DNA of 34,929 nt, from positions 1 through 34,929 of the IMG/VR virus record IMGVR_UViG_3300038379_000955; one strand, 5' to 3'. Positions 1 through 34,929 of the stretch are shown piece by piece. The position numbers and the translations under genes are program-made. Position 1 is the first letter of the stretch. Each line of letters opens with the position of its first letter. The notes under the pieces were generated by a model. The model searched no databases, had not been told where the DNA came from, and saw only the letters and a list, made by a program, of their open reading frames with translations. This DNA is from a virus. Lineage: Duplodnaviria; Caudoviricetes.

Positions 1-1091
1 CCCTAATTTTGGCGGGAACGGCCCCCGCCGGCCTGCGCGTGGCGGGGGAACTGATCCTGGAAGGGATCGAGGCCCCGATAGCTTTCCCGCCTGACTTCCA
101 GGCGGAAGTCATCGAGGTGACGGGCTGCCCGAACTTTGTCGGCTTCCCGCCCGACTTGCGGGCGCAGCACGTGACGGTGCGCTTTTGCCCGAACTTTGTC
201 GGCTTCCCGCCCGGCTTCCAGGCGCACATCATGGCCGTGAATGGCTGCGCGGCCTTTGTCGGCTTCGCGCCGGGCGGCCAGGCGGACGAAGTGTGGGTGG
301 AAAATTGCCCGCGGTTTGCGGGCTTCCCGCCTGACTTCCAGGCGGAAGATTATTGGGTGGGGGGCTGCCCCTTGTTCGCGGGCTTCCCGCCGGGCTGCCG
401 GGCGCACACCGTGTGGGTGGAAAATTGCCCGCTCTTTGCGGCTTTCCCGCCTGACTTCCAGGCGGATCATTATTGGATGGAAAATTGCCCGCTGTTCGCG
501 GCTTTCCCGCCCGGCTTGCGGGCGCAGCGCGTGACGGTGCGATTTTGCCCGCTGTTCGCGGGCTTCCCGCCTGACTTCCAGGCGGGCGCCATTCAAATAA
601 CAGCCTGCCCGAACTTTGCGGGCTTCCCGCCGGACGGCCAGGCGGACGAAGTGCGGGTGACGGGCTGCCCGAACTTTAATTTCCGCAGCCTGCCGCGCGG
701 CGGCGAGTTCTTCTGGAATGAGGTGCGGGTTGAGGACGCCGTGCTGAGCGGCCTGGCCCAGCCCGCCACCCTCACCGCCCAGGCGATTTTGCACGAGCGC
801 AACGTGGAAATCCGCCGCGTGATGCTGGAGCGCATGGGCTACGCCCGCTTTATCCGCGAATCCCAGGCGGCCACGCTGGATCAGGATAGCGACGCGGGCG
901 GGGTGCGGCGGCTGCTGAAGATCGCTTTCCCCAATGATGAGGATTTGGTGGTGGTCACCTACCACTGCCCCAGCACCGGGCGGCAGTATGTGACCCGCGT
1001 CCCACCGACCACCCGCACCTGTCATCAGGCGCTGGCCTGGATCGCGGGCTTTGACGACCCCCATCATTATAAGTTGGTCGCGGAGAGTTAA
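1..1091 (+). CDS. Variable LRR-like repeat protein with DUF6745-like C-terminus, copy A (10 repeats; 5' 25 nt missing from window)
   Basis: Position 1 corresponds to 32206/33535 of the paralogs, so the true start (MIDA.QAKALIL) is outside the window; 20-aa FxAxxVxVxxCPxFxxFPP repeats; C-terminal ERNVEIRRVMLERMG...CPSTGRQY..RVPP...ALAW motif. Confidence 0.85.
   Translation, partial: LILAGTAPAGLRVAGELILEGIEAPIAFPPDFQAEVIEVTGCPNFVGFPPDLRAQHVTVRFCPNFVGFPPGFQAHIMAVNGCAAFVGFAPGGQADEVWVENCPRFAGFPPDFQAEDYWVGGCPLFAGFPPGCRAHTVWVENCPLFAAFPPDFQADHYWMENCPLFAAFPPGLRAQRVTVRFCPLFAGFPPDFQAGAIQITACPNFAGFPPDGQADEVRVTGCPNFNFRSLPRGGEFFWNEVRVEDAVLSGLAQPATLTAQAILHERNVEIRRVMLERMGYARFIRESQAATLDQDSDAGGVRRLLKIAFPNDEDLVVVTYHCPSTGRQYVTRVPPTTRTCHQALAWIAGFDDPHHYKLVAES
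96..695 (+). repeat. Coding tandem array, 10 x 60 bp
   Basis: Exact 60-nt periodicity visible line to line (tgcccg...ttcccgcc...ggcg). Confidence 0.95.
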
Positions 1092-1094
1092 GAT

Positions 1095-2015
1095 ATGCGG
1101 GAGAAGCCCCCGCTGAGTTTGGCGGAGGCGGCCCAGAGGGCCGGTCTCCGCCCCCAAAAACAGCGGGAACATGTGCGCTGCCCCAATCAACGTCATCCCC
1201 AAACAGGGCAGACGCCGCCCTGTAGCATGGACTATGCCAAAGGCCTGTGGCATTGTTTTGGGTGCGGGGCGGGGGGGGATGCCTTTGATTTTTTGGGCTA
1301 CGCTTTGTTCCTTGAGTATGATCGACACACGCATTTTGGCCGGCTACTGGATATGCTGGCTGGATTGCAGGTGCGCCCCCTGGCAGCGCCCGAATTGCAG
1401 GCGCTGCCCAAACAACCCGCGTTTACGCTGGAGGCCCGGCGGTTGGAGGCCTGGGAGCAGCGGTTGTTCGCCCGGCCTGATTTGCTGGAGTGGCTGGCCG
1501 CACGCGGGATTGACGCCGCTGCCGCCCGGCACTGGCGGCTGGGCGCAACCGACATGGGCCAGATTGCCATCCCACATTTTTATCGGGGGGTGGTGGTCGC
1601 CGTGAAGTTGCGACGCCACCCTGAAAGCACCGCCGGCCCGAAATATGTGTCGGTGAAGGGCTCCAGTTACAGCGTGCCGTTTAATGCGGATATGCTGCAA
1701 CTGGCGCAGCCGCAAGTGGCCATCTTGGAGACGGAACTGGACGCTATCGCCTGTCAAACGCTGACGGGCATCCCCAGCGTGTCTTTGCCTGCGGGCCAGT
1801 TTAAGGCGGAATTGGCCGCTCGTTTTCTGCTATGCAAAAAAATAATAGCGATTCTCGACAATGACGCGGCGGGGATCACCAACGGCAGCAAAATCAAAAG
1901 CCTGCTGCGGCGCGCGACTTTTCGGCTGCCTCCCAGCGGAAAAGATTTGGGGGACTGGATCAGAGAGCATCCCGGCCAACCGTTGGATTGGATTATAAAA
2001 GGGGGCCATACATGA
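1095..2015 (+). CDS. DNA primase (CHC2 zinc finger + TOPRIM)
   Basis: CP..H...WHCFGCGAGGD zinc finger; ILETELDAI and DNDAAG TOPRIM motifs; KDLGDW. Confidence 0.85.
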   Translation: MREKPPLSLAEAAQRAGLRPQKQREHVRCPNQRHPQTGQTPPCSMDYAKGLWHCFGCGAGGDAFDFLGYALFLEYDRHTHFGRLLDMLAGLQVRPLAAPELQALPKQPAFTLEARRLEAWEQRLFARPDLLEWLAARGIDAAAARHWRLGATDMGQIAIPHFYRGVVVAVKLRRHPESTAGPKYVSVKGSSYSVPFNADMLQLAQPQVAILETELDAIACQTLTGIPSVSLPAGQFKAELAARFLLCKKIIAILDNDAAGITNGSKIKSLLRRATFRLPPSGKDLGDWIREHPGQPLDWIIKGGHT

Positions 2016-3400
2016 ATATCGCGGAGGCGCTGGCCATGAGCGCCAACTTAATTATGAATATCGTCACCGGCAACCTGCCGGTGACTGATCTCATCGGCTA
2101 CTTCAACAATAGCAGCGAATGTTGGCGTTATTTCCCGGATGCCGATCAGTCGCTCGTGAAGTGGCTGATCGAAAATCAGGGGCTGGGGGATATGATCAAA
2201 ATGGCGGCGGCAGTGGGCGATGAGGGCATGCAGCGGCTGGAAACGATCAACGCGTCGGTGCTAGCCGTTACCAGCGAGCCGCATATCCTGATCGATCACG
2301 CGGCGCGGCTGGAAGCGGACTGGACACGGCAGCAGGGCTTGGCCACGTTACGCCGTTTTGCGCTGCGGCTGAACGATCCTCAAGAGGACGTGCAGGCGGG
2401 GAAAATACTGGCTGAGTGCAGTCAGAGCTTAATGCAGGTGGCGCAGGGCCTACCGCGCGATGTCCTGGAGCCCGCTGATCTGCTGCACGCGGCCATGCAG
2501 ACTTTAGATCAGCGTATCTTTGATCATTCGATGGCCGTGTCGCTGCCCGTCAAGCTGCGTCCGGGCGAATTATGTGTGGTTGGAGGCTTGGCCGGCGGCG
2601 GGAAAACGGCATTGGCCTCGCAGTTGGCGTTTGAGATTGCCCAAAAAGGCCAACGCGTTTTTTTTGTGGAGACGGAGATGAACGTGGGGAATATGCTGCT
2701 GCGGGAAGCTTATCGGCAAAATCGTTTGCCGAATGGCACTTTTGACGCGTACCGCGCAGCGCTGGGCGGCTCAGAGACTTTGGCGCAAAAACGCGCCGCC
2801 ATGCAGCACGATGGGCGTTATCAGGCGCTGGCCCGAACCTTAGAACGCCTGAGCCAACTCCCCATCGTCTATCGCTGCAACAAAATTGGCGAAACGGCGG
2901 ATCAGATTCGCACGGCAGCCCGGCGCGCTGAGCAGGATGGGGGGCCACTGTCGCTGATCGTGATCGATCACATCAAGCACATGGGTACTCGCGAAAAAGC
3001 CGAGGAAGCAAACCGCGTCAAGCAAGCCTATCAGGAAGTTCTGAAGTTGAAAGAGGCTTTCCCCAGCGCCTGTATTATCGTGCTGCAACATTTGAATACG
3101 AATATCTTTCGTCGCGTGGGCGCGGCGCTCGCCCCTGGACAAGGGGATCTGGAGTACGGGGGGGCGGGGGCGTTTGATGTGGGCTATATCATTATGCGCC
3201 CCATCCAGCACGCTGCCCAGCTGAATATCGACTTGTCGAGCCTCAAACAAAAGGCTGAGGAATATGAGGAATTGCGCCGTAAAGGCTTTCTGTTTACGGT
3301 GAAGGATCGCAACGGCCCCGGCGAAGGTGCCGTTCCATTGCGTTTTTTTGGCGAATATTATCATTGGGAAGTAAAGGACTGGAAACATGGCGATCATTAA
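2012..3400 (+). CDS. DnaB-like replicative helicase
   Basis: Walker A GLAGGGKT, ETEM, LIVIDHI Walker B, QHLN, KDRNG; ATG at 2012 overlaps primase stop (ATGA). Confidence 0.85.
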   Translation: MNIAEALAMSANLIMNIVTGNLPVTDLIGYFNNSSECWRYFPDADQSLVKWLIENQGLGDMIKMAAAVGDEGMQRLETINASVLAVTSEPHILIDHAARLEADWTRQQGLATLRRFALRLNDPQEDVQAGKILAECSQSLMQVAQGLPRDVLEPADLLHAAMQTLDQRIFDHSMAVSLPVKLRPGELCVVGGLAGGGKTALASQLAFEIAQKGQRVFFVETEMNVGNMLLREAYRQNRLPNGTFDAYRAALGGSETLAQKRAAMQHDGRYQALARTLERLSQLPIVYRCNKIGETADQIRTAARRAEQDGGPLSLIVIDHIKHMGTREKAEEANRVKQAYQEVLKLKEAFPSACIIVLQHLNTNIFRRVGAALAPGQGDLEYGGAGAFDVGYIIMRPIQHAAQLNIDLSSLKQKAEEYEELRRKGFLFTVKDRNGPGEGAVPLRFFGEYYHWEVKDWKHGDH

Positions 3401-3635
3401 AAAGGTTGGCGTTTTAGCGCCAAAAGCCGCCGCACGTAATCATATTTTGAGTGTGAATGTCACCCGGGAGCAGTTGGACGCGCTTAAGCGATTTGCTCAC
3501 GCCCAGGGCTTTGCCAGTGTGGGCAGATGGCTCAAGGCATTCCTGGAGGAAGAAATACCCGATTTTCCGCCGTCAGCGACGTGGGGTGGGCGGCGGATCA
3601 AAAACACAAAAATAAAGGAAGTGGAACATGGATGA
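3387..3635 (+). CDS. Small DNA-binding protein, ribbon-helix-helix-like
   Basis: LSVNVT strand followed by two helices (EQLDALKRFA..QG..SVGRWLKAFL); coupled to helicase. Confidence 0.5.
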   Translation: MAIIKKVGVLAPKAAARNHILSVNVTREQLDALKRFAHAQGFASVGRWLKAFLEEEIPDFPPSATWGGRRIKNTKIKEVEHG

Positions 3636-3837
3636 TTTATGGGATGCTTACTTGCTGTACATCGATTCGGACCGGCTTTATTATTGGTCGGCGGTGAAAA
3701 ATTGGGCGGCGGCTGACGGCCGCCGCTTTGGCCAACAGCTCGCCGCGTTGGGACTGCAACCCGATCAGGTTTTGTGGCGTTTCGATGACCACGGCCTGTA
3801 CTTCGAACATGGCAATATCTACCCCCCAAACCCCTGA
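3628..3837 (+). CDS. Hypothetical protein
   Basis: Overlaps upstream stop, AAGGA upstream. Confidence 0.5.
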   Translation: MDDLWDAYLLYIDSDRLYYWSAVKNWAAADGRRFGQQLAALGLQPDQVLWRFDDHGLYFEHGNIYPPNP

Positions 3838-3843
3838 ATATCC

Positions 3844-3876
3844 CTTGAAGTTGTCAACTCAGTTGACAACTTCAAG
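3844..3876. promoter_or_regulatory. Perfect palindrome, 16-bp arms (putative operator)
   Basis: CTTGAAGTTGTCAACT-C-AGTTGACAACTTCAAG, 6 bp upstream of a -35 box. Confidence 0.7.
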
Positions 3877-3882
3877 ACCGCT

Positions 3883-3911
3883 TTGACACGGCGGCTTTTT
3901 TGATTTATACT
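3883..3911 (+). promoter_or_regulatory. Sigma70-type promoter
   Basis: TTGACA(3883)-17 bp-TATACT(3906). Confidence 0.75.
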
Positions 3912-3995
3912 GATGATAGCAACCTTGCGAGGCTTGCCAATTCAGCCTTTTTTTGAATTGGATTTAACGTTCCTGTTTTCCTGAATGATTTTAGA

Positions 3996-4373
3996 ATGAT
4001 TTTAGAAGAACTCACTGCTTTTGACGCAGCGCGCGCCGTTTGCGACGCCATACAGGGGACGCTGACGATTCGTCGCCCGATTGAGGACGACGCGGCGGCT
4101 TATTTTCGCTATCGGCAATGGCAGCGGACTAACTGGACCAGCAAACCTGAGAAGGGGCTGCTGCGGGCGGACTGTGCCTTGGAACGTTTCTGGCAAGGCG
4201 TGGAACAGATCCACAGCCTGCTGGAACCTGACGGCTCGTTTTACTGCGCGGTGTCGCGTAAATTTTTCAAAAAGCCGCGCACCATCCTGGCGGCGTTACA
4301 TGCTCAGCATTTGATTCATTTATCCAAAAATCAGGTGATCGAGGCGATGCGGCGGAGGATAGCGCATGAGTGA
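3996..4373 (+). CDS. Hypothetical protein
   Basis: 125-aa ORF downstream of promoter, in operon orientation. Confidence 0.6.
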   Translation: MILEELTAFDAARAVCDAIQGTLTIRRPIEDDAAAYFRYRQWQRTNWTSKPEKGLLRADCALERFWQGVEQIHSLLEPDGSFYCAVSRKFFKKPRTILAALHAQHLIHLSKNQVIEAMRRRIAHE

Positions 4374-4548
4374 CCTGGAAATTAAACGTGCCAAACTCGG
4401 CAGTTTAAAGCCGCTGCAACGTAACCCAAACCGGATTCCAGGTCATGTTCGTCCAAGTGATTATCGTTTCGTTCATTTTTTTTCCTTATCAACTTTTTAC
4501 TTGATTATAGCACATTATACTATCTATGCACAATTTTTATGTATATGA
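4366..4548 (+). pseudogene. Possible truncated ParB-N-like remnant
   Basis: N-terminus EIKRAKLGSLKPLQRNPNR resembles starts of phage ParB-like proteins found before terS; remainder is AT-rich and noncoding-like. Confidence 0.3.
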
Positions 4549-4958
4549 GTGATTTGAAGATGAGCGATAGTAACGAGAAGCGCACCAATCGCGGCAGAAA
4601 AGGCAAATATACGCCCGATGTGATCAAGCGGATTGTGGACGCGGTGCGCCTGGGCTGCCCCTATAAACTCGCGGCCCAGTATGGCGGGATTAGCCACGAG
4701 ACTTTTTATGATTGGATTAAAAACAAGAGTGATTTTTCTGATCAGATAAAAAACGCGGAAGCTGAAGCCGTGATGACGCGGATCGCCAACATCCGTCTGG
4801 CGGCCAAAAATGGCGCATGGCAGGCCGACGCCTGGCTGTTGGAACGCCGTCATCCGGAGGAGTTTGGCCGACATATTCAGGAACTGCGCGGCGATACCGT
4901 CTTTAAGTTAGTCGTCGAGCAGATACCCAGCCGGGCTGATGATGGAAATCAAACGTAA
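4539..4958 (+). CDS. terS: Terminase small subunit
   Basis: HTH (AAQYGGISHETFYDW), WQA.AWLLERR.P..FG motif, directly upstream of terL. Confidence 0.75.
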   Translation: MYMSDLKMSDSNEKRTNRGRKGKYTPDVIKRIVDAVRLGCPYKLAAQYGGISHETFYDWIKNKSDFSDQIKNAEAEAVMTRIANIRLAAKNGAWQADAWLLERRHPEEFGRHIQELRGDTVFKLVVEQIPSRADDGNQT

Positions 4959-6186
4959 GTTTTATGGCGCACAATATCAATTTGTGACGGCGGACGAACG
5001 CTTTTTGCTTTTGCATGGCGGGGTTGGCAGTGGCAAGAGCCAAGCCGGTGCAGGCCGGGCTTTGCTGGCAGCGTTGGGGCGGCTGGGCAGCCAAGACATC
5101 CTGGCGCCCAATGTGGGCGTCATCACTGCCCCGACTTACAACATGCTGCGGGACGCTACCCTGAGAACTTTTTTAGAGGTTGCGGGAGAGTTGGTGGAGC
5201 GCGTCAGCAAAAGCCCGCCGATCAACATCGTTCTAAAAAATGGGAGCGAAATCCTGTTGCGATCTGCGGATCAACCCGATAATCTACGCGGGCCTTCCAT
5301 CAGTTGGTGGTGGGGGGATGAAGCGAGTTACTGCGCTCACGATACCTGGCGCGTGATGATTGGCCGCTTGCGCCAGTATGGTCGGGCGGGGAGCGCCTGG
5401 ATCACCACTACGCCCAAAGGCAAAAATTGGCTGTGGCAAATTTTTGTACGCGACCATGCCCAGCATGCTGATTATCGATCCTTCCGCCTGGCCACGCTTG
5501 AAAATCCGTTTATTGAGATGGAGTTTTATCACAGCCTTGCCAACGCTTACGTGAGCGATTTTGCCCGCCAGGAATTAGAAGGCGAGTTTGTGAGCTTTGA
5601 AGGGCTGATCTATCCAGAGTTTGATCGTCACAAACACCTGGCGCACGTTGCGCCTTTTACGCCGACCTACACCGTAGCGGGGGTAGACTGGGGCTTCGCC
5701 AACCCCGGCTGCATTGTCGTCGTCGAAGTTGGGGGCGGGGATATGCCCGCGCATGTCGCCCATGAAGAGCACACGCGGCGGCGTCTGATTGAGGATTGGG
5801 TACGGGTAGCGGTGCAACTACGCGATGCCTATAAAATCCATACCTTTTTCTGCGACCCATCGGAACCCGACTATATTCGGCTGTTCCAGGCGGCGGGGTT
5901 GAAGGCGCAGCCCGCCAACCATACCGTCAATACAGGCATTCAGCTGGTACGGGCGCGGTTGGTGCGGCGTGTGGGATCGAACCCGGCGCTGACGTTCAAT
6001 CCAAACTGCGTGCATATCCTGAGCGAATTTGAGCAATATTGTTGGATGGACAACAGCACCGGCCTGAAGGAGCAGCCCATAAAAGCCAACGATCACGGCC
6101 TGGATGCACTGCGTTATGCGGTGATCGGGATTGATCACCAGGATACGCATTTGGAAATTAGCCGTGAAAATCCGTTTTATAACTGA
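4939..6186 (+). CDS. terL: Terminase large subunit
   Basis: GGVGSGKS Walker A, APTY, LRG, DEA Walker B, TTTPKG, GVDWG and DHGLDALRY nuclease motifs. Confidence 0.95.
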   Translation: MMEIKRKFYGAQYQFVTADERFLLLHGGVGSGKSQAGAGRALLAALGRLGSQDILAPNVGVITAPTYNMLRDATLRTFLEVAGELVERVSKSPPINIVLKNGSEILLRSADQPDNLRGPSISWWWGDEASYCAHDTWRVMIGRLRQYGRAGSAWITTTPKGKNWLWQIFVRDHAQHADYRSFRLATLENPFIEMEFYHSLANAYVSDFARQELEGEFVSFEGLIYPEFDRHKHLAHVAPFTPTYTVAGVDWGFANPGCIVVVEVGGGDMPAHVAHEEHTRRRLIEDWVRVAVQLRDAYKIHTFFCDPSEPDYIRLFQAAGLKAQPANHTVNTGIQLVRARLVRRVGSNPALTFNPNCVHILSEFEQYCWMDNSTGLKEQPIKANDHGLDALRYAVIGIDHQDTHLEISRENPFYN

Positions 6187-6195
6187 GGAAATTTA

Positions 6196-7521
6196 ATGCC
6201 AGCAGCAGTTCATTATGCCGACACGTGGAGTCCTGATTATCGGGAACAGCGGCAGCGGGCGGAACAGGAATGGAGAGCACGCCGCGCCATAAGCGCCACT
6301 AACTGGAACTCCTACAACGGCCAGCACAAAAAGTTCTTAAAAACCACCAAAGATGGGCTGGACGACAATATGATCCTGAATTTGCTACGGCAGATTGTGG
6401 ATCGGCGGGTGGCGTTTTTGTTTCCTGAACTGCCGATTTTGATATTGGATGAGGGCGATGCCAACAGTCCCGACGAAACCTGGCTAAATCATTTCTGGGG
6501 GGAAATGGGCGGGGCTACGCTGCTGGCGAATATGGCGCTTAACGGCGCGGTGGATGGGCAAGTTTATGTTCGCGTTGTTCCCGGCAATCCGCCTAAAATT
6601 TTGAATATCAGTTCCGCCAATGTGATCGTTTGGTGGGAAGCCGACAATTATCAGAATATTTTATGGTACGAGATGCAATGGGCTGATGGGAACGGAAAAT
6701 ACCGACAGGACATCGTCAAAGACAACCTGAATTGGCTGATCCGCGATTTTAAGATGGATGGCGGTGATTGGCGGCTGCTGCAAGAGGAGCAATGGCGGTT
6801 TACGTTTGCGCCGATCGTGACGTGGCAGCATCTACCCAATCCAATGGCGTTTTATGGTCGACACGAGTTTGAAAATGCGGCCTTGAATGACTCCTTTAAC
6901 TTTGTGGCCAGCAACATTAATCGGATTCTGCGCTTTCACGCCCATCCGCGTACCATCGTCACTGGTGCGAGTGCCAAGAGTTTGGAAGAAACTGCCGCCA
7001 ATCAACTGTGGTCGATTGCCAGCCCAGACGCCAAAGTGCATAATTTGGAGATGCAAGGCGATTTAGGATCGTCGATGAAGTTCCTTGAGTTCATTCGCGG
7101 CTTTATTTTCGATACGGCGGCGATTACAGTGATGCCCACTGACGTTAAGGCTTTTGGCGATGTCACTAATTTCGGTATCCGAGCAGCCTTTATGCCTATG
7201 CTGTCCGTCAACGAAATGCTGCGGCGTCAATATGGCAAAGCCATTGAAAGTATCAGCCAGGCCGTGCTAGCGCTGAGTGGCCGCGCCGTATGGCCGATTC
7301 GCTTAAGCTGGCCTGATCCGCTGCCGGTGGATGCTCACGCCGTCACCGAAATACTGAAACAGCAAATTGACGCTGGGCTAGTGAGCCAAGAAACTGCCAT
7401 GCAAGAATTGCGCCGCAATCCCGTGATTGAGCGTCAACGGATGATTGCCGAAACGGAGATCGCGGCTGAGCGTTTGGAACGCACGCTCATCCAACGCTCG
7501 TCGGAAGATACCGATGAGTAG
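6196..7521 (+). CDS. Portal protein (SPP1-like)
   Basis: 441 aa directly after terL; W.DPLP and GLVSQETAM C-terminal pattern. Confidence 0.85.
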   Translation: MPAAVHYADTWSPDYREQRQRAEQEWRARRAISATNWNSYNGQHKKFLKTTKDGLDDNMILNLLRQIVDRRVAFLFPELPILILDEGDANSPDETWLNHFWGEMGGATLLANMALNGAVDGQVYVRVVPGNPPKILNISSANVIVWWEADNYQNILWYEMQWADGNGKYRQDIVKDNLNWLIRDFKMDGGDWRLLQEEQWRFTFAPIVTWQHLPNPMAFYGRHEFENAALNDSFNFVASNINRILRFHAHPRTIVTGASAKSLEETAANQLWSIASPDAKVHNLEMQGDLGSSMKFLEFIRGFIFDTAAITVMPTDVKAFGDVTNFGIRAAFMPMLSVNEMLRRQYGKAIESISQAVLALSGRAVWPIRLSWPDPLPVDAHAVTEILKQQIDAGLVSQETAMQELRRNPVIERQRMIAETEIAAERLERTLIQRSSEDTDE

Positions 7522-8548
7522 TGGATTGCCGCCGTTTGCTGAGGCACTGCGTGCGCAAGGCCAGCGCCATTTCCGCAGGAATTTGGCCGCCCAGGATTGG
7601 GCGACCACCCGACGATTATTGTACAGTTATCAATCCGTGCTGCGTCATTTGGATCAACGGCTAGCGGATGTGCAAAGCGCGGCGCAAACCACGAAAAGTA
7701 CGCTGGCCTTAGCCGAAACTCGTCAAGTGCAAGCCTTACGAGCTGAGGTGAAGCGGGCCTTAGATGATTTCGCCAAAATCATTCAAGTCGAGGCGCGACA
7801 GATGGAGATTGACGGCGTGCGCCAGGCCAACGGCATTGCGGAGGTGCTGTTGCGGGGCGCGGGCATTCGCAGCCCATTGGCCATGCCTGGCGCGGACGAA
7901 ATTCGGGCGCTGGCGGGCTATGTGGATCATGCTGTTTTTCAAAAACGGCTGGCTCAATACGGGACGAAACATGCTGATCATATTGGGAATATCATCTTAA
8001 ATAACGCCAGTCTGGGTAAAGGGCCGCTGGCTACGGCCAATCATATCGTGCAATACTTCACCAACATGCAAGGCGGGGAAGCTATGCCGCTAGCGGATGC
8101 TTTGCGAATGACGCGCACCGTGCAAATTTACAGCGCTCGGCGCGGGACGCAAGCGATCTATCTGCGTAATGCTGATTTGCTAGATGGATGGATTTGGGGC
8201 AGCGCGTTGGATCAGCGCGTTTGTATCAGCTGCGTCGTGCAGCACGGCAGCGCCCACCCCCTGACCGAAATACTGAACGACCACTACAATGGCCGGTGTG
8301 CGATGCTGCCGCAACTGCGTCGTCAGCCGCTGCCGCTGGAATCGGGATTGAGCTGGTTTCAGGATCAATCGGCCGCCACCCAACAAAAAATTTTAGGCCA
8401 GGCCAGCTATGCCGCTTGGCGCGATGGGGCGCTCCGACTTGAGCAAATGAGTGTCAGCGATGATGATGATTTATATGGCCCAATGCGGCATGCTCCCAGC
8501 TTGCGACAAGTTTTGGGCCACGCCGCCGCCGCCTATTACACAAAATAA
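7514..8548 (+). CDS. Minor head morphogenesis protein (MuF/SPP1 gp7-like)
   Basis: W.SALD.RVC..C...HG...H.NGRC motif; after portal; ATG 7514 overlaps portal end. Confidence 0.85.
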   Translation: MSSGLPPFAEALRAQGQRHFRRNLAAQDWATTRRLLYSYQSVLRHLDQRLADVQSAAQTTKSTLALAETRQVQALRAEVKRALDDFAKIIQVEARQMEIDGVRQANGIAEVLLRGAGIRSPLAMPGADEIRALAGYVDHAVFQKRLAQYGTKHADHIGNIILNNASLGKGPLATANHIVQYFTNMQGGEAMPLADALRMTRTVQIYSARRGTQAIYLRNADLLDGWIWGSALDQRVCISCVVQHGSAHPLTEILNDHYNGRCAMLPQLRRQPLPLESGLSWFQDQSAATQQKILGQASYAAWRDGALRLEQMSVSDDDDLYGPMRHAPSLRQVLGHAAAAYYTK

Positions 8549-8565
8549 CATGTGGAGAGTGCAAG

Positions 8566-9183
8566 ATGTCATTGCAGGGAGTCTATTTTGAAAACGAAAA
8601 ACCCAGCGGCGGGGGGGCGGCAGCTTCCTCATCCACGCTGGCTCCAACGCCGGCTGTGCCAGATAAAGCTGGGTACGATGAGGAGTATGTTAAGGATTTG
8701 CGCAAGGAGGCGGCAGCCAACCGTACCTTGGCACAAGATATGCAAAAACTAACGCAAGCCTTGCTCGAAAAGCTGGCTGGCACCGAAGGCGGGGAACTCC
8801 CTAAAAAAGAAGTGATGAAAACTGCCAAAGGCCAAGAATTAAGCGAACAGCTGGCCCAGCAATTTGCCATCATGGAAAAACGATTTGCGGATTTTGAGGC
8901 AGCGGCCAAGCAGCGCGAATTAGAAGCGCTGCGGACGAAAATCGCGCTGCGCTATGGGTTGGATGATCCGTTGGCGGCGCGGTTGGTGGGGGCGTCGGCG
9001 GAGGAGTTGGAAGCAGACGCAAAAAAATTGGCAGGGGCGCTTCAACAACGCGGACGATCCGCGCTAGGCAACCCGGCGGGTGAGCCGCCATTGACCATCG
9101 AAACGCTGAAAGAGATGACGCCTGAGCAGATTAATCGAAACTGGCAGGCGGTAAGTGAAACACTAAAACACAGAAAAGGATAA
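8566..9183 (+). CDS. Capsid scaffolding protein
   Basis: Coiled coil, YVKDLRKEAA..R, RL.G...EELEADAKKL; precedes capsid gene. Confidence 0.8.
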   Translation: MSLQGVYFENEKPSGGGAAASSSTLAPTPAVPDKAGYDEEYVKDLRKEAAANRTLAQDMQKLTQALLEKLAGTEGGELPKKEVMKTAKGQELSEQLAQQFAIMEKRFADFEAAAKQRELEALRTKIALRYGLDDPLAARLVGASAEELEADAKKLAGALQQRGRSALGNPAGEPPLTIETLKEMTPEQINRNWQAVSETLKHRKG

Positions 9184-9186
9184 ACG

Positions 9187-10050
9187 ATGTCCATCACAAA
9201 TTTTATTCCGACCATTTGGTCGGCGCGACTACTGGCAGCCTTAGATGAGTCACTGGTATACTCCCAGCCAGGCGTCGTTAATCGGGATTATGAGGGCGAT
9301 ATTGGGGCGGTTGGGGATCAGGTGCGCATTAACTCCATCGGTGATCCAACCATTTCCAATTATTCGCGCAACGCGGATATTAACTCGCCAGAGGAACTTA
9401 ACTCGGCGCAGCAGGTTCTGGCAATCGACCAGGGCAAATATTTCAACTTTGCAGTAGATGATGTGGATCAGGTGCAGGCGCGGCCGCTGATAATGGATGA
9501 GGCCATGCGCCGGGCTGGCTTCAAATTGATGCAAACGGCCGATCAGTATGTCGCGGCACTCATGGTCGCTAACGTGCCGTCTGCTAATCAGCTTGGCAGT
9601 GAAGCGAGCCCCAAAACTGATCTAGGGACGGCTGGCAACGCCTACCAGTATTTGGTTGATTTAGGCGTGATGCTGGATGAAAACGTTACGCCGCAGGCCG
9701 GACGCTGGGCCATTGTTCCGCCCTGGTTTCATGGGCTGTTATTGAAAGATAGCCGCTTTGTTGCGGCGGGGACACCGACTACGGACGCGGTATTGCGCAA
9801 TGGTATGATTGGGGAAGCGGCTGGATTTCGGGTCATGAAAAGCAACAACGTTCCCTACACCACCACCACTACCAAGTTTAAAATCATGGCAGGATATGGT
9901 GGCGCCACCAGTTTCGTGCAGCAAGTATTGAATGTGGAGGCCTACCGCCCACAGCTGCGTTTTAGTGATGCTGTAAAAGGGCTGCATGTGTACGGCGCGA
10001 AAGTGATTCGTCCGAGCAATATCGCTATGCTGGTAGCGAATCGTCCATAA
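9187..10050 (+). CDS. Major capsid protein (HK97 fold)
   Basis: NFIPTIWSARLL, NRDYEG, GD.V.I, F.DAVKGLHVYGAKV.RP motifs; strong RBS AAAGGA. Confidence 0.9.
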   Translation: MSITNFIPTIWSARLLAALDESLVYSQPGVVNRDYEGDIGAVGDQVRINSIGDPTISNYSRNADINSPEELNSAQQVLAIDQGKYFNFAVDDVDQVQARPLIMDEAMRRAGFKLMQTADQYVAALMVANVPSANQLGSEASPKTDLGTAGNAYQYLVDLGVMLDENVTPQAGRWAIVPPWFHGLLLKDSRFVAAGTPTTDAVLRNGMIGEAAGFRVMKSNNVPYTTTTTKFKIMAGYGGATSFVQQVLNVEAYRPQLRFSDAVKGLHVYGAKVIRPSNIAMLVANRP

Positions 10051-10073
10051 AATAAGTAAGGAGCCTGTTAAGT

Positions 10074-10433
10074 ATGGCACGTGTGAATATTCCAATTGCA
10101 ACGCTGGCCGTGAATGGCGGAACGATCTCCACCGGCGGGACGCTTGATCCGACCAATGATGCGGTAATTGCCGCGAAAGGCCGTACCTCGAAATTGTTGA
10201 TTCACGTCAACAACACGGGTGCCGCAGGTACGGTTTCGATTGCGGCCGGCGACAACCCGCCGGCGTTGCGGGCAGGGCTGGGCGCGACCACTATCGCAGT
10301 CGGCGGCACAGCCCAAGTTATGATTTTGATTGAGAGTGCCCGCCATGCTCAATCTGACGGCACGATTGAGCTTGATATCACGGGCTCAATGACTGGGAGC
10401 ATTATGGCTTACGAATTCCCCAACGGGATTTGA
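10074..10433 (+). CDS. Putative head decoration/minor capsid protein
   Basis: Small beta-rich T/G/A protein after capsid with strong RBS (TAAGGAG), before terminator. Confidence 0.55.
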   Translation: MARVNIPIATLAVNGGTISTGGTLDPTNDAVIAAKGRTSKLLIHVNNTGAAGTVSIAAGDNPPALRAGLGATTIAVGGTAQVMILIESARHAQSDGTIELDITGSMTGSIMAYEFPNGI

Positions 10434-10449
10434 CAGCGATGATCATGCT

Positions 10450-10487
10450 GACGCGCCGTTATTGAGGAAGCGGCGCGTCTTTTTTTT
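10450..10487 (+). terminator. Rho-independent terminator
   Basis: GACGCGCCG...CGGCGCGTC stem followed by T8. Confidence 0.8.
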
Positions 10488-10497
10488 GAGGCCAACC

Positions 10498-11661
10498 ATG
10501 AAACTGCATTTTTTTAGCAATGCTCCGCACGCGCCAACGGGCTACGGGGTGATGATGCGCCAGGTACTGCCGCGATTAAAGGCGCGCGGCCATGAGATTA
10601 CGTTAACTGCCTACTATGGCTTGCACGGTGCCCCGCTGACGCTGAACGGCATCACGATTTATCCTGGTAGCCAAGACGCCTTTGGCCAAGATGTGTTTGC
10701 TGCCGATGCCATATTTGTGGGCGCGGATGCTGTGATCAGCAATATGGACGTGTGGGTTATCGCGCCCGAACAAAGCGCGCAGGTACCTTGGTATCCCTGG
10801 CTGCCTATCGACCATGATCCAGTGCCGCCCGCCGTGCTAGAACACCTGCAACCGGCCAAGTTGCCTTTGTCTTATAGCCGTTGGGGGGTGGAAAAATTGC
10901 GCGAAGCGGGGCGAGAAGCGCTCTATGTGCCGGCGGGGGTGGATGTTGAAATTTTTAAGCCCCACGCCCAAAAAGACGCCCGCGAAAAATTGGGGTTGCC
11001 GGCTGAGGCCTTTATCGTGGGCATGAACGGGGCTAATAAGGGCAGTCCAGGGCGGAAATATTTTGATGGGCAAATTCGCGCTTTTGCGGAATTCGAAAAA
11101 CGACATCCTGAGGCTTTTTTATATCTGCACACCGATCCCTACAATGCCATTGGGGAGGATATTCCGCGTCTGCTTGAGCTGGCCGGCGTCAAGAACTACG
11201 CCTTTACGGCAACCTATCAGTATGTACGTGGCCTGATAACGCCCGAGACACTGGCGATGTTGTATAGTGCGTTTGATGTGCTGTTGCACGCCAGCATGAG
11301 TGAGGGTTTTGGGATCGTGATTATCGAGGCCCAGGCTTGTGGTTGCCCTGCGATTGTGACAGATTTTTCGGCCATGCCTGAACTGCTTTATGCCGGCTGG
11401 AAAGTAGGATATGTCGATAAATTTTGGACCGCGCAAGAAAGTTATCAGGTCATCCCCGCTGTCGCTGAAATTCGGGAGGCACTGGAGAAGGCCTATGCTG
11501 AACGCGGCAACCAGGCCTTGCGCGAACAGGCGCGAGTGGCGATGGTGCAGCATTTTGAGGCCGACCAGATGATCGATACTCATTGGAAAGCAGCCCTAAC
11601 ACGCATTGCGGCGGAGATTGCCCATGAAAAACTATCGGAACTAAGCCATGCTGCCACTTAA
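10498..11661 (+). CDS. Glycosyltransferase, GT-B fold (GT4-like)
   Basis: PTGYG N-terminus, GVD...FKP, EGFGIVIIEAQACG.P.I EX7E motif; ATG 10498 with GAGG. Confidence 0.9.
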   Translation: MKLHFFSNAPHAPTGYGVMMRQVLPRLKARGHEITLTAYYGLHGAPLTLNGITIYPGSQDAFGQDVFAADAIFVGADAVISNMDVWVIAPEQSAQVPWYPWLPIDHDPVPPAVLEHLQPAKLPLSYSRWGVEKLREAGREALYVPAGVDVEIFKPHAQKDAREKLGLPAEAFIVGMNGANKGSPGRKYFDGQIRAFAEFEKRHPEAFLYLHTDPYNAIGEDIPRLLELAGVKNYAFTATYQYVRGLITPETLAMLYSAFDVLLHASMSEGFGIVIIEAQACGCPAIVTDFSAMPELLYAGWKVGYVDKFWTAQESYQVIPAVAEIREALEKAYAERGNQALREQARVAMVQHFEADQMIDTHWKAALTRIAAEIAHEKLSELSHAAT

Positions 11662-12754
11662 GTATCCAGTCGGTAGGCCGCAATTGGGCATTGAGGAAGT
11701 GAGCGCCGTGAACGCGGTGGTTCGTTCGGGCCAACTGACGCAGGGCGAAAAAGTTGCCGCGTTCGAAACAGCCTTCGCGTCGTATATTGGCACACGTTAT
11801 GCGGTGGCGGTGAGCAGCGGCACTGCGGCCTTACACCTGGCATTGGTGGCGGCGGGGATTGGGGCCGGCGATGAGGTGATTGTGCCGAATCTGACCTTTA
11901 TCGCTACGGCAAACGCAGTAACCTACACCGGGGCAACGGTGATCCTTGCGGATGTAGACGACAGTTTGTGTCTGGATGCCAATGGCCTGGAAGGGTTGAT
12001 CACGCCCCGGACGAAAGCCATTATCCCAGTGCATTTATATGGCAATTTGGCCGATATGCCCGCGCTTAATCAATTGGCCCAAACGCACCATTTACGGGTG
12101 CTGGAGGATGCAGCCGAGGCCCTCGGCGCCGACTTGGGCGGCGTGCGGGTTGGTGGTTGGGGCCAGGCGGGATGTTTTTCGTTTTACGGCAACAAAACGA
12201 TCACCACCGGTGAAGGCGGGATGATCACTACCGATGACAGTTCGTTAGCGGCGCGGCTACGGCTGCTACGTGGCCAGGGAAAAACGCCAGGCCGGGATTA
12301 TTGGCATGAAATACGCGGCTATAATTATCGCTTGACTGAAATTCAGGCCGCATTAGGGCTAGCGCAGCTGAGTAAATTGCACGATGTGCTGGAAGCGCGG
12401 GCGCGTGTCTTTCGATTATACGAGCACGTTTTGAGCGATTTTGAATTTCCCAAGCGGACGCCGGGGCGGCACGGCTGCTGGGCTTTTGTGATGTTGCTGC
12501 CGGCGGCTGTGGATCGGGATGGGGTGCGGCGGTATTTGCTGGAAAAAGGCATTGAAACGCGGCCCGTTTTCCCGCTGCTTTCCGAAATGATTTATCCCAG
12601 TACGCGGCCCTACCCGGTGGCCAAAGCTGCGGCGCGCCGGGGGATCGTGCTGCCGACCTATCCCGATTTGAAAGATCGCGAAGTGATTGAAATTGCGGAA
12701 ACACTAAAAGAGGCGATTCATGCAAGTAGTCATGCTATCGTTATGGCGGAATGA
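11648..12754 (+). CDS. DegT/DnrJ/EryC1/StrS PLP sugar aminotransferase (perosamine synthase-like)
   Basis: SSGTAALHLAL, GDEVIVP..TFIAT, EDAAEALG, FSFYGNKTITTGEGG, GYNYRL. Confidence 0.95.
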   Translation: MLPLKYPVGRPQLGIEEVSAVNAVVRSGQLTQGEKVAAFETAFASYIGTRYAVAVSSGTAALHLALVAAGIGAGDEVIVPNLTFIATANAVTYTGATVILADVDDSLCLDANGLEGLITPRTKAIIPVHLYGNLADMPALNQLAQTHHLRVLEDAAEALGADLGGVRVGGWGQAGCFSFYGNKTITTGEGGMITTDDSSLAARLRLLRGQGKTPGRDYWHEIRGYNYRLTEIQAALGLAQLSKLHDVLEARARVFRLYEHVLSDFEFPKRTPGRHGCWAFVMLLPAAVDRDGVRRYLLEKGIETRPVFPLLSEMIYPSTRPYPVAKAAARRGIVLPTYPDLKDREVIEIAETLKEAIHASSHAIVMAE

Positions 12755-13427
12755 CGCCCAACGCGCCATTAAAAGCCGTCTACAGCACTTGTTGGCCAAG
12801 GGGGCGTCGGCCTATATTTGGGTGACGGGGGATAATGTAGATGATACCGAACACATTCTTAGCACTTCGGCCCACTGCCAAAAAGAAATTATTGTCCTGC
12901 GCAAGGATACACACATCCACAGTTCAGTTCCCGATGATCGTTTGCGCGGCCTCTCCCAAAGCGCCCAAGCCGGGCTGGATTATTTTGTGGATCACTATGC
13001 CCAGGCGGATTATCTGCTCATTCATGAATCGGATTTAATCAGCCCGCCGAACTTAATTGAGCGTATGATAGCATTATCACAGTCGAAAAACGGCGCAGCG
13101 GTAGCCGGCTGGGTGACGCTCCAGCTGGGCAGCGAAAAATTATTTTATGATACGTGGGCTTATCGCAAAGACGGGGTGAAATTCACCAATCATGCGCCTT
13201 TTCATGCCAGCTATGACGCCGAAACGCCGTTTGAAGTTGATAGTGTCGGCAGTTGTGTGTTGTTCCCCGCCCATCCCTTGCGGGATGGATGGCGTTTAAC
13301 GCAAGGGGGCATCGTGGAAATCTGCCAAAAAATGCAAGCGGCGGGGGTGCATATTTGGGTTGATCCGACGCTGGAAATTATTCAGCCGGTGGCGTTATGG
13401 AGTGCGGCCAGCCATGCCAATTTTTGA
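12720..13427 (+). CDS. Putative glycosyltransferase, GT-A-like
   Basis: DYLLIHESD (DxD-like), FYDTWAYR, VDSVGSC; embedded in sugar cassette. Confidence 0.6.
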   Translation: MQVVMLSLWRNDAQRAIKSRLQHLLAKGASAYIWVTGDNVDDTEHILSTSAHCQKEIIVLRKDTHIHSSVPDDRLRGLSQSAQAGLDYFVDHYAQADYLLIHESDLISPPNLIERMIALSQSKNGAAVAGWVTLQLGSEKLFYDTWAYRKDGVKFTNHAPFHASYDAETPFEVDSVGSCVLFPAHPLRDGWRLTQGGIVEICQKMQAAGVHIWVDPTLEIIQPVALWSAASHANF

Positions 13428-13881
13428 GCCTGTATTGATCCTCAAGCCCGAAGTGGTGAAAATTGATCCCCGCGCTCGCGTGGACAGTTTTGTAAAAATC
13501 GAAGGTGGCGAAGGGGTGGACATAGGGGCTTATGTCCACATTAGTTCTTTCTGCCATGTGAATATTGGCGGCGGGAGGGTGATGCTGGCGGCGGGCGCGG
13601 CCTTAGCCAGCGGCGCTAAAATATTAGGCGGATCCAACCAGCCCGCTGGTATCAGTATGAGCGCCGCCGCCCCGGCCGAGCAACAAGTAATCAGCCGTGC
13701 CATCACCCGCTTAGGCGAAAATGCTTTTTTGGGAGTGAATGCCGTGATCATGCCAGGCGTGCAGGTCGGAGCGGGGGCGGTTATTGGCGCGGGCGCGGTG
13801 GTCACCCAAAACGTGCCACCGGGCGAAATCTGGGCGGGGGTGCCAGCCCGAAAAATTGGCATGCGGAGCATAAAACAATGA
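13414..13881 (+). CDS. Hexapeptide-repeat (left-handed beta helix) acyltransferase
   Basis: LGENAFLGVNAVIMPGVQVGAGAVIGAGAVVT..VP...WAGVPAR. Confidence 0.9.
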   Translation: MPIFEPVLILKPEVVKIDPRARVDSFVKIEGGEGVDIGAYVHISSFCHVNIGGGRVMLAAGAALASGAKILGGSNQPAGISMSAAAPAEQQVISRAITRLGENAFLGVNAVIMPGVQVGAGAVIGAGAVVTQNVPPGEIWAGVPARKIGMRSIKQ

Positions 13882-14435
13882 CCGTTCGAGCCGGGATGAC
13901 CCATCTTATCGATGAATTACGGCGGATGATCGACAGCATCGAAAGCGAATATAGCAGCGATTTATTGCAGGATTATCTGGACAGTTATCGCCAACAGCGC
14001 AAGCGAATCACACTTTATCCGCAAAGCGATTATATCGATGGTACGTGGCGCTATACCGAATATCCCTTTCCCGCTTTTGACGAATGGATTGAAAAAAGCG
14101 CCACTGATAGCGGCTGGGCTTTGCGCGATAATAGTGGCGCAAGCGCTCCCAGCCACACGATCAATCACGCAGCGCGACTCATCACGTTTGCCAGCGATAC
14201 CGATGGCGATTTATTTTATCTGGATTATCGAGCCTACGATCTGAATCTAACGGCAGCCAAAATCTGGAAAGAAAAAGCCGCCGCCGTGTTGCAGGCGGAT
14301 TGGGCTAGCGACAATCACGATATTAAGGCCAGCCAAGAATATCGTTTATGTATGAATATGGCAGCCTATTATGAAAGCCGCTCGGCGAGTGGCAGCGCGG
14401 TGATGGAGATATTCCGAGGCGATGTAGGCAGATGA
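13878..14435 (+). CDS. Putative head-tail adaptor
   Basis: Position; LRRMID N-terminus, YDL...AA..W..KAA pattern. Confidence 0.55.
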   Translation: MTVRAGMTHLIDELRRMIDSIESEYSSDLLQDYLDSYRQQRKRITLYPQSDYIDGTWRYTEYPFPAFDEWIEKSATDSGWALRDNSGASAPSHTINHAARLITFASDTDGDLFYLDYRAYDLNLTAAKIWKEKAAAVLQADWASDNHDIKASQEYRLCMNMAAYYESRSASGSAVMEIFRGDVGR

Positions 14436-14794
14436 GGATTAGCGCGACACAACTGGCTAAAATGCGCATCGCAGTGGCGACATTACTGCCTGATACGTGC
14501 GTGATTTATGCGCCCGCTGGAACGCTGAATCCAGCCGGCGGTTATGATCAAACTTTGGCCGCGTTAGGGACAGTCAACTGTCGTCTCGATCCTTTGCGGC
14601 AGCAAAACAACAACGTGGTAGCCCGCGATGAAAAACTATTAGCGAGTTATATGATCACCTTGCCTTATGACGCAGCGCTTATGTTCAATTATCAACTGGT
14701 CGTTAACGGCGATTATTATCAAATCGCCACCTTACACGACGATCATAGCTGGCGCGTTGCGCGGCGGGCTGAGATAGTGAGGACGGATTCATGA
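14432..14794 (+). CDS. Head closure/stopper protein
   Basis: LPDTC.I, CRL, ITLP; position and size. Confidence 0.6.
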   Translation: MRISATQLAKMRIAVATLLPDTCVIYAPAGTLNPAGGYDQTLAALGTVNCRLDPLRQQNNNVVARDEKLLASYMITLPYDAALMFNYQLVVNGDYYQIATLHDDHSWRVARRAEIVRTDS

Positions 14795-15219
14795 GCGAGA
14801 TCAGCATTCAACTGGACACGACAAAATTAGATCACTTGCGGGCTGCTGGAGGTGCGGCCCTGGTACGGGAGGTTCTGGGCACCTTAGCGTTTATGCTACA
14901 GCGCGACGCCCAAACATCCATGCAAGGCCTAAAAAGTGGGCGGCGATATACGATCCCAGACACAAAAATACGTTACACCGCGAGTGCGCCCGGCCAAACG
15001 CCGGCGATAGTGACGGGGCACCTCAAAAATAGCATCCAAGCGGAGCCGGTGGGCACTGGCTTGAAAACTTGGGTCGTGCGCGTCGGAGCGGAATATAGTG
15101 CAGAATTGGAATTTGGGACGATGCGCGTTCGCCCTCGTCCGTTCCTCCGGCCCGCTTTCGAGCGAACGCGCCAGAAGGTAGACGCAGTCGTTAGGCGGGC
15201 ATTTCAGGCGGCATTATGA
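14791..15219 (+). CDS. HK97 gp10-like neck/tail protein
   Basis: SAPG..PA..TG.L..SI, LEFGT...PRPFLRPA. Confidence 0.85.
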   Translation: MSEISIQLDTTKLDHLRAAGGAALVREVLGTLAFMLQRDAQTSMQGLKSGRRYTIPDTKIRYTASAPGQTPAIVTGHLKNSIQAEPVGTGLKTWVVRVGAEYSAELEFGTMRVRPRPFLRPAFERTRQKVDAVVRRAFQAAL

Positions 15220-15626
15220 GTGATTTGGATAATCTGTATATCGGAATAAGGCAGGCATTATTGTCAAGCGCGCCTTTAACAGCGTTGGTTGGCGAACGCA
15301 TTTACAAAAAAGTGCAGCCCGAAACCGACCATAGTTTGCCGTATGTAGCGTTCTATCTTAGCTCAGGTGGCTATGAGAATATTGTAGCGGGCGACTTACT
15401 CAACGTGACCGTTACGGTAGAGGCTTGGGCGTTGACCGACAAGCTTGCTGGCGATGTGTTTGATGCGGCCAGGGCTGCCTTGCATAGTGGAACTTTTGCG
15501 GTCAGCGGCTGGTCTCATTTTTGGTGTCGGGCCGAAAACATTTACGATTTTCCGCCGGAGCTGTTCGGCGGAACGTGGTATTTTCGAACAGGTGCGGATT
15601 TTCGAATCCGTGTAGAAAAAGGATAA
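15216..15626 (+). CDS. Tail terminator (DUF3168-like)
   Basis: L.ALVG.RIY, LPYV; precedes tail tube. Confidence 0.75.
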   Translation: MSDLDNLYIGIRQALLSSAPLTALVGERIYKKVQPETDHSLPYVAFYLSSGGYENIVAGDLLNVTVTVEAWALTDKLAGDVFDAARAALHSGTFAVSGWSHFWCRAENIYDFPPELFGGTWYFRTGADFRIRVEKG

Positions 15627-15632
15627 AAGATC

Positions 15633-16052
15633 ATGGCGAAAATGGCAGGCAACAACCTGTATTTGTCTTTTCAAGGCACGCAAGTGGCCGGTACTGGGCT
15701 GGAACTGTACCAGGAATTTAACTTGGACTACACTATCGATATGGTGGACAGCACCGCGGGGGCGGCAGCCGCCAAAACCTACATCAAAACCGTGAAAGAT
15801 GGGAAAGCCACCCTGAAACTGGTATGGCAGGGCGCTGATGGCACCGCCACCACCAGCAAATTTCGCAATGGGCAAGAAGGAACTTTGTTATGGGGGCCGG
15901 AAGGTACCGCCAGCAACAAGCCCAAAGGCGGCGTATATGCTTTTGTGACTGGCACGAAGCGGACTATCCCCTACGCGGATCTCGTGACCATGGAAATTAA
16001 TTTGCAATTCAGCGGCCCGCTGCTCTTTGATGAGGAGATCGACAAGTGGTGA
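15633..16052 (+). CDS. Major tail tube protein
   Basis: 139-aa beta-rich, WGPEG, .QFSG; strong RBS; position. Confidence 0.75.
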   Translation: MAKMAGNNLYLSFQGTQVAGTGLELYQEFNLDYTIDMVDSTAGAAAAKTYIKTVKDGKATLKLVWQGADGTATTSKFRNGQEGTLLWGPEGTASNKPKGGVYAFVTGTKRTIPYADLVTMEINLQFSGPLLFDEEIDKW

Positions 16053-16318
16053 AATTGGTGGAATCGGCTTGGCACTTTGATTTGACAGCGATCACAGTGA
16101 GCGATTATCGGCGGCTGACCAGCATGAATCTGGCCGACCAACAAGCCTATGCCGAAGGGGTAAAAGTGTTGTGTCGGATCGTAACGGCCACGCCGCTGCT
16201 AGGCGATTTCAGCCAGGCGGACTTTTACGACAATTTAGACGTTTATCGCGATTGGATTCCCATGCAACGGGCGCTTTTTCAAGCCATGACTGAAGCAGTA
16301 AAAAACTTGGCCGGCTGA
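16046..16318 (+). CDS. Tail assembly chaperone (gpG-like)
   Basis: Between tail tube and tape measure, ends with slippery heptamer. Confidence 0.75.
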   Translation: MVKLVESAWHFDLTAITVSDYRRLTSMNLADQQAYAEGVKVLCRIVTATPLLGDFSQADFYDNLDVYRDWIPMQRALFQAMTEAVKNLAG

Positions 16319-16515
16319 TCTATTTAGCCAACTGGACTGGTATGGATCAGCCCATTCACGATCCAGAATTATATTGGCGGTACGTGCAGCAGCGCTTGGG
16401 CCGCGAGTTTGGCGTGCCGCCACACACCATTGATGACTGGCCTGCTTTGCAGATGCTGGACGCTTTAGAGTATAGCAACGCGGAAAAAAAAGCACTGGAA
16501 GATAAACGCAAATAG
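16300..16515 (+). CDS. Tail assembly chaperone -1 frameshift extension (gpT-like)
   Basis: A-AAA-AAC at 16300-16306; -1 frame open to TAG 16513-16515 (LGRLIYLANW...LGREFGVPPH...KRK). Confidence 0.75.
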   Translation, partial: KKLGRLIYLANWTGMDQPIHDPELYWRYVQQRLGREFGVPPHTIDDWPALQMLDALEYSNAEKKALEDKRK

Positions 16516-16520
16516 GATGA

Positions 16521-18962
16521 ATGATGGCAACTGTAGCTGAGCTAATGGCCGTGATTAGCGCGGATACCCACGATTTTGACGCTGGGTTGGATCGTATGTC
16601 TGAGGGCTTACGATCCGTAAACGATCAATTATATGATTTTGGCAGTGCCGCCATGCAGTTATCCGCGCCGCTAGTTGGCGCATTCAGCCTGGCCTACAAT
16701 CAATTTCTGAATTTTGACACGGCCATGACCAATGTGCAGGCCGTGACGGGCCGCACCAATGAAGAAATGGCGGCGCTCCAAGAGACGCTGTTGGGCTTGG
16801 AAAGTGTGTATGGCCCGACGACATTGGCGACCACGTTTTATGACGTGGTCGGCGGCGTGACCGATGTGAATGCCCAAATGCCCGTGTTCGAGGCCGCACT
16901 ACTGACGGCGGAAGCGACAGCCTCAGATTTACAGGCGACGACACAGGCATTGATCGCTTCTATCAATAGCTACGGCATGGAAACTCTAGACGCCAGCGCC
17001 GCCGCCGATATTATGGTGTTGGCGGTTAATCGCGGCGTTGGCACCATGGCCGAACTGGCGGCGGCGCTCCCCGAAGTAGCGGGCCTAGCCGCCAGTTTGG
17101 ATATTGAGTTTGGTGAGTTGGCCGGGGCGTTGGCGTTTATGACCACCAAAGGATTCAGTTTTAGCCAAAGCGGAACACAAGTTCGCGCCGTAATGACGGC
17201 CTTGCTCAATCCCAATGAACGGTTGGCGGAAGCCTTCGAAAATTTAGGCATTGCTTCTGGTCAGGTGCTCCTGGAGCAATACGGTTTGATTGGCGCGATG
17301 GAGTTGTTGGGCCAGAACATCCCGCAAGCGGAAATGGCCGCCATGCTGGGCAGTACCGAGGCGCTCAGCGCTTATCTAGCGCTCAGTACCGAGCAAAGCC
17401 AGACTTTTGTGGCCAACTTTGCTGGCAACATGACCGCTGCCCAAAACGCTATGGCGGCCTTTCTTGAGGAAACTGAGGGGATGGCCGCTGCTCAAGCATA
17501 CATTGATAGTTTAGGCCTGTCACTGGAAAATGTCGCGGAACAAAGTGCCGCGATCCAAAGAGATAGTCCAGGCGCGCAATGGGCATTGGCCAAAGCCGAG
17601 ATTGAGAAATTAGCAATTACTATTGGCGATATTTTAGCGCCATCCATCAGCCAAGCTATGGAAGATGTGCGGCCAATGGTGGCCGTTTTTCGTGAATTTG
17701 CTGAGAATAATCCCCAGTTAGTGAGCACATTGGCGTTGGTATCTTTTGGACTGTTTGGCGTTGGCCTGGCCGCCAGTGGCGCAAGCCTGGCCATTGGCGG
17801 CTTGGGCGCTACGGCGGCGTTGGCCTTGTCGCCGTTGGGCTTGTTGGCGTTGGCGGTGGTTGGATTGGGGCTAGCGTATCAAGCCGATCTGCACGGCTTC
17901 AAAACGAATATAGATGAACTACGTGAGGCGCTGCAAGATGGGGATGTAGCGCGGGCGGTACGGGAACTCGGCGAAGCATTTGGGTCTTTGACCGGGGCGG
18001 GGGCGGAAGCACTGGGCGAAGTATTGGGCATTGATGTGATTGCCGGACTGCAAGCCTGGGAAGAGGCCTGGGATAACTTTGTTTTAATTATTGATCTGGT
18101 GAATGCCAAAATCGATCTGGCACTGGTGAATTTGGCGCTGACGATTGCGGCAGGCCTTAATGAAGTGCTGGCCCCAATCCAAGAACTAGGCCAAAGCGAT
18201 TTTGCTAACGATCTGGGCCTTTCGTTCGATCTGGGACTGATTGATACCGCGTCTTTAGAGCAGCAAAAAGCCGAACTGCTTGCCACCCTAGGGCAAACAG
18301 CCGCGTTAGAAATGGAAGTTGAAGTCACCCTAAATCCTGATTTAACCCAGTTGGATACTGGCGAGTTGGCGTTGCTGATGAATGAAATGGGTGGTCTGGC
18401 GATTGACGTCAGCATTAATCGTGAGACATATGGCGAAGCGCTGATTCAGTTGGAGCATTTGGAAGCCAGCACAGCAGCGCCGTTAGTGTTTGTGATCGGC
18501 GATGAAACTTATGTTGGTTTTCGGGCGGCGCGTGATGCTTTGGATCAAGCGATCCTCAACAGCGATGGCAAAGCTATCAATATCCAAATTTCAACCAACG
18601 CCAGTGCGGTGGAAGATGAAATTGAGCGTTTAATCCAACAGCGAACGATGCGAATCCAGATTGAGGCAGGTTTGAGTGGCGCGTTAGGCTTTGGTGGTGG
18701 CCGTGCGGCAGGCGGGCCAGTAAAGGCCGATCAATGGTATGTGGTTGGGGAGCATGGGCCGGAGATTTTTGCGCCGGGGACAAGCGGAACTGTGATCCCC
18801 GCGCCCGCCGCCGCCCCTGGGTTGGCGGGCAGCGGCCTATCTTTTAACATCCAAACGTTGATTGTCAGCGGCGTACAAAATGTAGGCGAACTTTATGATG
18901 CTTTGGTGGGTGAAGCCCGCGCTCGCGGATCAGGTGGCTTTGTGATGGCTGGAACGCTGTAA
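16521..18962 (+). CDS. Tape measure protein (TP901-like)
   Basis: 813 aa Ala-rich helical, FD.AM.NVQAV, hydrophobic core, RAAGGPV...VGEHGPE.F.P C-terminal motif. Confidence 0.92.
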   Translation: MMATVAELMAVISADTHDFDAGLDRMSEGLRSVNDQLYDFGSAAMQLSAPLVGAFSLAYNQFLNFDTAMTNVQAVTGRTNEEMAALQETLLGLESVYGPTTLATTFYDVVGGVTDVNAQMPVFEAALLTAEATASDLQATTQALIASINSYGMETLDASAAADIMVLAVNRGVGTMAELAAALPEVAGLAASLDIEFGELAGALAFMTTKGFSFSQSGTQVRAVMTALLNPNERLAEAFENLGIASGQVLLEQYGLIGAMELLGQNIPQAEMAAMLGSTEALSAYLALSTEQSQTFVANFAGNMTAAQNAMAAFLEETEGMAAAQAYIDSLGLSLENVAEQSAAIQRDSPGAQWALAKAEIEKLAITIGDILAPSISQAMEDVRPMVAVFREFAENNPQLVSTLALVSFGLFGVGLAASGASLAIGGLGATAALALSPLGLLALAVVGLGLAYQADLHGFKTNIDELREALQDGDVARAVRELGEAFGSLTGAGAEALGEVLGIDVIAGLQAWEEAWDNFVLIIDLVNAKIDLALVNLALTIAAGLNEVLAPIQELGQSDFANDLGLSFDLGLIDTASLEQQKAELLATLGQTAALEMEVEVTLNPDLTQLDTGELALLMNEMGGLAIDVSINRETYGEALIQLEHLEASTAAPLVFVIGDETYVGFRAARDALDQAILNSDGKAINIQISTNASAVEDEIERLIQQRTMRIQIEAGLSGALGFGGGRAAGGPVKADQWYVVGEHGPEIFAPGTSGTVIPAPAAAPGLAGSGLSFNIQTLIVSGVQNVGELYDALVGEARARGSGGFVMAGTL

Positions 18963-20462
18963 ATGGCTTGGCAAATACTGGTCGATTGGGAAAATAACAA
19001 CAACTTTAGTGGAACTTATGACAATATTACGGCGGATGTGATTTCGATCCGGTGGCGGCTGGGAATGCGTCAGGCTTTCCAAAGCGTGTGCGATGAAAGT
19101 GCTTTGACGCTGGAAGTCGCCAACAGCACCGGCAAGTATTTGCCAGAAAATAGCAGCAGCCCAATTTATCCTTATTTAAAGCCACATCGCCGCATCAAAG
19201 TTTTATGGGATACCGCTACGCTTTACGTGGGCTGGATTGATAAAATTACGATAGACGCACGGCCAGCGGGGGAAAATACGGGCCGGCTGCCGGCGCAGAT
19301 CAGCGCAGTGGGCGCCAAACAAGCGCTTCAGGATTTGACGCTGAGCCTCCAACTGTATGAGAATATCAACGGGGATGTGATTGTTGCGGATGTGCTGCGG
19401 CGGGGACAAGTGCCGCCTTCGGTGGCGGACGTTTGGCGCATTGGTGAGGTTGGAGCCAGCCAAATCGGGATCAATACCCGCGTGGGGAGCTTGACGGATT
19501 TTGCCACAATCGAAACCGGCCAAACCACCTTCCGCTATTATGGTGACGTGCAGCGTAAAGGCTGGGAGATCATTAAAGAAGTGACCGAAGCCGAACGCGG
19601 GCGATTTTTCTTTGATCGAGAAGGCAAAGCGATTTGGTGGAATCGCCACCATTTATTGAAGGATATAACAAATGATAACATCTTAACTTTGGCGGATCCG
19701 ATCCAAATAGAGTATAATGTAGGGCTGATCACCAACGTTATTAAAATCGAAAGTAATCCGCGCCAGGTGGCCGGCAGCCAAGTGTTGTGGAGCTTGGATA
19801 GCCCCATAACCATTCCAGCGGGGAATACCATCGAGATTGAAGTACAATTACGCCGTTCTGATGGGACTTTTACGGGCTCGGGAGCCTTGTCGACGAGCGG
19901 AACGGCCTTCAGCAGCGGGAGCGCCACGATTACAGTCAGCAGCCGGGGCGGGGTGGCGCGCTTAACGTTGGCCAACGCCGGCGGAGAGGACGCAACCCTC
20001 ACCGCGCTGAATATCAACGGAGCGCCCATCTCCAACCAAAATAAGTTGGTGGTGATCGCGCAGGATGCCGCTTCCATCGCGGAGTTTGGATCGAATGAGC
20101 TGCGCTTGTCGCTGCTGGCGATTGACAACTATGCCCAGGCTGCGCAGATTGCCCAGTTTGAGTTAGCCCGGCGCAAAAATGTCCGATGGGAAATCAGCCA
20201 AATCAAGTACACGGCGGCGGCGGATGGGATTGGAAACGCCCAGCCGTTGGCCTATACGATTGGAACCCGGCTGCGGCTGAATCTGGCTGCGCTCGGCCAC
20301 GATCAGGATTATTTTGTGATAGGCGAAGAGCATTTTATCGAACGTGGCTTGATGCTACATCAGGCGACACTCCACTTGGAGCCAAGCAACGCCACCAAGT
20401 TTTGGATGATCGGGACAGCGGGTTATGGTGAGATTGGCAATACAACGAAAGTAGGGTATTAA
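18963..20462 (+). CDS. Tail tip/baseplate hub-like protein
   Basis: Directly after tape measure; E.GRFFFDREG hub-like motif; beta-rich. Confidence 0.65.
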   Translation: MAWQILVDWENNNNFSGTYDNITADVISIRWRLGMRQAFQSVCDESALTLEVANSTGKYLPENSSSPIYPYLKPHRRIKVLWDTATLYVGWIDKITIDARPAGENTGRLPAQISAVGAKQALQDLTLSLQLYENINGDVIVADVLRRGQVPPSVADVWRIGEVGASQIGINTRVGSLTDFATIETGQTTFRYYGDVQRKGWEIIKEVTEAERGRFFFDREGKAIWWNRHHLLKDITNDNILTLADPIQIEYNVGLITNVIKIESNPRQVAGSQVLWSLDSPITIPAGNTIEIEVQLRRSDGTFTGSGALSTSGTAFSSGSATITVSSRGGVARLTLANAGGEDATLTALNINGAPISNQNKLVVIAQDAASIAEFGSNELRLSLLAIDNYAQAAQIAQFELARRKNVRWEISQIKYTAAADGIGNAQPLAYTIGTRLRLNLAALGHDQDYFVIGEEHFIERGLMLHQATLHLEPSNATKFWMIGTAGYGEIGNTTKVGY

Positions 20463-21034
20463 TGGCGTACGTCACAATGCCAACAGTGGCAACGGGCGAT
20501 TTGATTGCTGCGGCGGATTGGAATCAGGTCGGGGATAACTTCGATCATCTGGCAGCATTGAAGGCGGGCGGAACGGCGCTGAGCAGCAAAAGTAGCGCGG
20601 CTGAATTGCTGGCCACGCCCAAAGCAGATTATACGTTGAATGAGAGCAGCAACTATACCACGACCAGCACGAGCTTTGCCGATATAGACGCGGTGAAGTT
20701 GGCGTTGAGCATCACCAGCAACGGCGGGGATGTTTTGGTACAGTTTCACGGAACGTTTACCATCAATGCCGCCTCCACATTTTGGCTGGAACTGATGGTA
20801 GATGGCGTGGCCCACGCGGGGGATGATGGGATCGGCGGCTTCTCCGTACCAGCCACCGGCGCGGGGGTCACCGCCAGCTTTACCCGTTTGATCAAAGGAT
20901 TAAGCGCGGGATCGCATACCTTCAAACTACGCTGGAAAACGCTGAGCAATACGCTGACTTTGTATGCGGGCGCGGGAACGGCGAGTTGGGATGTGCATCC
21001 CCAATTTTGGGTGAAGGAGATTTTTAATTCATGA
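20462..21034 (+). CDS. Minor tail/fibre-like protein
   Basis: GD.I.AADWNQ..DN N-terminus, T/S-rich beta C-terminus, GSHTFKLRW. Confidence 0.6.
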   Translation: MAYVTMPTVATGDLIAAADWNQVGDNFDHLAALKAGGTALSSKSSAAELLATPKADYTLNESSNYTTTSTSFADIDAVKLALSITSNGGDVLVQFHGTFTINAASTFWLELMVDGVAHAGDDGIGGFSVPATGAGVTASFTRLIKGLSAGSHTFKLRWKTLSNTLTLYAGAGTASWDVHPQFWVKEIFNS

Positions 21035-21477
21035 GCGCCATTGACCATGAGATCACAGTTAATAAAAGTGTGTTGCAAATCGCGCCGCTGAACGCCGCTT
21101 TGCGTGCCGCTTTGGGCAGTGCGATTAGCGGCGTTACGGTAGGCGGCGGCGCGGTGCGCGTGCATTTCCTGATCCCACCCGGCGCGGGCGATGCTCTGGC
21201 TGAGAATCTGATAAGCGAGCATAACGTTTTGGCTGTGGCCAGCAGCAAAACCCAGATCACGGCGGATGGCGTTGATGAGGCGTTGATCAGCTGTGCGCAG
21301 CTGGGGAATAATTTTGACTATCTGATCTGGCAAGAGAACAAAAGTATAGCGGTGGGCAGCGTGGCCGATGGCTTACTAGAACTATCCGCCGTAGAAAGCG
21401 GCGTGTATCTGGTGGAGATCAAAGCGCCGACCGGCCATCAAACGGGGTATGTGACAGTGGAGGCAAATAGTGTCTAA
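21031..21477 (+). CDS. Hypothetical virion-associated protein
   Basis: Coupled ORF, beta-rich. Confidence 0.6.
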   Translation: MSAIDHEITVNKSVLQIAPLNAALRAALGSAISGVTVGGGAVRVHFLIPPGAGDALAENLISEHNVLAVASSKTQITADGVDEALISCAQLGNNFDYLIWQENKSIAVGSVADGLLELSAVESGVYLVEIKAPTGHQTGYVTVEANSV

Positions 21478-21646
21478 AGTGGTAATAGGCGATCAGGATA
21501 ATAAAGCCAATATGGCGGATATTCAGGCCGCGATTGAGACTTTGAAGCCAGTGAATTTTGATCCACTGACCAACGCGCAGAAAATCGAAGAACTCCGCAA
21601 AGGTCTGCGGGCGGCGCTAAAGAAAATTAAGCGCGAACTAAAATGA
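21470..21646 (+). CDS. Small hypothetical protein (58 aa), not in ORF track
   Basis: GTG start with GGAGG RBS, overlapping upstream stop; open to TGA 21644-21646 (MSKVVIGDQD...KIKRELK). Confidence 0.65.
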   Translation: MSKVVIGDQDNKANMADIQAAIETLKPVNFDPLTNAQKIEELRKGLRAALKKIKRELK

Positions 21647-21727
21647 TCGGGCGTTCAATTATGCCCAATTGCTGGCGCTAAGGGCATTGGGATTGACGCG
21701 CTTTTAGCTGCCCCAAAAAAACAAACT

Positions 21728-22261
21728 ATGAATTATCTGATTGAGGCCTTAGCTGCTGCTGGCATCGCATTGGTGGTCGCGTGTATCGCGGCGATTGCGG
21801 CTTGGATTCGTAATCAGGCCAAAATCAACAGCTTGAACGTGCAGGAACGTGCCAACTTCGAGGCTTTACGCAATGCTCAGTTGGAGCGCCTGAAACAGGC
21901 CGCGGAGCGGCTGCCCCAGCTGGAGGCTGATGTGGCCGGTTTGCGCGCACAATTGGCTACGCTTACATCCGAAAATAAACACAAGGCCGATTTGATTGTC
22001 AGTGAAGAAAAAGAAATTGACAAACTCAATGCGGCGATTGCGTTGCTGCGGGCCGAATTGACCCAGGTGGTTGAGGAGCGGGATCGCCTTTCGAGTCAGC
22101 TTAAGGATGCCACCCACCGCCTGGAGAAAGCCGCCAGGGAGTTGGAATTAGCCAATGCCAAGATGGAAGGCATACAATTTATTTTGAATGCCATTCCGAA
22201 TTTGATCAGCTTTTTAGAAAAACAAAAGGAAACAGAACATGTCCCACAAACGCTTAACTGA
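21728..22261 (+). CDS. Membrane-anchored coiled-coil protein (lysis module candidate)
   Basis: One N-terminal hydrophobic helix, long heptad pattern. Confidence 0.6.
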   Translation: MNYLIEALAAAGIALVVACIAAIAAWIRNQAKINSLNVQERANFEALRNAQLERLKQAAERLPQLEADVAGLRAQLATLTSENKHKADLIVSEEKEIDKLNAAIALLRAELTQVVEERDRLSSQLKDATHRLEKAARELELANAKMEGIQFILNAIPNLISFLEKQKETEHVPQTLN

Positions 22262-22502
22262 AGTTGCCGAAATTGTGATCATGGCGGCGGTGCTGATCGG
22301 GGTGGCCTACTGGCCGGCCCTAGACGCCTACAAAAGTGATCTGATTGCCCTGCTGACCGTGTTGTTTGTGGCCGCCCTAAGCGGCAAAAAGCTCGAAGAT
22401 ATTGTCGTGGCATTGTTGCCCGTGCTGGAGGCTCTGGCGAAACGCACGCCAACCCCACTGGATGATTTGATTGTCGAAACTGCGAAGGAGATTTTAGAAT
22501 GA
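22239..22502 (+). CDS. Holin-like small membrane protein
   Basis: Two hydrophobic helices, TPTPLDD tail; AAGGA RBS. Confidence 0.5.
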   Translation: MSHKRLTEVAEIVIMAAVLIGVAYWPALDAYKSDLIALLTVLFVAALSGKKLEDIVVALLPVLEALAKRTPTPLDDLIVETAKEILE

Positions 22503-22852
22503 ATCCTCTGTTTGGTGAGCTAAAAGAAAAGATCGCACGTTTTCGTCTGCTGCATAGTTTTTTCCATTTGCGCCTGCATTTAAACGATCCCGCTACCAAC
22601 GAGCCCAAAGCCGAAACTGCCTATGGCCTCTATCCGCCCGAAGTGGTGGCTCAAGTGGGCTACATCGAGGATATTGGGTTGTTGTGGAAAGAGATCGATA
22701 GCCTCTGCCAGCAAATCATCAGCCAGTTTGAAGGTTTGCCCAGCCGCCCCCCTGGTGGGGCCGGCTGGCGCAGTGGCCTCACCGCCGAACATCTGGTTGA
22801 TCAGGAACTTTTGATCCGCTACCTTTGCAGTTTGCTTGACGATCTGGCATAA
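22499..22852 (+). CDS. Hypothetical protein
   Basis: ATGA overlap, AAGGAG RBS, last gene of rightward operon. Confidence 0.55.
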   Translation: MNPLFGELKEKIARFRLLHSFFHLRLHLNDPATNEPKAETAYGLYPPEVVAQVGYIEDIGLLWKEIDSLCQQIISQFEGLPSRPPGGAGWRSGLTAEHLVDQELLIRYLCSLLDDLA

Positions 22853-22865
22853 AAACCATCCGCTA

Positions 22866-22888
22866 AGTTGTCAACTAAGTTAACAACT
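22866..22888. promoter_or_regulatory. Second copy of AGTTGTCAACT-N-AGTTGACAACT palindrome
   Basis: AGTTGTCAACTAAGTTAACAACT between convergent genes; one arm mismatch versus 3849-3871. Confidence 0.65.
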
Positions 22889-23744
22889 AAAACAAAGCAG
22901 GCTGCGTGATCCAGTTGGCTGCGCCTTTACGATTCCACCACAACACTTCAAGCGTTGGATCCTTGTGGAGATTGAGCGCTTTTTTTTCCAAACGTAGCCA
23001 GTCTGGATAAAGATCAGCATACAGCGTGCCATCATAGCCACTCAAAAAAACTGCGCCCTGGCAGGCATGGAGGGCTTCAGCTAAATGGCGATGATCCACT
23101 GTAAAGTTATAGTATAAGGTCGAATCGCGCATCGTTTCGATCACATAGGGCGGATCGACATACAGCAGCGCGCGGGAATTATCCGCAAACAGGCTGATAA
23201 AATCCAGGGCGTCGCGCTGGTGGATTTCGGCAGCGCGTAAACGTTCCGCCGCTGCAAATAAATGCCCGATGCCGTTATTTTGAGCGGCGGAAGTGATCGT
23301 TTGGCCGCGGCCCAAGCCTTTCAGCCAACCTCCTTTTTGTTTGAGATTACTGCCATAACTCTGTCGCAATTTTATGAAAGTACGCCGCGCCTGCTCCAGC
23401 GGATCATCGGTTGCCTGCCAGCTCGTGGCATACTCGAATTGGCTGTAAGGGGTGGCCCAGATTTTATAGATCAATTCGTTAGGCCGATCCCGCAACATCT
23501 TAAAAAAATTCACAATCTCGCCGTCTAGATCATTCAGCGCTTCCAGTTTAACGGGTTGTTTTACAAAAAAAACGCTGGCCATGCCGGCAAACGGCTCGGC
23601 GTAAATTTCATGTTGGCCGAACTTTTTAGCAATCCAGCTCGCCAATTTTGCTTTGCCCCCATAATAGCTGGTGATTGGCCGATCCAGTTTCACCACGCGG
23701 GGGCGGATCAGCGTGGCGAGCTCGTCATAATTGAGTTCGTTCAT
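22887..23744 (-). CDS. dam: DNA adenine methyltransferase (Dam/D12 class)
   Basis: YYGGK, EPFAG, NDLD, YVDPPY, LSGY; recognition site not inferable. Confidence 0.9.
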   Translation of the reverse strand: MNELNYDELATLIRPRVVKLDRPITSYYGGKAKLASWIAKKFGQHEIYAEPFAGMASVFFVKQPVKLEALNDLDGEIVNFFKMLRDRPNELIYKIWATPYSQFEYATSWQATDDPLEQARRTFIKLRQSYGSNLKQKGGWLKGLGRGQTITSAAQNNGIGHLFAAAERLRAAEIHQRDALDFISLFADNSRALLYVDPPYVIETMRDSTLYYNFTVDHRHLAEALHACQGAVFLSGYDGTLYADLYPDWLRLEKKALNLHKDPTLEVLWWNRKGAANWITQPALF

Positions 23745-24075
23745 GCGGCTCCAACAGTTGAATGATATTGTCGATCATCGTTGCGGGATCATTTTGCAGC
23801 ATCGGCCCCGTGACCCGGTAAATCCGCCATTTCAGCATCAGGGCTACATTGTATTTTTCAATATCTTCTATGTAGCCCTGAGGCCGTATATGTCGCCCCT
23901 GGCTATAGATGCCGCCTTCAACTTCGACTGCTAATTTTTGGTCGATCCACGCAAAATCAAAACGCCAGCGGCGGGGGGCGGCAAACCGATATTGCAAAAC
24001 GGGCTCAGGATAAAACGGGGCCAGCGTTCGCCAAAAATACAGAAAAGAAAGCTCAAGCGGGCTGTCCTTTTTCAT
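23725..24075 (-). CDS. PD-(D/E)XK endonuclease (Vsr/DUF559-like)
   Basis: RRWRFDFAW..KLAVEVEGG...H...Y..D.EKYN. Confidence 0.8.
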   Translation of the reverse strand: MKKDSPLELSFLYFWRTLAPFYPEPVLQYRFAAPRRWRFDFAWIDQKLAVEVEGGIYSQGRHIRPQGYIEDIEKYNVALMLKWRIYRVTGPMLQNDPATMIDNIIQLLEPHERTQL

Positions 24076-24425
24076 TTAAAAACTCCTTTCAGCCGTTTGG
24101 CCAACGCCCAGCGTTTACGGGTCACATACGGTATGGAAGGCCGTTTCCGACCCAGAGCCTTTTGGCGCTGCCTGTAGGCTTGCTGCACAGCGCGGTTCCG
24201 TTCGGGATTGTTAGCGCGCCAGCGCGCCCCTCGTTCGCGGCTTTTGGCCCGGCTTTCAGCCCAATTCGCGTAGTACTGCTCCATCTGGCGAGCATTATGA
24301 CAGGCACGGCATACGCGGCTGTTGCAACGAAAAGCCTCCGCGCGTTTTTCCTCACCGCACCGCCGGCACATTTTCATTTGCGTCGCGTTAATGAATTTCA
24401 TGTTGGATTTTAAGTCTCCTCCCAA
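24072..24425 (-). CDS. Basic Cys4 zinc-finger protein
   Basis: CRRC...CRAC then Arg-rich helix, like HNH N-termini but with no HNH domain; start may be internal. Confidence 0.55.
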   Translation of the reverse strand: MGGDLKSNMKFINATQMKMCRRCGEEKRAEAFRCNSRVCRACHNARQMEQYYANWAESRAKSRERGARWRANNPERNRAVQQAYRQRQKALGRKRPSIPYVTRKRWALAKRLKGVFK

Positions 24426-24739
24426 AAATTCCGCAGGGCGTCTAAGCCCGCATCCAGCGCTAAAATACTCCCCTCCTCAGCCTTGCCAATTTCAGCCGCT
24501 CCCAATTGGCCGGTAGCGGCGCGATAGAGTAGTTCGCGTACCAGGGCCGAGGCCTTTTCGCTGCCATGCTGGGCTATATACTGCTGTAAAAAAAACGCTG
24601 CCACTGCACTTTTTTTATCGCGCTGGGGAAATCGCATATTGAAACGCGTACGCACTGGGGGAAAGTGCCGCACCGTTTCTAACTGCGATTCCCCCAAGGG
24701 AACCAGTACGAGTGGTGGCCGCGCGGTTGTCTGCGTCAT
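24410..24739 (-). CDS. Putative ParR-like adaptor / DNA-binding protein
   Basis: Translationally coupled downstream of ParM-like gene; strand-helix-helix pattern (FNMRF...SALVRELLY). Confidence 0.45.
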   Translation of the reverse strand: MTQTTARPPLVLVPLGESQLETVRHFPPVRTRFNMRFPQRDKKSAVAAFFLQQYIAQHGSEKASALVRELLYRAATGQLGAAEIGKAEEGSILALDAGLDALRNFWEET

Positions 24740-25842
24740 TAATGTTTTGCGGCCAGCGCCTGCTTGGCCAACATTGAGCGGTACATGCCGCGTACATGTC
24801 CCATGTGCGGCGCGTTTTTCGCGGCCAAACGAACGCTGTCGTGGGGCAAATCTAGCCAGGGCGCCACTAACACGGAGCCGCCGCCGCCCAAAATGATCAT
24901 GCTGGCCTGATCCGCCAAATCCGCTCGCTCATACCACAGCGAACGAATTTGCGGGACGAACCACCGACTCACCACTTCGTTGATGATATGATTCAAATTA
25001 TGAGTAGTCCCGCGAAAGATCACCTGGCCGCTGCCGAAGGCCGCCGCCGTTTCAGCGGGAGTCATCAACAGCGGAATACCACTGCCGACCACGGCATTCG
25101 CAAAGGCATTCAGCAAATTCCCAATGCCATAATTCGTGCTGCTGCTGCTATTTTTGACGTAGGAGCCACGATCAAAAAATGTGATGTCGGTGGTGCCATG
25201 CCCAATGTCCAGGAGGCCCACCAAACCGCCCAGCATCATTTGATTGTTGGAAAGCAGCCCCCGCCCATCAGCCGCAATCGCCAACAATGCCCACAGGCCA
25301 AAACTTTCTGCGCTGACGCTGCATTTGCGAATCTTGAGAGTTTTTTCGATCAAACGCCAGCTTCCCTTGATATTTTCATAATGTCCCACACGGGCGGACT
25401 TCCCCTCAAACAGCAATTTCAAATGAGTTCCATAGGTGGTCCCGTCCGTGGCATAGGGCGCGTCCTTGATGGCCGCTGGCTGGCTCAAATATAAATTAAG
25501 ATCGGTACCATCCAGTTTATCCATATTGAGGGCCAGATTGCCCCACACTAAATTTTGATAGTAGCCGCCGCCGGCATGCGTATAACGGGCAATGCCCGTC
25601 ATGCGATTCAGCGCTCCGCGAAAATGCGGCGTGGTGGCCAGATCGCCCATGACATAGCGGCTGCCGTTCAGGATCACACACGAGCGGTAGAAGGCCTCCA
25701 CGTCAGAAGCCGACAATTCCGTTGCATCAAAACGATCCGCCACCTCGGCATATGCGCTCGGGGCCGACCATTCCTGCTTGGCTGCCGCCCCCCACATCCC
25801 CTTAAGATAGCCATTCCCTAAATCAATGTGGACTTCGTTCAT
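24739..25842 (-). CDS. parM: ParM/StbA actin-like ATPase
   Basis: Phosphate-1 IDLGNGYLK, phosphate-2 LDIGHGTTD, adenosine LGGGGS; ATG 25842 overlaps upstream stop. Confidence 0.85.
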   Translation of the reverse strand: MNEVHIDLGNGYLKGMWGAAAKQEWSAPSAYAEVADRFDATELSASDVEAFYRSCVILNGSRYVMGDLATTPHFRGALNRMTGIARYTHAGGGYYQNLVWGNLALNMDKLDGTDLNLYLSQPAAIKDAPYATDGTTYGTHLKLLFEGKSARVGHYENIKGSWRLIEKTLKIRKCSVSAESFGLWALLAIAADGRGLLSNNQMMLGGLVGLLDIGHGTTDITFFDRGSYVKNSSSSTNYGIGNLLNAFANAVVGSGIPLLMTPAETAAAFGSGQVIFRGTTHNLNHIINEVVSRWFVPQIRSLWYERADLADQASMIILGGGGSVLVAPWLDLPHDSVRLAAKNAPHMGHVRGMYRSMLAKQALAAKH

Positions 25843-26108
25843 TGCCCCGCCTGTTTGGCCGCGAAAAGGCAATAACTGTCTCCTTGGAAGAACTGCCGAA
25901 TAAAGAGCGTATATTCATTAGCATGCCGCGCACCATAATTCCGCATCGCCATTAAGCAAAGATGGCGCTCGTGCGGATTGTCAAAGGCCACGATCATCCC
26001 CTTGCCGCCGATTTCCAGCGCGTGAAAGGCAGCCAGCACTTTTTTCCAGGAGCGAATCCCAAACGCCCCTGGCTGAAATTCCACATCCGTCTTAATCTCA
26101 TGCGTCAT
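25839..26108 (-). CDS. Hypothetical protein
   Basis: First gene of leftward operon, AAGGTG RBS. Confidence 0.55.
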   Translation of the reverse strand: MTHEIKTDVEFQPGAFGIRSWKKVLAAFHALEIGGKGMIVAFDNPHERHLCLMAMRNYGARHANEYTLFIRQFFQGDSYCLFAAKQAGQ

Positions 26109-26210
26109 TTTTTTTCACCTTTTTGTGCGTACATATCGGCCAAAATCAGGCCCAAAAAAGGCTTTTTGGGGCCAAAAACGCCGACTTTGTACGTATGTTC
26201 TTCTAAATAT

Positions 26211-26239
26211 AGCATAATGATAAAAAAGATTCATGTCAA
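26211..26239 (-). promoter_or_regulatory. Leftward sigma70 promoter (par/dam operon)
   Basis: Minus strand TTGACA-17 bp-TATGCT. Confidence 0.7.
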
Positions 26240-26291
26240 GTCATCTTTTCGATGTCGTTTGAAATATTTACAATCTTTTGGAATTATACAC

Positions 26292-26320
26292 TTGACATTA
26301 TTCCCGCATAGGAGTATAAT
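26292..26320 (+). promoter_or_regulatory. Rightward consensus sigma70 promoter
   Basis: TTGACA-17 bp-TATAAT. Confidence 0.85.
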
Positions 26321-26365
26321 GGAATTATAAGATGGGAGTTTAAATAGATAACGAGGAGATCTTAA

Positions 26366-27220
26366 ATGAAACCCGTAGTCTGGCTATCCCAACCTACCCC
26401 CGAACAGCAGAACTATTTCTCCCAGCGCGGCTGGGAGGTCATTGTCGTTGACACCTCGGCGGAACCCTTTGCCAGCGGCGCGGCCGCGTGGCAGCGGGTG
26501 CGGAAGGCCGCTGACGGCCGCACGCCCGACGCAGTGATGGGCATCATCCCCCTGCAAATACTGGGGGAGTACCTCAAAGCCGCGGGCAGCTGCCCGCTGC
26601 TGCAAGCCGACATGGAGGCGGTTCGGGGGGCAACCCCCCCAAGAAGCGTGTGGAAGGGTACCTTCACCCAGACGGTGAAGGTTGAGATATTGAAGCGCGC
26701 CTGGGGTATTGAGGCGGAAGCTCCGCTGACGGCGGAGCAGGAACAATACCTCCGGCATGTGCCAATCCACCTGCCCCAGGGCGGGCGGGTTGAAGTCCGG
26801 CGGGTGTGGGCCCTCCCCGCGGATGCGGTGGAGGATTTGGCCAATTTCTCGTCGGCGAATGGCCGACGGAAAATCGTATTGCGCGGTCACCCGCGCCACA
26901 AAGTTGATCGTTATGCTTGGCGCGGGCGCGCCAAGCAGGTAGGGACGGCAGATGGGGTCAATCTGTGCAAGATTGACCACAGCCAAACGGAATGGCTGGT
27001 GGTCGCGGCAGAGGACCCCGTATTAATACGGGGTGGGGAAGTAGTCGCGACCACCAGCGGCTACGCCTTCCTGAACGTTCGGGAAGGCGACATGTGGCGC
27101 GAGTACGGCTACAAGCGCCGTACCTCGAACACCAACTTGATCAGGAATGGCAAGATTGTCTCTCCTGATATTGACCAAGTGATTGCAGTAGAGGAATCAC
27201 AAGAAAATGATCGTCATTGA
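26366..27220 (+). CDS. Hypothetical early protein
   Basis: GAGGAG RBS after consensus promoter; 284 aa; no family recognised. Confidence 0.7.
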   Translation: MKPVVWLSQPTPEQQNYFSQRGWEVIVVDTSAEPFASGAAAWQRVRKAADGRTPDAVMGIIPLQILGEYLKAAGSCPLLQADMEAVRGATPPRSVWKGTFTQTVKVEILKRAWGIEAEAPLTAEQEQYLRHVPIHLPQGGRVEVRRVWALPADAVEDLANFSSANGRRKIVLRGHPRHKVDRYAWRGRAKQVGTADGVNLCKIDHSQTEWLVVAAEDPVLIRGGEVVATTSGYAFLNVREGDMWREYGYKRRTSNTNLIRNGKIVSPDIDQVIAVEESQENDRH

Positions 27221-27581
27221 TCTGAGCATCCAGTCGCCCCAGGCTGTGCAAGTTTGGGGCTACTGGTGGGCCTTGTGTCACGGTGCTGGCGATTATCGCC
27301 AGTACTACGTGGCCGCGGCGGGTGATCCCGCCCGCCTGGTGGACTTCGAGGTGGGTATCATGGATGCCCACCGCCTAGACCTGATCCAGGTCATCACGGT
27401 GTCCCAGGCCGCCGTTCTTTTTGGCTGTTCCGCGCGCTATGTGCGCGAGGAAATCGTGCGGGGCAATCTGCGGGCGACCCGCGTCGGCAGCCAGTACCAG
27501 ATTGCCCGTTTGGACTTTGAGGCGTGGTTGGCCACGCCCCGCCGGGGGAGCCGTTTGAAAGCCAAGGAAAATGAAAAATGA
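27207..27581 (+). CDS. Excisionase-like HTH (HTH_17) DNA-binding protein
   Basis: TVSQAA..FGCS..YVR..I.RG.L.A.RVG..Y.I. Confidence 0.75.
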   Translation: MIVIDLSIQSPQAVQVWGYWWALCHGAGDYRQYYVAAAGDPARLVDFEVGIMDAHRLDLIQVITVSQAAVLFGCSARYVREEIVRGNLRATRVGSQYQIARLDFEAWLATPRRGSRLKAKENEK

Positions 27582-27901
27582 TAGATACGTGGAAAAGTGT
27601 GATTGCGATGTTGGCGGCCCCGCGCCCCGCGCCCATCGTGGTGATTTGCCCCGCATGCGGGGGCGCCTGCGAACAGTATGAACTGGATATTTTGGGCCGG
27701 TGCGACGCTTGCTTTAGCAGCCCACCGGCCCCACCGCCGTCTGACTTCTGCCCCGCATGCGGGGGCGAAGGCTATATGGAGACACGCCAGACCTGGGATG
27801 GGGACTGGTACGTCACGCCCTGTCCGGCCTGTCACGCTTACCTTGACGACTATGATCGGGATTGGGCTTACGATCATGGCCGCCGCCATTTGGGAATTTA
27901 G
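27578..27901 (+). CDS. Cys-rich zinc-finger protein
   Basis: Four CxxC pairs including CPACGGEG. Confidence 0.6.
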   Translation: MIDTWKSVIAMLAAPRPAPIVVICPACGGACEQYELDILGRCDACFSSPPAPPPSDFCPACGGEGYMETRQTWDGDWYVTPCPACHAYLDDYDRDWAYDHGRRHLGI

Positions 27902-27918
27902 AGTTTAGGAGAAAAACA

Positions 27919-28803
27919 ATGAATCCCGAAGCTTATAAAGCTGTTTTTGGGAGTGCGCCAAAAGCAGCAGTAGATTACGCATTATTGTTGGCGTCAAAGC
28001 TGGGCCTGGACGCCGAGTTGGGCCACATTATTCTCATGAAGCGCAGCGTGCGCGACGGCCAGCAGTATACTGAGAAGTGGAGTCCCTATGTGACTCACAA
28101 AGGCCTGCTGCATATTGCCCATGCCAGTGGGCAGTTTGATGGCATGGACACTGAAATTGGCCAGGACGAAAACGGCCAATACTGCATTGCGCGCGTTTGG
28201 CGCAAAGACATGGGCCGCCCGATTGTGGGCCGCGTTTACCGCGTTGAATATGATACCAAAAAATCAACGTGGCTCAGCCACCCGCTCTCGATGCTGGCCA
28301 AAACTGCTGAAGCATTTTGTCTCAGGCGCGCTTTTGATGTTCCGCTGACCGCCGCGGAAGAAATGGGCCAGGAGCAGCTCAATGACGGGCCGGCTCCTGA
28401 CGGTTCGTCTGACCCTCAACCTGAACATCAGTTTAACGAGGCAGATTATCCACGGCCCAGCGCAACCCTCGACATGCTAACTAAGTATTGGCATGCCAAA
28501 AGTTTGGCTTTGGCCATGCACAATCCTTGCAACCCCAACCAGGCTGCTGCACTGCGTGCAGATTTGATTGCCGCCCTAGGGCAAGATATCGCTCAATATT
28601 TGGTGCAGCAGCTTTTACAGGCGAAGGCCGTTAAAAACTTAAGTTTGGGCCAGGCCTTCGTGTTGGCCAGTTGGCTGAAAAGCCCAGCCGCACCGGCGGA
28701 GCTGGAATTAATCAAGCAGGCCTACCACGAGGCCCCAATCCAGTCCTCCGCAAGCCCACAGCCCCCCGATTTGCCGTCCCAAGCGACCGAGGCGGAAGAT
28801 TAG
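27919..28803 (+). CDS. Bet/RecT-family single-strand annealing protein
   Basis: GL..IAH.SGQFDG, VWRKD, EY.....W...P..ML.K.AE...LRRAF; AGGAG RBS before ATG 27919. Confidence 0.8.
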   Translation: MNPEAYKAVFGSAPKAAVDYALLLASKLGLDAELGHIILMKRSVRDGQQYTEKWSPYVTHKGLLHIAHASGQFDGMDTEIGQDENGQYCIARVWRKDMGRPIVGRVYRVEYDTKKSTWLSHPLSMLAKTAEAFCLRRAFDVPLTAAEEMGQEQLNDGPAPDGSSDPQPEHQFNEADYPRPSATLDMLTKYWHAKSLALAMHNPCNPNQAAALRADLIAALGQDIAQYLVQQLLQAKAVKNLSLGQAFVLASWLKSPAAPAELELIKQAYHEAPIQSSASPQPPDLPSQATEAED

Positions 28804-28865
28804 GCGTATTCTTTAGTAAATCGCCCTGGGCATGGCTTAAAACGGCCCAGAAAGGCCTTTTTAAA

Positions 28866-29345
28866 ATGCGCGACAATCTGGCAGATTTGGCTTTGGTCTA
28901 TCGCCAGCGCTGGCAGCAAAGGGAACAGGCGATGGACGCCTGGCGTGCGCAGCGGGAACATCTCCAAGCCAGGATTGCCCAACTCGGGCAACAAATCCTG
29001 GATTTGGAGCATGAGTTGGCACAGCAGCAAGCGGAATATATCCCGCTGAAGCTGGAAGTTGAGCTGGCGGAATTGGAGACAGCGATCTTGGCCGCCCTGG
29101 ATGAAGGGCAGCAGCACGCTGCGATACATCTGCAACGCAGCCAACAGCTAATCACGCCAGCCGATACGGATCGGATCGTTGCGGCCCATCCGGAATGGGC
29201 TAAAATGGAAATCAGTAAGCAAAGAATTCGGGAAGATTTACGTGCCGAGCGCACTACCATCGAGGCATTAACGGCACTGGGAATAGAAGTCGTGCAAAAC
29301 GTGAAAGTCCGATTTAAGGCGGGATTTTTGAGCCATGAATCATAA
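28866..29345 (+). CDS. Coiled-coil protein (Gp157/Gam-like candidate)
   Basis: Heptads followed by EISKQRI..G.EVV; next to SSAP; start chosen at ATG 28866. Confidence 0.45.
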   Translation: MRDNLADLALVYRQRWQQREQAMDAWRAQREHLQARIAQLGQQILDLEHELAQQQAEYIPLKLEVELAELETAILAALDEGQQHAAIHLQRSQQLITPADTDRIVAAHPEWAKMEISKQRIREDLRAERTTIEALTALGIEVVQNVKVRFKAGFLSHES

Positions 29346-29613
29346 ATTTTTCTGGGATCTACCATTCAGTTGTTATCGCTGCCGGCGCTGCCAACGGCGT
29401 TTTTTGCCACATGAGGCCGATCAGTATCAAAAAGGCTTCAAAAAAGGCGACTGTTTAGGCCTGCCAACTTTTTTTGATTTACGGCTGGCGCGCGGCGCTG
29501 GCTTTTACAGCCGGGCGTGGCTGGAAAAACGCGGCCAGGCTGTCGGCACTGAGGTGGCGGCTTATTATAAAATGGGCGGCCACCTCCAACCCTTGTATCG
29601 GAGTCAACGATGA
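29335..29613 (+). CDS. Hypothetical Cys-containing protein
   Basis: Coupled ORF, CRRC. Confidence 0.5.
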   Translation: MNHKFFWDLPFSCYRCRRCQRRFLPHEADQYQKGFKKGDCLGLPTFFDLRLARGAGFYSRAWLEKRGQAVGTEVAAYYKMGGHLQPLYRSQR

Positions 29614-30251
29614 TGCCTGAGAATACGACTGTACGCCTGCAAAAGGAAAAAGAAATTGAAGGGCATCTAAAAAACGTGACGGCGGAGTTTGAGCGGATTG
29701 GCAAACTCCTGGCCGACATTCGCGATCTGCGGCTGTATAAGCCCGACTATCATTCCTTTGCCGAATACATTAAATCACGTTGGAGTATCAGCCGCCAGCA
29801 CGTTTACGATCTGATGCGCGCCGCCTTAATTTCAGACGAGCATCCTGAGATTGGGTTGGATTTTGCGGCGGCAAAGGAACTGGCCAAAACGGCGGCGGCA
29901 ACCCGTGAAGCGGTGGTGGCAGTACTGCAAGTGCTGCCGCCGCCGCACCGCACCGGAGCAACTATTAGAACTATTAGGGATTTAATGCAAACGGCGAGCC
30001 AAAGCGGAACTTTCGATGGCGAGCACCGGATCGCGGCGTTGAGTGCGGCGGTGGCGGCAGAACTGGCCGAAAAACGCGAACGCATGTTGTTGCGTTTGGG
30101 ATCGTCTGAATTGATCAGTGATTGGCGGGGCCGGTGGGCGGATCGTTTTGATGCATTGCCCGGCAGTCTTTTTGCTGAGGAGTCGCAGATTGAGATCAAA
30201 ACCAGTCGGCGGGGCGAGGCGATCATCATGGTTTTTCGGGTTGTCGAATGA
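29610..30251 (+). CDS. Hypothetical phage protein
   Basis: IG..L..IRD.RLY...Y.SF.EY....W.ISR motif common in phage DNA-associated proteins. Confidence 0.6.
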   Translation: MMPENTTVRLQKEKEIEGHLKNVTAEFERIGKLLADIRDLRLYKPDYHSFAEYIKSRWSISRQHVYDLMRAALISDEHPEIGLDFAAAKELAKTAAATREAVVAVLQVLPPPHRTGATIRTIRDLMQTASQSGTFDGEHRIAALSAAVAAELAEKRERMLLRLGSSELISDWRGRWADRFDALPGSLFAEESQIEIKTSRRGEAIIMVFRVVE

Positions 30252-30322
30252 AAAAGTTTTCAACACATCTGACAACTTTTGTAAATATCTGAAAATACTT
30301 GACAACTACTGGCGTGATGATT

Positions 30323-30331
30323 TGATATAAT
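30323..30331 (+). promoter_or_regulatory. Extended -10 promoter upstream of initiator leader
   Basis: TGnTATAAT; TTGACA at 30299 is 21 bp away (non-optimal). Confidence 0.55.
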
Positions 30332-30336
30332 AAAGA

Positions 30337-30441
30337 TGGCAAGTAGAAAGACGAGCCCTTTCCGGGATGCTGCGCAGAAGAAATCTCCTATCTACTTTCT
30401 GCTTGCCAACGCAGCATCCCCCAAAGGGTTTTATTTTATTT
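30337..30441 (+). ncRNA. Putative two-state leader/sRNA (attenuator-like)
   Basis: Interleaved helices 30337-30350/30395-30408 and 30356-30374/30410-30428, followed by U-rich tract. Confidence 0.55.
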
Positions 30442-30459
30442 CTAAGTTCGAGGATAGAA

Positions 30460-31335
30460 ATGGAAAACAGTCGCGTTATTAGTCGTCAAGAAGGCTTCAG
30501 TATTTTGCCCCATCGTTTTTTTGAGTATGGGCTGAAAAACGATGCGTTTGTAGTTTACTGGGCGTTACAAAGTTTCGTTGGGCGAGATCAGAACGAGTGT
30601 TGGCCCAGCCATGCGCGTTTAAGACGCATGGCGGGCAACATTTCGAAGAACACCTTGCTCAAAGCTTTGCAGGCATTGGAGGAGCAAGGCTTCATCGAAA
30701 TCCAAACACGTATTCGTCCGGATGGGGGGCATACATCCAATCTCTATATCATTTTAGCATATCCTGCGCTGGATCAACACGCTAAAATCCAAGCTCAGCC
30801 GCCCGCCGACCCTGCCGAATCTGCCCCCCCCCCTGCTCAAAATTTAAACGGGGGGGGTTCAAAATTTGAACAGGGGGGGGTTCAAAATTTGAACCCGAAC
30901 AATACCCATATCGAATCATACCCAGCAACGGCGACTCCACCGGTGGAAGTGATTCCAACGATCGATCCTATCGCGCCCAAAGAAAAAAATGCAAAAAACG
31001 GCGCGCCAACGCCTAAGCCACCCCAACCTTTGACGCCTTATCAGGCATTTGTGAAAGCTTATGCGGAGCTTTTAGGGCTGGATTTGGCCCTCAATCGTTC
31101 CAAAATCACGGCCAACGCGGCGCGGCTGTGGAAAGCGGGCTACACGGCGGAAAACTTGGCCACTTTTCGGCAGTGGTGGTTTGAGGTCCGCCACGGCCTG
31201 GAGGGCGCGCCGCCTCCCTCCATTGGCGTGATCAATGCTGAAATCAGACGAGCGCTGGAAATGATGCAGCGGCGCGCGGCCCTGCCGCCCGTGGCCCCGG
31301 CCTGGCAAAAAATATTGGATGGTTTTGAAGATTGA
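30460..31335 (+). CDS. Replication initiator (N-terminal wHTH, lambda O-like organisation)
   Basis: CWPS...L......SKNT....L..LE..GFI...SN.Y; internal iterons; GAGGA RBS before ATG 30460. Confidence 0.8.
   Translation: MENSRVISRQEGFSILPHRFFEYGLKNDAFVVYWALQSFVGRDQNECWPSHARLRRMAGNISKNTLLKALQALEEQGFIEIQTRIRPDGGHTSNLYIILAYPALDQHAKIQAQPPADPAESAPPPAQNLNGGGSKFEQGGVQNLNPNNTHIESYPATATPPVEVIPTIDPIAPKEKNAKNGAPTPKPPQPLTPYQAFVKAYAELLGLDLALNRSKITANAARLWKAGYTAENLATFRQWWFEVRHGLEGAPPPSIGVINAEIRRALEMMQRRAALPPVAPAWQKILDGFED
30824..30897. repeat. Iterons / putative replication origin
   Basis: Three (G)TTCAAAATTTRAAC-like quasi-palindromic units separated by G8 runs, preceded by C10, inside initiator gene. Confidence 0.7.
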
Positions 31336-31355
31336 GAAAGGAGCGACAACATCTG

Positions 31356-31413
31356 CCCCCTAAAAATTAGGGGGTATCGCCTACTTGACAAAGTATATCT
31401 CGCGTGCTATACT
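31356..31413 (+). promoter_or_regulatory. Cassette promoter P1 with upstream inverted repeat
   Basis: CCCCCTAA-AAA-TTAGGGGG, then TTGACA(31385)-17 bp-TATACT(31408). Confidence 0.85.
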
Positions 31414-31438
31414 TTATATATAGATAGGAGATAAAGAG

Positions 31439-31735
31439 ATGTTGAATAGGTTAATGCAGATATTTTTTAAGAAAGAACCCCCGCCCCCCCCCCCAAGCCC
31501 CGATCCCGCGCCCTTTTGGGCGGAGATCGAGTTCGCGGAACTCATCGCGTACGCCCAACAGGGCGGGGAAATTTACTTTCCCGTGCTGCTGCGGGGTCGC
31601 GAGATTCGCGACTGCTGGCAGCGGTCAGCAGTGCAGTATCAGGTCCGCTGGGTCGGCGAGGACCGACCTTCCAACGACTACGTTTATCCAGAGGCTTTGG
31701 TCACGGTGCCGCGCAGCGTGACTGTGACCGGGTAG
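31439..31735 (+). CDS. Small protein with poly-Pro and chromo/SH3-like C-terminus
   Basis: AGGAG RBS; YQVRWVGEDRPSNDYVYPEAL. Confidence 0.6.
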   Translation: MLNRLMQIFFKKEPPPPPPSPDPAPFWAEIEFAELIAYAQQGGEIYFPVLLRGREIRDCWQRSAVQYQVRWVGEDRPSNDYVYPEALVTVPRSVTVTG

Positions 31736-31810
31736 CCCCCAGCCCGCTTCGGCGGGATTTTGGGGTAGAGGTTCTAGTCTAGGCCCTACGGGGCAGAAAG
31801 AAAATAAAAT

Positions 31811-32110
31811 ATGTGGCGTCATGGAGATGTTTTGCTGGCTAAGGTGGAAGCCCTGCCCGCTGGGGCCAAACCGCACGCTGGGGCCACCCTGGCTTACGGG
31901 GAAGTGACCGGGCATAGCCATCGTTTTGCCGATCCCGAAAGTGTGGAACTTTTTATGGGGTTGGAGGGGTTGCTGTTTGTCCGCGTGATTGGCCCAAGCG
32001 CCACGCTGATTCACGAAGAACACCAACCCATCACCATCCCGCAAGGGGTGTATCGGGTCTGGCAGCAACGGGAATACAGTCCGCACGCCATCCGGGCGAT
32101 GCTGGACTAG
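31811..32110 (+). CDS. His-motif small beta protein, partner of DUF6745-like genes
   Basis: RHGDV...LA.GE.TGHSH...HEEH..I.IP.G.Y.V..QREY; family recalled as adjacent to DUF6745 genes. Confidence 0.75.
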   Translation: MWRHGDVLLAKVEALPAGAKPHAGATLAYGEVTGHSHRFADPESVELFMGLEGLLFVRVIGPSATLIHEEHQPITIPQGVYRVWQQREYSPHAIRAMLD

Positions 32111-32115
32111 CCGCA

Positions 32116-32139
32116 AGGAGGGGCTAGCCAGCCCCTCCT
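32116..32139 (+). other. Intergenic hairpin
   Basis: AGGAGGGGCT-AGCC-AGCCCCTCCT perfect 10-bp stem, no U tract. Confidence 0.7.
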
Positions 32140-32180
32140 GATGGGAGAGGAGCCTGGAGAAGAATAGATAGGAGATAAAG

Positions 32181-33416
32181 ATGATTGATGCAGATCAGGC
32201 TAAAGCCCTAATTTTGGCGGGAACGGCCCCCGCCGGCCTGCGCGTGGCGGGGGAACTGATCCTGGAAGGGATCGACGCCCCGATAGCTTTCCCGCCTGAC
32301 TTCCAGGCGGAAGTCATCGAGGTGAATGGCTGCCCGAACTTTGTCGGCTTCCCGCCTGACTTCCAGGCGGAAGTCATCGAGGTGACGGGCTGCCCGAACT
32401 TTGTCGGCTTCCCGCCTGACTTCCAGGCGGATCATTATTGGGTGGGGGGCTGCCCCTTGTTCGCGGGCTTCCCGCCCGACTTGCGGGCGCAGCACGTGAT
32501 GGTGCGCTTTTGCCCGCTCTTTGCGGCTTTCCCGCCTGACTTCCAGGCGGATCATTATTGGGTGGAGCATTGCCCGAACTTCGCGGGCTTCCCGCCCGGC
32601 TTGCGGGCGCAGCGCGTGCGAGTGGAAAATTGCCCCTTGTTCGCGGCTTTCCCGCCGGGCTGCCGGGCGCACAGCGTGTGGGTGGAAAATTGCCCGAACT
32701 TTGCGGCTTTCCCGCCCGACTTCCAGGCGGATCATTATTGGGTGGGGCGCTGCCCCTTGTTCGCGGGCTTCCCGCCCGACTTGCGGGCGCAGCACGTGAT
32801 GGTGCGCTTTTGCCCGCTCTTCGCTGGCTTCGCGCCGGGCGGCCAGGCGGATCATTATTGGATGGAAAATTGCCCGAACTTTGTCGGCTTCCCGCCCGGC
32901 TTGCGGGCGCAGCGCGTGACGGTGCGTTTTTGCGCGGCCTTTGTCGGCTTCGCGCCGGGCGGCCAGGCGGACGAAGTGCGCGTGACGCGCTGCCCGAACT
33001 TCAACTTCCACCACGTGCCGTCCGGCGGCGAGTTCTTCTGGAATGATGTGCGGGTTGAGGCCCGCGTGCTGGATTTGCTGGCTCAGCCCGCCACCCTCAC
33101 CGCCCAGGCGATTTTGCACGAGCGCAACGTGGAAATCCGCCGCGTGATGCTGGAGCGCATGGGCTACGCGCGCTTTATCCGCGAATCCCAGGCCGCCACG
33201 CTGGATCAGGATAGCGACGCGGGCGGGGTGCGGCGGCTGCTGAAGATCGCTTTCCCCAATGATGAGGATTTGGTGGTGGTCACCTACCACTGCCCCAGCA
33301 CCGGGCGGCAGTATGTGACCCGCGTCCCACCGACCACCCGCACCTGTCATCAGGCGCTGGCCTGGATCGCGGGCTTTGACGACCCCCATCATTATAAGTT
33401 GGTCGCGGAGAGTTAA
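32181..33416 (+). CDS. Variable LRR-like repeat / DUF6745-like protein, copy B (12 repeats)
   Basis: AGGAG RBS; 411 aa; same caps as copies A and C. Confidence 0.9.
   Translation: MIDADQAKALILAGTAPAGLRVAGELILEGIDAPIAFPPDFQAEVIEVNGCPNFVGFPPDFQAEVIEVTGCPNFVGFPPDFQADHYWVGGCPLFAGFPPDLRAQHVMVRFCPLFAAFPPDFQADHYWVEHCPNFAGFPPGLRAQRVRVENCPLFAAFPPGCRAHSVWVENCPNFAAFPPDFQADHYWVGRCPLFAGFPPDLRAQHVMVRFCPLFAGFAPGGQADHYWMENCPNFVGFPPGLRAQRVTVRFCAAFVGFAPGGQADEVRVTRCPNFNFHHVPSGGEFFWNDVRVEARVLDLLAQPATLTAQAILHERNVEIRRVMLERMGYARFIRESQAATLDQDSDAGGVRRLLKIAFPNDEDLVVVTYHCPSTGRQYVTRVPPTTRTCHQALAWIAGFDDPHHYKLVAES
32301..33020 (+). repeat. Coding tandem array, 12 x 60 bp
   Basis: 60-nt periodicity. Confidence 0.95.
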
Positions 33417-33478
33417 GATACCCCCTAAAAATTAGGGGGTATCGCCTGCTTGACAAAGTATATCTCGCGTGCTATACT
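33417..33478 (+). promoter_or_regulatory. Duplicated cassette promoter P2
   Basis: GATACCCCCTAA-AAA-TTAGGGGGTATC, TTGACA(33450)-17 bp-TATACT(33473); one substitution versus P1. Confidence 0.85.
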
Positions 33479-33509
33479 TTATATATAGAAGAATAGATAG
33501 GAGATAAAG

Positions 33510-34925
33510 ATGATTGATGCAAATCAGGCTAAAGCCCTAATTTTGGCGGGAACGGCCCCCGCCGGCCTGCGCGTGGCGGGGGAACTGATCCTGGAAGGGA
33601 TCGAGGCCCCGATAGCTTTCCCGCCTGACTTCCAGGCGGAAGTCATCGAGGTGAATGGCTGCCCGAACTTTGTCGGCTTCCCGCCCGGCTTGCGGGCGCA
33701 GCACGTGACGGTGCGCTTTTGCCCGAACTTTGTCGGCTTCCCGCCTGACTTCCAGGCGGATCATTATTGGGTGGGGGGCTGCCCCTTGTTTGCTGGCTTC
33801 CCGCCGGGCTGCCGGGCGCACAGCGTGTGGATGGAAAATTGCCCGCTGTTCGCGGCTTTCCCGCCGGGCTGCCGGGCGCAGCGCGTGCGAGTGGAAAATT
33901 GCCCGCTGTTCGCGGCTTTCCCGCCCGACTTCCAGGCGGAAGATTATTGGGTGGGGGGCTGCCCCTTGTTCGCGGGCTTCCCGCCTGACTTGCGGGCGGA
34001 AGATTATTGGGTGACGGGCTGCGCGGCCTTTGTCGGCTTCCCGCCCGACTTGCGGGCGCAGCACGTGACGGTGCGCTTTTGCCCGCGGTTCGCGGGCTTC
34101 CCGCCCGGCTTCCAGGCGCACATCATGGCCGTGAATGGCTGCGCGGCCTTTGTCGGCTTTGCGCCGGGCTGCCGGGCGCACACCGTGTGGGTGGAAAATT
34201 GCCCGCTCTTTGCGGCTTTCCCGCCTGACTTCCAGGCGGATCATTATTGGATGGAAAATTGCCCGCTGTTCGCGGCTTTCCCGCCCGGCTTGCGGGCGCA
34301 GCGCGTGCGAGTGGAAAATTGCCCGAACTTTGCGGCTTTCCCGCCCGACTTCCAGGCGGATCATTATTGGATGGAAAATTGCCCGAACTTTGTCGGCTTC
34401 CCGCCCGGCTTGCGGGCGCACAGCGTGCGGGTGGAAAATTGCCCGCTGTTCGCTGGCTTCGCGCCGGGCGGCCAGGCGGACGAAGTGCGCGTGACGCGCT
34501 GCCCGAACTTCAACTTCCACCACGTGCCGCCCGGCGGCGAGTTCTTCTGGAATGATGTGCGGGTTGAGGCCCGCGTGCTGGATTTGCTGGCTCAGCCCGC
34601 CACCCTCACCGCCCAGGCGATTTTGCACGAGCGCAACGTGGAAATCCGCCGCGTGATGCTGGAGCGCATGGGCTACGCGCGCTTTATCCGCGAATCCCAG
34701 GCCGCCACGCTGGATCAGGATAGCGACGCGGGCGGGGTGCGGCGGCTGCTGAAGATCGCTTTCCCCAATGATGAGGATTTGGTGGTGGTCACCTACCACT
34801 GCCCCAGCACCGGGCGGCAGTATGTGACCCGCGTCCCACCGACCACCCGCACCTGTCATCAGGCGCTGGCCTGGATCGCGGGCTTTGACGACCCCCATCA
34901 TTATAAGTTGGTCGCGGAGAGTTAA
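33510..34925 (+). CDS. Variable LRR-like repeat / DUF6745-like protein, copy C (15 repeats)
   Basis: AGGAG RBS; 471 aa. Confidence 0.9.
   Translation: MIDANQAKALILAGTAPAGLRVAGELILEGIEAPIAFPPDFQAEVIEVNGCPNFVGFPPGLRAQHVTVRFCPNFVGFPPDFQADHYWVGGCPLFAGFPPGCRAHSVWMENCPLFAAFPPGCRAQRVRVENCPLFAAFPPDFQAEDYWVGGCPLFAGFPPDLRAEDYWVTGCAAFVGFPPDLRAQHVTVRFCPRFAGFPPGFQAHIMAVNGCAAFVGFAPGCRAHTVWVENCPLFAAFPPDFQADHYWMENCPLFAAFPPGLRAQRVRVENCPNFAAFPPDFQADHYWMENCPNFVGFPPGLRAHSVRVENCPLFAGFAPGGQADEVRVTRCPNFNFHHVPPGGEFFWNDVRVEARVLDLLAQPATLTAQAILHERNVEIRRVMLERMGYARFIRESQAATLDQDSDAGGVRRLLKIAFPNDEDLVVVTYHCPSTGRQYVTRVPPTTRTCHQALAWIAGFDDPHHYKLVAES
33630..34529 (+). repeat. Coding tandem array, 15 x 60 bp
   Basis: 60-nt periodicity. 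Confidence 0.95.
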
Positions 34926-34929
34926 GATA

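Follow-up and report, generated by a model that had tools for sequence, protein, structure and literature searches.

The C4 RNA of P1/P7 acts on icd by blocking the ribosome-binding site (RBS). In P4, the CI RNA comes from the primary transcript, pairs with the seqA and seqC sites, and stops transcription of the replication genes (PMC4825925). The C4 antisense RNA has its own Rfam family (RF01695), which is listed for Proteobacteria and phages (PMC2864571). Small RNAs that derive from attenuators and act in trans have also been described, among them rnTrpL (PMC7968998) and SreA/SreB (in PMC4825925), which respond to a metabolite or a leader peptide. The rep leaders of pIP501 and pT181 (PMC4981023) are two-state leaders with a terminator just before the initiator gene, and depend on a counter-transcribed RNA from a convergent promoter. 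There is, in addition, the zipper-type attenuator cATT of pLS20 (PMC13401043), a mobile-element leader with a long imperfect stem and alternative folds, in which the flanks extend the long stem to give the antiterminator.

The locus considered here belongs to a viral record from a freshwater metagenome. The window, by which we mean the whole stretch of DNA analysed, is the entire record of 34,929 bases (CheckV 73%, class linear). Among its genes are a head and tail module of the tailed-phage kind and those for a ParM-like protein, RecT, an O-like initiator, a primase and a helicase. No tyrosine integrase, resolvase or HTH_3 repressor was found within the 34,929-base window, and we therefore infer a plasmid-like prophage state. 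A contig of 30,348 bases from the source run is identical to window 1066-31413, leader included, with zero differences. Rep-profile matches do not establish a host, because those found among 401 genomes from the phylum of a Chloroflexota MAG (23/401) cover only the N-terminal HTH part of the profile. Within the head module, two glycosyltransferases, a DegT aminotransferase and a hexapeptide acyltransferase are encoded at 10462-13881, possibly for glycosylation of the virion.

The replication initiator gene, rep (30460-31335; profile matches to HTH_36 and O-like PHROGs), and the leader in front of it lie on the plus strand. An extended -10 promoter, TG-a-TATAAT, is found at 30323-30331 (promoter score 9.5); the closest TTGACA, at 30299-30304, is 21 nt off and too distant. 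Given the spacing from the -10 box, the transcript is predicted to start at G30338, and the leader thus covers about 30338-30441. Its first 13 nt form a 5' tail, GGCAAGTAGAAAG (30338-30350), which pairs with the loop segment 30395-30408 in what we call fold A (13-14 bp with 30337-30350; 0/300 loop shuffles were as good). Fold B is a long terminator-like stem with its 5' arm at 30353-30374 and its 3' arm and U-rich tail at 30410-30441, the predicted 3' end of a terminated RNA of ~100 nt. It consists of a 21-bp imperfect stem, a 35-nt loop region and the U-rich tail (z = -6.83 for 30352-30445, 0/200 shuffles as good), and the last part of the tail-complementary segment forms its 8-nt bulge. Fold A is the predicted minimum free-energy structure for transcripts whose 3' end lies at 30405-30415 (about -24 kcal/mol); an enforced fold-A energy of -2.6 is a constraint artefact and was left unused. 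The more stable fold B is predicted to form only once 30410-30431 is transcribed, and to dominate from 30420 on (-28 to -36 kcal/mol). Because the two helices cross, folds A and B would be expected to compete. The leader is likely an attenuator that switches the initiator gene between stop and read-through.

It is useful to set this leader beside the systems above. The likeness to the P4 CI RNA (PMC4825925 and PMC3632133) is that of a small RNA from the sense leader of a replication operon which is complementary to its own upstream site; the present element also lies on the sense strand between promoter and rep, with the 5' tail as its seqA-like target. In both, premature termination is proposed to gate the replication genes, and a plasmid-like state is likely here. 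The two differ in that the present leader has no Rfam match (neither in the window nor in 13 relative loci at gathering score) and folds into a single long hairpin with a bulge, which is the terminator itself. They also differ in that no seqC-like site was found downstream in the same leader, the rep start region giving a raw duplex of only -11.2; the second target lies on transcripts with separate promoters. With C4, the shared features are a loop antisense to a ribosome site and a proposed polarity on downstream genes, but C4 is multi-stem (supplement alignment of PMC2864571) and gates an antirepressor operon, and its covariance model gave no match in the window at E<=5, in a 201-nt region at E<=10, or in the 13 relative loci at gathering score. 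As with rnTrpL and SreA/SreB, a terminated leader is proposed to act in trans on another mRNA, the difference being that those respond to a metabolite or leader peptide, and that the target match here is a perfect 12-mer in the terminator loop. The predicted alternative folds with a terminator just before rep recall pIP501 and pT181, whereas a convergent promoter with a counter-transcribed RNA is supported neither here nor in relatives. The cATT attenuator differs in the role of the long stem, which here is the terminator; the upstream tail pairs with the loop and not with the flank. By analogy, then, the leader would work like P4 CI/c4 and the attenuator-derived trans small RNAs, while by model, fold and downstream site it falls outside C4, and it also falls outside the counter-transcribed group.

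Close relatives of the window were sought in several ways. Scans of viral contigs with Rep, the LRR-like protein, RecT and the leader pattern returned none, and word-based protein searches with Rep, the ParM-like protein and the helicase returned only the window's own proteins. Eight terminase-matched loci had no rep, leader or cassette in common with the window, and searches of phage records gave only distant matches to the capsid and to gene 31811. A HMMER search with the initiator found distant relatives only (best E = 8e-15, 35% identity). The relatives used below are the subset with a C-terminal WWxxDWRG motif, from which 12 viral and 48 metagenome loci were fetched and 7 records extended. 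Leaders were called where a detector saw a promoter, a large-loop hairpin and a U-tract together, tail pairing playing no part in the criteria. In 54 contigs (610,344 bases) it yielded 21 elements. At many Rep loci it picked up no leader, and several of these loci are too short for one. After merging one near-identical group of four, the loop paired with its own tail at p<=0.03 in 16/18 distinct loops including the window, or 15/17 without it, as against 3/36 flanking controls. The same detector applied to 41 other loci (226,350 bases) found 3 elements, 0/3 significant; this control leaves out the locus of G283, an unpublished genome that counts among the 401. The leader with two folds that the preliminary description had proposed ahead of the initiator gains support from the tail-to-loop pairing, which returns, in altered sequence, in 15/17 other distinct leaders.

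Sequences differ throughout this family, and the loop prefers its own tail in 16/17 cases, as expected of a specificity determinant. Four contigs carry two leaders each (G008 at 359 and 3048; L020 at 816 and 3594; L040 at 422 and 1664; L076 at 5637 and 6476), and in each of them both loops favour the tail of their own leader over that of the other. Since the pairing recurs while the sequences differ, the conserved job of the loop is to pair with the 5' tail of its own leader. In most relatives this pairing runs through two segments. The window is peculiar among 17 leaders: its tail, at 17 nt, is the shortest (31-59 nt in the others), and its free 5' loop segment, at 16 nt, is the longest (0-11 nt in the others). 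In no other leader compared does the loop have a long stretch that finds no partner within the leader itself. This stretch contains the 12-mer discussed below. A search of the open literature, with the primary P4 and P1 papers outside its range, found no description of a tail-to-loop leader family. Two smaller observations may be recorded here. In L076, an identical word of ~15 nt follows the -10 box at the start of both leaders. Near HTH genes in three bacterial genomes (L094 at 1683, L095 at 2179, L097 at 2165), another type of promoter-leader-terminator element is conserved, and it has no significant tail-loop pairing.

The comparison across leaders also bears on two other ways of reading the element. 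It could be the site of a minus-strand gene start, or the locus could make an antisense RNA of the pIP501/pT181 type. A weak minus-strand Rfam match to ctRNA_pND324 and a minus-strand TAAAAT (score 8) point in this direction, but the former, at 22.8 bits, is far under the gathering score of 45, and the latter is the complement of the U-tract. No strong or conserved opposite-strand promoter was found in 17 leaders (best <=9, vs 9.5-13.5 for the sense promoters), and a full-length counter-transcript would cover the 5' arm of the terminator. The preliminary description had seen no suitably spaced ATG, and in the sequence neither ATG, GTG nor TTG follows the minus-strand AGGAG at ribosome spacing; there is only a CTG at 7 nt, which opens 23 codons. 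We consider both forms of this explanation highly improbable. Hardly credible is a form of attenuation in which ribosomes are sensed on a leader frame that runs from AUG 30336 through the terminator for 48 codons and has its start covered by pairing with the loop. The frame exists, and the leader frames of two relatives end in an ATGA-type overlap with the next gene. The pairing, however, touches start codons in 13/17 leaders vs 10.3 expected, and anti-SD cores occur in 6/17 loops vs 4.4 expected. With 4 nt between the -10 box and the AUG, the G of this codon is the more likely start of the transcript.

We now turn to the unpartnered loop segment. An exact-match search confirmed that ATCTCCTATCTA (30383-30394) is the reverse complement of three plus-strand sites, 31421-31432, 32165-32176 and 33494-33505, each in the RBS region of a gene in the cassette downstream of rep. 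The preliminary description had called the 12-mer unpaired in both folds, and the predictions agree: to open it takes 0.3 kcal/mol in the complete leader and 1.9 kcal/mol in a nascent transcript that has reached 30410. The targets are open as well (0.2-1.2 kcal/mol). In an accessibility-aware scan of both strands, run with a heuristic seed-and-extend script and not with IntaRNA, the three RBS sites scored -17.0, -15.8 and -15.2 kcal/mol and the leader's own 5' end -16.6. The next-best site reached -11.2, and the top four exceed all but the locus's own opposite strand. The predicted net pairing between the loop and the cassette RBS is -15 to -17.6. Silencing of the cassette in trans by the terminated leader is thus predicted by the target modelling, and the cassette sites are the top predicted trans targets in this one genome.

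Two further candidates were set aside. The consensus early promoter and UTR at 26292-26365 (plus strand) do contain the bulged variant TAGAT-AACG-AGGAGAT (26345-26360) that the preliminary description listed, but as a target of the leader the UTR of gene 26366 is weak, at -3.8 to -6.9 net of opening costs. The best raw duplex with the whole loop falls at window 1073-1104, where a DUF6745 gene ends and the primase gene starts; it reaches -29.4 (22/1,500 shuffles as good) and is reduced to only -7.8 net.

The cassette itself is built on the plus strand from a repeated module. The promoter module P1 (31356-31438) has a palindrome at 31356-31374, a TTGACA-17-TATACT promoter and a predicted start at 31420, which places the first target 12-mer at +2 of the predicted transcript (net interaction -17.6). 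It is followed by a 98-aa gene with no family match (31439-31735), a hairpin at about 31737-31764, and a PHROG 27831 gene (31811-32110) that adjoins DUF6745 genes in 4/5 bacterial loci. The second 12-mer (32165-32176) precedes the DUF6745 LRR-like gene B (32181-33416), for which no own promoter was found. The module recurs as P2 (33421-33509; predicted start 33485), with the third 12-mer at +10 and 6 further possible pairs upstream, before the DUF6745 LRR-like gene C (33510-34925; profile match). P1 and P2 are the two top-scoring promoters in the genome. A third DUF6745 copy (3-1091), its start cut by the window end, ends 4 nt before the primase gene; the primase and DnaB-like helicase genes (1095-3400, plus strand) would lie downstream of the cassette if the genome is circular. 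Both window ends fall in DUF6745 gene repeats, the contigs with the promoter module and with the RBS plus gene start have roughly twice the depth (about 30 vs 15.7), and one of these double-depth contigs also fits window 1-113. There are hints here of a circular genome with a fourth target 12-mer before the gene at the window start, contig depth not being equal to copy number. The 3-1091 copy probably has a fourth promoter and 12-mer copy, for which contig depth is a hint only.

The label LRR that had been given to the cassette genes holds as a description of fold. Pfam assigns DUF6745 only, and the structural model (pLDDT 90.9) is a solenoid of 20-residue repeats whose best structural matches are LRR proteins, with weak E-values. 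No literature naming DUF6745 was found, and its relatives occur in Chloroflexota and Planctomycetota MAGs. The three paralogues (32181-33416, 33510-34925, 3-1091) are 81-87% identical and their 60-bp units differ in number and order, which suggests diversification by unit shuffling, although the array order could be partly a product of assembly. A recurring 7-bp hairpin with an A/T-rich tail and a terminator-like score is seen in the repeat arrays at 32412, 32532, 33741 and 34221. No clear terminator was seen between P2 and the primase gene, only these weak repeated hairpins inside the arrays, which could add polarity if the genes are untranslated. Directly upstream of the -35 box, both cassette promoters have a palindrome, C5-TAAAAATTA-G5 (31356-31374 and 33421-33439), which suggests a protein regulator.

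How unusual the 12-mer match is depends on the null that is chosen. The earlier estimate of 0.004 occurrences per 35 kb is arithmetically right but uses the wrong null. All three RBS targets exist, yet they are not independent: because the sites are copies of one duplicated module, with B and C as paralogues, the match counts as a single event. Allowing <=2 mismatches, the 12-mer has 5 matches vs 0.56 expected, and 0/100 shuffles reach 5. When the 15-nt loop was shuffled, a 12-nt match to one of 48 start regions arose in 321/200,000 cases, rising to 2,498/200,000 with the CTCCT anti-SD core fixed, so that the loop nulls for a start-region match span 0.16-1.25%. Shuffling the 103-nt leader whole gave 119/20,000, and shuffles scored against the whole genome gave 2,048/200,000. 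With the 35-nt loop, 5/1,000 shuffles matched any of 124 SD-bearing starts and 60/1,000 (6%) matched the whole genome. At other places, the same genome has several more 12-mers that are antisense to start regions by chance. No exact copy of the 12-mer was found in 91 fetched loci, two one-mismatch rows being the same contig, so that among these loci the word is no generic RBS sequence. By the standards of this genome the match is unusual, though not beyond what a very large scan would yield, and it was picked post hoc.

One test of the trans match is whether the relatives have its like. A distant RBS match like that of the window is absent from all 19 relatives' leaders (16 distinct loops, without the G007 element, which does not pair). 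Against distant start regions, their perfect matches run to 10 nt at most; a single one reaches p=0.02, and p>=0.22 holds for all others. Among 15 leaders with another strong promoter on the contig, promoter-proximal matches are 5-8 nt with no p below 0.08, while the window in the same test has 12 nt, which 0/400 shuffles equal at the starts of 8 other strong promoters. The relatives are distant and mostly fragments, only G001 and G002, which share one loop, being near complete, and the 12 viral Rep loci compared have no DUF6745 or 31811-like gene. As far as these sequences go, the distant RBS match is not a family trait. The trans silencing in the preliminary description therefore holds as a target prediction for this one genome, with no equivalent in relatives. 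The loss of complementarity with the stems kept, which that description named as a refutation, is seen in the relatives and speaks against generality; a lineage-specific gain may still underlie the match.

These results invite the view that the leader is a real attenuator acting in cis (or on itself in trans), and that its pyrimidine-rich, CUCCU-bearing linker mirrors a purine-rich RBS by chance, the RBS having been duplicated later. The single independent event, the 0/19 relatives, the shuffle frequencies, the post hoc choice and the other antisense 12-mers all fit. Against it, the two promoters with the highest scores have the target at +2 and +10, the promoter-proximal match is equalled by 0/400 shuffles, the 12-mer is the one loop part without a cis partner, and the pairing with copy C can be extended by 6 bp. 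We regard coincidence as possible, though on the doubtful side.

Shared ancestry without present function offers another account, in which a second tail site was lost in cis and a copy survives as the 5' UTR of the cassette module. This would suit the short tail and unpartnered loop segment of the window, given that most relatives pair through two segments, and the tail end TAGAAAGACGAG, read from the sequence, resembles the target at 8/12 positions. However, the spacers of the rep and cassette promoters are otherwise unlike, so that any duplication must be old, and the persistence of a perfect match over such a time would indicate selection. If the RNA accumulates, pairing is still to be expected on physical grounds. 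We find this account quite unlikely.

The preliminary description had also suggested that cassette mRNA could be the trigger, and of its two branches this one has the least support. The 5' end of the mRNA would bind the nascent loop and displace the tail, leading to termination, or would sponge up the terminated RNA and so free rep. The 12-mer does lie at the very 5' end of strong transcripts, and the duplex with copy C can extend 6 bp into the tail-binding segment (-21.4). The 12 bp themselves, on the other hand, are outside helix A, the extension brings no net gain (-16.0 vs -16.7), binding would be confined to the brief time before the stem closes, and the relatives have the switch while no such ligand was found for them. 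A trigger role is thus very unlikely.

The reading we favour is a P4 CI-like attenuator whose terminated RNA has gained a second target and silences the cassette; taken as a whole chain, it is a tentative proposal that falls a little short of being probable. Its first step is given by the sequence and the predicted folding, in which the tail pairs with the loop (fold A) before the terminator hairpin forms (fold B). Fold A would hinder closure of the long stem and allow read-through into rep, and termination would follow when the tail is blocked. As the terminated RNA accumulates, its loop and bulge would bind the tails of new transcripts in trans, providing copy-number feedback and immunity as P4 CI RNA does on seqA. 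In this lineage only, the partnerless loop segment would also pair over 12 bp across the SD of gene 31439 and of the LRR-like genes and block their translation. The cassette would bypass the switch unless controlled, because its own strong promoters lie between rep and primase; P2, and probably a third promoter copy, would read toward primase and helicase, and the RBS block with its polarity could bring them under the same RNA. Several points count against this chain. The loop could be occupied by the tail that the terminated RNA still carries. The palindromes at the cassette promoters suggest control by a protein. On reading the sequence, CTATCTA is a one-mismatch neighbour of the tail-pairing heptamer, so that part of the match may come from local duplication.

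A more far-reaching version is a phage-plasmid without a repressor, in which one ~100-nt RNA re-terminates its own operon and shuts the cassette promoters through a new 12-nt module. We think this unlikely in its full form, but were it true, it would mean an uncatalogued, sequence-hypervariable attenuator family whose reach has been extended to an acquired cassette. With its orthogonal tail-loop pairs, a leader family that has no Rfam entry could sort uncultured phages into immunity or incompatibility groups. Should the trans match prove real, a switch of this type can capture a newly inserted cassette by a 12-nt change, and RNA-only immunity extends beyond the P4/P1/N15 examples; if the match is chance, the value lies in the family evidence alone. 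On the sequence evidence, there is a well-supported leader family, and a trans target in a single genome that is unproven.

Some other elements near the initiator gene and the late promoter deserve mention. Inside rep, at 30826-30880, an inverted repeat of 24 nt contains repeated TTCAAAATTTGAA words and is likely an origin or iteron region. A palindromic, operator-like repeat built on TTGACAAC (15 matches vs 4.3 expected) occurs at a probable late promoter (3848-3872), at the end of the late operon (22865-22888) and twice, in degenerate form, just before the rep promoter (30254-30278 and 30297-30307), which suggests a protein regulator common to the late and rep promoters. After the probable late promoter, there are two small hairpins at 3906-3975, and GCTTGCCAA (3932-3940) is complementary to the 5' tail of the rep leader (raw -15.3).

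Follow-up and report, generated by a model that had tools for sequence, protein, structure and literature searches.

Three neighbouring genes in a phage genome encode proteins that share their two ends and differ in the array of repeats between them. This raises two questions: by what process did the arrays diverge, and what purpose might three such proteins serve? The sequence-only reading that preceded this analysis regarded them as a phage-encoded family with VLR-like architecture, a recombination-diversified set of binders fused to a constant effector domain. The evidence presented here inclines us, with modest assurance, towards the view that three LRR-DUF6745 paralogs, their arrays reshuffled by ordinary recombination, are interchangeable target-binding subunits that would dock through DUF6745 on a shared His-rich partner.

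Genome setting and layout of the locus

The window (the whole 34,929-bp virus record that was analysed) encodes terminase, portal, capsid, tape measure, primase and helicase, as identified by Pfam and PHROGs scans. Open reading frames at 3-1091, 32181-33416 and 33510-34925 confirm the coordinates previously claimed for the three LRR genes, here called A, B and C (Table 1). Both contig ends fall within DNA common to the paralogs, which makes a circular genome probable, running His gene-B-spacer-C-spacer-A-primase, and the three genes probably stand in tandem across the contig ends. The locus sits within a run of replication genes, with an initiator upstream and the primase and a helicase downstream.

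The ParM/Alp-like gene suggests a phage-plasmid life style; no integrase was found among the ORFs scanned (30 with Pfam, 40 with PHROGs). The 98-aa ORF at the head of the operon had no Pfam, PHROGs or PADLOC match. Reference-based scans of viral contigs, metagenome contigs and GenBank phages returned no close relatives of the phage, though diverged ones may escape such scans. From the nearest named relatives we would guess at a host among the Chloroflexota.

Table 1. Coordinates of the features discussed, counted from the first base of the window
Feature	Position	Strand	Remarks
LRR-DUF6745 paralog A	3..1091	+	5' end cut by contig start; 10 units at 84-683; followed by primase gene
Paralog A, DUF6745 match	about 756-1061	+	Pfam
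ParM/Alp-like partition protein	24739..25872	-	Pfam/PHROGs
RecT/Bet-like single-strand annealing protein	27862..28803	+	Pfam/PHROGs; candidate driver of repeat mixing
Original operon promoter	31356..31437	+	palindrome, sigma-70-type site at 31385-31413, ribosome-binding site
ORF of 98 aa, no known family	31439..31735	+	first gene behind operon promoter
His-rich partner, 99 aa, phrog_27831	31811..32110	+	single copy; PHROGs E 1.7e-13
LRR-DUF6745 paralog B	32181..33416	+	12 units at 32289-33008; first copy 3' of His-rich gene
B-C spacer, 93 bp	33417..33509	+	operon promoter copy joined to B's ribosome-binding region
LRR-DUF6745 paralog C	33510..34925	+	15 units at 33618-34517

The sigma-70-type site of the operon promoter has an extended -10 element and matches the consensus at 11 of 12 positions. 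The spacer between B and C contains a palindrome and a near-consensus sigma-70 site of its own (33450-33478), and repeats positions 31356-31421 with a single mismatch in 66 bp. Since the spacer holds a copy of the promoter, a near-consensus sigma-70 promoter was thereby acquired by C, and probably by A as well, whereas the His gene remained in one copy. The sequence-only reading had overlooked both the His-rich gene and this second promoter. Taken with the strong promoters, the siting of the LRR locus amid replication genes points to its early expression. Terminator-like matches inside the arrays were read as by-products of the GC-rich unit.

Probably three arrays rather than one

One explanation of the locus is that a short-read assembler scrambled one or two true arrays into three. 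The placement of both contig ends in shared constant DNA is in keeping with this, and, according to PMC11761791, Illumina assemblies fail on WD40 arrays of high identity. The longest exact matches between or within arrays measure 146, 73 and 71 bp. The first of these, a block common to A and C, could be mis-phased; as all others are at most 73 bp, it is the only one that comes near short-read length.

A freshwater metagenome run (X1), which may be the source sample, holds 84% of sampled words from the last 4.9 kb of the record. It consists of contigs at about 16x, of which 77% was read. Although depth in this run is no strict copy number, unique DNA stands at 15.7, a spacer-specific contig at 30.5, the A/C-type N-terminus at 30.5 and the B-type N-terminus at 17.5. 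Twofold depth of the spacer and of the A/C-type N-terminus fits two spacers and three genes. The C-terminal contig, at 30.6, is twice as deep as unique DNA rather than three times as expected, and positions 551-750 of A are uncovered; both observations would suit an artefact. Positions 33103-33269 are uncovered as well, but with 77% of the run read neither gap is counted as a true absence. Against an artefact stand the presence in X1 of a junction piece specific to A (188-265) and a separate contig of 1762 bp, perhaps from the same sample, which encodes residues 166-411 of B unchanged. The encoded fragment keeps the order of B's units and is the only near-identical protein found. We conclude that the three arrays are probably real and that their creation by an assembler is very improbable.

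Anatomy of the arrays

Arrays A, B and C comprise 10, 12 and 15 units, each of exactly 60 bp and free of indels. All three genes have a common N-cap, a first unit EVIEV (B has two EVIEV units), a last unit DEVRV and a nearly identical C-terminal tail: in the final 411 bp the number of differing positions is 1 between B and C, 18 between A and C, and 19 between A and B. On these counts, caps and ends, our unit-by-unit reading agrees with the sequence-only one. The latter had also spoken of exact 60-bp repeats in different orders. Exactness holds for length, but the units are not identical copies: the 37 units include 32 distinct DNA sequences and 30 distinct peptides, with a mean DNA identity of 68%. 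Similarly, the three arrays do differ, but as mosaics below the scale of the unit and not as permutations of whole units.

Variation within the unit is uneven. Per-position entropy peaks at positions 8, 9, 11, 13 and 14 (2.1-2.8 bits), and positions 1, 3, 7, 15 and 18 do not vary; these five residues, like the frame and the length, are preserved in all 37 units.

A predicted LRR solenoid and variable face

Pfam LRR models gave no match for the phage proteins themselves. Homolog units nevertheless align position by position with the LxxLxLxxN/CxL register, the phage having Phe, Val or Tyr for Leu, which bears out the register originally proposed. Structure prediction likewise returned the expected LRR solenoid. 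The AF2 model of A (116 aligned sequences) has a mean pLDDT of 95.3 and one beta-strand per unit, at positions 6-13; a model of B alone has pLDDT near or above 90 across most of the array. The fold-search matches are LRR proteins, among them RPP1 (Z 16.8, rmsd 4.1, 257 aligned) and SDS22 (Z 16.0).

In LRR proteins the LxxLxLxxC strand forms the concave binding face. In VLRs, too, it is the concave strand face that binds, as described in PMC3308329. The five variable positions of the phage unit are x positions of LxxLxLxxC, and register and strand assignment together put these residues on what is predicted to be the concave strand.

A homogenised scaffold and a diverse strand

The extent to which this pattern is peculiar to the phage can be judged from a comparison set of 397 units from 118 of 120 homologous proteins. 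At strand positions, between-unit identity is similar in phage and homologs (0.22 versus 0.18); at the other free positions it is 0.58 in the phage and 0.23 in the homologs. The concentration of variation on the predicted concave strand, claimed from the sequence alone, thus exceeds the homolog pattern. Strand content differs as well: Trp occupies position 11, which is predicted to be exposed, in 16 of 37 phage units and in none of the 397 homolog units. A contrast between scaffold and strand is also seen in tandem Anaerolineae LRR paralogs (0.46-0.52 versus 0.11-0.22), and a homogenised scaffold in 12 of 114 other repeat proteins, none of the 12 with DUF6745.

Of 136 pairs of informative sites, 85 show all four gametes; over a distance of 30 bp, linkage (r2) declines from 0.17 to about 0.05. 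Such a distribution means exchange inside units and between paralogs, and with the blocks shared between arrays it supports the earlier proposal of recombination as the mixing process. Recombinases of the Rad52-like kind act without RecA on diverged DNA (PMC3945230); given this tolerance of divergence, the RecT/Bet-like protein would be a sufficient candidate for the mixing. We regard concerted evolution by ordinary homologous recombination as the evolutionary mechanism with good, if incomplete, confidence.

No sign of positive selection was detected, two crude ratios both being below 1. The pairwise pN/pS at exposed strand codons is 0.69, a value blurred by recombination and by codons hit more than once. 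An allele network, similarly blurred, gave 0.41 at exposed strand codons (28 nonsynonymous and 15 synonymous steps) and 0.66 at other codons.

Programmed diversification

If the arrays were the work of a VLR- or DGR-like machine that assembles or mutates them from donor cassettes in each generation, then donors, enzymes and fresh products might be expected. The units do resemble the patchwork of assembled VLR modules, as PMC3308329 describes these, and the caps are fixed, with the variable face predicted to be the concave one. For 13 sampled units, however, the best match outside the arrays was 36 of 60 bases, which leaves no silent donor, and no DGR template copy was found outside the arrays. 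No reverse transcriptase or deaminase was recognised among 30 ORFs scanned with Pfam and 40 with PHROGs, although a deaminase of the host could conceivably serve. Variable columns have no adenine bias (consensus G14, C10, T7, A6). New repeat orders or joints were absent from the contigs of run X1, contigs being prone to drop rare variants. All three genes are open coding copies, A being cut at the contig start.

A DGR mechanism was accordingly rejected for want of a reverse transcriptase match, a template copy and adenine bias, and a VLR mechanism for want of an incomplete germline gene, donor cassettes and a deaminase match. The idea of a VLR-like system with which the locus was first described is not supported, in view of the lack of silent cassettes for the units sampled, of a deaminase or reverse transcriptase among the ORFs scanned and of new repeat orders in the X1 contigs, together with dN/dS below 1, and we consider programmed diversification scarcely credible.

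A bacterial module with a His-rich partner

The C-terminal domain matches DUF6745 (PF20530), as had been supposed: all three tails score 72.5-74.1 bits against a gathering cut-off of 27 (E about 1e-20), over profile positions 93-198 of 206. Atlas matches of this domain were self-matches. A search of 4717 candidates yielded 672 homologs, of which those inspected have the same cap, Cys-type LRRs and the same tail. The best 80 of 193 genome loci belong mainly to Chloroflexota, Planctomycetota and Deinococcota, and 72 of 86 bacterial family members have no internal 15-mer repeat. The gene type is thus a widespread, mostly single-copy bacterial family and not a phage invention.

Across 84 loci (80 bacterial and 4 viral), the His-rich gene adjoins the LRR-DUF6745 gene in 79, and four of the five misses are cuts at contig ends. 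The His protein and DUF6745 are fused, in both orders, in 3 of 55 longer relatives. Linkage and fusions make it more plausible that the C-domain docks the His-rich partner than that it is itself a constant effector, the role first assigned to it. Residues H4, H35, H37, H68, E70 and H71 of the His protein are invariant, and such a set of His and Glu residues suggests a metal site; the protein is likely to be metal-binding. It had no sequence match in the PDB, and the Atlas gave only unnamed clusters. Fusions of the His domain to HNH and ASCH domains were set aside, since three sequences led us to judge them probable over-long gene calls.

From the 80, 35 bacterial loci with long flanks were chosen by hand; in 24 of them a gene of the STM4011-4015 set lies no more than two genes downstream (counted by hand). 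No STM4011-4015 gene was recognised in the phage among the ORFs scanned with Pfam and PHROGs.

Viral relatives are of another kind. Of 537 viral His loci the best 80 were examined, and the DUF6745 C-domain is present in 46 of these. Within these 46, 35 are internally repetitive, the arrays inspected being low-complexity, tetrapeptide-like runs; the LRR motif occurs in none, and one locus has two DUF6745 copies. Within the same best 80, a further 32 contigs stop no more than 1 kb from the His gene, and in 26 cases the contig breaks off in repeats. Repetitive arrays in most phage DUF6745 genes suggest that the N-terminal array could be a spacer. In a quick tree, with bacterial rows chosen for their likeness to the query, the C-domain of our phage groups with the bacterial LRR-type clade and not with other phage DUF6745 proteins (SH-aLRT 88, below 95). 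By this grouping, the phage is likely to have taken up the module from a bacterial host.

What three proteins might be for

The account to which we incline joins these observations as follows. A bacterial host would have been the source of the module, and a tandem triplication of the LRR gene, promoter copies included, would have led to expression that is strong and either early or constitutive. Concerted evolution would have followed from gene conversion and unequal exchange, both inside single arrays and from one array to another, with RecT/Bet assisting. The variable LRR faces would have host proteins as their ligands, and docking on the single His-rich partner would fall to the constant DUF6745 tail, as linkage and fusions suggest. 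The most likely purpose would be to weaken a conflict system of the host, for which the STM4011-4015 cassette found with this module in bacteria is an example. We hold the combination of binding and docking to be reasonably likely; a target in host defence is possible but doubtful. An evolvable binder repertoire of three promoter-equipped paralogs, with concave faces continually reassorted by the phage recombinase and selected against changing host defence proteins around one His-rich catalytic partner, is a tentative reading, to be entertained rather than adopted.

A different explanation needs no selection for specificity. The genes may have been triplicated for more protein, with the array as an arm of variable length; slippage and recombination would homogenise the scaffold, and old strand alleles would simply persist. 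The dN/dS below 1 at exposed sites, the strong promoter copy in the spacer and the internal repetition of 35 out of 46 DUF6745 genes from phages (drawn from the best 80 among 537 viral His loci) are all in accord with dosage and neutral turnover, as is the similar contrast of scaffold and strand in bacterial paralogs and unrelated repeat proteins. Such turnover fits less well with the retention of frame, length and five invariant residues in 37 of 37 units, or with Trp at exposed position 11, found in 16 of 37 units and in 0 of 397 homolog units. Nor was the His partner amplified alongside the LRR genes. Strand alleles of the same family, moreover, are adjacent twice where 6.0 cases are expected (P=0.035), a deficit that two-unit duplications could also explain. 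We judge dosage and neutral turnover to be an unlikely explanation on the whole.

It is also conceivable that the locus is a defence carried by a phage-plasmid, with the LRRs as sensors of superinfecting-phage proteins and the His protein as the effector by which the host is protected. The ParM-like gene, the lack of an integrase among the ORFs scanned and the near-consensus sigma-70 promoters would be consistent with this, and sensor-like variable repeats with a constant partner are reminiscent of fungal NLRs as PMC11761791 presents them. PADLOC, however, gave no matches for four proteins at E up to 0.1, the proteins have no nucleotide-binding or known toxic domain, and the position within a run of replication genes fits early lytic expression. 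A role in defence or exclusion appears quite improbable.

Comparison with known systems

The phage locus is a member of the LRR-DUF6745/His module. With the bacterial LRR-DUF6745/phrog_27831 loci of Chloroflexota, Planctomycetota and Deinococcota it shares the N-cap, the 20-aa Cys-type register, the tail and the His neighbour. The bacterial genes are usually single-copy, have diverged repeats and often stand beside STM4011-4015; the phage differs in its three paralogs, its homogenised scaffold with Phe for Leu and its Trp-rich strand. The tandem long-array paralogs of Anaerolineae (loci L010 and L040) likewise combine paralog expansion, a conserved scaffold and a variable strand, one of five genomes checked (G002) having three DUF6745 genes. 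Their repeats are, however, of a 23-aa Asn type, with no identical units (maximum DNA identity 0.88), and lie in a bacterial genome. The tetrapeptide-array proteins of other phages (IMG/VR; Microcystis phage LMM01, BFVD) have the same C-domain, the His partner and a repetitive N-terminal part, and the LMM01 protein was a structural match in the fold search. Their repeats are short and of low complexity, not LRRs (LRR motif in 0 of 46, from the best 80 of 537 loci).

Two eukaryotic systems invite comparison. Lamprey and hagfish VLRs resemble the phage genes in fixed caps, a variable number of LRR modules, patchwork modules and a concave binding face (PMC3308329); the incomplete germline gene, flanking donor cassettes, CDA-type deaminase and somatic repertoire of VLRs were not recognised in the phage. 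The Podospora HNWD/HET-E WD40 genes, according to PMC11761791, show concerted homogenisation, hypervariable surface positions, gain, loss and shuffling of repeats, and exchange between paralogs. They differ in being WD40 and not LRR proteins, in NACHT and death domains that the phage proteins lack, in unit identity (80-100%, versus a mean of 68% in the phage) and in diversifying selection, which that source reports and which was not detected in the phage. By analogy, HNWD concerted evolution seems the closer analogue of the phage arrays than VLRs.

Literature searches returned no paper describing the system, and within the library searched no paper contains the term DUF6745, though supplements may list it. 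New in our searches is a phage locus that unites the LRR type with three promoter-equipped paralogs and with a Trp-rich, reshuffled strand on a homogenised Phe scaffold.

Although DUF6745 and the His-rich partner occur widely in both bacteria and phages, they are unstudied. The present locus offers a natural experiment, with three predicted binding faces, one tail and one partner. If neutral turnover is the true explanation, the locus remains of value as a clear-cut viral example of a repeat gene evolving in concert. If the repertoire reading is true, then phages use repeat shuffling for intracellular counter-defence, beyond tail fibres; fungal HNWD and VLR receptors would then have a counterpart in viruses, the arrays would form a natural library of modular binders, and binder engineering would find a ready-made scaffold in the 20-aa unit with its fixed caps.

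Repeat arrays in bacteria and other phages

Tandem paralogs with long arrays of 23-aa LRRs occur in Anaerolineae genomes (locus L010, 2572-5528; locus L040, 2-2884); three of these four paralogs carry a DUF6745 tail, and one Anaerolineae genome (G002) holds three DUF6745 genes. Among 35 bacterial loci from the range L007-L083, hand-picked out of 80 for their long flanks and counted by hand, the STM4011-4015 cassette adjoins the His/LRR-DUF6745 pair in 24; both orientations occur.

In the best 80 of 537 viral His-gene loci (L085-L164), combinatorial short-repeat arrays are usual in the DUF6745 partner of the His gene. In 32 of these 80 loci the contig stops no more than 1 kb beyond the His gene, and 26 of the 32 early ends fall inside repeats. 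Accordingly, the phage DUF6745 gene is often the cause of assembly breaks; in many phages it may be hypervariable.

Other features of the phage

The virion is likely to be sugar-modified, as predicted from a gene group lying among the head and neck genes. A ParM/Alp-like actin gene, together with the failure to find an integrase among the ORFs scanned (30 with Pfam, 40 with PHROGs), makes the virus a probable phage-plasmid. The perfect-armed palindrome found at both promoter copies (that of the operon and its duplicate in the B-C spacer) is a candidate operator or terminator.

Palindromes, promoter-like sites and other genes in the window
Feature	Position	Remark
Three related 24-bp near-palindromes	3848-3871, 22865-22888, 30254-30277	candidate repressor operators
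Promoter-like sites	3883-3911, 30269-30296	beside two of the three near-palindromes
Palindrome with perfect arms	31356-31373, 33421-33438	immediately upstream of each promoter copy
Glycosyltransferase, DegT-type aminotransferase, second glycosyltransferase, hexapeptide acyltransferase	10462-13881	among head and neck genes
ParM/Alp-like actin gene and small neighbours	24410-26108	- strand

LRR units on other proteins

Six proteins (P0332, P0368, P0373, P0391, P0411 and P0297) contain Cys-type LRR units of 18-21 aa that are nearly identical to one another and differ chiefly in the strand; these proteins bear other small caps and lack DUF6745. Some have strand alleles resembling those of the window phage. 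The Cys-type LRR unit is possibly a mobile repeat module.
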